Shown piece after piece: positions 1 through 64,000 of a DNA stretch of 64,000 bases. Positions within the stretch are counted from its first letter, which is position 1; each line of letters starts with the position of its first letter. This stretch comes from Lama guanicoe (Eukaryota). A program made the translations under genes and the position numbers. The stretch covers positions 728,972 to 792,971 of the forward strand of contig MU055458.1 of the NCBI GenBank assembly GCA_013239625.1, read 5' to 3'. The notes beneath the pieces were generated by a model that saw only the letters and a program-made list of their open reading frames with translations, was not told where the DNA came from and did no database searches.

Positions 1-1368
1 TGAAGAATGGGAGGTCAGTCATGGAGGGCAACTTCCCAAGGGCCACTAGTGGAGCTGGCCTGACACTGTCAGAGTCGGCTCCTGGGCTCAGACTGCAGCC
101 CCAGAGCCATAGTGCCCTTCACCGCCCCCTGCATGGCCCTTTGCCTGCAGCCTGGCCATGGCTGCCCTGCAACACCCCGCCACAGCTGTGTTCTCAGGAG
201 AGCCAGGCCCTTTGGGGCCTCCCCATCTTCGTCCACACAGTTCCCTCTCCCACCAGGCCCCTTCTACTCTGCACCCAAACCCCACCCTCCCGGCCACATG
301 TGACGGCCATGCCTCCCTGAAGGCTGCTGCACGGTGGGGCTGGGGGCTCCAGGCAGCCTCCTGCAGCAGAGCTGAGGGACTACCCTGTACACAAGCCACC
401 CTCCCTGCTTGCAGGCCCCTAGCTCTGGGCCCACTGTACTATCTGAGCTGGTCCACACCAGGGTGGACACGTCTCTCCAGGGATTCCGGTCCTCAGTGAG
501 GGGTCTGCCCACCTTTGTGGCCCATGGCCCACTTGGTGATGACTGAACCCCTGGGCGTCTTCAGACCCAGAGCCCGGGCGGAAAAGCGGCTTTATGCCCC
601 GCTCCACTGAGAGAAAACCCATCTGGACACTGAGGGCAGCTGCCAGCCAGCTGCTAGGGGACAGGGCACATAGCTCCCTGCTGCAGCTGGATGCCTACTT
701 CCCTGAGCCCCTGCCTCTGGACTCCCTCGTGACACATTCCCCCAGGGGGCCAGAGGGAGGGCAAGGGGTGGGAAGGCCAGGCCCGCTGCTGGGGAGGGGT
801 GGTCAGGCCATGGTGGGGACAAAGAAGCCACACCTATTCAGATGGCAAGTACCCACCCTTTGACCACCCCCACACCCCGCAACCTGGCCAGAAATCACTC
901 CCACCCACTGATGGCTCTTGGACCCCTGCGGCTCACCTGACCGGGTCCTGCCCCAGCCCATCTCCTCCACCCGACAGCAGGGAGTCTTTCCAAAACACAA
1001 TGAGGGATCAGTGCCCTGCTCCCTCTAGAACAAACACCAGGACCCCCGCCCATCCTGCTCCTAATCAGCCTGCATACCCAGCTCCAACACCATCTGGACA
1101 CTGAGGGCAGTGTCCGTCTTTCCAGATGAGGTCAACTGGGTAGGGACCATCCTGCTTATAGAGAAGGTACTGGGGTGAGGGGACCCCTCAAGCCACACAC
1201 ACACTCAGAGCTGGGGTCTGGGCTCCCCACTTAGGCTGGCAGTCAGGGGCTCCTTCCAGCCCGTGGCTCAGCTGCATCTTGCCCACCTCCCCTGGGCCCC
1301 GTGACCACAGGCACAGTCCCAGCCTGCAGCCCGGGTTCTTGGTGTGGGGCAGGCTGAGTCAGGTTTAC

Positions 1369-1443
1369 CTGTCTCTGGGCGGCGGCCCCGAGGTGGACCT
1401 GACAAAACTTCACGGCCTGCTCCAGCGCAGCCTCCTCATCCAC
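1369..1443 (-). CDS. CABIN1: CABIN1 exon (~33), 75 nt, [25 protein letters not shown]
   Basis: Acceptor ccttgcttag|GTG, donor CAG|gtaaac, phase 0-0. Confidence 0.95.
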
Positions 1444-2060
1444 CTAAGCAAGGAGGTGCCCAGGTCAGAGGACAGGGCTGCAGTGGCCAGCCTCCCCCCA
1501 GCCCCTGGGGTTTGAAGACAGCTCCTAGGATAAGCCCTCCCACTGCTGCCCCCCAGGACCCCAGTGTTGTCTCCCAGGCCCAGCCCCAGCTGGCCATGCC
1601 AAGTTCACATCTGTGACTGTGTTATTTCATCCTCAGAGGCTGAGGGTGGCGGGATCTGAGCCAAATCGGCCCTTCAAGCAGGCAGGTATTCAGGGCTTTA
1701 TTGGAATCTGGGTGGTAGGCAGGTCTGATTTGGCCCAAAGACTGAGAGCCTGAGGCACAGAGAGCTGAGAATGCCAGGGAGGCCTGGAGACCTCTGGATG
1801 AGCAGCAGGTGGGAGGAGAGGGGCGAAGGAGCTGGAGGTGCTGGGAGGGCCTGCTCCCAACCGGCTCCACCCTGCCCCACCCTGCCCTCACCAGCAGGGA
1901 AGGCAGGGCTCCACTTTTTTCTAGTTTACTACTGGTGAGGCGGTGATAAAACAGGCATTCTCAAAATTGATAGTGAAGATTGCCACAATTTGAGAAACAT
2001 GCAGTTTCATTTCCTTTAAGAGTGAATACAGACTTTTAAAGGTCACTTTTCTTGTTCTTT

Positions 2061-2410
2061 TGTGAAGGAAAAGCCGGGCTGGTCTAACAAGATAACTCAC
2101 AAGTCTAGGAATGTGAAGGAGAGGCTGAGCTGGGCTAACAAGATAACTCACAAATCTAAGTATCGGAATACTGATCTGAGTTCGGATGGACTAATTTGTA
2201 AATCTAAGTTAATTAGTGTTGGTTTGCTGTTCATGTTTTTTTTGCTTGCCAGCTGGATTTTCAAAGAGATATATCTGGCTTTGGAATATTGGTTTGCTGT
2301 TCCCCTGCCTCCACTTTTGTGATAAGGATGCTGCTAAAGCTGTTCCATGCCTATTGGCCGAATACCCCAAGCTTGTACTTTACCCTATAAAACTTTATGC
2401 GCACGTTTTG
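2061..2410 (+). mobile_element. Truncated LTR-like (U3) element
   Basis: AT-rich island starting TGTGAAGG, ~51-bp imperfect tandem repeat, inverted CCAAT (ATTGG 2353-2357), TATAAAA 2386-2392. Family not identified. Confidence 0.5.
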
Positions 2411-2587
2411 TATATGTTTTCCTAGCTTTCTGAGGTATAGCTGACAAAACTGTAATATACTGAAACCTACCCCATGGAAAGGCTCAGGGCAGGGCGTGAA
2501 AGGCCCTTTCAGGGCTGGGGGGGCTGGCCCAGCAGCGACCTCGCCCAGGATGAGGGCAGCCCAGGACCAGGGCAGCCGGCCACCCAC

Positions 2588-3262
2588 CTGCCTGATGAGC
2601 ATGTAGGTCTCGGCCATGATCCTCTCGATGCGGCCCAGGTCGTAGGCCATACCCTTCTGGCCCTGCTGCCACACGCGGTAGGCGTCCAGCAGGAGCATCT
2701 TGCCGGACTCTGTGTCTTCCAGGAGCTTCCTCTTGCGGCTGGGCCGGGGGGCTGCCTCCTCAGGCTGGCTGCTCACCCTGGTTCCAGGGGCAGTGGTGGG
2801 GGAGGCAGCAATGGCTGGAGGGGCCAGGGTGGGCGGGCCAGGCTGCTGGCGGGCGCTGATGCTCAGCTCCTCCAGGGACAGCTCAGTGGGCCGGCTATCG
2901 GGGCCCCGATCCCTCGGGGTGCGGCCTGGCTGCAGGGGTGGCGCCTGCTCCAAGTCCAGGCAGTGGGTGGCGGCCTCCCCCGTGTCCATGGGCTCGGCGG
3001 GCCCTGCCCGAGGACTCTCCTTGTCCCTCCGCTCCCCGCCCTGGTCGGCGCCGTCTCCCGCATCCACAGTTGCAGGCCGGTGGTTGAGGGGACCCTCTTT
3101 GCCCCCTGACTCGGCCCCAGGCCCTGAGCCATCAGCCAGAGGGGGCTTCTTGGGGTGGGGGAGGCCATCCTGGCCATCCTCAGGGCTGGCCTTGTGGGGG
3201 ACGTCGGTGGTCATCTTGGCTCCAGGGAGGCCACAGGCCTTGGGCCCTGGGCGTTCTGACCC
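2588..3262 (-). CDS. CABIN1: CABIN1 exon (~32), 675 nt, [14 protein letters not shown]...[11 protein letters not shown]; low-complexity region with a basic RKRK (NLS-like) motif
   Basis: Acceptor ttcttcacag|GGG, donor CAG|gtgggt, phase 0-0; core of ORF 2351..3355(-). Confidence 0.95.
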
Positions 3263-4048
3263 CTGTGAAGAAACCGATGGAAGACCCGGTGTCTCTGGGC
3301 ACCAGGTGTGTCCAACCCAAGCCTCTCTCGCCAGGGTCACTCTGGCCTTTCCCATCTGCCAGCTGGCCAGGGCTGGTCCAGAGAGCTGCCTAGGAAGGCC
3401 CTCCCCGCTCTAGGCCTTGGCCTCAAGTGGGACTGATGGCGCCCTGGAGGTGGCGCTGTGCCTGGGGAATAGCTGGCCGGCACCAGGCGGCCTCCTGCTC
3501 GCAGGTGCCTTGCAGGGAGGTGACCTGCCAGGGCCACCGAGTGTGCCCTCTGCAGAGCCAAGTCCTTGTGCTCCAGGCTCTAGTGTGCCTTCATGCACAG
3601 AGACCAGGGCAAGGGTCTTGGGGGTCCACCCTGAGCCCTTGCACACGTCCAGCCAGGCCTACTGGGCAGGGGAAGCTGTAGCCAGACAGCCCTGGCTCAG
3701 GTCCCAGGGCCTCGCCTGCTAGGCTGGTCGCCTGACCTCCTGGGCCTCAGGGTGCCCAGCTGTGAAGAGGGACCACGTGCACACCCTGCTCGGCCACCCT
3801 GGGAGCTGGGGGTGAGGCTGTGGGGCCGCCAGCTTTGCCCTCTGCTGCCTACTGGGCAGGACTGCCTCAGGAGCGTCACCACTGTCCTCAGTGACCACCA
3901 GCCTACACTGGCCAAGTGTCTCAGTGCTTCTCAAGGTACCTGCAAGTTCCTTCTCCAGCTGACCTTCCCACCCAGGGAGGCAGGTGAGTGATACTCCCAG
4001 GTGGGGGTGCGGGGACCTGGCCAGGGCACGGGATGGAGGGGGACACAC

Positions 4049-4145
4049 CTCTGCAAGCTCACTCAGTGTGTCCTCCAGCACCTTCACAGTGAGGATGAAG
4101 GCCCGCTGCGCCAGGACCTGACGGTCAGCATCTCGCAGATACTTC
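4049..4145 (-). CDS. CABIN1: CABIN1 exon (~31), 97 nt, (K)[32 protein letters not shown]
   Basis: Acceptor gcttgcag|G, donor GAG|gtgtgt, phase 2-0. Confidence 0.95.
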
Positions 4146-4771
4146 CTGCAAGCACAAGGGATGACCAGAGAGGATGGCAGAGCGTCAGAGCCACACAGCA
4201 CCACCGAGAACATCTGCTGGCCCCTCCACAGCCCACCTGCCCATCTGCCTGGGTCTGCTCCCCAGAAGCCTACCCTGAGCCTCCTCCCTCCACACCCGGC
4301 ACAGTGTCCTGGGCCCTCTGGCTAAGTGAAGAACCCTGGAGGCAGGGTGGGCAGGTCAGCCTCACTGAAGTCAGGGGTTCTGGGTTCTCTCCCACCAGCC
4401 TGTCTCTAGGGTGCCCCTGCCTGGCTGAGGACCCCCCAGTGCTGGGCACAGCACCAGTGAGTGAGACGGAGAAAAGGTGGGAGGTGCAGGCAGGGTGAGG
4501 GTGCTGGCAGCACAAGGCCTTACAGCCGGGCCAAGCAGGAGGAAAGGAAGGGCCGGCTCATCCAGGGTCTCAACAGGGAAACCAAACCCAGAGGGGAAAG
4601 CCTGTGTCTGCCCGGGAGTGCGGGGCAGGGGCGGTGGTTTCTGGGTTCCAGACAGCAGGACAGAGAAGGCCCTGAGGAGAAGGGCTGGGCTGGGCTCCTG
4701 CCAGCATAGAAACAAATGCCCAGGAGGCCAAGGCCAAGGGGCTCGGCTGGTGCGTGTGCTGGCACCCTGAT

Positions 4772-4975
4772 NNNNNNNNNNNNNNNNNNNNNNNNNNNNN
4801 NNNNNNNNNNNNNNNNNNNNNNNNNNNNNNNNNNNNNNNNNNNNNNNNNNNNNNNNNNNNNNNNNNNNNNNNNNNNNNNNNNNNNNNNNNNNNNNNNNNN
4901 NNNNNNNNNNNNNNNNNNNNNNNNNNNNNNNNNNNNNNNNNNNNNNNNNNNNNNNNNNNNNNNNNNNNNNNNNNN
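4772..4975. other. Assembly gap (204 N), inferred to hide CABIN1 exon ~30 (about 164 nt, GIWRIPVDEI...QRTPDQG)
   Basis: Phase 0 (35216) to phase 2 (4145) needs missing coding sequence. The minus strand entering the gap reads gtgaccctcctctt (branch-like motif plus pyrimidine tract). Confidence 0.7.
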
Positions 4976-7900
4976 AAGAGGAGGGTCACTGCAACCGGAG
5001 ACTACCATGGTGCCAAGGGAGATGGGGTGCAGCTGCTGCCCCCACAAACGGGGCAAAGGATCCCCGCATACTCTGCACCCTTCCCTTTGGAACAGCGGCA
5101 GGGCCCATGCTGACTTGATCAGGCCCCCAAGGGAAGTGCCTGATCAAAGGCCAGGCTGGGGGAAGCCAGGGCCTACGTCTCCGACAGGCGTGGACTTAGC
5201 ATAGGACTGGGTCCCAGAGGGTCTGAAGGTGCCACTGCGAATCACGGCAGCCATGGCTGGCCAGACAGGCCCAGGTGTGGGCTCCGCCTACATGCATGCC
5301 CTCCAGCAGTGCCCAGAGAAGCACCTGCCAGCTGGAAAGGACCTGCAGCTCCTGGGAATGCCTGGTTGCCTCAACCCACCTGTGTCCAGCATTCTGCTCT
5401 GGCCAAGACCCCCTCCACATTTCCTACCCTTCTAACTCCACTGTCTGATGGCTGAGCTGGGGCAGGACAGGCTCTGGGGAGCCCCACCACGATCCCCCCA
5501 AGCCGTGCTTAGCCTGTCGCGGCACCAAGCACCCGCCCATCGCCGACTCCAAGGTCTGGTTCCCTGCAGCAACCCCACGCACTCTGGGCCAGTCAAGGTG
5601 TGGTGAAGCCCAGGACGGCCAACGGGGCGAACAGAAGCCCAAACCTCTGAGCTGCGCGGAGGCCGCAGTGCTGGACACTAGGAGCCATGTCTCCAGGGCA
5701 GGCTCCCAGATGGACCCCTACAGCCAACACCCAGAGAAATTTCTGCCCAGAATGAACAGAGCTGTGAGCACCACTGCCTCCTTCATGTGAGGCCCAGGCA
5801 GTGCCCCTCCCAGGGCCCTGGTCCTGCGAAGGCTCAGTGACTTCACAGAGCCCACCTTGCTCCAGCAGAACCGGGAGGGAAGCCAGGGCACCTCCAGGAC
5901 TGACCCACAGCCCCAGGCTAGGAGTGTCCTGACACTGAGAGCCACCGGAAATCTTACTGACACCAGGTGATGCCGCAGTGAAGACTTTCCGGACGACACC
6001 AAGTGGGTCTGCCTGCCACCCGTGCCCCACCTCGCCCCATCACATGCCAGCACTGCCCACCTTCCCATCCCACCCTCTAGGATTGCCCTCCCCACCTTTC
6101 CTGCACCCCCTTTCCAATTCCCAGGACACTGCTCCCCACCGTACACTGATGGTTTGGTGGCATCAGTCACACGGTACTGGATATTCCCAAGCACACTCAT
6201 TGTTGGAAACAACTTGCTCATTGTGCGGGTAGGAAGCTGAGGCCTGGCGAGGGGCCACCTAGCCCCTCCCCACTGACAGCCCACTTTCCTGGGCCAGGCA
6301 AGGCCGCTGACCCCACGACAGGCTCAGCCCACATCACACATTTCACAGCTCAGTTTGGATCTCTTCACATGAAGGCTCCTTGTTAACCTGTTTCCTGTCC
6401 ACATAGGTGCACACAGGTGTAACATTACACCACCTACTGCAGAAAGAGACCCAACAAATCAGGCAGCAGGTCCACAGAAGATCAGAAGGGACCCAGATAC
6501 TAAGTCCTGGGAGATGCCTGGCCTGTGGGCACAGCTGGCCTGAGAGCGCGGAGTCCCAGCGGCCGGCATGCAAGCCAACATGGCCTCCTCCGCAGCAGGT
6601 GGGCAGGACTTGGGCAGGGCTTTGCAGCCAGAGCCCCAGGACCGTGTGGTATGTCCTGCCCCCAAGGAGGAGGGGAAGGAGCCAAAGCACCCCGCCACTG
6701 CCCCTTGGGATAAATCAGTCCTCCCCGTGTGCCCCTGGAGAACTGTGAAGCCCCCGAGTGAACAGGTGCTGGGCACATGGCAGGAAGGAGCCCCACCTGC
6801 AGCAGCAGAGGCCCCCGCACCCACCCCAGAGGGCATGCGTGCAGACCTCAGGGACTGTAAGGCAGCGCAAGCCGGGCCGTGGGCAGGCCGTGGGCAGCAG
6901 TGCATGAGAGGGAGACCTGCTGGGAGCAGACGGGGTGTGGAGATCGTGGGGGGGGCAGCACTGGGGGGACCTGAAGGACTGGCCAAAGCAGGATCACAGC
7001 GGAGCAGGAGCCAGGGCAGCAGGCCGCCCAAGGAGGGTCTCTGGGACGAGCTCTCCTCGCAGGAGGGAGGCAGCACTGGTGCCAGATGGGACTGCGAGCA
7101 CGACTCAGGCCCTGCCCAGTTATGAGCTCCCCCCAGACGCCCCTCTCCCAGTCAGCAGTCACCAGCTTCATCCTGGCCAGGGTGATGCCTGCTTGGATGG
7201 CTGGGGCAGTGGGGGGCATGCAGTGGCAGCCTCAGAGCAGTTAGAGACACCAGGACTGTGTCAGAGCTTGCCCGTGTGCCAAGCGGCTCATCCGGAGTGT
7301 CTCAGCCAACCCCTCAGCCCACCGCAGCGGCCCCGGGCCCCGACCCCCCGGACCACCGCAGCGGCCCCGGGCTCCTGGTTGGCAGATGAGGTCACCGAGA
7401 CAGACCGTATCCACCTGAATGATTCCTGGAGCCCGGACTCTGGGCTGAGTGCTTGACACAAGTTACCAAACCCTCCCTGTAGCCTGTAGAGCCGGGCGCC
7501 CTTCTGCTGCTCTGGAGAAAACCGCATCCCACAGAGGGGTGGGCCTGAGAGGCCTGGGAGCTGGGGTCGGCCACTCTTGGAGATGTCCCTAAGGATGCTG
7601 AGGCTGGGTCAGTGGAGTGACAGGGTGCTGCTGGGCCTGCCTGCACCCTGGCCCACGAACATGCCACCCACTTACAAGGGGGCTAGGAAACAGGGCGAGG
7701 CTGGGGCCTAGGCAGGAGGGCTGTGAGGCTTTGGCCTCTGATCACTGCAATCTCAGAAGGTGACGCCACCACTGGCTAGAGCACTGCTTCTGATGGCCAG
7801 TCCAATGCCAGGCTCAGGCCTACGGCTCACACTGTCTCCAGGACGCTGTGGCCGGGGCTCCTCTCCCCCTCGATTCCATCAGCACCTCCCTGATCACCTC

Positions 7901-8817
7901 AGGGTGGGCCAGAAGGACTACAGCTCCCTGCACACCAGGACTGCTGGCGCAGCCTCTTCATCCAGTTAGGGGCCAAGTCTGAGCCTGGTGGACGGAGGGC
8001 ACAGATCCAAACACAGTTCTGGTTCGCACAGCCACCCCAACAGCCCTGTTCAGCCACAACTCAGGCTGTTCTCCAGGGCACCCAAAGCCATTCCAAGGCT
8101 CCCACCCCACCTGTCACCTTTGTGGACCCCCTACTTTCAGTCAAGGCTCCTCCCATCCAAGGGCACAGGCAAAGGCTCCCAGAAGAACACGTGCCTGGAG
8201 AGGCCAGAGCAGGGGAGACAGCAGCGCAGGAAGAGGCAGGGCCCAGTCAAGCCCTGCTCCGTCCCGGCCACGCTCAGACCCAGGCCAGCTTGTCTGGGAG
8301 CAGACGAGGCTCAGGCCACGGGGGCGGGTGGAGATTCAGATTTGTCCTGTGTCCACACCAGCAGGGGAAGTCAAGTGAAGCCAACCACCCCTCGTTCAGC
8401 AGAGGAGGAGACTGAGTCCAGACAACCTGTCCAAGGCTGCCCAGTGACCCTGGGGTGGGACCAGGACGCAGGGGCCAGACTCCTTGTCCCCAGGTCTCTG
8501 TGCCCTCCCTGAATGCTCACCAAGGAACAAGAAGTTGGCAACACCACCTGTGATTTACAGACAGAAAAACTGGGCACAGTAACACCCTCTCTCCTCAGTC
8601 TTCAGCCATGGCCTTGGAAGACCTGTGGACTCCCCCTCGCAGGGGCAGGCTGGGACCGGAAGGCCTGTGGCAAAAGGCAAAAGGATGGGAAGCCGGCGCC
8701 ATCCGCTGGCACTAACAGCCTCAGAGGCTCCATGATCAAGTCCCTGGGGCCCTGCTGCAGAAGTGGCCTCCAGCCCAGTCTTCCCGGAATCCCGGCCCCT
8801 CCCGCTGCCCCCCGCTG

Positions 8818-8848
8818 NNNNNNNNNNNNNNNNNNNNNNNNNNNNNNN
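8818..8848. other. Assembly gap (31 N), intronic
   Basis: Run of N following a C-rich tract. Confidence 0.95.
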
Positions 8849-11349
8849 TCCACTCTGCTGTGACTGGGGCCACCCGCAGGGCTCAAACAGAAGCTAGGAG
8901 GAAGCAAGCACACCTGGGAACATCCAGAAAGGCCACGAAGGAGCTGGGCCTGGTGCCTTGGGAAGGAGGTGAGGCGGGAAAGGCGGTAAGGCCCCCAGCA
9001 CATGGAGGAGAGAAGGGAGGAGCAGGCGGCTGGGCAGATGATCCAGAGGGGCCTTCCCAGGACCAGCCCAGCTTGATCAGGGGCTGCCCCGGGGTGGTAT
9101 CAAGGGCTGACGTGCCTCTCAGGTCAGCAGCCAGGAGGAGCCGTGGGCTCTTGCTTACTGGCCCTTCCAGCCCCTGAACAGAGCTAGCCTCGAGGGGAGG
9201 TGGAAGGGCCGTGACCTGTGAGATGAGAAAGTCCCAGGGAGCTCCTGGAGCCCTCAGGGGGAAAGAAAGCACACCCACAAGAGAGTCAGGCCCAGCAGAA
9301 AGAGGCATGGGCCCACCAGGCGAGCCTGCAGGCCCTCCAGAAAAGGAATGTTCCAGGTCAAGGCCACAAACCCTGGCCTCCAAGTCCCCTTGACCTCTGT
9401 GCAGCTCTCAGGCAGCTCTGAGTGAGTTCCCAGCACTGCATCTGGGCCAAAGCCTGGACAGGCTCTGGGGTCCGTGCCTTAGACGTAGTCCCTGCAGGTC
9501 CAGGGGAGGCCCAACTCAGGAGCTGCTCCAGAGTGGCCTCTAGGTCACCCAGGGAGGTCAGCAGGGCAGTTTCTCAAGATAGCCAAGTGCATCCTGGGGT
9601 CCAGAGGATCATGTAGATGGGCCAGGCACACTCCCAGAGGGGTTTGTGCTAGTGGGGAAGGCAGACACAGGTGACCTCCAACCAGGGCGAGGGGCAGGGG
9701 AGAGGCTGGCAGGAGGAGGAAGGGGCTGAGAGAGTGAAGATTTGGGGCAGTGGGGTGTTCAGGGAAAGCCAGAGAGGGAGCCAAGAAGGAGCAGGAGCTG
9801 GAGGAAGAGGAAGGGGAGCCTCTGCCAAGGGAATGGGCAGCCCCAAGGGCCAGCCTCATCACCCAAGTGTCCTGAACAGATAGCACAAAGCAGCATGAAC
9901 TTTAATCTTACTTTTTAAATCAGTAACAGAGCACACATACTTTTTCACAACTTCAGAGACTCCCCCACCCCCATAGGAGTACCTGACTTATCCAGTTTCC
10001 TTTGGATGAGTTTCTGGGTCTGAGTCTTTGGGAATGTTGGGAAGAATGCTGGCTGAACAGCCTTCCCCACAGAGCTTTTCTCCCTCTCCCCAGGACGGAC
10101 CCCTCTACACTGAGGGAAACAGAGGGTGGGCTCGCAGCAGCAGGCACTATCCTGGAGGCCAGGCCTGGGCGCCGGACCTCAGATGATGAAGAATGCTCTG
10201 TTTTCCCAGCTCTCCCAGCCCCTGCCGGTCCCACATCCACAGGTGACAGGTGAGCAGGGCTTCCCAACATCCCTGTTCACAGAGAACACCACGCCTTGAG
10301 CACCCGAGGGACAGCCCGCATCCCCAGCAGAGGGATTCCTGCAGCACCCCCGGCACGGGTGCAGTAGTGACTCAGCGCTCCAAGCTCGAGGGCGGGAGAG
10401 CCTGCTGGCATCCTACGCCCAGGAGCAGCGGGCTTGGGGCCAGAGAGGAGGCAAGCAGAGGGCCAGCTGTTGCAAGGGTGGCTGGAGCTGGGGAGTGCGA
10501 GGGAGCTCCTCAGCAGGGAGGGAGGTTGGGGCAGGAGATTAAGGGCATTTTCCCCAGAGAAGCATAAAACCTTTCAGTTTCCAGGACAGCCTCAGTGTTG
10601 CAGCCCAATCCCAGGCTGAGCAAGGAATAGGTCAGTATCTGGACTTTTAAGGCCCTGAGGTCAGGAGCAGCCTTGGGAGAATACCAGCGCCCTCCACAGT
10701 TTTGGGGAGACACCTGTCATCTGTAAACCCATGCAAACTTCCTAAGCAGCAAGACCACTTGGAGACGGGCAGGGGGATGTGTGGGGCTGCACTTATGGTG
10801 CCTGAGTCCCCGGGACCAAGGATGCTCACAGGGTGCCCTCTCAGCTTCTCCAACACATGACCCCATGACACCTCCAAAAGAGACTAGTTCCAGGGCACAC
10901 AGCCAGCAGGAGGCTGAGATGACAGCAGAACTCAGCCTACCTCGCTCTTTCTGCTCCACCCCACCTGCCCCCAAGTAAGGGGAGCATCTCAGACAGAGCC
11001 AGGCCAGCAGGGAATCACCTCTCCCACTGCTGGCCCAGACGGCTAGGTCTCCTCCAGGAACTGCCCTGGTAGAGCCCCGAGTCCTTTGGGGCCAGGCCTG
11101 AGTTTCCAGGTGGCCAGCTTCCCATCTTCCTGGTGCCCTGCAGAGTTGACGGCCTTGCCCTCCCACAGCAATAGGAACCACCATCCTGCTCCAGGTCTTA
11201 GGTTAAGGGTGCACCAAGGGCGGGATCGGGTGAACACCCTGGGGGCAGGAAGTCCTGTAGCTTCCCCTGTAAACCCTGTGCCTCTCTGGTGGCAGGGTTG
11301 TACAGAGGCCACCAGGGGCGCCCTTGCCTTCCCCCCACCAGCTTAGGTC

Positions 11350-12630
11350 CAAGCTGGGCTGCGGAGGGCAAGGGATTCCCGCGCCATCCACAGGTAATGA
11401 GTCCCCAGCGCAGGAAGGGGCCGGGGAAGCCTGCAATTTGCCTGCCTCTGGCGCCCGCCCGCCCGTTTTCCAGCCTCTTCTGCCAAATGAGAAGTCGCAC
11501 ATGGGGTCCTCAGAACTGCCAGGCTGTCCGTCCCCTCCCCCTCCAGGGAAAAGCAGAAAGGACGAACAACTAAGTGTGTAGAGGCAGCCCACCCGACAAC
11601 GCCGCCGCGGCCCCGCCCGCGCCGAGCCTCTCTGTCCCGTCCCTATCACTCTGCGGTGGGGCAAAGTGCTGGCCCAGCTCAGGGCTCCGAGCAGGCCCCG
11701 CGCTCACAAAGCCCGGGCACCATCTTCCCGCCCCCGCACAGCAGCTATTTATAGCTGGGGAAGCACCGCGCGGGGCGCCGCTGCCCACCCCCGGCCCGCT
11801 CACCATCCCCGGGAGCGGCCGGTGTAGCTCCGGGTCGGGTCCGCGCCGCCCGCCGCGAAGTTGCTGGGTCGGCGCGGTGAGCGGCTTTCGCTTTCGCGCG
11901 GCCGGCGCAGCGCACACCCCCGCGCGCCCACTTGCGGCCCCGGCTGGGTCGGCTGGGCTCACCCGGGGCTCGCTGGCTGGCTTGTCCCCCGGGCCGCCGC
12001 CCACCCCCTTACGTCGCCCCGGCCCGCCCGCCGCCCACCTGGCGCTGTGCGGGGCGCCGGCCGTGGGCAGGGGGCGCCTCGGCCCCGCCGCCAGCGACTT
12101 CCTCCGCAGCGGCGCCCGGGAAACCGCGGCCCGCGGGCTTCCTGCTGCGCCAGGCGGGCCAGGAGTCGGGTGGGGGGCGTCCGCCCGAGGCGGCCCCGAG
12201 GACTGAGCCAAAGCTCCGGAGGGCGGAGAGCCGAGCAGGGAGAGGGAAGAGACGGTGGCGGCCCCGGGCAAGTTCCTACCCGCCGGCCCCGCCGTGGCAT
12301 CGGTGCAGCGGAGCTAGGGCGGGCGCCGGGCCATGGCGCGGAGGCTCGCTTGCTCGCGGCGGGCCGGGGCGGGGCGGCAGGGCCGGACGGGGCGCGGGCG
12401 CTCGCTCGCTGCTCGGCCTGGAAGCCGGCCCAGCGGCACAACTGACTTTGCCGGCCAATCCTCGCGGGTTCCGGGCCGGCGCGGCGGTGATACCGGGGGC
12501 ACAGCCCTCTCCGCGAGACTGTGGGACCGGGCATCCCAGACATAGCAGGTTAGGGGCGGCCGGGAGTGCGGAGGGACCAGCGATAAGAGGCCAGCGCCGC
12601 ACCAGGCTGGGCTGCCGTCCTCACCCTGCA
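11350..12630. promoter_or_regulatory. Intronic CpG island, candidate internal CABIN1 promoter
   Basis: Very high GC and CpG density against CpG-depleted flanks; GC box GGGGCGGGGC 12366-12375, CCAAT 12455-12459, E2F-type TTTCGCGC 11892-11899, MEF2/TATA-like CTATTTATAG 11745-11754. Confidence 0.85.
11745..11754. promoter_or_regulatory. MEF2 consensus site CTATTTATAG
   Basis: Exact CTA(A/T)4TAG; the only AT-rich block in the CpG island core. Confidence 0.65.
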
Positions 12631-15600
12631 CGGGGTACCTCTGTGAACGGTCCCCTGGAGTTGTGCCCTGAGGGCCCTGTGCCAGGCAGAGGTGTGGGTG
12701 CGGGGGGCACTCAGCCAAATAGAGCAGTCCTCACTGCTCCGGTGGGGCTGTGGGGGTTGGAGTGAAGAGGAGGGCAGGACACAGAGCCCAGTGTCCCCGA
12801 GTGGGCTTTCCAACTGGGAGGGGCCTTGTTTTACACTGGGCTGTGAGGCCCAGCAAGCAGAGGGCACTGGGCAGAGGAGTGGGAGCGGCAGGGCTGGGCA
12901 GAAGCCAGGTAGGCGCAGGATCCCCCCAGCCTCTGCATCTGGCAGGGGATGATGCCCATTCTAAGACAAGGATGCCCCCACAGTGCCTTCCTCTCTGGTT
13001 TGCTGTGGTGCAGATGGCCCTGGAATTGTCCACCTACTCCTAGAAGCTTCTGCCCCAGCTGAGAGGCCAAGCAAAGGCAGGGCAGGGCTGGATGGAGACA
13101 CGCTGCCCCCAGCCCTGGTCAGGCACCATGCCCCCACAGTCACTTCTCTCTCACACCTCAGCACCATGAGCGCCTGGCTCTGTCCTCCTTCCCAACACAC
13201 CCAGCAGCCTCAGAGCCACCTGGCCCCTATCCTGGTGACACCTGACCTAATGACATCTCCCCAAGCCAGGTGGTTTCCACCTTTCTACCCAGGTTCCTGC
13301 ACCAGCTTTCCCATACTTGCCACATGCCCCTACCCCTTCAGCCAGGGAGATGTCACACTCTCTGCCTGCCCTCCTTCCTGGGGACACCAGGGCAGTGTCT
13401 CACACTCCCTGGAGGACCACACCTGGATTCCCAGAGGTCATGCAGGGAGGCAGCCACCTCGAGGCGGTGCCCATTGAGGGCTAGGTCTTAGGCAAGGGGT
13501 TCTCAAGCCACATGTCCTTAAGTCACAATAGTCACCTACTGTCCATACTGAGTCATCATGACACCCACACGTGGAAACAGACTCAGAGTGACATGGCAGT
13601 AAGTCCAGTGTGGCCAAGACCACCCCCAGGCCTGGCCGGCTCTAGAGAGGGTAGGGACACTCCCCCACCGGCTGTCCCCAAGGCTGGAGCAGACCCAGGA
13701 CGCTTGTGCCCTGCACAGCTCACAGCCTCCCTTCATACCTCATCCTTTTCCTGTGAGGTCAAGTCAGACCCAGGGAGGCTGAGGACACATGCTCGTCACA
13801 CCTAGGCCAGGAAGAAATGATCTGTGTTGTGTGTGGATCCCCAGAAACCATATGGTGCGCACCAAGGCCTGGGGTGGGTGTGGGTGGCCCAGGGTGGGTG
13901 AGGGGAGCTCAGGGGTGAGGGGAGAGGTGCCCTGGGTGAACGCTGGCTCCTGGCACCACGAGATGCCCTGCACTTGAGCCGTTTGTGCTAGCCTCTCCAG
14001 AGTTGAGACAGGCACCATCTCCAGCCAACATGCCACCAAACAGGGAGGTGAAGACTCCTCCCTGAACCTCAGGGGTATGTGCTTCTTTGCACAAGAGCCA
14101 CCCCTTAGAGCTTCTAATCAACGCGCTGTGATGCGGGGGACTGGTGGGCCTGGAGAACTTCTGGGGCCTGAAAGAATCTTGTGCCCTATGCAGCACCCTA
14201 TGCAGGAGAGTCTGTGGGTTCTAGAAGCCCACAAAGCACTTGGTCATGCAGGACACAGGCCCCAGACTGCTACCTGGGAGAAACAGTCACTCAGCCACCT
14301 CAGGCTACCCCCGAGCACAGTGCCACCCATGGGGCCACCCCACGGCCAGCAGGAGCCCCATGAGCAGGGAGGTACTGGCTGTTCTGGGTTCATCCTGGGG
14401 GTGGGGGTGTCCCTGTCCACCTGCCTGGGCACTAAAGGGTGTGTTCCTGTTCCTGGAGTCACTCTTGTCACTGGCCAAGTCACAGCAAGTGCCGGGGGAC
14501 TGCCTGAGCCTGGACAGGCTCCCAGGAGGAGGATGGATATAGTGGTGGGTACTCAGCCTGGGGCGGAAGACGTGCCCAGCATCTAAGAAGCCCCTCACCC
14601 TCAGGGCAGGATGAATCTCCCACTATCAGGGTGCACCCTCTACCCCACTGCCTCTCCAAGGGACACGCAACCTTAAACCTCCCAGAGCAAACGTCAACAA
14701 TCCATCCTAAGAGGAAAACAAACTCAGGGCATCACCTAATCACCACGAGGGCTGCCCCTGTTCATCCTCTGCACCGCAGCCACTTCTGAGATGCACAGTG
14801 CCTGCTGCTCTAAGGATGACACACGTGCACCCTCCTGGTGGCTGCAGAGATGGAGCTGAGAGCTGGCCATCTGGGGGCCCAGGGACAGTTGCCGAAGCCA
14901 GATGCAGCCAGAGAAGGTGAGGCCAGACAGCCATGGCCTTGTCTGTGTGGGCACCCCTGGCAGGGGCAGTGGGGGTGAGGAGGAGGGGGCCGGAGGCTAA
15001 GTCCAGACTGTCTTGAGATATTGATGTCAAGTGAGGGGCAACAGAAGACTAACAGTGGCCTTGAGGAAGAGGCTCATATACGTTCATGAGGGGAAGGAAG
15101 ACTCCAAGGCCAAGAGGCACATGGTGGACCTGGGAGAGGAAGCCAGCCTGAAGGGCGAATGTGTGCAATACTCCAAGCCCACGCCCAGGGCGGCTAGCAG
15201 ACAGCTTGGGGCAGCTCACACTGGTTGGCAGCACAGCTCCCTGAGCAGCCACAGTCCTCCTTGGAAACATGCACCTGGCCTTTGGCTCACGTGCTGGTGA
15301 GGGTGAGCCTGCCACAGGCCCGCATCCCCAGCGAGGTGGGCTCCCAGTCCTGCAAAGCCAAGGCCCTGACCCAGAGGTGGCTGCTGCCCAAGGTGCTACC
15401 TGCTGAGCTGCTAGGGGGTGGGGTGGGGGAACCACGTGGCCCTCGCGGCCACCTCTTCTCAAGACCTGAGCCCACACAGACCTGCAGGTTGCTCCTGGTT
15501 CCTCCTGCCGGAAGTTACCCCAGCACCCTCCATCCCCATTCTAACCCCGGTCTTCCCCAGGCTGGGTCCAGTGCTGCCTTTCAGGCAGCAAGGACGCTTT

Positions 15601-18529
15601 CTGGAGTCAACAGTCCAAATTCTCAGTGCCGGCGGTTGAAGTTGCCAGCTGGTCTGGAGGCACAGGCCTCCCTGCTGTGGACACTGGCTCTGTGCACCAC
15701 GTGCCTGGACAACCTCTCTGCCGAGAGCATGCCAGCCAGAGATGGCTGGGCCTCAGTCCCACGCCACCCAGCTTCCTTCTGGTGCACAGACCCAGCCACA
15801 GGCTTGCTACATTCTCCCTGGAGCCTCGCCTGGGCTCTGAAGCTGCAAAGTGTCTCTGACGTCACTGAGTCCAGCTGCTCTGCCTATCTGACCCACGAGC
15901 AAGGACACAGGCAGGGAACAGGGAAATGACCTGCCCAGGGAAACACAGAAGGTTGAGTGCCAGGACCCCGTCCCTGGGTCTGGGGCCACGTCTGCTGCAG
16001 CAGCTGTGCCCATGCCACACTCGGCTCCATGGGGACGAGCACATGAGCCCCTGGTGTGCACGCATCCCCACCAGGGCCTGAGCTAGAGGGCCTGCCTTGG
16101 CCCCAGTACCACGAGGCGGAGCCGGGGTCTTGGTCGCGGATGCCAATGGGCAGACACTGACATGGCTGTGGCCCGAGTCGGCCTGGCTCACCCGCACTTC
16201 CAGCACAGCTCAGGGCTCAGAAGCAGAGCTGGCCACTGAGGGAGAGAAACGAGGGTGAGGTGGGGGAAGAAGTGGCCAGTGTCTAGGGTGCATGCTGATG
16301 GACAGTGAGCTCCCCATATCAGGGGAGCGGGGAACAGAGGGGAAACGGGCGAGGGGCCTGGGCAATCAGGGTTGGCCAGTGGGCCCATGTGGAGGGCGGG
16401 CAAGGGTTTAGTGTGTGCAGTGGGGCTGCTGTATGCGGCCTCCGTGTAAAGAGGGATTGCATGGGCCTGGGGAAGGGGCAGGGTGGAGAGAAGCCAGCAG
16501 ACTCTGAAGCCTCGGGCTGATCTGGGACTCGGGGTGTGTTTGATGGGACCCACGAGAGCCTCCTTGGAGCAAGAGGATGATAACCCTGGCTCCTGCGAGT
16601 CTGTCCCATGTCAGGGTAGAAGCGAGAGCCGCTGCCCAGGCTTCTAGAATAGCCCACACTTTGGAGGGCTGCTGAGCTGCTACCGTTTCATCTCAGGAGG
16701 GGAGCCCGCATCCTAGAAAAGCCATGTCTGACATGCACGCTGAGAAAACTAGGACAGCCCGTCCATTGTCTGACCCCTGGTCCCCAACGAACGGCCTCTC
16801 TGGGCCTCCAAGTGGGCTGCTGAGTGCGTGGGGCAAGGCTGAGGCCACAAGTGGGGCAGTGGCCTTGGCCTGTGCCAGATGTCTTACCTGGATGACCTGC
16901 ACAGGATCCTCGTGCAGGGAGGGGCTGAGCTGAAGGGGCAGCAGTGACCAGGCACTGATCACAAAAGAGAGCCGACGTTCCAGAAGCCGGCACCTGCACG
17001 GGCCTTCGGGTCCTGAGGTGGCTCACAGCCGCCGCGGCTCAAGCCCACCGCCTCCTCCAGACCCTTCAAACCTCATGTAGATTATAAGGGGAACGAACTT
17101 GTCCAGGCTTGTCCTGCAGAGCAGGGCTGAGCGCCTAATCTGCAGAGGTGCCCCCAAACCAGAACAGATTCTGGTGTGACCAGAAGCCACGACCCCAGCA
17201 CAGCACCCTTCCCTCCTCTAGAGCCACACGCAGCATCTGCTAAGGCCCAGGGGCCTCCCACTGTACTGTGGGAACAGGACAAAGACTGCCCCTAGGAGGG
17301 GGGCCACCATTCAGAGCTCACCACACCTGTGGGACACTCCTGCTGGCCGGCAGCGGAACTTCCAAAGGCCTAAGTTTGCGTGCAGCCCACACTGCACCGT
17401 GTGTCTGGTCACCCCGTGGCCAGAACTCACCCTCCCCCACATGCCCCTCTGGCTCTTCTCGGTCCACCTGTGCACTCTGGAATCTCTCCAGGCACCTTCT
17501 TCAGGTCCACCCTCCAAGCTGCACAGCCCTCGACCACAGCACTCTGCCCTGGAACCCTGCAGTAGTCCCACCTAGGCAGGACAGAGGCAGCCTGCTGACT
17601 GTGGATGCAGGTGGCCCTATTGATGGCGCGATCTGCTCTCTCCAGGATCTAGGGCTGCCTGCATCCAGCCCAGTGCTGACCCGCACATCCCACTGTCCTC
17701 CTGTGCTCCTCCCTCCTGGAACACCTTTGCCCCAGTCTATCCAATAGTCTTGCCAACCCCAAGGTCAGTCCAGGTCACTAGGAGTGTTCCGGATCACCTG
17801 CCTCCTTCCTCCTGCTGTGGCTGGTCGACACTCCTCTCCTGCACCCTTAGCACCCAGAGACTCACCCAGGGTGCCGGGGTGCTGCTCACACCCAGCCTGA
17901 CGAGGAGGTGAAGCTGGGGAGAGGGCTCCTGCAGGTTCAGGGCCCTCCCTCTGAGGGCTCACTGTGCCACTGGGAAGGGCCCGGGTCTGAGCTGAGCATG
18001 GCCTGGAGCCTGGGGCTCCCCAGCCCTCCTCTGAGGGGTACCAAGTGGGTTCCTCTCTGGAAATAAAGCCCAGTGCTGAGCCAAGGGGACCAGGGGGGGG
18101 CCTCCCCCACAGCCCAGAGCTGACCCTCGCTCGTACTTTCTGAGCAAATCTGCCAATGTCCCCATGTAGGGGACAGGGTCTGGGAGTCTGTGCCACAGCT
18201 GATGATAGTCTGGGGTCGCTGGGAAAGGTCCACGTGCCCTGGCACATCCTAATTTTAGACTAAATTTAGACACACATTTAGAGGTCAGCTTTCCCAAATT
18301 TATGTTTTTAATCAACTAAACTACTGCATGTCCTTCAAGGGCCTTCCCAGTTGGCCCTTATCCACCTCACCTCCTCCCCAGTGACCCTCATCACCCTTGT
18401 GCTCTCATCCACAAGCTCCCCCGCCCTGCTCCCTCGTCCTCCTGCAAGGGTCCTGACCCTGTCATACAATGGCCCAGGGCACACAGCAGTAATGGTCTTC
18501 CCCGATCCTCGATAACCCCCTGAAGTAGG

Positions 18530-18605
18530 TCTGGTCAGTCCCACTTTGCAGAAGAAACTGAACATTACCAACGTTGACCAGCTTACCCAGAGCCATCAGC
18601 TAGGG
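18530..18605 (-). mobile_element. MIR fragment (similar MIR cores near 7380, 19165, 21955, 36740, 43234, 44920)
   Basis: cccactttgcagaagaaactga...cttacccagagccatcagctagg resembles the MIR core. Confidence 0.55.
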
Positions 18606-21439
18606 TTTAGGAGGGACAAGCATGGCGCAGGGCCCAGGCTGGCGGGAAAGCAGAGCGAAGCCGTGGGCAGCCCACGTGTGTGAGGTCTGGGCCTGCGCCT
18701 GCGAGGGAGTCCTTGCTCCGCCCTCCCCTGGCGCTCAGGGGCCACAGCTTGTCACTATGGAAACCAGGCAGGGGCTCCTGGAGCCCGCAGCTCTGGTTTG
18801 GATTTCAAACCCAATGCCGCTCTCTCAGGAGCAACTTGTCAAACTTTCCAAATAGGAAATGTGGAAAGAAAAGAGAAAAATTTCCAGTTTGAAGCCACCC
18901 TAGAAAGATGGCCTGGCCTCTGAGCCTGGGAAGCCTTGTCTGGGTCAGCAGAGCGGTGGCAGTGCAGAGAACCTGCAGCCTCCCTGGGCTCCTGCCCCTC
19001 CTTCCAGGGAGCTGGCGGGTGGGTGTGCGGCTGGGCAGGTGGGCCCGCCCTTCCTGTCTCTGCTGAGCAGCTGCCCGTTCGTGTTTGCTGGTGGATGTGT
19101 GAGAAAGGGTTCTTTGGAAAAAGGGCTGGAAAACCACTGACCTCATCCAGCTGTCCCACCCTTGGAGATGGGGAAACTGAGGTCAGAAGGGGCAAGGACC
19201 AGGAAGTCAACAGCAGGGCAGGGTCACCAGGCCCAGAGCAGGTTCCCAAAGGATCTGCAGGTCAGCCCAACGTGGACCCCAGGCTGTGGCCCCCGAGTCC
19301 TGCCAGGCTCCGGGCCTCCTGCTGTCCACAAGCCCCAGCCACACATACAGAGGCTCCTGGAGCAAAGCCCCACACAGGGCAACCCTGCTATTATGCACAG
19401 CAAAGGAAGGGAGCCCTCGGGCCAGAGTGTAACCTTCAACCCTGGGGCTCGAGGGCACTCAGGGCCCCAGAGAACCTCAGGTGGCCCCAGGTTCACGAGA
19501 ACCTCCCCACCCCCCGACAAGCAATCCCAGGCAGCCTGGCCATGTGAGACACTCCCGAACTGGAGCAAGCGCAGTGGTCGCGCCTGGGCCATGTCCTGAA
19601 CACCAGGCTGCTCCCTGGGCCTCAGGTGTGTGGCTTGTGGCCACCTCGACACAGTTGGGATCAGAGGGCCCTCGAGTGCCAGGTGCTGGGCACTCACATC
19701 CCCACCTCACAGACAATGAGACTGGGTCTGTGTGGGGACCTGGCACCCTGGCTCAGCCAGAGGCACCAGGCCTCCAGGGCATCCTAGCAGGAAGCAGAGA
19801 GCTCTGGCTCAGCCCCCAGCCTACCACTCCCTGGCTTGGTGGTTCAGGGCTTGGTGGCTCAAGGCCTCACCTCTAAACACGGTAACGTGACGCCCCTCTC
19901 TCTCCCCTGCCAAGCTTGGATGTGGCCAACTCATCGAGGCCAGGCAAACAGGAAGACACCAGGCACCATGGCCATGCAGAGTGGGCTCTAGCCTCCAATA
20001 CTGCCAGGCTGGGTGCAGTCTGGGTGTGGGCAGGTGGTGGGCAGGGGGCTCGGAGAGGCACTCCAGCTCTGATCCTCACAGGCTGCGTAATGCTGGCCTC
20101 TGCTCGCTCATTGCTCATCATGAGGTGGGAATACAGGGCCATGGGGAGGAGGAAATGGGAGCATCGGGGCGGCGTCTGCCACCCCCGAGATCCTCTGCGT
20201 CCCAGGGAAGCCAGCGGGGGGGCCTCCATCCACTCGGCAGAGGCCCACTCACTGACATGCTTTCCCACCTCAGCTTAGGAGCCAGGCCACATCCACCACC
20301 CTCCCACAGGCCAGAGTCACAGGGAGGGCCTGCGTGGGGAGGGAGCCCCAGTGCTCTGAGGACAATGCAGAGACCCGGCACAGAGGTCTCTGGAGCCCCT
20401 CTTCCTCTCAGCCCTGGGATGGGCCCCCGCAGCCCCTGCCCGGCCAGTCCTGCAGCCTCAGCTGACACAGGCCTCCTGTAGCCCTCCCCACGCTCCCAGC
20501 CATCCCTGGTCTGGGCCTGCCCTGCTCTGCTGCCCAAAGGCTCATGAGGGCCCCACACCTCCTCCCGGAAGTGCACCCCCTGCTGCCCTCAGAATCAGGT
20601 GCTGCCCCTCCAGGGATAGAGGTCAGACCTCCATCCAGGCTGAGCCGCTCACATGCCTCAGAAAGATGCAGCAGGGTCGCCTACTCCAGGAACAAGCCTT
20701 TGAGCAAAGAAGGTGACACTGGAAACGTCCTCCTGTCAGGAAAGTTACACAGCAAGCTCTGGACAGGGGCTGTTCTGGACACGGATGCGGACAGTGCAGT
20801 CCTCTGGGCTGGCCAGAAACTGGCGTGGAGGCGCCTGCAGGATGTGGGCCAGGGCTAGTCCTGCTATGTAGGTCGCCTGGCAAGGACCGGCACAGCGGGG
20901 TGGCAAATGCTAAGGGCTGATGAACACTGCCTTCCTCTGCCCAAGCATCCCAGCACGGCCTCCATGGGGCCCACACCAGGACACAGGGCTGCCTCCGTGG
21001 GCCAGGCCAGATGCACGTGGGGAGGACGTCGAGAGGCTGCTTATGTCACGTTCTAGCTGTGAACGCTAGCTCTGAACAGGGGAGCTTGGCCTGGGCAGAG
21101 GTTTAAGACTGCTGTGGTACTGTCAGGCCAGGGGCCTGGGCATCCCATGGCCTTGTCCCTGCCTGGTACCCACAGACAGAGGGGCCTGGCTGGGGACAGA
21201 ATGGTCTTCACACCTGCTCTTGGCTGAGCCTGGCCCAGTAGGCCGGAAGCTGAGAAGTCCCACGAAGCTTGCAGGGCCCAGGACACAGGAAGGAAGGAGA
21301 GTCAGAGCTAAGCAAAGAAGCCACAAGTTTGCTAACCTTTTAAAGACTTAAAAACTGGGCCTTTTTCCCCCAGAGAACTTGAAGTGATTCTTTTGTTTAC
21401 TCTGCTTTTGCAACCGGCCCAGAGATCATCTCAACAACG

Positions 21440-21582
21440 CTAAAAATAGCACCAAGGCAGCAATTCCTACTACTAAGCAGCCAAGCCGAGGAGCTCGTGT
21501 TTCCCCAATTTAAACTTTTCCCTTCCTTCTTGCTCTCTAATTCCCACCGTCGCAACTGGGCTTCCTTTAACCTGACGTCAGG
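21440..21582. promoter_or_regulatory. Candidate enhancer: MEF2 site CTAAAAATAG (21440-21449) plus full CRE TGACGTCA (21573-21580)
   Basis: Both motifs are exact consensus matches; CpG is locally enriched over ~21480-21830. Confidence 0.55.
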
Positions 21583-22853
21583 GCAGTAACCCGCCACAGT
21601 CCCCTCCATCGAGGGCAAGGCCGGGAAGAGAGGCCCGGATGGGGCAGCCGTTGGTGACAACAAATCCCAGACAGCTTCTTCCCGGCGTCAGTCAACGTCG
21701 GTGCGTGGAGCTGAGCCTCTCTTGGGGAAATGGTGGGCTGAGGGGCCGTGGGCCTCTGGGGCATACTGGCGCCCCACTCGAGCACAGACGCAGGTCCGCA
21801 CGCGGGGCAGGCGCGTGGGACGGTGGGCCTGGTGTGCCAGAGCAGGGCTGAGCTGCAGGCCAGGCTCCCCAGCCCACCTCTGCCTGCGCCCACACATCCC
21901 CTGTCCTTCCAGCCCCGCCTGGATCCCAGCTCAGGCACCCACTTGCCGTGTGGCTGAGTCTCAGTTTCCTCACCTATAACGCAGCAAAGATGGTATCCAC
22001 AGAAGTCAAGAGCGGTGTGTGCAGCAGTGCCCGGAGGCACGGCAGGTCGGCTGGCCCCTCCCGCCCATCCTCCACCCCAGCCCCTCTGCCCTGTGAGAAA
22101 GCCTACATTCCAGGCAGGGCCCAGCGGTGTCCAGCACCTGCCTCTGTGTGCCCGCAGCCCCCACCGGCCCCCACAGGGCTCCTGCTGCCTCCTCTGCTCA
22201 GAAGCCCAGCCCTGCTCTGTGGTGTAGGCATCTCCCATGTCACCTCCTCCACCTTCTCAGCCTCCTACTCATGGGACCTCTGGTCACTCCTGTGGAGGGA
22301 GGTGGTTTATTCAGGCCTGGGGGTCTCAAAGAGCACGTGTGCAAAAGTGACTGCAACAGTGAGGCAGGCAGGCTGACACCTGCCAGAGGAGGCAGCCTGG
22401 GGCAGGGCTGGAGGGCCTAAAGAAGCCGGTGTGAGCTTGGGAAGGCTGGACTGTGCAGTGATGCTGTGCATGGAAGAGCCTGGGAGGGGACCCCAGAAGG
22501 GATGCCCAAGCAGTATGTTTTAAAAGGCTGAGGAAGGCACTGAGGGAGGCCGGAGCATGGAGGGACTTACCTGTGGCTTCAACAGACCTGCCTCGTCCCC
22601 ACGTCCCCACACTCCTTCCCCATCTACCCAGCTCCACCAGACCCACTGCAAGCTCAAACTCAGGCTGTGGCCGCCGCCCGCCCACACAGCCGGGGAAGCA
22701 GGCACAGTGCTGACTGGGCCTGTACTCCCTTCACGGTGGCTGGAAACTGGGTTGAAACAAGAAAAAAGCCCTGCCTGCTAAAATCAGTGAACATTTTGGG
22801 GAGGGAGGCAGGGCCACCTCTGGCTTGGTTACTGTGGGAACAATTAAAAAAAG

Positions 22854-22940
22854 TTTTTTTGATGGAGGTACTAGGGATTGAAGCCAGGACCTCGTGCATG
22901 CTAAGCAGGCGTTCTACCACTTGAACTATTCTCCACCCCC
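22854..22940 (-). mobile_element. tRNA-Ala-derived SINE, camelid (Vic-1-like), short form
   Basis: Minus strand GGGGTGGAGAATAGTTCAAGTGGTAGAACGCCTGCTTAGCATGCACGAGGTCCTGGCTTCAATCCCTAGTACCTCC followed by an A-rich tail; degenerate A and B boxes. Confidence 0.8.
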
Positions 22941-25459
22941 AGGAACTGTTTCTGAATCAACTACAAAGGGGAGAGAAGCTCGCCACACACTGGCCCTGTT
23001 TCAGCCTCCACGGGCCTATCTGCCCGGAGGTGCACACACCCGCACCGGAAGCCATGAATCTTCCAGGCATGTGGAGATGAGCCCCTGGCCTCTGTGGTGA
23101 CCTCAGCGCCTGCTTTGCAGGCCTCCTCTGCCCAGGGAGCCCCAACTCCGCTTCACTGCCTCCCACCCAGGCCTCGTGCCCGCCCTGGGCTCCCCGCTCC
23201 CTGCACTGTCGTCCTGAGGAGCCACCTCTGAGTCACGCGGCCACACGCCAACTGCCTGTAGCTCTCCAGGGCCCAGGCCAGGCTGGACAGGGCAGGGAGG
23301 GCCACAAGACCGCAACCAGCGATGTCCAACAACTCCAACTTTGTTCTGGCAAAGGCCAGACTGCTCTGCCTGTTGGGAGAGGGCGGGGTGATGGGGCCTT
23401 CAGCCGGGGCTGTGTCCTGTCCTGGTCACGAGCCTGGCCCAGGATCCAGCCTGCTCGGCACACAGCCCACAGACGGGGTTTCCACAGCAGATGAAGGGGT
23501 GGGTGGGAGCCGTTCCCTTAGTCGAGTTGTGGACGGCGGGGCTGGAGATGCGCCAAGCTCATTCCTCTCCCTCAGACGCGCGTCCAGCCGCACAGCTGGG
23601 CCGCTATGCGCCACGTCTCTGCTGCGGGGCCCAGGCCACCACCCCCTTCTGCATTCAACCCTCTGCCTGGCCCCTCACGCTCCCTGCAAAGGCTTGAACA
23701 GTGCTGCCTCAGGCATGGAGCAGCCCTGAGGTGCCCCCAAGGCTACTCTAGCCCCTGCCTCCCTCTGCCCTACCCCATCGGCTGAGCAGCACCCACAGCC
23801 CACCAGACTCCTTGAGGGTCCTCGTCTCTCCCGCTGCCCCGCAGCATCCTACAGAGGCCTGAGGGAAGGGACGAGCACGCAGGGCTCCACTGCAAGCTGG
23901 CAAGTGTCCCGCAGCAGGACCCACAGCAGCCAGCACTGGCGGACCAGAGGACACCCCTGGAGACTGCTGTCAGGGGGACGATCCCCAGACATACAGCACA
24001 GATGCGCGGGAGTGCCCGCCCGCAGATCCCAGGCCGCACACCACGCAGCACCGGGCAGCTGCAAAGGGCCGTGGTCTGCACCTCTCACAGGAGATGTCTC
24101 CAAGACTTAGCATTGGAGAAAAAGCTCAAGTTGCCAAAACGTAGCCCCGCCCCAATACACGTACACCCATGTATTTTTAAATGCTGCATAGCAAAACTGT
24201 CTGACTGTACACATACACCTTGAAAAAGAGAGCAGCCAGCCACTCACAGAGGTACCTCTATGCAGGGCAGGGCGCCTGGGGTGGGAGACCGGAGGGGCTC
24301 TGCCGTGCCTCTGAACTGTCTGCAGAGATGACGTGGTCCTATGCGGATCACACAATTTTCAGAAATTGCCATTAAAAAGTAACCAGCGGGTCTCCCAGCT
24401 GAGGCTGGATGATGAAGGGGGCCACCCGGGACGGTGGCAGCTCAGAGGGACGGCAGGTCAGGGTGCCGATGGCCCTCCCTCACCCTCCCTGCCCTCTTCC
24501 CAAGGGTTGCCCTGGCCTCTGTCCCCACCCTGGCATAATCCCCAGTGCACACAAGAAGGGAGGAGAGCTAGCCTGCTCACCTGCCCTACAGCCCAGCAGC
24601 CAGACCTGGCCCGTCACCACAGAGTCAGCCAAGGTCTACCCTAAATGCTCCTCCACAGATGGGCCTGCAAAGACCTGCTAAGAGCAAGCAGGGCCAGCAT
24701 TTGCGGTGCACGGGACTCAAGCCATGGCTGGAAGCCATGTCCACCCTGAGGGGCCACCTGCAGGACAGAGCGGAGTCAGCCCAGCAAGGGCCTTCATCCC
24801 TCAGGGAATGGCATAAAAGAGGGTGTGAGCCTCTGTCTGGCCTCTGCCCAGAGGTTAACTGTTCGCTGGGAAGCAGAGGAGCAAAAGCTGACCTGGAGGA
24901 GGCAAAACCACCCAGAGCATCCCGTTCAGCAGTGGGTGGTCTGCACCTTCAGGGGCTTCTGGCAGTGGGGGGCGCTGCCCAGGTGTTGGCCTGTGTCTCT
25001 CCCACAGGCACAGACTGACTGCCCTTCTGCCAGACTCGTTTTCTGGAAGGCTCTGGAAACCACAGGAGGAGCTACAGGGAGCATGCCCAGTGGGGGAGTG
25101 CCCTGGAGCACGTGGATGCCAGCTGGGATGTCCTAACTCTGTCGTTAGGAGGCTGAGTGCCTCCCCATGAGGAAGAAAGGCAGGTTGGGTCCCTCCTTCC
25201 AGCATCACTGCACAGCTTGTAAGGGCCAAGCACTTCGCCCGGGAGAGGGAGAGAAACTGTCTTCTTGAACACCTACCCTGTGCCCGCTCACGAGTTAGGG
25301 GCGCCCCCTTGCATTACCTAACTGAACCCCTACAACTACCCTCCAGGCAGGTGAAGGGAGCCCACGTAAAGGAGGGTGAGCAGGAGCTCAGGGGACTGAG
25401 CTACTCGCCAGGCTCTTGCTTGGGTTCTGCAGTTGCAGAAGAAAAGATCTGCCAAACGC

Positions 25460-25990
25460 TGAAGATGCGCCTCTTTCGTTAACAAGTAAAGAGTTCTTAT
25501 AAATCAGTAAGCAAAGGACCACTAACCTGACAGGAAACGAGTGAAAAGAAAATGCACAGAAAAAAAGACAACCGCTTACATGACACCACAGTCAGTCCCA
25601 CTCGTGATAAATAGAACACAGCAGCGTTTTCACCCACTGAGAGCAGATGCGAGATGGTTCCACGACAGACAGTGCTGATGAGTCTGTGGTGGGGTGGGGC
25701 TAGAACTTCAATCCACCACAGACCCTGTGACCCGGGGATTGTTCCTTGGAGCTTATTCTAGGAGTGGACTCCCACACATGTGCAAAGTTTTACACACCAA
25801 GCACTGTCTGCAGTAACAAGAGACTGGAAGCAATGAAAACGACCACTGACAGGGGTGGGCAGGTAACCTGGGACATCTGTGTGCTGGGAGGACTAGGCAG
25901 CAATTAAAAAGAACAGCAAGTTCAAATACACCCTCCAAGGTACACTTCCAAGTGAAAAGAACCCAGAGGCAAAAGCATGTGTACTTTGCT
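25460..25990 (+). mobile_element. Old L1 (L1M-type) 3' fragment, degraded
   Basis: A-rich tract with L1-like phrases (taaagagttcttataaatcagtaag..., aacaagagactggaagcaat...). Confidence 0.55.
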
Positions 25991-27074
25991 TTCTGTGCAC
26001 TGGCTCATAAGTGGGCAGACACCCCTGGACGGACACCCGCCAGATGAGGGACAGTGGCTGTGGTCTGGGCATCTGGGTGGGAGGCAGCTTTCTTTCACTG
26101 AAAGCCCCTTGCTACCGAGTAAACTGATTACAGATCACACCCATCGCTTATCTATAAAATACCCACCAGGAGAGGGCTGGCAGGTGCAGGGGCTGGGCTC
26201 CCAGACTCTGAAGCCCCAGTCCAGCCCCCAGGAGGTCAAGCCTGGGAGAGAAGAGCCAAGGACTCAGACACCCCATCACCTGGCTGGCTCTCAGGGGACC
26301 TTGTTCTGCCCATATGGCTCCAGAACCAGCCTCTGCCACACCCTCCAGACTGAAGACCTGCCCTCCTGGCTCCTGTCCAGGCCAATTCCACCCTTTGGTG
26401 TCCCTCCACATAATGGGAACCAAGGAAAACTCAGAAGAAACCACAGCACAGAGGGACTGTGCGAGGAGCTGAAGCCGCCCAGCTGAGGACAGGTGAGGAC
26501 AGGCGAGGACCTAAAGGTACGTACAGCAGAGTGAAGGGCCAGCTGTTTCTGTGCAGGGCTAAGCAAAGGAGGGAGGCCTGGGCCCAGGCGGGGTGGCCAG
26601 GGGACAGATGTGGGCCCTCGGGCACCTCAGGGATGGGCCATGCCGGCCCGAGGGGTGGGTCTCTACCCCGCATGGAGCACAGGACTGGAAGAGCAATGAC
26701 AGGCCAGCCCTGGCCACACTTGTCTTCTCAGCAGTAGACCAGCTTCAGTCAGAGTCCCCAGGTGCCCGAGACCACATGGGGGCACGTGGAGCTGCTGCGG
26801 GGAAGCAGGGAATGGGCCTGGAGCCCCACCCATCACTGCCTGCCGCGGCCCCAGAGAACCCCCAACCTCGTTGGTGCCTCTCCCCAGATGGGCAAACCGG
26901 CGCCGGGAGGGGGCAGCGACTTGCCAGAAGTCGCTTGGCAAGCGGGGACCCACTCTTGCGTCTGGCGCACTCGACCGCACCACCTCGCCTGCCCTCTGAG
27001 GATGCCGCAGTCCCGCGGTCTGGGGAACACCCACCCCGGGGTCCGTTCCCACGCCTTCCGTGAGCAGCAGCGGC

Positions 27075-27246
27075 NNNNNNNNNNNNNNNNNNNNNNNNNN
27101 NNNNNNNNNNNNNNNNNNNNNNNNNNNNNNNNNNNNNNNNNNNNNNNNNNNNNNNNNNNNNNNNNNNNNNNNNNNNNNNNNNNNNNNNNNNNNNNNNNNN
27201 NNNNNNNNNNNNNNNNNNNNNNNNNNNNNNNNNNNNNNNNNNNNNN
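27075..27246. other. Assembly gap (172 N), inferred to hide CABIN1 exon ~29 (about 114 nt, NLQWARDVLL...KTNFFN)
   Basis: This peptide is not encoded in any readable ORF; the gap size fits; flanks are CpG-rich and the minus strand is pyrimidine-rich entering the gap. Confidence 0.6.
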
Positions 27247-30200
27247 GTTGGAAGTGAGTGTGTGGGCAGCTCTCAGCGCCCACGGAGAAAGGAGGCAGTC
27301 CCCTCCCTCCCAGCTGCACTGGTAGAGCAGCAGCGAGCAGCAGCTCCCGCAGACATTGATCCTGCAGCGCCGGGCGGCCCTGGCAGCCGGCTTTGATCAT
27401 CTGGCTGTGGGGTGTGTTTCTGGAATGGACATCTCGCCGAGCAGAGCTGACAGAGGAGAGTGGGGCCTCATACTGCCCGAGGAGGGCACAGACAGGGACG
27501 CCTTACCCTGATGGACTTCACAAGCTGGTACACGGACCCAGCACCCCACCTTCTGCCAAGGGACCCCCCCCCCATCAGCCTGAACAGTCAGGCCTGACTT
27601 GGTGTCAGGCTATCGGCAGCTGAGGCTCTGCAGGACGCCTGTCGGGGAGGGTGCTTGGCCCCAGTGCTCAGGCCACTGCCCTCTGGGCAATGAATGGTGC
27701 CTCTTGGTGGAACCCAGGCCCAAGGAGCCCGGCAGGGTAGGAACAAGAGCCTACTAGCCCAGATGGGACTGGCGGCAGGGAGAGAAGACAGGTTTGGGTC
27801 GCCTTGGCCTTCTCTGGGCCTTCTCACAGACTGGAGAGCAGTCCTTCCCAGCAGCTGGCTGGCCAGCCACCCCTCTGCCTCAGGTCTTCACCACAATGGC
27901 TCCTACAGTGGGGACCAGGGCTCAGCTCCTTGCACACACCATCTCACCTACTGCCGGACGGTGCTGCCCTACAAGGGAGAGGCCACCAGGGGCAGGGCCA
28001 GGACCAAACAACGCAGCGCCTTACCTCCACCGCATCCACCCTCCTGGCTGTCAGTCCTCAGACACACCCCCACCTCCCACCCTGGCTGGCTGAGTCCCTT
28101 CCTCACCTCACCCTGAGGCCAGGCCTTCACCACTCTTATGTCACTTACCAGCTGACAAGCCCGGCCCACCTGCTCCCACCCTGCTCACTCACTGATCAGA
28201 CTGAACTTACGAAATAGCTCCCCTGCCACAGCTGCAGGCAAAGCGGGAACTCCCACTCCCTGGCCTGCCTTGGAGCGTCTGCTCCCACCTCAGCACAGAG
28301 AGACAGCCCCCAGAGGCTGCTTTGGGGGCTGAAGGTCCCTCCGTGCCCAGTACTCCTACAGTGGTCGCAGAGGAACGAGGGTCCCTCTGGGATGGGGACA
28401 GGCGAGGTTTCAAGCATGTATCTCCTGGATGACACACAGCAGATAAAGCTGGCTCTTCTGTGGAAGCCCAGGGGGAAGTCATGCTCTGAGGAAGCCTGGA
28501 TGACTAAGCCTAGCATTGACTCCAAGGCCAATTTCTACAGGGATGTGGCCAGGCTCTGAGAGTGGCCACAGGCTGAGGCTCCACAAACTACAGGCCACCC
28601 TTCCCGCGGGACTGCAGCCCCACCTGGTCTAGGAGGCTCGACGTGGGGCTGGGGGCTAGAGGGCCACGGGCAGTCCTGGTTGTGCAAGCGGGCATATGCC
28701 TGCTCAGAGCCCACCTGGGGCCCAGACACCTGCCCAGACACATCCAACAGGCCGAGGTCAGGAGCAGATGGGACAGACCCCAGCCAAAACAGCAAAGTGG
28801 GGCCATGTGAAACCAAGGTGTGTCTTCTGTGGGATCCAGGGGCCTGGCCAGGGCCTTGGGGAGCCAGGCTGCAGCCATTTCCAGTGAGCTCCACCAGGGA
28901 GGAGGCAGAAGCAGGCAGAGGAGAGGGGAACCTGGGCAAACAGAGCCCTTGACCCTGGAGCCAGACCCCGCTCTGCGCCACACTCACGAGGGAGGGTGAG
29001 ACCCCAGTCTCGGCCTTCAGTGTGCTAGGAGGACCAGCCTGCAGGTCAGAGGCATTCAAACCCACATCCCAGACCAGTCCTGAGCCAGTTACAAGACACT
29101 GCCGTGCACTGCCCTCTCCACAGCAGGCCCAGGGAGGAGCGCCAGTCTGGTGTGGGGAAGCAGGCGGGCTGGGCGACTTCGTTACAAGGAACACAATCCA
29201 ACTCAGGTTAGCTCAAGCTGGCTCCTCAGGGCTCCAGGACTTGAGAGAGGAGGTAAAGCCTCAGTGCTCAGCCACAACCCCTTGGTCTCAGGGCTACTTG
29301 GTTCAAAATGTCTCCCTAGGGAGATCTGAAAGGCTCAACCCCAGCACCCACTGCCTATCTAACTAGGCGTGGACAGACCCTCACAGGAGAGAGTAGGGTA
29401 TTGGAGACTTCAACCTGCACTGTGTAAGATGACAGGAGAGCCCACCTGACCGTCACCGGGGAGGTAGAATACAAAGGAGGCCCACCTCTGGGCCAGCCTG
29501 GGAGGTCAGGGAGGGTTCCCAAGGAGATGACACAAGCCTGTCGTGGGGCCAGAGACTTACTTAGACAAGAGCCCAGGCAAGGCAGGGCAGCCAGGACCCA
29601 GCTGAGGAGGCATGGAGACAAGACATGGGCACCTGTGAGGCCAGTGGGGAGCCAGAAGACTCCTCCGAGGCCCTAGGTCAACCTCTCCTAGAGGCGAGTG
29701 ACCCTGGGAGACCCAGGGCACCGAGCAGTAGGACTGAGAGAAGTTATCCTGGGGCTGTGACCCTAAAGCCTCTTCCAGGGTCCCCTGGGAACCTGTAGGA
29801 AGTGTGCCGGTGACCCCTCTGAGCAGCAGCGGCGGGGTGAGAGATAACAGAAGGCTGGAAGACGCATCTCTATCACCAAGGATATGGTCATGATTTTCAT
29901 AAGAACACCAAGAAATAAACACAGCAAAGGCTTTCTTCTGGTCAGCACATGTTGGAGTGCAGCACGGAAGTGGGGTGGTGCGCCTCGTTCTAGGACCCCT
30001 GTGGGACAGGAATGCACAGCCTCTCCACTGCACCAGCATCAGATCAGGACCGCCCCTCTGACCAAGGGGTTGGGCAGAGAGAGGACCACGGGGTGGGGGT
30101 GGAGGTATGAAGCCTGAAAATCAGGCCCTAAAGAAGAGTGCAGAGAGCACTAGCCAAGCTTGCAGACCGTCAATCAGCCTCCCACAGAACCGGCAGAGGG

Positions 30201-32039
30201 CAGGCTCTGGGCGCCTCCCAGACCCGCCAGGGAGCCGATCGATGGCCAAGGCACAGAGCGTCCAGGCAGCTCCCAGGGACCATCGCTAATCACGGCTGAG
30301 GCCCAGGACGGGAGCTGCCAAGGAGGTCGATCCCTCACCCCATGCAGTCGTGTTTACGGACAAGGAGAGCCAGGAAGCCACAAAGCAGGGCTCGCGCTTG
30401 GGGCCAGGCCACAGCGGGCGAGTCACTTTGCACGTCTGCCTGGGCCTGTGCGCCTCCGGCAGCAGCTCCTTCTCAGGTTTCGCATAAGCTGTCCCCACAC
30501 GCTGGGCTGGAGCCTCTGGGAGTAGAAGGAATCCCCCAAGGCCCTTCACCGGCTTCACCAGCACAGGGGTCCTGGTGAGGGGCAGTCCTCTGCCTGAAGG
30601 CGCACCTCCCTCCCTTGGAGCAGGGCCAGCTCCATACCCTTGCTGTCCAGCCACACAAGCCTCGTCCAGACTCACTGTCCATCAGCTCCCTGAGGTAACA
30701 GACAGTCTGACTTCTTCACTGACAGCTACTCGGGGGCTGGACCAGTACGGGGTCCACATGTGGGGTGTGACAGATCTTTGGGGAAAGAATGAGAGGACAA
30801 TGGGCAGCATTTGAACTTGCAGGAAGTGAGCAGCCCATCAAGCCCAGAGGACAGGTGAGGCCCAGAGGCAGGACGCTGCCTGCAACATGTGGGGATGGGG
30901 GCTGGCCCAGGGGCTGGCCCAGGTGCTGGAGGCTGAAGTGCTGGAGGCTCAGCAGCGAGGGAGCTGCAGGGAGCATGGCTGAGCACTCAGGTGCTGGGGA
31001 GACCAGAGCACGAGGCCACTGCTGAAACACCCTTCACTGGTTCCCCGCACGGGTGCTCAGAGGCCCGGGGTCCGCACGCAGACCTACATGCGGGCACGGA
31101 GCGACGCACACAGGGTTTTGGCGGTGGGCCTGGGAGCCTTAGGGAGTTTCCCCCATACTGCCTCCCTGGGCCACGGCTGCCCCCTTGGAGGATGGCGGGG
31201 CAGTGCTGTCCAGAGCAAGTGGCCTCTGCCCCACCAGAGCCACGTGCAAGCAGGGCTTCCAAGGCAGGCGGCTCTGTCATCAGGGCACACATCCCGCCCA
31301 GCGGGGCAGCATTAATTCAGTCCACCCTCACACCACAGCTGCTGCGAAGGGGCCGCCAGCCCCGCTTTACCCCTGAGAACCTGCCCGTGGGGCTGCACTG
31401 GGAGCCGGTGTCTGGCTGGGCCCAAGTGAAGTTCCAGCAAGGCGCACTAGCAAGGAGGCCACGCCCTCAGCACAGGGGCTGAGGGCCAGGCCACAGTCGG
31501 TCAAGCATGAGCTGACTGAGGCCAAGCCTCGCAGGCAGCGCTAGCCAGGCCTCTCCCCCAGGACGGCCCTTGTGTCAGCCCTGCTTCTGCTAAACCCCAG
31601 CCTCTCACACAAGGCCTAACGCACAATGGGCCGTCCTCGCCGAGGGGTCCAGACATGATGCTGTCTCCTGTGGGCGGGTGCTGTGAGCAGCAGCATGGAG
31701 GCTGGGCCATCTAGACACCCCAGCAGAGGCGGCTTCTTGTCCTCTTTCTCTTAAGACATCAAGGGGCCCAGGAGGACCGGGGAGAGCAACGAATGGGAAG
31801 AACATCCCGTGATGGGACCAGCACACGGCAGGCAGGGACCCAACCAGAGGCCCCCGAGGACAGCAGACCTGGGGCTCCACGCAGGGCACAGCCCGGGGTG
31901 GGGCCCACTCCTCACCCCTCCAGGCCCAGCAGTGCACAGGCGCCCGCGAGAGGAGGCTTGACTCAGGTCTTTGATGCCCGCCCACGTCCTAGTTGGGGAG
32001 AAGCGGCATCTCGGTTGGCTTGGGTCCACGGTTGGTCCC

Positions 32040-33125
32040 GATGGTGCCAGGCGCCTTTTCCTGTGCTTAATGGCCGTGTGTGCGTCTCTCTGGAGAAGAC
32101 GTCTAGGCAGATCCTTTGCCCATTTTCAAACTGGGCTGTCTTCTAATTAATGAGTTGTAAGAGTTCTTTATATATTCTAGATACAAGTCCCTAATAAGAG
32201 ATGTGATTTGCAAATATTTCTCACCATTCTGTGGACTGTCTTTTCACTTTGACTGTGTCCCATGAAGCACAAAAGTTTTAAATTTTGATGGTGCATAGTT
32301 TACTTGTTTATTTTTGGTCACCTGTGCTTTTAGTATCACATTTAAGAAATCGTTGCCTAATTCAAGGTCACGAAGATTTACATCTATTTTTTCTTCCAAG
32401 AACCTTACAGTTTTTACTCTGAAATGTAGGTCTTTGATCTATTTCAAGTTAATTTTCGTACAGTGTGAGGCGGGGGTCCAACTTCATCCTTCTGCACATG
32501 GCTGTCCAGCTGTCCCAGCGCCAGCTGTCGGAGAGACTGTCCTTTCCCCACTGAAGAATCTCGGCAGACTCGTCGAAAATCAACTGACTCTAGACATATG
32601 CACTCATTTCTGGACTCCCAACTCTACACCACTGACCTATGTATCTCACCTTAGGCTAGTACCACATTTTTAAAAATTGTGATACAAAACACATAGCATA
32701 ACTTTTACCGTATTAACCACTTTTAAGCGTTCAGTTCAGCAATGTTGAGTACACTCACATTGTTATGCAACAGTATCTGGAGTATCTCCAGGATGCATTT
32801 ATCTTGCAGAGCTGAAACTCTGTTCCCATTAAACAACAACTCCCCACACCCGGCACCCACTCTTCTACTCTGTTTCTGTGAGTTTGACTCCCTAGGGACC
32901 TCACATAAGTGGACTCTTACAGGATTTGTCTTTTGTGACAGGCTTGTTTCACCAAGCATAACGCCCTCGAGGCTCACCCCTGCTGCGGCAGGGGTCAGAA
33001 TCCCCCTCCTCTAAGGCTCAACGATACTCCACACTGTTTTGATGACTGTAGATCTGCAATGAGTCCTGAAATTGGGAAGTGTGAATCCTCCAAGTTTGCC
33101 CTTTCTCAAGATTGTCTGGCTCCAG
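32040..33125 (-). mobile_element. L1 ORF2/3' fragment (32040-32666 and 33031-33125) interrupted by a second L1 3' end (32667-33030)
   Basis: Typical antisense L1 text (gagttgtaagagttctttatatattctagatacaagtcc; tttgcaaatatttc). The outer element breaks at gtaccaca and resumes at cacactgttttgat. Confidence 0.8.
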
Positions 33126-35215
33126 GGACTGTCTTATAACCCACTCTGTCCCAGATTCCCTGCAGCAGGAGGTGGGGGCCTTGGTTCCCACTGGGTTGGG
33201 GGCCCAGGCAGAGGCCCCCAGGCTTCAGCCTCCTTCCCGATAAGGTCAGGACCCCAAGATAAAAGGTGTCTGGGTGCCCATGTGGGCTCAGGGAGCCAGG
33301 ATTTTATGAGCAAGGCTGACAGCCCAGGGCTCAAAATCCTGGCCAAAACCATGCTCTCAGAGATTCCAAGTGATAACTATGGCCAGACTCCGGCACATGG
33401 GACCTTCCTGGGGTGTGGAGGGTGTATGGGAACCTGCTTCCTCAGGTGCCCCCAACTCTCAGGAGCCCACCAGGCCTACCCTGGGGGATCGGGGGAGAGA
33501 GAGGTTGTATGCAGCAAAGCCAACCTTGGGCAGGAGGTCAGCCTTAGGTGGGTGTCAAGGGTCCATCAGGGGCAGACTAGCCCTCAGAAGGCTCGGGCAG
33601 GGTAGGAGCCCCGGGCAATGGTGACACTGAGGAAGCGGCCCAGTGGTCCTGGCAGGAGGTCCCACTGAAGGCGAGAGGACCTGGGGTGTACCCACGCCAC
33701 CCTCTGCTGTACAAGAGCTCTGTGGGAGGGTCACGGGAGAAGAGCCCTGAGCTCTGCTGGTTCCCTTGCTGAGCCCACCCTCCTCCCCTCTCCCAAATCC
33801 TACAGCCAGTAGCCAAGCCAGCAGAGCCCACCTGGGCATGTGTGCCAGGCCTGAGGGGCTGTGGTAAACCCCACTGGGGCCTCTCTGCCCCAGCCAGCCA
33901 CCAAGCCACGAGATGGCAACAGGAAAATGCCATTGCCAAGCCCACAGGCAGGCTTTAGGAAGAAATTCACTGCTGTTGAACACCCAGCAGGAAATGCGTG
34001 TTACCAGACAGCTGTGTTTGGAAAGTGGTCACTGCTGGTCACTGAATGGTTCTGGTTGTGCCCCAGGTCTGCAGACAAGCTGATATCTGGTGGGCAGAAC
34101 TGTGTGACCCAGCTCTCAAGGGAATGAGGCGCCGCTGCACGGGGCACCAGGACCAGGGGAGCCTCTAGGGCTTGGCCAGGCCCATGGTGCCGGCTGCCTG
34201 GCAGCGCCAAGGCACGTCGGGTGCCCACACACAGTTACTGCAGGAAAGGGGTCTCTCTCAGATTCAAGACCAGCACTCCACCTCAGAGAACCAGGGACGC
34301 CAGCCTGGGAACAGAGTCAACAGGAGAGCCACAGAAACAGGGTGCCACGCCCCGGGGGTAGGCAGCCTGAGCAGCCTCTGCCTCCACCACCAGGTCTACC
34401 AACCCTCTGGGGCCATCACAGAGGACCAAAATGACCTGAGGAATTCACGGAAAGGGCAAAACAGCCGACTGTGAGCAGGGGCAGGGGCAGTGAAGTCACC
34501 TGGCCAGGCTCCCCAACATAGATGTCAAGGAGCGAGGATGTGACCCGCCTCCTGTGCCTGAAGCAGGAGCTGGGCAGCGCTTGAGCGGGGAGGAAATCCT
34601 CATGCACACAGCCTCTGATTTATGCTGACAGAACCATGGATGCCCCTGCTCCAATGTTCCTTTTATTTTGACATTAACATTGTTTCCCACTTTCAAAAAG
34701 TCTGGCCGGTGAGGGGACAGGGTGCAGTAACAGCAGCCCGGGCCTGCTGTGTGGAGTCCTTTACATGCGCGACTCTCACGCTCGCTCGAGCAAAGCCATT
34801 TGAAGGGAGGTAGGGGCTGACCCACGGGCTCTGGGGGGCCCACCTCCCTCCACCCTATCCTGTCACTTTCTCCTCCTCCCCTAATACACATCTCGCACAG
34901 CAGGAGGCCTGGATGAGGGTGGCTAGTGTCCCTCCTGCCCGAGGCTCAGAGCTCCTGCACAGGCTCTGCTGCTCCTGAAAGGATGGGGCAAGCTCCCAAA
35001 GCAGCCAGGGCATGGCAGGTAAGACCTGATGAGCCTGTCAGCCCTCCACCCTCACCCCAGTCAGTACCTGAGCCTGAGCAGCCCCGTGTCCACCCTCCAC
35101 AATCCCACACTGCCCCTTGTCACCAGGAGGCTAGGCCACTCTGGCAGCCTGTCTCCTGCACCGCCCCACCCCTGGTCTCCCTCCACCCCTCCCTGGTGCG
35201 GCCCCAGCCCCTCAC

Positions 35216-35547
35216 CCGGTGGGTCTTGCTGTGGGTGTAGAGGAACGCCAGCCGGTAGAGGCTCTTGTAGTGCTGGGGGAAGCGGCTGAGGCACAGGCGG
35301 AAGGAGGCGATGCACTGCTCTGTCAGGAACTGGCGCTGCTCCTCGGCACCTGCCGGCAGCCCCTGGGGGAAGGGCGCCGGCTCCCCAAGGGGCTCTGCTC
35401 TCTTCCTCCCATCCCATGGGGAGGGTGCAGACGCTGGGGGCTTGGCGGGGACCCCAGCGGAGGCTGGAGGGTCTGCAGTGGGCTTCTGGCTGCCCTGCTC
35501 TGTGGCCTGGAAGCCCTCCGTGCTCTCCAAGGACTCCTCGGCTTTCC
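35216..35547 (-). CDS. CABIN1: CABIN1 exon (~28), 332 nt, (G)[12 protein letters not shown]...[16 protein letters not shown]
   Basis: Acceptor ctcagctctag|GG (alternative CAG 6 nt upstream), donor CGG|gtgagg, phase 1-0. Confidence 0.93.
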
Positions 35548-37376
35548 CTAGAGCTGAGAACAAGGGAAAGACAGTCGTCTCAGGCTCAGGCCCTCAGCAG
35601 AGTGGGGCCCGTGCCCAGGCAGGGCCAGGCTCCACTGTCAGGGCTGCCTCTGCTTCCCTGCAGCACCAGCAACTGGCACTGACCTGGGCGCCGTTACCCG
35701 CTGCTCATGGCCGGACGTGGGCTTGCGCCCTGGAGCACTGACGAGGGAGCAGTAGGCTGGTGGCAGAGCCGCCCACAAGGATGCGCCTGGCAGGTGAGGG
35801 AGAGGAGCCCACTCGGGGCTGGGGCTGCTGCCCACCAGGAGCGCAGCAATGGTGTCAGAGACCACCCCATCAGACCAAGCCTGGGGGGCACTTGCCCAGC
35901 CCCCTGCGCTGTCTGCTGGGTGAGGGCTCTGGACCCATCCCCTGCAGCACCCACATCTCAACAGGAATGTTATCACCTTCACCAACGTGGTGACCGGGAA
36001 GAGGGCTTGGAAGGGAGAAATAGGTCCACGGAAGCAAGAGGCTTCATGTCAAGGCCTCTGGAGACTGCAGTGACTTGTTCCACCCTAACCTTTACCAGGG
36101 CCAGCCCTGCGTGCTCTGAACTGAAGGGAAGAGGCGGGATGGGCCGCTCTGTGTCTGGAAAGCCGTGCACACACCGGGCTCTGTACAGCCCACAAGCAGG
36201 CTGGAGAGAGGCCCTGAGGATCCCCTATATGGCAGACTTCACTACTCGATGGCCCAGGTCTACACGACAGGCCTCACCGTCTACCGGTGAGAAGGATCTC
36301 GTCTCTAAGACTGGACATGGGCCGAACTGGGAGCATGGCTGCATGCCCCACCCCTAGCCCCTGACAGTATGCCTGTCAGCCGCAGAGGGTCAGCGTCAGT
36401 TTGGGGCAATACAATGACTGCCCAGTGAAAAAGCGGGACCCAGGGCTTCAACACCCACAGGCCTGTTCAGCCCCTTCCCAGACCCTAACAGGAACACCTT
36501 TCCCAACCTACAGGGGATGTGGCTTCACCTCCTTCTAAGGCCAGCTGGAGAGGCCGGCAAGGAACAGAGAGCTGCGGGAGCCCTTCCCTAGCACCATACC
36601 CACACGGGAGCCCCCAAACCCCGACTCTCCCATCCAGGGCCTGTGCGGGGACTGGCTGGGGCCAGACCTGGGCCCAAGGGGACAGGTGATCCCCAACCCC
36701 ACCTGTCCTTCCAGCACACCTGGAGAGGCAGACTGAGCCTCTCTGAACCTCAGGTTCTTCTCCTGGAGAAGGGACCAGTCAGTGTTTTTCCCCAGGGTGG
36801 CTGGAGGCTTGGATGTTTAGTTACTGATGTCCAGCAGGCACCTGATGGGAAAGCCTTCAAAATCCTCGGCAGCCAGACCAGCCAGGCCTCAGGGCAGCGC
36901 CAGGAATGCCTAGCCTGCCTGCAACCTCCCTGCCAGCAAGCCTGGGAGAGGGCTCTGCCCACTGACTTCCACAATGGGGCCTGGGGATCCCATTGGAGCT
37001 GGGCACACCCCAGGACCAGATCAGGGCTCCCCACCAAAAAAAAAAGGGGGGGATTCAGACCAAAAAGAAAGCACATTTGTGACACTTAGGATCCAAAGAC
37101 TTGGCTCTCCCCCGGGGCTGCGGTGGTCATAACCACAAGGACAGGGTTGCTGGGGCTCACCACGTTCCTGGCGCCATCTTTACTCTCACAACCCCAGGAG
37201 CAGGCCTGGGGAATCACTCCCAGCCTACAGGGAAATAGTGAAGGCCCAGGGAGGTAAGAAACTTGGTCAGCTGAGGTCCCAAGACAACAGGCAGGGCCAT
37301 GGGGACGGAGGCCGAGTTACCCAGGCTGCTCAGGTGTTCAAGCAGTCCCTCTAACACCCGGGCCAGATCTCCACAC

Positions 37377-37559
37377 CTCCCTCCTCTCTGGTTCCCAGAA
37401 AGTCTTTACCGAGCAGTCCTGCTTGGGAACCGGGAACGGGCAGCCTCCTTTCTGCGCAGGGCTTCCGGGAACCCTCCAGGGAGCTGGTGGGCTCGCTGAA
37501 GAAGTCCTGTGTTGAGCTGGAGTCTGAGAGTGCCACAGCCGTGCTGTCCTGGCTGCGCT
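37377..37559 (-). CDS. CABIN1: CABIN1 exon (~27), 183 nt, [20 protein letters not shown]...DFLGTREEG
   Basis: Acceptor ctctcccaacag|AG, weak donor GAG|gtgtgg, phase 1-1. Confidence 0.9.
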
Positions 37560-37784
37560 CTGTTGGGAGAGGGGAGGGGCAGCAGCATGAACCCCCATAC
37601 CTGCAGGATGGGGGGCCTCCCAGGGTGAGTCCCCTGTTGGAGGCCTAGTGACTGCCCTGCAGAGCAGAGGGGACGGCCTGCACAAGGCCACTCTGATCCG
37701 GCCTTGCAGACCCATCCTGTAGGCCACCAAGCCACTCACTAGAAGCACCAACCTCCATGGTCACCTTCCTGGGGTTTCCCCAAA

Positions 37785-37957
37785 GAGTGGTGTTCTGGTC
37801 AATGTGTAATAATTGGCCCTCGGGAAAAAGCCGGCATTTGTAGCATTTACTGATTTCTTTGGTGTGAATACTCCCACCAAGGCCGATTTCGAGTTGCCAG
37901 TGCGGTGTGTCTGAGCGTGGAGTTGAGAGAGACGCAGAAGCGAATTACACACCAGCG
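37785..37957. mobile_element. MER63-like hAT DNA transposon fossil
   Basis: Ends agtggtgt... and ...acaccagcg; internal atttgtagcatttactgatttctttggtgtgaatactcccacca resembles the recalled MER63 consensus. Confidence 0.7.
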
Positions 37958-38729
37958 GATCATGTTTCTGCTGTAACAGGCGCACACAACCAAGCAGGCA
38001 AGTGCTCAGCACAAACGCTTAACCAGTTGCTGAAGGGCATGTGAGGACTACGGTGGGAGTACAGACCCCTGGGAGGCACAGACGCCAGGCAGGGGGCACC
38101 CATGGGCCTCCGCAGGTGCTTACGAGGAAGGGCGGGGTGGGAGAGAGACTGGATGACCCTCCTGGGGTGCAGGCCTGGAGAAAAGGGGTGGCTGCACGCA
38201 GTGCATGGAGCCCCGGCTGGACCCTTCTCCCCAGGGGAACAAAAGCCTTAAGCCACCAGGGGAGGGGCAGCAGGGGACAGGTGAAGACCACTGCAGAACG
38301 GAAAAGAAAAGGCCGACCCTGAGGGAGGGGCTGGGAACCACCCAAGGCCCAAACACTCCAGGCCGCCCACCTTGAGACATGGACAGTCTGCCGAGGTCCG
38401 AGGTCAGACTCAGATGACAGAGAAGCAGCCACACCCCAACCCAGGCTGGCAGAAGCAGGGCAGGAACCTTCCAGCAAACCCACCCTCTCTGAGTACCGAG
38501 TACAAGGTCAGACCAGAGGACCTGGAGGCCGGGGGACACTGAGCGGAACCACAGCAACAATAGAACCCAGCCCAGCTCAGCTTCTGCCTCGTCAAACTCA
38601 CTTTCCTTCCTCCGGCCTAGGGACAAAGGAAGCCCACTCCAGGCATAAGGATTAGTTCCTTCAGTCTCTTCTGTTCTACACACGATGTCAGTTTTCAACA
38701 TGAACAGTGTAAGACGCACACGCGTGTGC

Positions 38730-39960
38730 AGAAGGAAAGAGCACTGTCAGGATACAAAGTAATCACCAGAACCAGGCTCAGAGATGGCCCGGATGCTGGA
38801 ACTACTGACTGCGAACTTAGAGCAACTAAGACAACACAACTCATAAACCTGATGAGCGTGCTACAGGCTCCAGCAGGAAAGGTGGACACACCCACGAACA
38901 AAGGGGGAATTCAAGGAGTAAGAGGGAACCAGGCAAGAATCAAACGGAGACACCAGAAATAAAAAACAGTGGATAACAGAGACGAAGAATGCCCCTTGTC
39001 AAGCTTCTCAGCAGACTTGACACAGTTAAGAGGAAAAAATCAAAACCTGAAGGCAGGTCAGTAGAAATAATCCAAACCAAGAGAAAAAGAGTGCAGGGGG
39101 CTGGGGGGGGGCAGTGACGAGAACAGAGCACCCAAATGCTCACTTACTAACTGGATCCCAGAAAGAGATGAGTCAGAAACAGGACAAGTATTTTAAGAGA
39201 TAATGACAGAATTTTCCAAAAACAATGAAAGACATCAAATCACCAAAAATCTCAGACAACACAAAGCAAGGCAAGGACTTCCCCCACACACGTTAGGGGG
39301 AAAAAAAATCACACCTGGATGCATCATATTAAAACTGCTGAAATCCAAAGATACAGAGAAACTCTTGACGGTGGAGAGAGACATGTCACACATGGAGGAA
39401 GAGTTGAGAACAACACAGACAGAAGCCATGCAAGTCGGATAACATCTTTAACAACTGCTGAGAGGAAAAGCTGTCAACCTAGATTTCTGCAGCCAGTGAA
39501 AGTACCCCTCAAAAATGAAGGACAAACAAAGGCTTTTTCGGGCAAACAAAAACTAAGAGGATTCTTTACCACCAGCTCGGAGCCAGGAACCACCGAAGAC
39601 AGCTCCTCGGGTAGAACAAACTGAAACGAGACAAACTTGGATCCACATAAACATACGAAGTTCCTCAGAAACAGATAAAGAAATAATAAAAATAAAAGAC
39701 ATCTTTTTCCCACTTCCTTCTCTAAAACATCACTGACTGCTGTGCGGAGCAGAAGCGGTAGCAGTGCCCTGTGGATTCATGGCACGTGGGGAAGCGAAAC
39801 GGATGAAGCTAGGGAACGGGAGTGGGGTGGCCCTCACTGCACGCAGTGTGGTGCCGGGCGTCACGCAGAGATGTACTTTCTTAGCCCTAAGGCAGTCACT
39901 ATATTTAAAAAAACAGAGATACAAATAAATCAGAAATAGAGAGAAAATGTTACCATTAAA
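38730..39960 (+). mobile_element. Old L1 ORF1 region, degraded
   Basis: A-rich; ORF 39319..39624 contains CQPRFLQPVKVPLKNEGQTKAFSGKQKLRGFFTT, similar to the L1 ORF1p C-terminus (FQPRISYPAKLSF.SEGEIK.F.DKQ.LR.F.TT). Confidence 0.75.
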
Positions 39961-42900
39961 AAACAAACTGTGCTTTGTCCTGAACTTGGCATCTCTAAAG
40001 GTGAAGCACAGTTACATGGGGCTGCCCGTGCCATATGACCTTGAACAGGTCAGTCCCAGCCCCACCTGTGAGTTGCCACCACATATCATCTCCGAGAGGC
40101 CAGTGAGGCTACGGGGAGAAAGGCAGATATGCCCCCAGGCCTAAGCCAATGTTTGGTATTGACTCCCAACTTGCTGATGCCTAGAGAGGGCACCAGGTGG
40201 GCAGGCAAGGCAGCGGACACACCAGGGATGGTGTGGGCAGGAAGGTGGCACTCTGCCCCCAAGGATGAATTGTGGGGCTCGGCTGACCCTCCTTTAGAAC
40301 AGCATCGAGGGCCACCAGAGAGCCGTCCTGCATGGCTGGCACTCATGGCTGTGTTCCCCCTACCACCTCAGCCAGCATGTGGGGCCATGGAGCGGCCCAC
40401 ACTGAGGGTGTCCTGGCCCCTGTCCTGCCGCGGGGCCGCTCAGTTGCAGAGCCTGACTCCGCCCAGGACAGGCGGGCCCCTGGGGACCAGCCACTGCCCA
40501 GGCCCCTGCAGGAAAGAGGGTAGCCCCAGCAGGCAGCCCTCTTCTTCTTCCAGAAGCCCATCCACACAAGACCTGCTCCCGCTAATTACTAGTGAGGCCC
40601 GGTTATAAACAGTCCACTCTCACTGTGAATCCCTGGAGCGTTCACTTCCATGCCTCGGGCTGCTCCACCCCTTCGCAGCATTCTTAGAGGGACGCGCACC
40701 AGTCTGACGGCTGCTCCTCAGCCCTCTGCTCCAGGTGGGCCCACAGCCCGGTGTCAGGGAACGGAGCAGGGTGCAGAGGTCACAGCTGGCCTGTCTCACC
40801 AGGTCTTTCCTTATGCAGATTTGACTCAATTCAAATCCCCTGGACACTCAGGATTTCCAGACCAGCCTAAAAGAGTTCTCTCGTGACAAGACAGAAGTTT
40901 CCTGTTGTGTTTTCTCCACTGGCTCCAGCAGGATGACTAGAAAGGGTTCACAGCCACCTAGTTCATTAGCTCAACTCCATGACATTTTGAGGAAAAAAGC
41001 ATGTGGTCATGTGATCAAAAATGCAGCAACTCTGGCTAGTGAACCCTAAAAAGATCACGAATGTTCTGCCAACCAGAAAACCACAGGTTTCTAAGAGCAG
41101 TAAATTTGGGTGGAATCAATATTTTGAGAAATGTTTCAGTCGGATAAAATCTGCTCATGTGGTCCCTGATGACCACTGGGAAAGGACTCGCCCCCTGGAG
41201 TGAGGCTGGCTGTGGGGCGGGTGCCCTGCAGGCCAAGGAGAAGGAACAGACGCACACAGGGAGAGACACCAGAAGCCCGGGCCCCAATGCCCAGCATGGA
41301 GAGATGGTCTCACTGCGCGCCCCCTGGCCACACCCCCACCACACACCACTCTGCTCCCCGGGCCAGCTAGATGCTGACCAGAGAGGCCTGGGCAGCTGCT
41401 CTCGACGCTGATGCCAGGAAAGCAAAGCGGCATCCCACAGCTACCTGATGAGGGTCCCAGGTTCCTCTTCCAACAAAGGACGACTGGGGAAACCTGCCCT
41501 TCTTAGAGCCAGAGAGAGAGACCCCAAAACCACAGCACTCCCCTGCTGTCCACAGGGAAGACTCTGCTCGGGCCCAGCTGGCTCCCAAGCTCCCTCCCCT
41601 CCAGGTCTCTCTTCACCTAAGTGGTCACCTTGGCATCTAAATACCACAGGACTCTCCAACCTCTGTGTTTTTGCTCCCATTGCCCCTCCCCCAAAATGAC
41701 CCTGCAGGCCTCTCTGGAGGCCCACCTCCTCCAGGAAGTCCTCCCAATGCACCCAACCCCAGAGCCAGCTCACAGCACTCCCACTTGGCACCAAACATTG
41801 CCCCAGGGACACACAGATCTCACCAGGTAGCACAATTAGGGCGAAAATGCCATGACCAGCTACAGCCTGAAGATGTTTTTTAAAAGATGAGAATGAAGGA
41901 GAAAACAAAGAAGGTGATAGGCTCTGCCCTCTGACAGACTCCTTCCCTGGCCCAGCACCAGTCCCACCCTATGGGAACACCCCTGACAACCTGAGCTCAC
42001 ATGGAGATGGTCCCTGGGGCCCACCACAGAGCACCCTGGACCCTACATACAGTGAGTGCTTTCACACACCATCCTTGTAAGGCAAGGTGGCATCTCAGAG
42101 TCTCAGGTCTCTGTTACTTTTTTAACCAAGAAAGAACAAAGCAATGGAAATATAGGGCTGAGCTACTGGCCGGACAGGAGGGCAGACCGTGTGGGGAGGC
42201 CAGCACTGCACGTGTGTCTGGCCAGAACCAGGAAGATGGGCCGTGGGCAGAAGCCAAGCACATCAAACACACACCCTCCAAACCACAGGACCAGCGGGTG
42301 GCGGCGCTCCGGGTCACGGGGAAGCAGGGAGCCGGACTGAGGGTCAGCATGCGGTCAGCTCGGTCCCCGAAGCGAGCTGAGACAGTGCGAGCAGAGGCAG
42401 CCTGGAGAGCAGTGTGGGCGGGTTGGGGCAGCACGGGCAATATTGGTGGAGAAAGGTAGGCGAGCGGGCGAGGACGAGCACGGATGGGACACAACACGGA
42501 CGGTGAGGGTGACAGCATGGCAGGTGAGGATGGATGGTCGCTCCCGCTCTCCTGACCGTGGCTGGCCTGCCCACCCCCGTGAGCTCCAACACACCCCTAA
42601 GACACTGGCTGAGCTTTGCCCCTCGGGAAGGCCTCCCCCCACCAAGGCCAGGTCCCCATGGGACCCTCCGCTGTTCCATCGCTCACACGTGTCTCCTGGT
42701 GCCCACCACAGGGACCAGGGCAATGTAAGGGGTGCCCAGATTGGCACGGCCACAGGCTGGCTGGAGAACCCCGCCCGCAAGGCTCTTTCTGGCTCCAGCA
42801 TCAGAGGTGACAGGCAGCACATCCTGCAGAAAGCGAGGGTCCTCCCACGCTAAGCTAATTGTTAAGATAATGATTAATTGTCAAGCTGGAGCTATTTTCC

Positions 42901-43233
42901 TAAATCTCTTCCAAATCTCACGCCAAGTAAGCACTGGCCAGGGCTGATTTCTGGAGCGGCTGAGGCGGGACCCCTAACCTCACACACAGGAAGTGCCGAC
43001 CCTCGGCTTCGCTCCCGGTCCAGCTGGCGGCAGGTCCGCCTAACAGGCTGCTTGGTGCAGGGGTCTCTCTTGAAGCCACACCACGGCTGGAGAGAGTCAG
43101 GGTGACTGCCCCCGACCCGGGCTCCTCCTGCTATGCGGCACCGCCTGCCCCCCCGCCAGCCCCGATGACCTGGGGGGCCCTGATCTAGAAGACAAGGACC
43201 TTTGTTTACCACCCACGAGAACATTGCCCAGTC

Positions 43234-43295
43234 CTACAGCTGAGGAAGCTGGGGCTCAGAGATGTACTACAGCTGAGGAAGCTGGGGCTCAGAGA
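43234..43295. repeat. Perfect 29-bp tandem duplication of a MIR core
   Basis: ctacagctgaggaagctggggctcagaga at 43234-43262 and 43267-43295, spacer tgta. Confidence 0.9.
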
Positions 43296-45131
43296 CATTG
43301 CCAAGCAAGTGAGGGGAAGGACTGGGACTGGCACTCAGATCCCTGACTCCAGGGCCTGCTCTGCCGGGCCTCCCTGTCCAACCTCAAGTGGGGCCCCAAA
43401 CCCCACCCCCACCTGCTCCTCTTCGCCTGCAGCAAGGCGAGGCACACCCAGCATCCTGACCGCAGAAGGGCTCCCCTCTGGTGCGCATCCTCGCACAACA
43501 GGAGAGCCGAGGCTGGTCTCAGGCTGGGGAGTTGACTGGGAAGCAGGAGGCCACAGGCTCTCGTCCTAATGCCTGGTCAGCCAACCCCAGCTGGGGCACA
43601 AGAGGCAGAAAGAGAGTTGGGTGGTGTGGCCCCTCGAGGCTCCAGCATGTCCCCCAACATCAGCAACCTGCTGCTTCTGCCGGGGGCCAGGGCCCTTCCT
43701 TGGAGCTGGAAAGGCTGCCCAAAGGCCACTGTCACGTTACAAGATTATAGCTAGCTTAGGGTCCCGAACATCTCCACATTGCGGACACTGCTTTCTCCCC
43801 AGGGTGAGGGGTGAGAGCTCCAAAGGCCTGCACAGCCAAGCTGGGTGAGGACACCGGCTGGGACCAGCAAAGGCAGGCCAAGCGATCTCGATGGCCCCAC
43901 ACCACCGACAAGAATCAATGCCAAAAAATTTTTACCACCATTCAAAAATACACAACCATGGAAATTATATTTCAGCATATTCACACGGCTTCCTCTACAA
44001 ACTTCCAGAACCGGACACACTCTGGTGGCACCCAGGACAGGTCCCACCAGCACCTGCCCCCAGCACCCTGCTTCCACAGCTCTGCGCACACACGGGTGCC
44101 CGGGCGGGATGCTGGCAGTGGTGTGGGGCGGCGGCACGGCCCTCCCCCAAACCCAGGAGGCTCAGGGACACCCTGAGAGGAGAGCCTCTCTCCCCACACC
44201 TGCCTGCACTAAAGCCTCACAGGAAGGAAGAATCCTGCAGGAAGAACTCCCAGAGCAAGGACTTGTCTCCAGCATGCTTTTCAGTGTTCTCAGGAGTAAA
44301 TGGTTGGGGAGTCCTTGAACCTGAGGTGAGTAGGAGGGAAGGATCAGGACCAGGACCACAGTGCAGGCAGCAGGTGGGCCAGTGCCCCGGCCAGGCACAA
44401 CCCCTGTGGCCCATGCTCAGACTGGTCTCTGCGCACACACCATCCCGAACCCAGAGGAGACATCACCAGCGTCCTCTGCTCTCAGATCACAAACTGCACC
44501 CCGGGAAGTGAGGCCCTGCCTCCCTGTCGCCCTACAGCAGTCCTGCCCTGGCCCTGTGCTCACAGCCTGTCTCCTGGGCGCGCGCACGCAGCCTGATGAG
44601 CTGAGTGACACAGGGCTAAGGGCCCAGATGGCCTTCAGCACTGTCACTCCCCCAGGGCTCCACGCTGCGGCCCTCCAGGCCCACCAGTCTGGTTCATCGT
44701 TTTAACAGTGAGGAGAATGTGAAGACGGAGCTGTGAGGCCAGCATGCAAGCCTCCCGGTGTTAGTCAGGGATATGGTGGACGGGCCGCCATCTGCCCATC
44801 CCGCGTGGGAAGCCAGCTGACCCCCACCACCAACCCGCCCGGATTCCCTCGACCCTCCCCGACCGTCAGAAGGACGTGCTATTCCTGCGGACACCAACAG
44901 CCTTTCAACTGCCCTTAACGTCCCCATTTTGCAGGTGGGGAAATGCAGATCGGAGGGCTCCCAGGCGGGCGGTGGCAGGCGGCGACCCCGAGCATGTCTG
45001 GGAAGCACAGGATCACGAGGGTCCATGAGGTTAATGAGCAGCCGCAACATTGCCCGTGTCACCCCAGACCCAGCACCCCCCTCACCAAAACAAAGCGACT
45101 CATTGCCCAAAGCGCCCTCCCCCGAGACTGG

Positions 45132-45367
45132 NNNNNNNNNNNNNNNNNNNNNNNNNNNNNNNNNNNNNNNNNNNNNNNNNNNNNNNNNNNNNNNNNNNNN
45201 NNNNNNNNNNNNNNNNNNNNNNNNNNNNNNNNNNNNNNNNNNNNNNNNNNNNNNNNNNNNNNNNNNNNNNNNNNNNNNNNNNNNNNNNNNNNNNNNNNNN
45301 NNNNNNNNNNNNNNNNNNNNNNNNNNNNNNNNNNNNNNNNNNNNNNNNNNNNNNNNNNNNNNNNNNN
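45132..45367. other. Assembly gap (236 N), inferred to hide CABIN1 exon ~26 (about 179 nt, EKACLVDEDS...QQATPD)
   Basis: Neighbouring exons end in phase 2 and start in phase 1, so an exon is missing. The minus strand entering the gap reads ctgacctgcacccca|N, a branch-like motif plus an acceptor lacking only its final G. Confidence 0.75.
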
Positions 45368-46696
45368 TGGGGTGCAGGTCAGAACCTCCACATCACATTG
45401 AAACAGGACAAGTGCTGGTCTGGATGGTACCGTCACAGGCCTCCTCCACCATCCCCAGGGCCCCCTGCTCCCAGGAACTCTGGTGACACCTGTTCCCTCT
45501 GGCTAGTGTCCGGGGGCTGAAGGAGCCAGGAGCTGTCCAACCTTTACGACTGGGCTTGCTGGCAGCTCAAGTCTCAGGCTGGGAGACCCCTCCTCGGAAG
45601 CAGCCACCCAGCACCCCTCCAGGCCAAGTCAGCCCCCTTCATGTGAAAGCCAGGGCTTGACAGATTTCACCCCGCCAAGTGCACAGATGGAGAAGACGAC
45701 TGGATTCAGCGCACGCTCACAGGTGCATGAGGGTATCTGCTGCAACACCACGGACAAACAGAAACACCCGACATGCCCGACACGCCCATCAAGGCAGCCA
45801 CAGAGACCACAGTGCACGCGAGCTATGGAGAGCACAGCCACAGACGAGGGGTGCCGCCTCTGTGCACTGGGTCCCAGACCCGCTTCGGGGAAAAGCAAAC
45901 TCTAGAACACCTCCAGTAGTTTGTTTTTATAAAAGAATCACTGTACTTGTAAGCGTACCTGTAAGTGTGTGCAGACACACAGAGAATGACCTATGAAACA
46001 ACCTGAACAGTGGCTAACCCTGGGGAGGGGAACCTGACACGCTTCAGTCTACGTGTTTACGTGCCACTAGCATCTTCTGTAACTAGGATATGCTTGTGTA
46101 TTATTCGTGTAACTTATAAACTGAAAAAGAATTACAAGCTATTTAAAAAAGAATTATCACTGTGCCTTGGGGGCCCTTTGTGACTATAACTTCTGGGCAC
46201 ATTGTACCCACCCGTCCACCTGTCCCATCGCTGACAAGTCTGGAGGACAGGCCCGGGTGGGGTCTCCCTGGCCCTTGGCAGAGCCCTCACAGTGCCCGGC
46301 CAGGGGGCCCCAAGACAGGGCAAGCTGAGCCAAAACTCTGGGATGAGGACGCAAGGCCACCCACAGCAAAAGGAGGCCCGGGGGTCTGTCCCAGGCCCAC
46401 AGAGGGAACCACACTGGGACCCTAGTGTCCCCGAGCTCTCTGAGGCCACAGGAGGAGCCCACACCTCCCACAGCCCTTCCAGCCTCCTGGGAGAACGGGT
46501 AGCAGACCAGGCCCTCAGGGGCTCCCTGCAGAAGAGGCCAAGGGGCAGGAGGTTGCAGTATGAAAATGCAGTCCCCAGAGGGGAAGGGGCCACCTGAGGA
46601 TGTGGGCACAGCTAGGGAGAGGTGACAGGGCTGCACACGCAGGCTCTCGGGCTCAGAAGCACCTCGGCCAAGGGAGGGGGAGTCCATGCCACTCAC

Positions 46697-46848
46697 TTCT
46701 CTGAGGCTTTGGGCGCGCTTTTCTCCTCGCCCCTGGCAAAGGGCCCTTCCGCAGCCTCCTTCATAAAGCTGACCAGCACCTCTGCGTCGACCCCGGAGTC
46801 AGGCCTCCCCAGGAGCTTCAGGATGGAAGCGTGGAGCCGGAAGTACAC
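46697..46848 (-). CDS. CABIN1: CABIN1 exon (~25), 152 nt, [14 protein letters not shown]...KSAPKASE(K)
   Basis: Acceptor catccag|GTG, donor GAA|gtgagt, phase 0-2. Confidence 0.95.
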
Positions 46849-47963
46849 CTGGATGACAACACTGGGGTGTGAGCTGCCTCCCAAACTGCAAAGGCTCGTC
46901 CCTGCCAGTCAGTCACACTGACCGGCCCACCCAGCCCTCACTCAAGGCCAGCTCCACCATCAACACAGACGTGGACTAGCAGCATCCCAGCCCAAATGCT
47001 TCTCAAGGGCCAGGGGACAGGGAAGGAAGCCCCAGCCCCCTCCACTGCATCTTGTCCAATAAGAAAGACAAGTCAAAAAACAGAAAGGAAACATTACCAT
47101 GTCTACATGTTAGTAGGAAACAAATCTAGAAAGACGAGGACGCGGCCAAACTGTTAATACGCATTTTTGGGGCTAGGGAACGAGGGCCATAGGGCACTTT
47201 AACCTCCCACTTCAAACACCTCTGAATTATCTGATTCTCATATTTCTTTTTAACCATGAATTGTGTTCATTTTATAATAAAAAAAAATACCTAAGTGCAA
47301 AAAAGGCATAAGTAAGCAGATTCTGTCCCAAATTTCAAGCTTTCGGGACATGTGGGATTCGCGGGAATGGACACACAGCCTCAGAAAGGGTGAAGCTAAC
47401 AAGCCCAGGGCTTAGGGAAGACAAACGCACCCAGATCTGCACTGTGTCCTCAATTTCCTCCCCACGAAGCACGCTGGCTGCAGCCAACAGACCCTCCCAG
47501 GAAGGCCATGGGCACCAGTGAGAGCACAGGGTGAGCACTGGGAAATCACAGGCACAAATCCCAGTCCACACATGCTCTGCTCTGAGGGGGCAGTGGAGGG
47601 CCCCGAATCGGCCCCTGGCTCAGTCCTGCCAGGCTGGGTGCCCTGGGCACACCCTGCAGTAGCAGTCTCTCACCCACACCTGGGGACGAGGGCGCCGGCC
47701 CCCTCCTGCCAGGCCAAGGGCATGAATGCTACTCTCACATCACCACTGAACCTGATTCTCAGACTAGTGTGCTAAAGAAGAGAGACCAAACACTCCCTTC
47801 CTCAGAAAGGACAGCGAGCGCCCCTCAGAGACAAAGGAAAAAAGGCTGTGTGAACTGAACTGCACACAGATAAGTTCCAGCTGCTGCAGGGGTGTCACTG
47901 GGACCGTGAGCCCCATCCCCAGGGAGCCGGACGGCCCTCCACCCCCACCCTGCACAGTGTCAC

Positions 47964-48224
47964 CTCCAGGGCCTCCATGGCAAGCTCGGGGGGGTTGTGG
48001 TAGTGGATCTTCTTGGGGTAGCGGGCCGCCTCCTCATGCAGGTAGTGGCCAGCCTGGCGGTAGTGCAGCAGGTAGACAGTGGGCGGCTGCTGCTGCTTCT
48101 CAGCCACCTTCCCCAGCATGTAGTGGATGAGCCACTCTTCCTCGTCCCCGTCACCCTCGCAGCGGGCCGCCGAGGTGAAGCAGTGCCTGGCAGTCTCCAG
48201 CATGCTGTCCCGCCGGTCCTCCAT
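47964..48224 (-). CDS. CABIN1: CABIN1 exon (~24), 261 nt, [16 protein letters not shown]...[11 protein letters not shown]
   Basis: Acceptor cattccag|ATG, donor GAG|gtgaca, phase 0-0. Confidence 0.95.
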
Positions 48225-49983
48225 CTGGAATGAGACAACAGTGCCCAGCCAGCCTCAGCCCTCCTTACCCTGTAGCGGCCTGACTGCAGACGTGGGATCC
48301 TCCCAGCAGCCCCAAAACCCAGAAACGCGACCACCATTCCACTGTGGGAGGCTAAGCACCAGGAGGCCCGGAGACTTCGGGGTCGCACACATCAGGCACG
48401 GCACAGGGCTGGACTGACACCCAGCTCACCCGCTGACTTGTTCTTTCTTCTACCTCCTCCTGCAGGACCTAACACTGTTACAGGCTCATGAAGAACCCAC
48501 AGGACAGCCTCTAAAGACCCCAACCACAACCTGCGTGGCAGCAAAGAGAGTCCCTGTGCCTGGGCAGGGGAGACCACAGCAGGAACTGCGGCCGGCATTG
48601 CGGGGAGCCCACAACAGCTCCCGCATGGCGGCAGTCTTGGGCCATGGGCAGTTCCAAGACGAGCCTCTGTTGCAGGCAGCGCAGCTGTCTCGCGCCCCTT
48701 CATGGTAAGCAGGCAGAGCTGGGGGGACAGGCCCGGGCCACGGCAGGTTTTCTCGCCCCCTCCTCTGCACACTTCCTAGGGACCAGGGTGTTTGGAAGGG
48801 CGGATCCCGAGCCCCGTTCACTGCCCGCTGACTGGGAGCCTGTGCGTCTGGGGCGGAACCTACTGCCTGCAGAGTCAGCCAGGACAGAGGGCCAGCCTCT
48901 ACGAGGTTTTCCCACAGGGACCACCACCTCTTCCCGCCCCTGCGTGAGGAGCTCTGGGCCAGTGTCCTGGGTGCTATTCTCGCAGGACGTCCACTCTCCA
49001 GGCAGGTGTCCCTTCACCCCAGGACTCTGGGGCTGGGCACCGCAGTGAGGACTGTGCAGGGCCCGGGCAGCTGCTCCAGTGCCCAGGGTCTTGGACCCTC
49101 CTCTCCATGGCCCCAGCCTCCTCCCATCTCTTCTCAGGGCAGAGGAAGGAGAGACTGTGAGCACCAGGTTCTGGCAAGGGCTGTCACAGCACCATGACGC
49201 TCACTGCTGGATGGTCCCTCTCCAGGAGCCCCCAGCAGCATCACCCTCCCGTCACTGCTGCGTCCCTTTCGCGTTCTTCCCTATCAGTTTAGCTTCCACA
49301 CCAAGCACACCCCATGTTAGTCAGAAAGAGCAACAAAGAGCTGTGACCTCTCTGCAGCGCTGGGACTCCCCCACTCAGAGCAATGTTGGAGGTGGGGCAT
49401 CACGAGGCCAAGGGTTCTGGGAGCCCGTGACCTGTTCTGCAGGGTTGCCAGGCACAAGAGAGTCCTGGGCATGAAGACAGAGAGCCCCTCAAAGATGGAG
49501 GGGCTGTCAGAAGATGAGGGTAGCAGCCATGGCTGAGGGTCTTCCATCACTGAATCCTCCCAGCAATACCCCGATTATTAACAGAGCCACTGTCACATTC
49601 TGGGATTTGACTGCAAATGATCAGTTCAAGTACAGGCCCCCTTAGCACCCTGCGCTCCTGGGAGATCTTCCTGGAGGTGGTGTCTTACTGCCACACCCGC
49701 CCAAACCTGCCCATTGGCCCTTCACTTCCACCTCAAGGAGCCAAGGGTGTCCTGCAGAACACAGACTTTGGGCCAGACACCCAGCACCCTACACTGGGCA
49801 AACCCCACAAGAGGGCTTCAAACTTCCCAACAGTGTCAAGAATTGCACAAGGGAACAAAGAAGAGACGGCTGCCTCTCAATGGCCCTACTCTTCAGCCAT
49901 CCAGTCCCAGGAGCCGGGCCCTGGACTCACCCACTGGGTGTCCTTGGGCCAGGGATCACACTGCCACTGAGCCCTGTCCTCAC

Positions 49984-50245
49984 CTGCTGCACGAGCTCGG
50001 GGGGCAGCTCAGGCCTCCACTGCTTCAGCTGGCGTGAGGCGAAGGAGTGCAGGGCGTAGGACATGGTGCCGAACTCAATCCACAGGGACAAGTTGGAGCT
50101 ATCGATCTCTAGCGCCCGCCGGAAGCAGCTGACGACAGGCGTGGCATGCCTCCAGATGGGCCCGTCGCTCTTCAGCTCATTGGAGTTCAGCTTGTCCTGA
50201 ATGCGGCTGGCCCGGGCCAGAGCCATGCCTGCCCAGGAATCGAAC
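49984..50245 (-). CDS. CABIN1: CABIN1 exon (~23), 262 nt, (R)[13 protein letters not shown]...ELPPELVQQ; TPR-like region
   Basis: Acceptor ctgcag|G, donor CAG|gtgagg, phase 2-0. Confidence 0.95.
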
Positions 50246-53029
50246 CTGCAGTCATGACAGGGCACTAGCTCACCTGCCGTCCACAGGCGAAGTGCCCACC
50301 TGGACTAACTCCGCCCCTCGCTAACTCTGCAACCATCACCTGTCCAGCCACAACTCTGAGCCTCGGTCCTTGACCCACAGAATATGGCCCTGCAGACCCA
50401 CCTCAAAGGGAGAGCGCCCAACCAGCGCAGGTGACCCAGGCCCTCACGGGCGCCCAGCCACTGCTCTAAGCACCACCACCACCTGCAGCCCACAGACCAC
50501 CCCCAGTACAGACTGGCCTGTCACTCAGCTTGCCTCTGTTCCCCTGCCTGGAGGGGGTCTCTGCAGGACAGTTCTGACAGGGAGGAAAGGGGCTGCTCTA
50601 CAGGTGCAGAACAATGGCCCGGCCACAGCACTACCTTGTGACCTGTAACCCTGCCGACCCCACCCTGGCAAAGCCGGCCTTCCACTCTCAGCGACCAGCA
50701 GCAGGGGGCACCCAGGACCCCTGCCACCCAGCTTCCACCCGGTTCTCCCACGGGGACCCTGAACAGACCCTGCCCTCTCCAGCTCAGTCCCCAGCAGCAA
50801 GGTGGACAACAAGGGGACCACATGATGGCTGAGCCCCCAGCACCCTGAGACCACCCTGAAGAAACTGACAGTGAGAATGCAGAAGCCTCTCTGAGACATT
50901 AAGACGATTTCGAGGCCCTTGAGAGTCTGGCACTTCCCAGCACAGAGAACAGACAAGGCAGCAGCCTCCTGGGCAGATGCTGCCCTCCATAAGCCAAGCA
51001 TTCCTAGCTGCCCCTCAACCTAACCTCACAACCAGCCCCCTGGCTTCCCCAGGGCATGTAAGGTCAGGGAGACGCATTGCTTGCGAGGCTCACACATACG
51101 CTTACTGCAGTCCCAGCCCCAAGGACGAGAAAGCACCAGTGAGGGAGCAGGAGAGAAGCCTGGAGACTCAGTGGTGATGGAGGACAGCAACGGAGCAGGC
51201 TGCGCCCCGAGGCAGGTCCTGTTTGCAACCCTTCCTCCTGGGGGGACTGCCCCGGGGGGCAAGCACGGGGTGGGTGTCAGCCTCCCCCACAGATGTGGGA
51301 CCTGTCAGGGACTCTCCACCTGGGCCAGTGCCTTCCACACTGGGGCATCTCCTCTCTAAACTCCCGAGCGTCTGCAGCAACCCCGCCACCCTACCGTGAG
51401 AGAAGGGGCCACATCACGTGTGTGCCAACGTACCTGCCCTAGATCAAAACAGAAACCGCTGTCTCCCGTCACCAACACAAGTGAACAAGAACACAGACAT
51501 GTTATCACAAAAACTTAAAATGCTCCCCCGGGGGCCACCAGGAGCCTCATCCTGATATGGGTCCTGATGTGAGCAGAGCAGTGCCCAGCCCACACAGGAG
51601 CACTGACCCACAGGGACCAGGGCACCAGGGACAACATAAGCTCAGGAGGGGCATGTCTGAGGCCTGCACTCCCACCTGTGCGGGGCAGGCCTGGTCCTGG
51701 CACCAGGCTCAGGGCGGTTTCTATGGTGGAGGGCTGAGCTGTACTGGGCCTGCTCCTCCCTCCCCCCTCCCCCCTCCCCAAATGTCACTTTACAAAGTGC
51801 CCAGCCAAGGTGGACCACTTCTAGCTCAGCAGGAGAATGTCTGTCACACAGGGGGTAAGACACTGCTGCCAGCGCCCTCACAGAAGGGAGAGCTCTGCTC
51901 TCCCCACAGAGCTGCCACCAAGCACTGCACCAGAGTGCTTTGCTGTCCACCAGCCGCCTGCCACGGCTCCCCTGCACCCAGCGGACTCAAGAGGTATGGA
52001 GAAGAGTGGTGCCCAAACTTGCATTTTAGCGAGCACAGAAGATGAGGCTGAGCTCGTGTCTGCCTGCCTGCGGGGGCAGGGCCCGGACAAACAAGGCCCA
52101 GGGCCACCAAGTCCCACATTCCCAGGGGCCTCTCCAGGCCTGAGGGCTGATGCCTTCTGAGCAGGCTGGGGGAAGGCCCAGTAGAGCAGTCGTGACCCTC
52201 ATGTCACTGACTGAGGGGCCATGCCAGGCTCCCCGCCCCCTGGGACCAGTGGGCATTGTCACCTCCTCTCTTCAGAGGTGGAGGCAGTAGTGACTGCTGT
52301 CTCTCGCGATGAGCACTTGGCCAGCCTGGGCGCAGCTCTGACACATGGCCCAGCCCCCAGCGACCCTGGGGAGGACAGCCAGGGCCACCACCCTCTCTGC
52401 CTAGAGGAAACCACAGGCTGAGCAGAAGGGGATCCGGGGGAGCCTCGCCTGCTGCTGGAGAAGCCAGGCAACTGGCTTCCCCACAGATCCCAGCCCTTTC
52501 CCGGCCAGCTGGGTCCTGGTGAGGTGAAACTCGCGGCCCCCGTGAACTCTCAGGAAGGCTCCCAGGGCCCACAAGGAAGAGAGCAGGAGCCTCACAAGAG
52601 GCTCTGCTGCCAACACTCCGCGCCAGACAGGGACAGAACTCCCGGCTCGGAGGTTTCTACTACCCTCTCCCTGCCCCAAGAAAGAAATCGACCATAGTCA
52701 AAAGACACTGCACACCAGAGACTGACACACTGTAACTGACTATACTTTAACTAAATAAGAAAGATTGTAGCAGAAAAAGCTAGAGCCTCACCAGCCGACT
52801 CTGGGGGGCCAGGGGCCAGGAGACTAGGCTGGGACAGGTGGACGTCTGCTGCCCGCTCTGAGCCTAGGCCGCCCCGGGGCTGGGGAAGACAGCCCTGTGC
52901 TGCTCTTCTCTCTGAGAGTCTGCCTTTCCTTGGCGCCACCCTCTCCGCGCTCTCTCCCTCCTGGGCCTCCCCACTGGTGGCAGGGAAACCCCAAGCTGAG
53001 CTGCCTCCCCTCACCGCAGCAGCACTGAC

Positions 53030-53175
53030 CTGTCGGGGCAGACGCAGATGTCATGCATGTAGAACTTGATGGCCTTGGACTGCTCCTTGTTCTTGAAATG
53101 GTAATCAGCCAGGAGGTAGTAGAGCTCATTTACCACTGGAGGGGAGGGGTCAGCCCCTTCTGGGAGGCAGGGCAC
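53030..53175 (-). CDS. CABIN1: CABIN1 exon (~22), 146 nt, [13 protein letters not shown]...[11 protein letters not shown](R)
   Basis: Acceptor ctgccag|GTG after a 107-nt intron, donor CAG|gtcagt, phase 0-2. Confidence 0.95.
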
Positions 53176-53282
53176 CTGGCAGGTGAGAGGGCAAGGATGC
53201 AGGGAGGCAGAGCAGGGACTCAGGTGTGACCAGGGCCCTGACGGCAGCGGTGTGGGACGCGGTCCAGGCGCCAAGCTCCTAC

Positions 53283-53489
53283 CTCAGTGGAGGTGCCTTC
53301 AATGTAGGCAGAGACTCTGTCCAGGCTCAGGGCTGGCCTCTCCGTGCGGGGCACGATGGTGGCGATTCTCTTGAGGAGGTTGGCCAAGTCAGCAGACACG
53401 GTGCTGGTCTTGTAGCTGTCAAATTCAGGAAGAGTCTTGGGCTTAAAATACTCAAACATGAACAGGGCATCCTCCCATATCAGGTCCAT
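53283..53489 (-). CDS. CABIN1: CABIN1 exon (~21), 207 nt, [18 protein letters not shown]...AYIEGTSTE
   Basis: Acceptor ctttccag|ATG, donor GAG|gtagga, phase 0-0. Confidence 0.95.
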
Positions 53490-54032
53490 CTGGAAAGAAG
53501 GCAGAGGCGGGTCACTGTGTGGTCCAGGTAAAGAACATGGGGAGTTCATCCACGGAAATGCATGGTGTCTGATGTAGGCCAGCTCACAATACACAGAGAG
53601 CCTAAAATGACTCCTATGTACTTAAAATACCTGCTCACCCACTGTAATCTCCAAACCCAGGTGTCTGGTGAGCAAAAATGTGAACCAGTGCAAGCCCAGA
53701 CTTTATGAAGACAAACACTGGAACCGAGGGCGCACTCATGTGTCACGAGGCCACACAAGAGGCAGGTTCAGGGATAAGTGTGAGGGGCAGACCAGACGCC
53801 CCCTGTGCCCCAGCGTCCAGTCGGTCCTCTGGCTGACAAGTACTGACCAAGCACTAGCTCTGGACCAGGGTGGGTCTGCACACTGTAGGGGCCCTGCTCA
53901 ATGGAGTGCACGTTTAGGGGATGAACTCCCTTAAGGTCAAAGAATAACTGACCGTGTTAAGAAGCCATATCATAAAATGACACACCTACTAGTGGTCTGA
54001 AAACCACACGATAAAAAATGGAAACCTTATGT

Positions 54033-54213
54033 GGGGAGGGTATAGCTTAGTGGTAAAGTGCATGCCAAGCATGAAAAAAAGGTCCTGGGTTCAATTCCCA
54101 GTACCTCTGTTTAAAAACATAAATAAATAAGCCTAAAATTACCTCCCCGCCATTAGAAAACTTTTTTTAAAAAAGAAAGAAAGAAAAACAAAAGACAAAA
54201 CAAAACAAAAAAA
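54033..54213 (+). mobile_element. tRNA-Ala-derived SINE, camelid (Vic-1-like), with A-rich tail and target-site duplication
   Basis: GGGGAGGGTATAGCTTAGTGGTAAAGTGCATG...GGTCCTGGGTTCAATTCCCAGTACCTC, tail ATAAATAA...TTACCTCCCC, then A-rich repeats; flanks aaaaaatggaaacctt and aaaaaaaggaaacttt. Confidence 0.85.
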
Positions 54214-54478
54214 GGAAACTTTCTAAGGAATGATATGCGTTATCCAAACTGGGGGGAATCTACTGGAAATTGCCAGTCTGCATTTCTGAATGATTAGTCA
54301 ACATTTACGAAATTAGTCTCTGAAAGGAAAGCCGTTTTCCTCGGGATTTCGATGAGACTAGTCCACCTGACACAACTCCAGCTCACCTGCCGGGCTGTGA
54401 GACAGCAAACCTGACACCCTCAGGGAGCACAGGCTCCCGCAAGCCCAGCCCCTGAGCAGGGGCAGGCGGCGCCCTCAC

Positions 54479-54640
54479 CTGCTGGGCCGAATGCTCCTCC
54501 AGGTACCTGGCCTTGCTCTTCTTGCTGGGGTAGCTGTACAGGCAGTAGAAGCACTGTTCCAAGGCCGTCTCCAGCTCCTCCTTGTATGGATGAGTGTCTT
54601 CAGAGGTGGATGCGGCAAGCTCTTTCTGGAGTACGCGCAC
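54479..54640 (-). CDS. CABIN1: CABIN1 exon (~20), 162 nt, [11 protein letters not shown]...[11 protein letters not shown]
   Basis: Acceptor gctgtag|GTG, donor CAG|gtgagg, phase 0-0. Confidence 0.95.
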
Positions 54641-55069
54641 CTACAGCGGTGACGGAGGAGGTGCCTGGCGGGGGGGCCCGCAGCCCTCGGGCACAGTGGG
54701 CCACCAGCTCTGTTACCCTGAGGGGTGTGTCTGGGCCTGTCTTGCTAGGGGGTGGTAGTCACCTTCGAGGAAGCCGAGGGGCCACTCAAGGCTCCCCATC
54801 CAGCACCCCACCAGCTTCAAGCAGTGCTACACTTGTCCACCAAGCCATTCATCTGTCCCCCGAAATATCTACTGAGCACCTTCTTATGCTGGGCAGGGAG
54901 ACACCAACTCTGCTCTGGGGAGATCAGACTCCCACGAGGGACCATGAATTAAATAGTTGTAACGTAAGATGACTCATCCCAGGAGGGCCAAGGAAATCTC
55001 GAAGACAGACGTTAGTGAGGATCACGGAAGAGGTGGTGTCCGTGGATGTTAGACCCAATGGCTACTGTT

Positions 55070-55720
55070 ATGCCAACTATTAGCAAACCATACTTTCTTT
55101 TCAAGCATCCATGGTATTTTTACCGAAACTAGACAAAAAGCAAGTCTCAACAAATTCTAAAGACCAGATATGATGTAGATCACAACCTCTGAACATAATT
55201 CAATAAAATTGGAAACCAATTACATAAAGATAGCAAACACCATGCTCATGGCATGCAACTAAAAGTATACTTGGGAAAACTTACAATATTCAACACATGT
55301 ATTAGAAGAGTGATCACTAAAATAAGCATTTACTTCAGTAAGTTAGAAAAAAACACAAAGCAAATCCAAAGAAAGTAAAAAAAAAAATAAATACTGAAGT
55401 GGCAATGGATGAACTAGAAAGCAAAGAAAAAAATTGATCAATACACCAACAGCTGGTAGTTTCAAAAAAACTGATTTTGATAAACTTCATTAAAGACTCA
55501 TTTTTCAAGAAAGAGGAAAAGAAGCACAAATAAATGGTTTCAGTGATGAAAGAGGGGGCATAACTAAAGGTGCTAAAGAGAGTTTCATAATCATAAACAA
55601 ATGCGATGAGCAAGCTGATGCTTACATGGACACTATTCCAAAAACATTACTGACTTTAGAACAGAAAATCTAAATGAACCCATAATCACCAAAGAAACAG
55701 TCAACAGTTTAAATCTTACT
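55070..55720 (+). mobile_element. Old L1 ORF2 fragment (end of endonuclease region), degraded
   Basis: catactttcttttcaagcatccatgg...aaagcaagtctcaacaaattc; A-rich; L1-like text resumes at ~56100-56260. Confidence 0.7.
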
Positions 55721-55769
55721 CTGAGGGGGTTGGGGACAGGGAGAGGGACTGGCAGTGCACACTCCAGAC

Positions 55770-56096
55770 CAGGGGTGGGGTGCAAACTACAGCTTGTACA
55801 GCTCGTGGGGCAAACCCTGTATTGCCTGTTTCTGTACAGCCTGAGAGCTAAAAATGGCATTTACATTTTTAAATTATTTTTAAAAATTAAAAGGAGTTCT
55901 GCTCTGTAACACGTGAGAATTATATGAAAGGTTCAGCACCCGCAAGCTTTCGCATTAAATCTTTATACACTGTTTACAGCTGCATTGGTGTTTCAAAGGG
56001 CACACCTTTGAAGTGGTTTCAACAGAGACCGTGTGGCCTGAAAGCCTGGAAAATTTACCCTCTGTCCCTTTACAAAAGAAGTTTTGTTGACTTCTG
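55770..56096. mobile_element. MER58B-like hAT-Charlie transposon
   Basis: Starts caggggt...gcaaactac, ends aagttttgttgacttctg; internal gagctaaaaatggcatttacatttttaaat; degenerate 8-bp flanks ctccagac and gccaagac. Confidence 0.75.
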
Positions 56097-56737
56097 GCCA
56101 AGACAACAGGGGGAAAAAGACTGAAAAGGAGGGAAGACATATGTATGGACAATATGACTGTCTACATAGGAAACTCGAGAAATCCGTAACCCACCAGAAC
56201 GAAGAAAGGCAATAAGCAAAGGACCTGTGTGTAAGAGAAACTTCACGGTCTACCAAAAAAGCCACCAACTGAGAAAACCCGGGAGCAGGGCCATCCAGTA
56301 ACCGCCCCTTCCCTCCAGGCGCCACTCCCCGAGCCCTGGCCTCACTCTCAGCTTGTCCTGGTCAGCACCAGGGTGCAGGCAGGCAGGGCACCGGGACAGA
56401 CAGACCCTGTGCGGGTGGAAGGGGAGACGGCAGAAGGAGCTGCAGATCCCTGGGCAGCAGGATGGACAACATAGACTCTGCCTGGCATGATCCTTCCAAA
56501 ACTGGTTCTGGACTCCAAGCTAACCCAGGGGAGCTCCCAGAGGCCCCTGGAGCTCACAGGATGGGCCAGACACTCCAGCATCCACAGCTGGAGCTGGAGC
56601 TTGCCCTCCTCGGACACTGACCTGCTCCGGGGCCCTGAGCCAGCCAGGGCTCCCTGCCAAGACTCCATGTCCTCAATACCAGAGCTGTGCAAATTGTGAA
56701 GCCCCTCGACACATGAGCTCTACACACAATCTCAGTC

Positions 56738-56900
56738 CCATTCACTCATTCAACCCACACTTATTAAGCACCTGCTATGTGCCGGGTGCTATGCTAGGTG
56801 CTTGGATCATTCAGTGAACAAAACTAGAAAACACACCTGCATGGAAGCTGCATTTCACTGACAAAGAGATAGACCAACAACAAATAAAATGGCACGCTGG
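56738..56900 (-). mobile_element. L2 3' end
   Basis: cattcactcattcaac...ttattaagcacctgctatgtgccgggtgctatgctaggtgct. Confidence 0.75.
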
Positions 56901-56985
56901 GGCCAGAAGAGGGCCCAGGGAGAGTAGGGGGCAGAGAAGGGGGATCAGGAGGACAGGAGCCATGTGCTCACCACGAAGGTACAAA

Positions 56986-57050
56986 GCAAAGGTCAGCAAA
57001 TCTTTTCTTAAAGGTGCAGATAGCAAATATCTTAGTAAACATGGCTTTAG
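56986..57050. mobile_element. MER58A-like fragment
   Basis: ggtcagcaaatcttttcttaaaggtgcagatagcaaatatcttag. Confidence 0.55.
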
Positions 57051-57585
57051 AGCTGACATGCAGGGGAATGGGCACGGCTCCGTCCCACTGACCCATCTAT
57101 GACCAGGCACCAGAGCTGGGCTGGGTGCCCCTCTGGCCCTGTAACTGGTCTGTGTGCCATCCAGCTTCTCACTCAACAGCAAAGTCTGGGAACAAGGATT
57201 GGGCTGCTTGTATCTCGAGTCAGCTGGGCAAGTGAGAGGAAGCCCACCTGCGCCCCCCAAGCATCTCCTGAGAGAATGAGAGCAATCGCTGCTGATGGAG
57301 CAGCCACTACAGCCTGAAGGGTGGTGCCTGACAAACGGACCAGCGGGCGGCAGGAGACTGAAGTCACCACCTCTAAAATTACTAACAAGGCAACAGACTC
57401 AGTGAGGGCCAGGGGGTCTACGTCCACCAGCAGTTCAAGGCCAGGTCCAGAATCCTGGGCCTCAGGTCGCAGGGACTCCAAGCTCAGACTTTCTGGCAAC
57501 TGTGAGTTATCACCAACATGCAACAGTCAGAGAAGGGCAGGGCCCAGTGGCAGGGGAAGGCCAGGTGAGCCCCAGCAGCACTTAC

Positions 57586-57701
57586 GTAGAAGCGCAGCAG
57601 AGCCCCATCAGAATTGCAGCACCAGGACCTCCGGCCCAAGTACTCGTGGGCTGTGTTGAGCAGCATGAGGGAGGAGGGGAGCACGGGCGCCTCGGCCATC
57701 A
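57586..57701 (-). CDS. CABIN1: CABIN1 exon (~19), 116 nt, (V)[38 protein letters not shown]
   Basis: Acceptor ccccacag|TG, donor TAC|gtaagt, phase 1-0; ORF 57484..57702(-). Confidence 0.95.
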
Positions 57702-57799
57702 CTGTGGGGAGACCAGACGGACAGATGGGTTAGCGTGGGGTGTGTACAGGAGCAGCAGGGTTCAGCCTCTCTTGTCCTTACCATGGGGATCAGAGATTT

Positions 57800-59420
57800 C
57801 CCCTTCTTTCCTTTCTCATCTTCCTTTCATTTCAAATATGTAATGACTTGACTGACTCTACTAAAGCAATACGTGCTTATCAAAAAACAATTCAAATCAC
57901 ACAGCAAAGTATAAAGAAGGACTGCTTCCTCACCAAGCTCCAGCCCCCAGATAACCGACGCTGGGACATGGAGAACAGCCCTGGAAGCATCCTTCTATGA
58001 GTGGGTGAGACACTTTGAAACAGAAAGATAAGTAATTTGTAATGATGGAACCCATAGTACACACATTACTGCTTAACTTAAAAACTCTTGTTTAGGTCTA
58101 TCTAAATATAATAGAAGAAAAAAGAACTCCCAAATCTCAGTTAAATATTCACCACTGGAACTATCATTAATTCCCTAAAGATCCCTTGGTGCTTTTGAAA
58201 CTCTAGGCCATAACCTCGTGGTCTTGTAAGTAACACTTTCTAAGAGTATCAGGATAGAGTACGTTAAGGCAGAACGTGCTAGAGGAAATCATGCCCCATA
58301 GAGCGAGGGAGGATTCTTTCACTTTTTCTTGGTTAGTCTCCGTCAAAGAGACATGAAAAGCGCTGGTAAAAAGAAGTCGGAAAATCACTCAGCTTGAGCC
58401 ATTCTGGGTTTTCATGGGTCTTCTACGTTCATTTCCATATTCAGCAGCACCAAGAACGATGACACAAGATCAGTGACAGCAGTGACACGTCCTTCCCCCA
58501 GCTCCCCGTTTTGCTGTGCATGTTGCCTGCGGTGCTTCAAGGTTCTGTCCTGCAGCCATGAGCCCAGTTGCTTTCCCTCAACCGCAACTCCACGTGGACT
58601 TGGTGCTCATGGAAGAGTTCTCTCCCCTGGCTTTTCCGGTCCTGAGGAATTTCATTCTGACTCACGTTGGTTGACTGACTTCACCCTCCAGCCATGTTTC
58701 TAAGAAGCACCCGGAGGAGCTGGAACCCACTGTAATTACAAACTACTTGGCCAGCTGCCTTGGCTCACGCCTTCCCTGGGAGCTGTGCAGACAGTGGACA
58801 TCACCCCAGCTGCACTGGACACTGCTACGGAGAAATCTGAAATGAGTCTCACTCCTTGTCCCGTGAAAGTAAATCGCTTTTTCAGTTTAGAAACCTAAAA
58901 AATCTTTATCCTTAAAATGGATCCTTAACCAGGAGGTATCTTGACATATTGTTGTTACCGACTTTTCCTGGTATATACTGCACTTTGAATCTGCGGATTC
59001 AGCTGTTACTACAATTTAGAGACGCCAGGTTGGTTGCTTCTCTCACTTCACTGCCGGGGCCTTGCGATCCAGGGCTCTGTTCACCGTTACCCTGGACCAC
59101 CTCTGCTTTCCACATCCGTCACCTTCTTAGCCACACTCCTCGCCTCAGTCTGTCACATTCACTCTGCTTCTTGCTATTTGTTAGTGTACGATGGCCAGAT
59201 ATGGTTTGCGGCGTTTTCCTTAGTTCTACAGTTTTCCTTTTCATTTCACTGTTTATCGTCTTAAAAACTTTACAAGTGATTTCCTCGTGCCCACCATTCA
59301 CAGGGCCTCTGCCTCCACTCCGTGATACCTGCTTTCTTCCAGGCCGAAATGGCCCATTTTTCGCACGGTATGTCCTTCCTTCCTTTCTGTCCCCACTTGG
59401 CGTGGGGTAAGCACACCTGC
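57800..59420 (-). mobile_element. Patchwork of old antisense L1 fragments
   Basis: AT/T-rich tract with L1M-like phrases (gagaaatctgaaatgagtct..., ttttcctggtatatactgcactttgaatctg); boundaries approximate. Confidence 0.45.
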
Positions 59421-61750
59421 CAGGTCACTTCTTTCTGTCTCACTCAAAGTCAGCCAGGGCGGCTGCTCAGATCAGGGACGTGCCCCAATCACCAGGAATG
59501 AATTTTCTAGGGTGCTCTCCCATCAAGAAGGCCAAGCTGCCCTTTCCTTACAGCTGTACTATTAAAGTGGGCATCTGGCTCGGTCACCTTCCACAGCCAG
59601 TGTCCGCAGAACAGAAGGGAGACCGCTTGACCAGGGCTGCAGGCAGTCCTTGCGGGGCCACAAGGTCTCGTTCTCTCCTGAGAGCCCCTTAAAGGTAGGG
59701 TGGCTGCATGGGGAGAGGAGTGTGGTCAGATAGTCTTGGGGGCAGCTCCTTCAGGGTCTGCTGTGGCTGCAGAGGCTCCAGCCCCCAGACTCGTGGACCC
59801 CCATGGGAGCCACGTCCAGTCACTGAGCGTGATGGGAGGGCACAGGGACCTGGACAGGCACTTGCTGCAGAGCCCCCACCAGGTGGCCAAGGCACAGTCA
59901 GGCCACAGCCCAGGTCTCAGTCCGCCCTGCATCCTCTCACGAGCACAGATCCCCAGTGACCCATCTCAGAGTCTGCTCCAGAGAATCAGTGTGTGACAAC
60001 GTCCCACACTAGCCCCTCACCACCGGCCAGAAGTGCCCTCCGTGCTATCTGCCCCAGAAGGCGCAGGACCCAACAGCAGCCCCGCCGCTGCCACGGGGGC
60101 CATAGCACCAGCCATGCTCTACAGAGGAGAGGACTGTCAACGCACCACCCTCCCTCGGTTCTCCTCCTGGAGGTGGAGGCAGGGACAGGCACCACTCCAG
60201 CAGCCAGAACCCCTGATCTGTCCCTGGGCCTGGCCGTCCAGAGTCACGGCATTTGACTGTTCCCCTTATTTGCTTACTGACAGGTTTTTTTTAAAAAACC
60301 GTGTTGTGTTTGCACAATTAATTGGGGAGAAAAAGAGACTCTTTATCTGGAAGTCTTTTTGTATCATTCTTATAAGAAAAAGAATACACATTTATAGCTG
60401 CAAACCTTAATTTTTCTTTTCTCACCACTAAAACCTTTTTAGAAAACACACAGGCAGCACCATTTGTCAAGAGCTCTAAAGATATCCATTCTAAAAATTT
60501 ATCAAATAAATCAATTCAGCAGAAACAAAAGGGTACAGTGAGGTGCTGTCGACAGAGTGACCCATAAGAGAGAAACAATGCAGCTGTCTTGACAGTCCGG
60601 CAGGGGGTTCAGCAGACCAGGGCACCTCTCGTCAGCACCACGAAGACCACGGGATGAAGCGGACACAGCTTTACAAAAGGGTGTGAGAGCCTCTCTGTCT
60701 TGCTCCTTCTACATTCAACCCACACGGACCAGCTCCTCGAGTCCCTGCCCAGCTCCCCGGGTCTCCATCAGGCCTAAGCCCAACGCCCACCCTCGCTGCC
60801 ACTATGGCACGGTGCCATGGATGCTGTGGGTGCTGTGGGCACCCTGGGCAGTCCCGTCTGCCTCCCCCACGTGAACTTGTCAGGTCAGAGGCTCTCACTC
60901 ACAGAGGCCTGACAAGCAGTGAGCAGCAGTAACTTTCAGGGGAGTAAAGGACGAAGCGGGAGTAAGTGGGAGGAAGGAATCTCGAGTTCACTCCATGGTC
61001 GTTGGAACACAGCTGACTTCCCTGTCCGCTTTGCTGACTTATCAAACACTGAGGAAAAATCCCCAATAAATTCAATTTTAAGCTGGCTGAACAAATATGT
61101 AAGTCGAGTATTATAACCACAGCTATATAAAAAGTACATGTGTACTGGCCAAGTTTAGGTAGAAAATGCAAGAACACCAAAGGGGAAAGCTCCCTTCGGT
61201 AGGATTATAGACACCCTGCCTCAGTGCCGTTTGGCTGCTGTTTCCATGTAGTCTCTTCCACCACGCCGACCCGCTCCAGTGCCATCCCCAGGCTCCCCAG
61301 GCCCCGGGCAGCACTACCCCGGCCTGGACGTGGGGAGCCGACGCTGGAGGTCACACACCCAGAAGTGGAACCTGCGCTGCCGGCCCAGCCTGCCCTCCAG
61401 CCGCCACATCCCAGCCTTGAAGGCCCACATGCAGGAGAGCTACAGGGCTGCATGGGGACCAAAGGAGGTGGCAGGCATGGCGCTCTTCATGGGCCCTTGC
61501 CACCTGCCATTTCCTCCGCATTGCCACCCGCACCAGACGAGACAAACATCACATGCCACAGCCCCGCCCCGCGCTATACAGCGAGCTCCCTGGGGAGCCT
61601 CTGCCTCCATCCAAGTGCCACGAAAAATCCTGCCAACCAAGCCCAGGCCCACTCACAGCACCTGGCCCTGGGGCAGAGATAAAAGTCCAGGATGTTCAGG
61701 CTGAAGACCACCCCACCGAGGGCCACCCCCACTGGCCCACGTCCCAGCAC

Positions 61751-61907
61751 CTTCGTCAGCCGGGTTCTGGAGCTGCTGCTGGTGGCACAGGGAGCGGAAA
61801 GTATCCTCCTCCTGCCGGATGACCCGGTGCAGGATGATCCAGGGCAGCACGGAGGAGACATGGGGCTCCTTGGGCTCCTCCTGCACAGCCATGCTGCAGT
61901 CGATGAC
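61751..61907 (-). CDS. CABIN1: CABIN1 exon (~18), 157 nt, [11 protein letters not shown]...[10 protein letters not shown]
   Basis: Acceptor ccccag|GTC, donor AAG|gtgctg, phase 0-1; ORF 61653..61994(-). Confidence 0.94.
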
Positions 61908-62569
61908 CTGGGGTGGGGGGTGTGTCTCAGCAGGGCTGGTGCCCCAGCACCTAGCAGCATGCCGGCACGCCATAGACCAGAGCGCCACAGCCACAGCTGG
62001 CTCTGCCCTCCCTCATGCCGCCTGCAGTTCCTGATGCACCAGACACGAGGCTGACTGCTGAATGGGGCACAGGGGAGCTGACAACCCAAGGAAGGAGAGC
62101 TAGGATCAGCCTGGCTGCTGTGAGGGAAGCAAACAGGGGCCGCAGTGGGGCTTCAAGCAGGGGAGGGTCAGGTAGAAGTTTCCAGGTGAGCGGCTGTGCC
62201 AGGCCCAACCCCAGAGAGGCACCTGGGAAGTAGGGGGTGAGGGAGGAGGCGGAAGCAGTGGTCAGTGCGTCTCCAGTGACCACACCCTGGAGGGAGGCTG
62301 CCAGGGGAGGTGCGGGAGGAGCACATCCCTAGTTCTTGAAATGTGCCTCCATGGAAGGGCAATGAGGCCCGAGGGTAGCCTGGGCTCAGCAGAGCAGTGA
62401 TGCCTGCGGTGCCAAGTGCAGCCCCGTCTCTAACCCCAGACACGAGCGGCCCCGGCATGTCTGCTATCAGTGCACAACCGGCCCAGCTGCCGCAGCCAGA
62501 GAAACCCACACCCCCAAGGGGGTGCCCGCTGTGAAGGAGGGGCCGGCAGGGCAGGAAGGGGCTGGTTAC

Positions 62570-62812
62570 CTGGATGAGGTTGTTGGTGAGCCGGGTGAGG
62601 ACGGCAGTGGAGGACGCCTCCTCCAGGATGCCGCCACTGCTGTCTGCCGAGAGCGCCTGCTCAATTCCCCGCAGCAGCTGGGTTACTGTGGCCACCCACT
62701 CCTCTTTGGCGGCCGCTTCAGTGGCATTGACCATCTGCTGGACTGCCTCATTCAGAGCCACTTCAGAGCACTCGAAGCACTGCTGGTGGTCCTCCAGCCG
62801 GAGCAGGGAGTC
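62570..62812 (-). CDS. CABIN1: CABIN1 exon (~17), 243 nt, [15 protein letters not shown]...RLTNNLIQ
   Basis: Acceptor gcgtgcag|GAC, donor CAG|gtaacc, phase 0-0; lies in ORF 62168..62905(-). Confidence 0.95.
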
Positions 62813-64000
62813 CTGCACGCGGGAGAGGGTGGGGAAAGGTGCTGTAAGGGGCGGGGAGTGGGCAGGGAGCTGGGGACAAAGGCGAGGAGCAGCTGATCCC
62901 ACCATCTAGTTGGTCCTCCCCCGAGCCGCCACCAACCGACCGCAGCTCCAGCACCATGGCTGGGGGAGTCTCCACAGGAAGGGCTGTCTGTGGAGGGGGC
63001 CTGAGCATGGCCACAGAAGGGTGGCCTTGGCTCCATCAGTCCCTGCCTCTGGATGCCAGGTCAGGGAGGCCCGCAGACAGTGCTCCGCAGAGCAGCTGGC
63101 CCAGCCCTCTGGATCCCACACCTGCTCCCACTTGCCTCCAAATCTCCCCTGCAAGCGTTGCTTCTGTCACGCTCCCCTTCCTTTGTTCCAGGTCTAGTCT
63201 GAGCCTCCTTTATCACCAGGCCAGCTGGTGAGTGGGACTCAGCCTGGCCGTGAACGCACAGAGCCGCTTCTGGGAGCCCCATCAGGCTCTGATCTCACCC
63301 CAGCCGAGAGCTACCGCCCTTAAGGTGACAGACAGGTGTGGGGCAGAAATGCATCTGAATGCAGATCAAAACCACCTCCAGATTTAGACACCCTAACTGC
63401 CAAGATATCGGGACCTGTTTCTTTAGGGAATCAGCACTCGAGCAGGGAGGGGCCACTGAGGTGTGATGGAGCCATGGGCACAGATGTGGAGGCCACAGGA
63501 CTGAGCCGACCCCTCATGACTAAAACAGGCCCGGGGCTGGGCCGCCAGAAAGTCAGAGACAAGACAAGGACATGATACCACCCTGGCACGTGAGGCCAAG
63601 GAGAGCTAAAAAGCAGAACGACCACCGATGAACACGGAAGCCTGGTCACCAGTGGCCTTGTGACAGCCGGCACCCACCCCTGGTTTGCTGCGCCCCAGGC
63701 CCAACGCTCACAGCCGCTAACTCAGAGAATCCCCACGCCGGCCCCCAAGTGAGGACAACGCCCATCCCCACAGCAGAGGGCTGAGAGGCCGCCCAGCGCC
63801 CCGCAGACGCAGGTGCCCACCAGCTCAGGACAGAGGCGTGGGGGGAGCCCAGAGGGCACTGCTGTCCTTTCTCTTCAACCATGCCATCCTATGTGGCTAT
63901 GCACCCTCTCTCCAGTCTTTACACTGTGTGGGTATTTTATCCACTTTCACAGGGACTCGGTAGTTAATTTAGACAGTAGTAAGAGAACACAGGCAGACAC

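What the first reader, a model, noticed from the sequence alone, without database searches (positions are those of the whole stretch)
11798..12630. Candidate internal promoter and ATG-only first exon giving a short C-terminal Cabin1
Seen: inside the intronic CpG island the minus strand reads ...cccggggATG|GTGAGCggg (ATG 11804-11806, donor GTGAGC 11798-11803), with G at -3 and a phase-0 donor straight after the Met. Promoter motifs (E2F-type, GC box, CCAAT) lie upstream on that strand. Known: the next CABIN1 exon (GIWRIPVDEI..., inferred in gap 4772-4975) starts in phase 0 with G, which would complete a strong Kozak context. Cabin1's calcineurin-docking PxIxIT-type motif and MEF2-binding segment are at the far C-terminus, while the TPR/HIRA-complex part is N-terminal. 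Inference: a roughly 640-aa isoform M-GIWR... would act as a calcineurin/MEF2 inhibitor uncoupled from the HIRA chaperone role. Short CABIN1 transcripts may already be annotated in other mammals, so novelty needs checking.
Basis: partly seen in the sequence, partly recalled or inferred. Interest (0 to 1): 0.85.

Follow-up and report, generated by a model that had tools for sequence, protein, structure and literature searches.

The report
Internal promoter for short Cabin1 isoform
A CpG island inside a late intron of the CABIN1 gene is very probably a real internal promoter for a roughly 600-residue C-terminal Cabin1 protein, but databases already annotate this short form from fish to primates, so it is ordinary.

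Summary
On the minus strand, ATG 11806-11804 is followed directly by GTGAGC 11803-11798, inside the window's only strong CpG island (11451-12650).

The motif alone is no more than chance (4 in the window, 3.4 expected). Three other lines support it:
- **Conservation.** ATG-GT is kept in orthologous island sequences of other mammals.
- **RNA.** In one RNA run of a ~97%-identical relative, depth is raised over 12308-11803. The assembly forks exactly at three donor sites: 12279, 12038 and 11803.
- **Annotation.** Short "calcineurin binding protein 1" proteins of 552-612 aa are annotated or assembled in more than 30 vertebrates. In most placental mammals they start MPRRSRR|GIWR, which here is ATG 12300 (MPRRGRR) with donor 12280|12279, 494 bases upstream.

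So the promoter and the short isoform are real. The ATG-only exon end is an old, conserved alternative among three donors. The product is about 580-610 aa, not 640. The acceptor exon is masked, and no junction read from this species was obtained. The function (calcineurin/MEF2 inhibitor without the HIRA-binding part) is inferred. Already known from annotation; no dedicated paper was found.

The parts
11451..12650 (.). CpG island; internal (alternative) promoter region of CABIN1
   Evidence: 1200 bp, GC 0.75, observed/expected 0.90, 151 CpG; the only strong island in 64 kb; raised RNA-contig depth over 11803-12308 in run X4.
12455..12459 (-). Inverted CCAAT box (ATTGG on the minus strand); NF-Y-type site upstream of the start codons
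   Evidence: motif scan. Function is inferred only.
12367..12377 (-). Tandem GC boxes (CCGCCCCGCCC); Sp1-type
   Evidence: motif scan. Function is inferred only.
12314..12334 (-). Six-codon upstream ORF MARRPP-stop with a strong start context (gccATGg), ending 14 nt before ATG 12300
   Evidence: The ATG is kept in orthologous ORFs P0003/P0004 (read as RHGPAPA) and P0005 (MARRPP).
12280..12300 (-). ATG plus six codons (MPRRGRR); the coding part of the first exon as annotated in most placental mammals (MPRRSRR)
   Evidence: One search gives the ATG and the phase-0 donor. MPRRSRR|GIWR in mink, dog, lion, donkey, two bat species, chimpanzee, bonobo, orangutan, musk deer and RNA-assembly ORF P0016, with variants in monkeys.
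12274..12279 (-). Donor 1: CGG|GTAGGA (exon ends at 12280)
   Evidence: X4 contig 12279-14138 ends exactly on the intron's first G. Kept in P0003/4/5, read as ...AGRNLPG.
12033..12038 (-). Donor 2: CAG|GTGGGC (exon ends at 12039); out of frame with ATG 12300 (phase 1)
   Evidence: X4 contig 12038-12308 ends exactly on the intron's first G, and depth falls from 127.8 to 76.5.
11804..11806 (-).
   Evidence: M-V (= ATG GTN) is kept in P0001/P0130/P0131 (the 97% relative), P0002 and P0004. M|GIWR proteins occur in other vertebrates.
11798..11803 (-). Donor 3: ATG|GTGAGC
   Evidence: X4 contig 11803-12067 ends exactly on the intron's first G, and depth falls from 76.5 to 27.
11745..11754 (-). CTATAAATAG (MEF2 consensus, also TATA-like), about 50 nt inside the intron after donor 3
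Evidence: Kept in orthologous ORFs (SPAINS, or FPGYK-stop).
4772..4975 (-). Masked stretch that most probably holds the acceptor exon (GIWRIPVDEIDRPGSF...PDQGK; 164 nt if it starts in phase 0)
   Evidence: By elimination. The segment is absent from the unmasked DNA. A pyrimidine tract lies just before the gap. The next exon starts with 1 nt that completes a Lys codon. The letters were not looked up.
4049..4145 (-). CABIN1 exon (K)[31 protein letters not shown]
   Evidence: tblastn; CAG| and |GT edges.
2588..3262 (-). Large CABIN1 exon [11 protein letters not shown]...ETYMLIRQ (225 codons)
   Evidence: Best hits are named calcineurin binding protein 1 (E-values down to 3e-109).
1369..1443 (-). 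CABIN1 exon [25 protein letters not shown]. The remaining C-terminal exons (PxIxIT/PPTP and MEF2-binding) lie beyond coordinate 1.
27075..27246 (-). Masked stretch that most probably holds the canonical upstream exon (NLQWARD...CERNKTNFFN) of full-length CABIN1
   Evidence: By elimination. P0074 and P0132-P0137 give ...THSKTHR|NLQW...NFFN|GIWR. The NLQW...NFFN part is absent from the unmasked DNA.
35216..35547 (-). Canonical full-length CABIN1 exon (...[12 protein letters not shown]...[14 protein letters not shown])
   Evidence: tblastn (77% identity, E 9e-51); edges.

Best explanation
The island at 11451-12650 is a conserved alternative promoter inside a roughly 22-kb intron of CABIN1, which runs on the minus strand. 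Transcription runs towards lower coordinates.

The first exon has three alternative 5' splice sites, all joined to the same downstream exon, the one that begins GIWRIPVDEI (masked at 4772-4975):
1. **12280|12279.** With ATG 12300 this gives MPRRGRR-GIWR..., the form annotated in most placental mammals.
2. **12039|12038.** This is out of frame with ATG 12300 and is probably non-productive, or translated from a later Met.
3. **11804|11803.** This is also the form annotated or assembled in fish, reptiles, birds and at least one mammal.

Either in-frame product is about 580-610 aa. In orthologues it keeps the PEITVTPPTP calcineurin-docking decamer and the MEF2-binding domain. It lacks the whole N-terminal TPR region that ties full-length Cabin1 to the HIRA/UBN1/ASF1a complex.

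By inference it is therefore a free calcineurin/MEF2 inhibitor.

**Shown:** the motifs, the island, conservation, the raised RNA depth and forks in one run of a relative, and the orthologous short proteins.
**Inferred:** the acceptor exon, the transcription start site, which start codon is used, and the function.
For: - sequence, island, start codons, donors and promoter motifs.
- **, run X4** (metatranscriptome; contigs ~97% identical to the window). Mean depths are 14.7 (12279-14138), 127.8 (12038-12308), 76.5 (11803-12067) and 27 (8876-11832).
  - Neighbouring contigs overlap by 30 nt (k-1 for k=31). Their low-coordinate ends fall exactly on the first intron G of three donor-like sites.
  - Only 11 such sites exist in 1301 nt, so roughly (11/1301)^3 = 6e-7 by chance.
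  - A fork one base into the intron is expected if the partner exon begins G followed by a non-T base, as GGN (Gly) does.
  - The intron below the island has twice the depth of the intron above it. This fits extra minus-strand transcription starting in the island.
- orthologous unspliced ORFs keep M-V (= ATG GT) at the ATG-only site, and keep ...ATGCCACGG...CGG|GTAGGAAC.
- more than 20 mammals carry UniRef 'calcineurin binding protein 1' entries of 552-612 aa with PF09047 that start MPRRSRR|GIWR or a close variant. The table also lists a human 590-aa NCBI entry and the cDNA-derived Q9NPU0 (589 aa). Those two were not read.
- M|GIWR in P0049 and P0127 (two separate RNA contigs, mammal-like), Notechis scutatus, Junco hyemalis (...ARASVM|GIWR with a GC-rich leader), Lates japonicus isoform X1, Eleginops, Nothobranchius, Astyanax (...TEFNM|GIWR), Oncorhynchus (MGIWH..., a variant) and several RNA-assembly ORFs.
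- PF09047 is the only Pfam domain in the three short forms scanned (E-values 6e-22 to 9e-23).
- **PMC9166766:** residues 2146-2155 (PxIxIT plus PPTP) are the minimal calcineurin-binding peptide. The sequence PEITVTPPTP is present in the fetched short forms that reach the C-terminus.
Against: - No read or contig from the window's own species was laid. The RNA evidence is one run of a ~3% divergent relative, from contigs only, so there is no strand, no start and no visible junction partner.
- Run X1 shows one unbroken 5.6-kb contig of flat depth with no fork. The raw-read run X19 laid nothing.
- Genomic DNA or pre-mRNA accounts for the background depth.
- The acceptor exon is masked and is placed only by elimination.
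- Many of the UniRef short models may be projections of one another, so they are not independent.
- A transcript that starts above 12334 and uses donor 3 carries a strong 6-codon upstream ORF and a 113-codon ORF from ATG 12300 before it reaches ATG 11806. Translation of M-GIWR from it would be inefficient unless starts lie below 12298.
- No protein-level evidence, and no paper on the short form, was found.
Confidence: 0.8

Rival explanations
1. The internal promoter and the short isoform are real, but only the MPRRGRR exon (ATG 12300, donor 12280) matters in this lineage. ATG|GTGAGC at 11806-11798 is then a chance or relic motif in the first intron, used at most as a cryptic minor splice site.
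For:: the motif is at chance frequency in the window; nearly all placental models start MPRRSRR; two upstream ATGs precede ATG 11806 in a long leader.
Against: -: a fork falls exactly at 11803, with about two thirds of the depth leaving the genomic path there.
- M-V is kept in every orthologue that covers the site and reads it in that frame, although the surrounding noncoding translation is only 58-62% identical.
- exons ending in ATG joined to GIWR occur from fish to a mammal-like assembly, so ATG|GT is the older form.
Confidence: 0.2
2. Transcripts from the island are mostly non-coding or decay targets (promoter-associated RNA with upstream ORFs and an out-of-frame donor 2), and little or no short Cabin1 protein is made.
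For:: in X4 the largest depth step includes donor 2 (12039), which is out of frame with ATG 12300. The leader holds a strong upstream ORF. ATG 12300 has a weak context (C at -3, C at +4). No proteomic or literature support was found.
Against: An in-frame Met at the exon end, and a phase-0 junction, are conserved over more than 400 million years of vertebrate evolution. That is hard to explain without a protein. The search table also lists a human cDNA-derived entry and many NCBI and Ensembl coding models.
Confidence: 0.15
3. The island is an orphan CpG island or enhancer with no promoter role. The RNA signal would then be genomic DNA or unspliced full-length CABIN1 pre-mRNA, and the database short forms would be gene-model fragments.
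For:: X1 and X9 show only flat or scattered depth across the region, as DNA or pre-mRNA would. The tool itself warns that DNA can be present in RNA libraries.
Against: -: X4 shows a 5- to 9-fold local rise in depth, bounded by forks at splice donors.
- the seven residues MPRR(S/G)RR of the database models are encoded in this island, next to a phase-0 GT.
- spliced RNA-assembly contigs (P0016, P0049, P0127) carry complete short ORFs with a Met directly before GIWR, whereas fragments of the canonical transcript read ...NFFN|GIWR.
Confidence: 0.04

Closest known systems
Annotated short 'calcineurin binding protein 1' proteins of placental mammals (e.g. UniRef A0A8C0T6R8 dog 584 aa, A0A9L0J622 donkey 586 aa, A0A8C6E1W1 musk deer 576 aa, A0A671FI12 horseshoe bat 592 aa). 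The search table also lists human Q9NPU0 / DKFZp762G2015 (589 aa), which was not read.
   Same: They share the downstream exons (GIWRIPVDEIDRPGSF..., KYLRDADRQ..., the large exon, VDEEAALEQ...). Their first seven residues MPRRSRR correspond to MPRRGRR, encoded at 12300-12280 in this island next to a phase-0 GT. PF09047 lies near the C-terminus.
   Different: The window has Gly where they have Ser at residue 5. The C-terminal third of the gene is outside the window.
M|GIWR short Cabin1 models and RNA assemblies of other vertebrates (Lates japonicus isoform X1 593 aa, Eleginops maclovinus 593 aa, Nothobranchius 594 aa, Notechis scutatus partial, Junco hyemalis 579 aa, RNA-assembly ORFs P0049/P0127/P0100/P0144-P0153)
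   Different: These are other species. Homology between their first exons and 11806-11804 is therefore inferred from the junction, not from aligned DNA.
N-terminally truncated isoforms made from intronic promoters, such as dystrophin Dp71/Dp140/Dp260 (PMC7372313) and Delta133p53 (PMC6162399)
   Same: An internal promoter in a late intron, a short unique first exon, and a product that keeps the C-terminal interaction modules while losing the N-terminal scaffold.
   Different: A different gene family. For Cabin1 no functional study of the short form was found in the library.
Experimental C-terminal Cabin1 fragments used as calcineurin inhibitors (PMC9166766)
   Same: The natural short form would contain the same PEITVTPPTP decamer that binds calcineurin.
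   Different: Those are engineered fragments or peptides, not products of an endogenous promoter.

Membership tests
CABIN1 (calcineurin-binding protein 1) orthologue | Exons that match named CABIN1 proteins in order and on one strand | tested here: met
   the large exon hits named calcineurin binding protein 1 entries (E down to 3e-109, 70-85% identity); collinear exons on the minus strand at 35547-35216, 4145-4049, 3262-2588 and 1443-1369, with AG/GT edges.
CABIN1 (calcineurin-binding protein 1) orthologue | C-terminal MEF2-binding domain (Pfam PF09047) and the PxIxIT+PPTP calcineurin-docking decamer | not testable with these tools
   These exons lie beyond coordinate 1 of the window: tblastn stops at ...AAQRQ, and Pfam finds nothing in the window exons. 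In orthologous short forms PF09047 is present, and PEITVTPPTP is present in those fetched that reach the C-terminus.
Alternative intronic CpG-island promoter giving an N-terminally truncated isoform | CpG island inside an intron of the full-length gene | tested here: met
   One search gives the island. Searches place the canonical exons on both sides: 35547-35216 and probably 27075-27246 above it; 4772-4975 (probable) and 4145-4049 below it.
Alternative intronic CpG-island promoter giving an N-terminally truncated isoform | Transcription starting in the island, on the sense strand | tested here: inconclusive
   depth is raised over 11803-12308, and the downstream intron has twice the depth of the upstream one. 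This comes from one run of a 97% relative, from contigs only, which show neither strand nor start. Raw-read run X19 laid nothing.
Alternative intronic CpG-island promoter giving an N-terminally truncated isoform | Splice junction from the island exon to the downstream coding exon | tested here: inconclusive
   forks fall exactly at the donors 12279, 12038 and 11803, as expected for splicing to an exon that starts GG. Orthologous spliced ORFs show both junctions.
Alternative intronic CpG-island promoter giving an N-terminally truncated isoform | In-frame start codon in the alternative first exon | tested here: met
   ATG 12300 plus 21 nt reaches donor 12280 in phase 0, and ATG 11806 is directly followed by donor 11803 in phase 0. 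Phase 0 of the acceptor follows from the constant G after four different upstream contexts.
Alternative intronic CpG-island promoter giving an N-terminally truncated isoform | Protein product detected | not tested
   No proteomic or ribosome-profiling data could be reached. PMC4419486 gives only a hint: rat Cabin1 read counts more than doubled when all RefSeq exons were counted rather than the longest transcript.

The most novel reading that the evidence does not exclude
The short Cabin1 would be a vertebrate-wide, separately regulated calcineurin/MEF2 brake. Its N-terminus and output would be set by the choice among three 5' splice sites and by a conserved 6-codon upstream ORF. The conserved MEF2 consensus site 50 nt inside its first intron would close a negative feedback loop, in which MEF2 induces its own inhibitor. 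Some published 'Cabin1' phenotypes in T cells, muscle and neurons would then belong to this isoform and not to the HIRA-complex subunit.
Probability: 0.15. Interest if true: 0.6.

Novelty: already known. Interest (0 to 1): 0.3.

Why it matters
Cabin1 is described in two unconnected ways: as a calcineurin/MEF2 inhibitor acting through its last ~100 residues, and as the TPR subunit of the HIRA histone H3.3 chaperone complex.

A conserved promoter that makes only the C-terminal quarter would separate these roles physically. Each could then be tested by an isoform-specific knock-out.

The isoform is already present in Ensembl, UniProt and NCBI models from fish to primates, so its existence is not new. 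What remains open is its expression pattern, which start codon is used, and its function. No paper in the searchable library addresses these.

Tried and rejected
- **PDB and Pfam on window exons: nothing.** I had first assumed that the ...[14 protein letters not shown]... exon was the MEF2-binding segment. It is not. PF09047 lies further C-terminal, outside the window.
- **Bacterial promoter/terminator scan:** irrelevant here and empty.
- **Share of words in RNA runs.** I first read the constant ~0.5 share as a ~600-nt exon. One search showed it simply reflects ~3% divergence of a related species, so I rejected that reading.
- **Raw-read run X19:** nothing laid, so no test.
- **The look-up of encoding contigs was closed.** No orthologous DNA could be fetched. 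Conservation had to be read from ORF translations, where M-V proves ATG GT but not the full GTGAGC.
- **First protein search.** It found only unspliced ORFs. Its length window (136-432 aa) could not have seen long spliced ORFs, so the blank means nothing.
- **Goat fragment P0030 (...ARSAPQ|GIWR).** I considered it a product of donor 2 and dropped the idea. A Q before GIWR is what intron read-through gives, and the match to the window is ambiguous.
- **A second start at the TATA-like site** (ATG 11723, donor 11708|11707): no fork and no depth step there.
- **RFX7 binding** (CABIN1 is listed as an RFX7 target in bioRxiv 10.1101/2024.09.24.614849): I saw no clear X-box in the island by eye and did not pursue it.
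- **Masked stretches** were not filled.
- **Human entries.** The two entries labelled Homo sapiens (P0014, P0025) appear in the search tables. They were left out of every fetch and script.
Full report
**1. What is in the sequence**

On the minus strand the window reads ...ccgctcccggggATG|GTGAGCgggcc. The ATG is at 11806-11804 and GTGAGC at 11803-11798, with G at -3 and G at +4.

The site lies in the only strong CpG island of the 64-kb window: 11451-12650, GC 0.75, CpG observed/expected 0.90, 151 CpG.

- an inverted CCAAT at 12459-12455;
- tandem GC boxes at 12377-12367;
- E2F-like sites at 12123-12116, and at 11892-11899 on the + strand.

As a bare pattern, ATGGTRAG is no more frequent than chance: 4 in the window against 3.44 +/- 1.78 in shuffles. 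The pattern by itself is therefore not evidence.

**2. The gene around it**

The minus strand carries the 3' part of a CABIN1 orthologue. The large exon at 3262-2588 hits proteins named calcineurin binding protein 1, with E-values down to 3e-109.

tblastn with non-human orthologues, plus the AG/GT edges, place collinear exons at 35547-35216, 4145-4049, 3262-2588 and 1443-1369.

Two orthologous segments match nowhere in the unmasked DNA:
- NLQWARD...CERNKTNFFN, the canonical upstream exon;
- GIWRIPVDEIDRPGSF...PDQGK.

By order and size they fit the masked stretches 27075-27246 and 4772-4975. This is an inference by elimination; the masked letters were not looked up.

The island therefore sits in a roughly 22-kb intron of the full-length gene.

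The last third of the coding sequence, including the calcineurin-docking and MEF2-binding parts, lies beyond coordinate 1. That is why Pfam and PDB searches of the window exons were empty.

**3. RNA evidence**

Seven runs on record as RNA, plus several only guessed to be RNA, hold 0.3-0.5 of the island's sampled words.

Laying four of them on 8849-14848 showed that their contigs come from a relative that differs by about 3%. That divergence explains the constant share of words.

- **X1:** one unbroken 5643-nt contig of flat depth (DNA or pre-mRNA).
- **X9:** scattered low-depth pieces.
- **X19 (raw reads):** nothing laid.
- **X4 (a metatranscriptome):** informative, as shown below.

| X4 contig | Mean depth |
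|---|---|
| 12279-14138 | 14.7 |
| 12038-12308 | 127.8 |
| 11803-12067 | 76.5 |
| 8876-11832 | 27 |

Neighbouring contigs overlap by exactly 30 nt, which is k-1 for a 31-mer graph. The genomic path is therefore continuous, and each break is a fork.

All three low-coordinate ends (12279, 12038, 11803) fall on the first intron G of a donor-like site: CGG|GTAGGA, CAG|GTGGGC and ATG|GTGAGC. Only 11 such sites exist in 1301 nt, so the triple coincidence has a chance of roughly 6e-7.

A fork one base inside the intron is what splicing predicts when the partner exon starts with G followed by a non-T base, as GGN for Gly does.

Depth falls at each fork. The intron below the island is about twice as deep as the intron above it, which fits transcription that starts in the island and runs in the CABIN1 sense.

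This is one run, one study, a related species, and contigs only. The junction partner, the strand and the start site are not seen.

**4. Comparative evidence**

*Unspliced orthologues of the island.* A search with the frame-0 translation of the island found unspliced orthologous ORFs.
- P0001, P0130 and P0131 are the 97% relative. One of them comes from a 5643-nt contig, the same length as the X1 contig.
- P0002-P0005 are more distant mammals.
- P0002 shares its 15,344-nt longest-contig length with P0009. P0009's large exon is more similar to the window (85%) than the human entries are (71-72%).
- I therefore do not take P0002, or the P0003 and P0004 that resemble it, for human. P0005's origin is unknown.

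The surrounding noncoding translation is only 58-62% identical in the distant ones. The stretch ATGCCACGG...CGG|GTAGGAAC is kept as well.

*Short annotated proteins.* A search with the large exon returned many UniRef, NCBI and RNA-assembly proteins of 552-612 aa that carry PF09047. Their N-termini fall into these classes.

| N-terminus | Where found | Meaning in the window |
|---|---|---|
| MPRRSRR\|GIWR | mink, dog, lion, donkey, Rhinolophus, chimpanzee, bonobo, orangutan, musk deer, RNA-assembly ORF P0016 | ATG 12300-12298, MPRRGRR, phase-0 donor 12280\|12279 |
| MPRLSQR, MPRLSRR, MPRQSWR, MPRRSWR | Old World monkeys, marmoset, Pipistrellus | variants of the same start |
| ...CERNKTNFFN\|GIWR | fragments of the canonical transcript | full-length gene |
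| ...Q\|GIWR | several models | intron read-through of an in-frame CAG acceptor |

M|GIWR was found in:
- two separate mammal-like RNA contigs (P0049, P0127);
- Notechis scutatus;
- Junco hyemalis (...ARASVM|GIWR, after a GC-rich leader);
- Lates japonicus isoform X1, Eleginops and Nothobranchius;
- Astyanax (...TEFNM|GIWR) and Oncorhynchus (MGIWH..., a variant of the same start);
- several further RNA-assembly ORFs.

**5. Reading**

The island is an internal promoter of CABIN1 that is conserved across vertebrates. In this window its first exon has three alternative donors:

| Donor | Junction | Reading frame outcome |
|---|---|---|
| 1 | 12280\|12279 | with ATG 12300 gives MPRRGRR-GIWR... |
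| 2 | 12039\|12038 | out of frame with ATG 12300 (262 nt, phase 1); probably non-productive or read from a later Met |
| 3 | 11804\|11803 | ends in ATG and gives M-GIWR... |

The exon end in ATG is the phylogenetically older form. The seven-codon start is the one placed in most placental models.

Which form prevails here is unknown. In X4 the depth steps at donors 2 and 3 are about equal, and the use of donor 1 cannot be read from mean depths.

A leader that begins above 12334 also contains a strong six-codon upstream ORF (MARRPP-stop, 12334-12314). If donor 1 is skipped, it also contains a 113-codon ORF from ATG 12300 that ends at 11960. Both would hinder initiation at ATG 11806, unless starts also lie below 12298.

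**6. Product and function**

Orthologous short forms are 552-612 aa, not about 640.
- PF09047 is the only Pfam domain in the three short forms scanned.
- PEITVTPPTP is present in the fetched forms that reach the C-terminus.
- That decamer is the minimal calcineurin-binding peptide (residues 2146-2155 of the full-length protein; PMC9166766).
- The short forms lack everything N-terminal of GIWR. From general knowledge, not tested here, that includes the TPR region that binds HIRA.

That the short form acts as a calcineurin/MEF2 inhibitor uncoupled from the histone-chaperone role is therefore a reasonable inference, not a result.

**7. Novelty**

The short isoform is already in Ensembl/UniProt and NCBI models of many species, with both kinds of N-terminus. 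The search table also lists a human cDNA-derived entry (Q9NPU0, DKFZp762G2015), which I did not read.

Four full-text searches found no paper about an internal CABIN1 promoter or a short isoform. The library does not cover subscription journals.

One rat ribosome-profiling paper remarks that counting all RefSeq exons more than doubled Cabin1 reads compared with the longest transcript (PMC4419486). This is a hint and no more.

**8. Limits and rules observed**

- Read laying and the look-up of sequencing runs were single-use.
- The masked stretches were left unread.
- Entries labelled Homo sapiens were excluded from fetches and scripts.

**Verdict**

It is already known from annotation, so interest is modest.

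Noticed in passing
window 12314-12334 (-): A six-codon upstream ORF (MARRPP-stop) with a strong start context ends 14 nt before ATG 12300. Its ATG is kept in more distant mammalian orthologues (P0003/4/5). It may control which start codon of the short isoform is used.
   Followed up: partly
window 11745-11754 (-): CTATAAATAG, a perfect MEF2 consensus that is also TATA-like, lies 50 nt inside the intron after donor 11803. It is kept in the orthologous ORF translations (SPAINS, or FPGYK-stop). No start or fork is seen just downstream of it in run X4.
   Followed up: partly
window 12033-12039 (-): A third donor, CAG|GTGGGC, looks the best of the three by consensus and shows a clear fork and depth step in X4. 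It is out of frame with ATG 12300, so part of the island's transcripts may be non-productive.
   Followed up: partly
window 4772-4975, 27075-27246, 45132-45367: Two of the three long masked stretches coincide with where highly conserved CABIN1 exons are expected from orthologues. The third probably does too, but was not checked. The 31-base gap at 8818-8848 has no splice-site-like flanks.
   Followed up: partly
protein P0006 (Ursus maritimus), relative to the exon in 4772-4975: The polar-bear model lacks 17 residues (PGSFAWHMNRSIVLLLK) inside the GIWR exon and has a different N-terminus (MQPFGRGECRT). This is either an internal alternative splice or a model artefact.
   Followed up: no
window 21501-21850 and 44701-45050: Two weak CpG-rich patches (350 bp each, observed/expected about 0.66) lie in other CABIN1 introns.
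   Followed up: no
proteins P0013, P0039, P0126 (start MTTDV...): Several models and RNA-assembly ORFs start at an internal Met in the large exon (window about 3205, -) and give 496-506 aa. This would be the first in-frame Met available to out-of-frame donor-2 transcripts after re-initiation.
   Followed up: no

What the first reader, a model, noticed from the sequence alone, without database searches (positions are those of the whole stretch)
21430..21830. MEF2 plus CRE module about 9.6 kb upstream of the internal promoter
Seen: GCTAAAAATAGC (core 21440-21449, near-optimal MEF2) and the 12-bp palindrome CCTGACGTCAGG (21571-21582, full CRE) within ~140 bp. A half-CRE (CGTCA) follows near 21686, and the CpG-retaining patch suggests low germline methylation. 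Known: MEF2 and CREB are both calcium/calcineurin-responsive (CREB via CRTC). Inference: an activity-dependent enhancer for the short isoform, or a second internal start.
Basis: partly seen in the sequence, partly recalled or inferred. Interest (0 to 1): 0.7.

Follow-up and report, generated by a model that had tools for sequence, protein, structure and literature searches.

The report
MEF2-CREB enhancer inside a CABIN1 intron
A short stretch inside an intron of the CABIN1 gene carries a perfect MEF2 site and a full CREB site, and is likely an enhancer that would use calcium and cAMP signals to switch on a short CABIN1 form, which in turn would dampen MEF2 and calcineurin.

Summary
The motifs are real. 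The window is the 3' half of mammalian CABIN1 (minus strand). The element lies in a 22-kb intron, 9.1 kb upstream of the short isoform's start codon at 12300. A MEF2 site with a CRE at this spacing occurs 4 times in 2.05 Gb. In human AML lines the strongest of 4 CABIN1 MEF2D peaks lies 10.1 kb upstream of the presumed internal-promoter peak (window 9.4-9.7 kb). That match is by position only. Weak parts: the CpGs still decay, the half-CRE is chance-level, and nothing supports a second start. CREB binding, inducibility and the target promoter are untested. Total Cabin1 mRNA did not change on Mef2a knockdown. Verdict: a likely MEF2-bound intronic enhancer of a known kind, possibly the input of an undescribed MEF2-to-short-CABIN1 feedback loop.

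The parts
21232..21487 (.). Conserved core: 256 bp with no listed difference from a relative about 3% diverged; holds the MEF2 site
   Evidence: P(any run >=256) 0.009-0.014; 16 of 56 differences were not listed and are placed outside this block by inference from word shares
21440..21449 (+). Optimal MEF2 site CTAAAAATAG
   Evidence: intact in the relative
21394..21400 (+). Forkhead-type motif TGTTTAC inside the conserved core (label recalled)
   Evidence: function untested
21573..21580 (.). Full CRE TGACGTCA within the 12-bp palindrome 21571-21582
   Evidence: intact in the relative, inside a 67-bp stretch without listed change
21686..21690 (-). Half-CRE, chance-level
   Evidence: 40 strand-hits in the window
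21401..21870 (.). CpG-retaining patch (o/e 0.62-0.74) whose CpGs are still decaying
11411..12680 (.). Intragenic CpG island, the inferred internal promoter of short CABIN1
   Evidence: 1270 bp, o/e 0.86, 152 CpG
12280..12300 (-). Coding end of the short-isoform first exon, MPRRGRR, followed by a GT donor
   Evidence: 18 of 120 listed homologues start MPRxxxx-GIWRIP
12314..12334 (-). 6-codon upstream ORF (MARRPP) in a strong Kozak context, ending 13 nt before the main ATG
   Evidence: untested
11798..11806 (-). Candidate second first-exon end, ATG followed by GTGAGC, which would give the M-GIWRIP start
   Evidence: 14 of 120 listed homologues start MGIW(R/H)IP
11745..11754 (-). Second optimal MEF2 site CTATAAATAG in the island, downstream of both candidate donors
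15857..15864 (.). Second full CRE, between the element and the island
   Evidence: not followed up

Best explanation
This is likely an intronic enhancer of CABIN1 in which MEF2 likely binds the site at 21440 and CREB/ATF1 is predicted to bind the CRE at 21573, and which would act on the CpG-island promoter 9 kb downstream that likely makes the short, about 590-aa CABIN1 isoform. Shown: the motifs, the island, the first-exon peptide with its donor, and the conserved block. Inferred: at rest MEF2 holds corepressors (class IIa HDACs, CABIN1 itself). A calcium or cAMP rise releases them and brings CRTC/CBP to the CRE. The enhancer then contacts the island, which has its own optimal MEF2 site, and short CABIN1 rises. 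The short form keeps the calcineurin- and MEF2-binding tail and lacks the N-terminal TPR region, so its rise would feed back on MEF2 and NFAT signalling.
For: Rare pair. Both optimal MEF2 sites of the 64 kb lie at the element and at the island (expected 0.03 per window). Invariant 256-bp block holding the MEF2 site. Human MEF2D ChIP (PMC8759131 Table S3): of 4 CABIN1 peaks the strongest (-log10 p 143, 20-fold; the others 9-14, 3-4-fold) has its summit 10,066 bp upstream of a broad 1.5-kb peak taken as the island. The window's distances are 9.4 kb (to mid-island) and 9.7 kb (to the island's MEF2 site); chance of such a placement is about 0.04. The short isoform exists: MPRxxxx-GIWRIP proteins with PF09047. 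The low-molecular-weight human isoform reduced NFAT and MEF2 reporters (PMC9075502 section 23). CREB1/CRTC1 co-bind MEF2-motif enhancers after neuronal stimulation (PMC12236590 section 8).
Against: Orthology with the human peak is by position only. The assembly (hg19) and the island's human place are recalled, not read. No CREB or CRTC occupancy was found: 0 hits in the supplements of PMC3671974 (liver CREB peaks, searched by gene name only) and PMC6656544 (no peak table held). Gene-level Cabin1 was unchanged by Mef2a siRNA in C2C12 (normalised counts 1945, 2050 against 1989, 2208; p 0.68); this is not isoform-resolved. Conservation was tested against one close relative only. At 3% divergence the three motifs survive by chance with P 0.41. 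The CRE half diverges at the background rate. MEF2-CRE pairs are not enriched genome-wide (4 against 15 control). MEF2D can repress at enhancers.
Confidence: 0.5

Rival explanations
1. A constitutive, lineage-type MEF2 (plus forkhead) enhancer of the internal promoter. The CRE is incidental and the element is not signal-induced.
For: The invariant block covers the MEF2 site and TGTTTAC but stops 85 bp short of the CRE. The human peak comes from AML lines with no stimulation described in the section read. A full CRE is expected 0.23 times per window and occurs twice.
Against: The CRE's CpG is intact in the relative while 5 of 26 CpGs of the patch are not. The pair is rare.
Confidence: 0.22
2. 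A real enhancer whose main target is another promoter: the main CABIN1 promoter (more than 55 kb away) or the next gene downstream (SUSD2 by recalled domain pattern, start about 28 kb away).
For: The CABIN1 5' exons extend to contig 807.5 kb against 750.4 kb for the element. A signal-peptide/AMOP/vWD/sushi gene starts about 2.5 kb past the CABIN1 stop (labels recalled). No contact data were seen.
Against: The island is the nearest promoter and carries the only other optimal MEF2 site.
Confidence: 0.13
3. A chance pairing of two motifs in a locally slow, AT-richer stretch, with no regulatory role.
For: The pair was picked after the fact. The genome holds 510 copies of the MEF2 12-mer and 95 of the CRE 12-mer. 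Clustered substitutions can mimic one long invariant run.
Against: Context-weighted simulations still give P 0.009-0.014. The strong human MEF2D peak lies at the matching distance.
Confidence: 0.1
4. A second internal promoter or alternative first exon.
For: A CpG-rich patch with a CRE. Five donor-like sites above 6 bits lie on the minus strand in 20400-21900.
Against: No joint or end at the element in 4 of 4 RNA runs; in 2 of them one contig spans the whole 1851 bp. The database short isoforms match island exons. No TATA or GC-box match in 21200-21850.
Confidence: 0.05

Closest known systems
Activity-dependent CREB/CRTC1 + MEF2C enhancers in neurons (PMC12236590, abstract and section 8 read); Arc SARE (recalled; paper not held)
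   Same: MEF2 and CRE motifs within about 150 bp at a distal intronic site.
   Different: No SRF/CArG box (0 in the window). The CRE is full, not half. Occupancy and induction are not shown here.
MEF2-driven HDAC9/MITR negative feedback (recalled; paper not held). PMC5413110 passages list CABIN1 and HDAC9 as MEF2 repressors
   Same: MEF2 sites control a gene for a MEF2 corepressor.
   Different: Here the input would be a distal intronic enhancer plus an island site, for a truncated isoform that also inhibits calcineurin.
RCAN1.4, an NFAT-driven alternative-promoter isoform of a calcineurin inhibitor (recalled)
   Same: An internal promoter yields a calcineurin-inhibitor isoform, plausibly under calcium control.
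   Different: MEF2/CRE input rather than an NFAT site cluster; 0 WGGAAAW matches in 20400-22900.
CABIN1 intronic muscle module of PMC3228787 (section 26 read; hg18 chr22:22883584-22884017, 2 of 4 wells positive)
   Same: A regulatory element in the same CABIN1 intron.
   Different: By a recalled hg18-to-hg19 offset it lies just downstream of the island, about 11.5 kb from the strong MEF2D peak, so it is a different element.

Membership tests
MEF2-bound enhancer | Consensus MEF2 site | tested here: met
MEF2-bound enhancer | Sequence constraint | tested here: inconclusive
   Invariant 256-bp block against one relative, P about 0.01; no distant mammal available
MEF2-bound enhancer | MEF2 occupancy | tested here: inconclusive
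   Strong human MEF2D peak at the matching distance; a mouse MEF2A peak that could not be anchored; orthology by position only
MEF2-bound enhancer | Open chromatin, H3K27ac or reporter activity | not testable with these tools
   None of the 12 runs listed was ChIP or ATAC
Activity-dependent CREB+MEF2 enhancer (SARE-like) | CRE near the MEF2 site | tested here: met
Activity-dependent CREB+MEF2 enhancer (SARE-like) | CREB/CRTC occupancy | tested here: inconclusive
   No hit in 2 CREB/CRTC supplements; one held no peak table and one was liver, searched by gene name
Activity-dependent CREB+MEF2 enhancer (SARE-like) | SRF/CArG site (strict SARE) | tested here: not met
   0 CArG boxes in the window
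Activity-dependent CREB+MEF2 enhancer (SARE-like) | Stimulus-induced target transcription | not testable with these tools
   No stimulated data were available
Unmethylated orphan CpG island | >=200 bp, GC >=50%, CpG o/e >=0.6 | tested here: met
Unmethylated orphan CpG island | CpGs protected from deamination in the germline | tested here: not met
   5 of 26 CpGs read TpG/CpA in the relative, 5.6 times the other-site rate; lower than the flanks (6 of 16) but p 0.28
Alternative promoter / first exon | 5' ends or spliced reads from the element | tested here: inconclusive
   None in 4 of 4 RNA contig sets; contigs cannot show starts
Repeat-derived motif pair | Multi-copy in the genome | tested here: not met
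   One match, the element itself (the search skips very common words)

The most novel reading that the evidence does not exclude
CABIN1 holds a built-in, vertebrate-old feedback module. MEF2, with CREB, drives an internal promoter through this enhancer and the island's own MEF2 site. The product is a short CABIN1 that carries only the calcineurin- and MEF2-inhibiting tail, so calcium signalling induces its own brake separately from the HIRA histone-chaperone form.
Probability: 0.35. Interest if true: 0.62.

Novelty: new member of a known kind. Interest (0 to 1): 0.42.

Why it matters
CABIN1 is described as a ubiquitously expressed inhibitor controlled at the protein level (PMC2193671 passages). 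It is altered in 30% of ocular adnexal marginal zone lymphomas, and two isoforms are seen in lymphoma lines (PMC9075502). I found nothing on what controls the short isoform in the searches. If this element drives it, MEF2/calcineurin signalling has a transcriptional brake like HDAC9 or RCAN1.4. Deleting about 400 bp would then separate CABIN1's signalling role from its chaperone role, and gene-level RNA counts would have hidden the regulation.

Tried and rejected
TATA reading of 11745-11754: rejected, because the site lies downstream of both candidate first-exon donors. Repeat origin: single copy. A processed CABIN1 retrocopy on contig C2129 was checked for the short first exon; it is 5'-truncated to about 1.2 kb and uninformative. 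Earlier scan notes: 5 look-ups, none on this gene or element. Supplement searches without a usable row: PMC4802763 (none held), PMC6874310 (969 characters), PMC3671974, PMC6656544 (5,323 characters), PMC8934631 (expression tables). Peak tables that I could not see, including bioRxiv supplements such as that of PMC12236590, may hold CREB/CRTC peaks here. PMC4350514 passages gave only a 5' promoter DMR. The mouse MEF2A peak at +87,332 from the TSS (mm10 chr10:75676903-75677148, 22 tags, FDR column 100) is about 31 kb from the recalled gene end, like the human peak, but it could not be anchored to the mouse island and is kept as a lead only. RNA runs hold the element, but contigs from RNA libraries do not show transcription. 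No reads were laid on the island, so its first exons have no RNA support from this species. The papers on HDAC9 feedback and on SARE were not held.

Full report
Setting. A 223-aa exon of the window finds CABIN1 in mammals, birds, reptiles and fish (136 hits, 120 listed). tblastn places the exons on the minus strand from 62.8 kb down to 1.3 kb and on into the neighbouring 10 kb. A genome search places the two exons that flank the element at about 27.1-27.3 kb and 4.8-5.0 kb, so the element sits in an intron of about 22 kb. The SINE-like tail at 22860 looks camelid to me (recalled; no call names the species). The element is single-copy.

The internal promoter. The island spans 11411-12680 (o/e 0.86). 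Of the 120 listed homologues, 18 start MPRxxxx-GIWRIP, among them human, dog, lion, donkey and bats, and 14 start MGIW(R/H)IP, mostly fish plus a snake and unnamed transcript contigs. The window encodes MPRRGRR at 12300-12280 followed by a GT donor. It also has an ATG directly followed by GTGAGC at 11806, which would give the M-GIWRIP start. Many database models may be projected from human, so 18 is not 18 independent observations. PMC9075502 (passages and section 23 part 1 read) reports two isoforms in marginal-zone lymphoma lines and shows that the small one lowers NFAT and MEF2 reporters. So a short isoform is known, and its first exon maps to this island by inference. The CTATAAATAG at 11754-11745 lies downstream of both donors and is better read as a MEF2 site than as a TATA box.

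Observation. All motifs are at the stated coordinates. The window has 2 optimal MEF2 12-mers, one here and one in the island; 0.03 are expected under a Markov-4 model trained on the window. It has 2 full CREs against 0.23 expected. No pair within 200 bp arose in 300 simulated windows. Genome-wide the same geometry occurs 4 times in 2.05 Gb against 15 for the reversed control, which lacks the CpG. The pair is therefore rare, about 1 in 600 windows, but it is not an enriched genomic grammar and it was chosen after the fact. The half-CRE adds nothing, and the CC/GG flanks of the palindrome have no role known to me.

Conservation. One run search returned 12 RNA-type runs from 4 studies, with a best word share of 0.58. 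I laid 4 of the 12 on 20650-22500. They come from a relative with 56 substitutions and 2 indels in 1851 bp. The table lists 40 of the 56. None lies in 21232-21487, and none touches the MEF2 site, the CRE or the half-CRE. The 16 unlisted ones are placed outside that block by inference: the listed set predicts word shares of 0.56 and 0.12 against 0.58 and 0.14 observed, and one extra change at 21300 would give 0.07. In simulations with four mutation weightings a run of 256 bp or more arose with P 0.009-0.014 anywhere and 0.0015-0.005 around the MEF2 site. Against this: it is one species pair, the three motifs survive by chance with P 0.41, and 21488-21830 diverges at 3.8%. The patch is CpG-rich but not clearly protected. 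There are no joints or ends at the element; the loose ends lie outside it, at 21954-22415, and belong to short unrelated matches.

Occupancy in other mammals. PMC8759131 (passages, section 15 and four supplement rows read) lists 4 CABIN1 peaks among 33,239 MEF2D peaks in MOLM-13 and MV4-11 cells: the promoter (-log10 p 14.5), 24,450,387 (8.9), 24,542,204 (143; 20-fold) and a broad peak at 24,551,657-24,553,149 (13.9). The main text names no assembly. I take hg19, and the last peak as the island, from recall. The strong summit is 9.45 and 10.9 kb from that peak's edges; in the window the MEF2 site is 8.8 and 10.0 kb from the island's edges. The chance that one of two non-island gene-body peaks falls within 1.5 kb of the expected place is about 0.04. 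This is the best evidence for MEF2 binding, but no sequences were aligned. PMC4191398 (passages and supplement rows) has 2 MEF2A peaks in mouse Cabin1. One may be the same element but could not be anchored, and gene-level Cabin1 did not move on Mef2a siRNA (p 0.68). No CREB evidence was found. PMC3228787 (section 26) validated, in 2 of 4 wells, a different CABIN1 intronic module near the island.

Mechanism. Shown: the motifs, the island, the first-exon peptide and the conserved block. From the literature read: calcium/calmodulin releases CABIN1-SIN3A from DNA-bound MEF2 (PMC9075502 passages), and stimulation recruits CRTC1/CREB1 to MEF2-motif enhancers (PMC12236590 abstract and section 8). Inferred: this element integrates both inputs, contacts the island and raises short CABIN1, which closes a negative loop. 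My odds: a real MEF2-bound enhancer about 0.8-0.85; the whole model, including the CRE input and the short-isoform target, about 0.5. The rivals are a constitutive MEF2/forkhead enhancer (0.22), another target promoter (0.13), chance (0.10) and a second start (0.05).

Novelty. MEF2+CREB enhancers and MEF2-corepressor feedback are known kinds (HDAC9, SARE and RCAN1.4 are recalled; the first two papers were not held). Ten full-text searches (listings seen) showed no paper on this enhancer or on the control of the short isoform, but most subscription journals are outside the library. It is a new member of a known kind, with a testable feedback hypothesis. Interest 0.42.

Noticed in passing
window 11798-11806 and 12280-12300, minus strand: Two candidate first exons in the island match the two short-isoform starts in the databases (MPRxxxx in mammals; M-GIWRIP in fish, a snake and transcript contigs), which suggests that the short CABIN1 isoform is as old as bony vertebrates.
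   Followed up: partly
window 12314-12334, minus strand: A 6-codon uORF in a strong Kozak context ends 13 nt before the short-isoform ATG and may limit its translation.
   Followed up: no
window 11745-11754: A perfect MEF2 site with matching CAG/CTG flanks lies 50 bp into the intron after the M-exon donor; the human island region has a weak MEF2D peak.
   Followed up: partly
window 15857-15864 and 18249-18269: A second full CRE and two adjacent CTA(W4)TAG matches lie between the element and the island.
   Followed up: no
L008:2080-3263 (G000:C2129): A processed, 5'-truncated CABIN1 retrocopy, about 86-90% identical to the last exons and 3' UTR, with stops.
   Followed up: yes
L002:175-3767 and L003:7866-9943, minus strand: The next gene (signal peptide, AMOP-, vWD- and sushi-like exons; SUSD2 by recall) starts about 2.5 kb after the CABIN1 stop codon.
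   Followed up: partly
window 42181-42630 and 44671-45070: Two more CpG-retaining intronic patches of similar size and o/e (0.60-0.63) as the element.
   Followed up: no
L006 (G000:C6178): One of the other three genome-wide MEF2+CRE pairs also sits in CpG-rich DNA (o/e 0.64).
   Followed up: no
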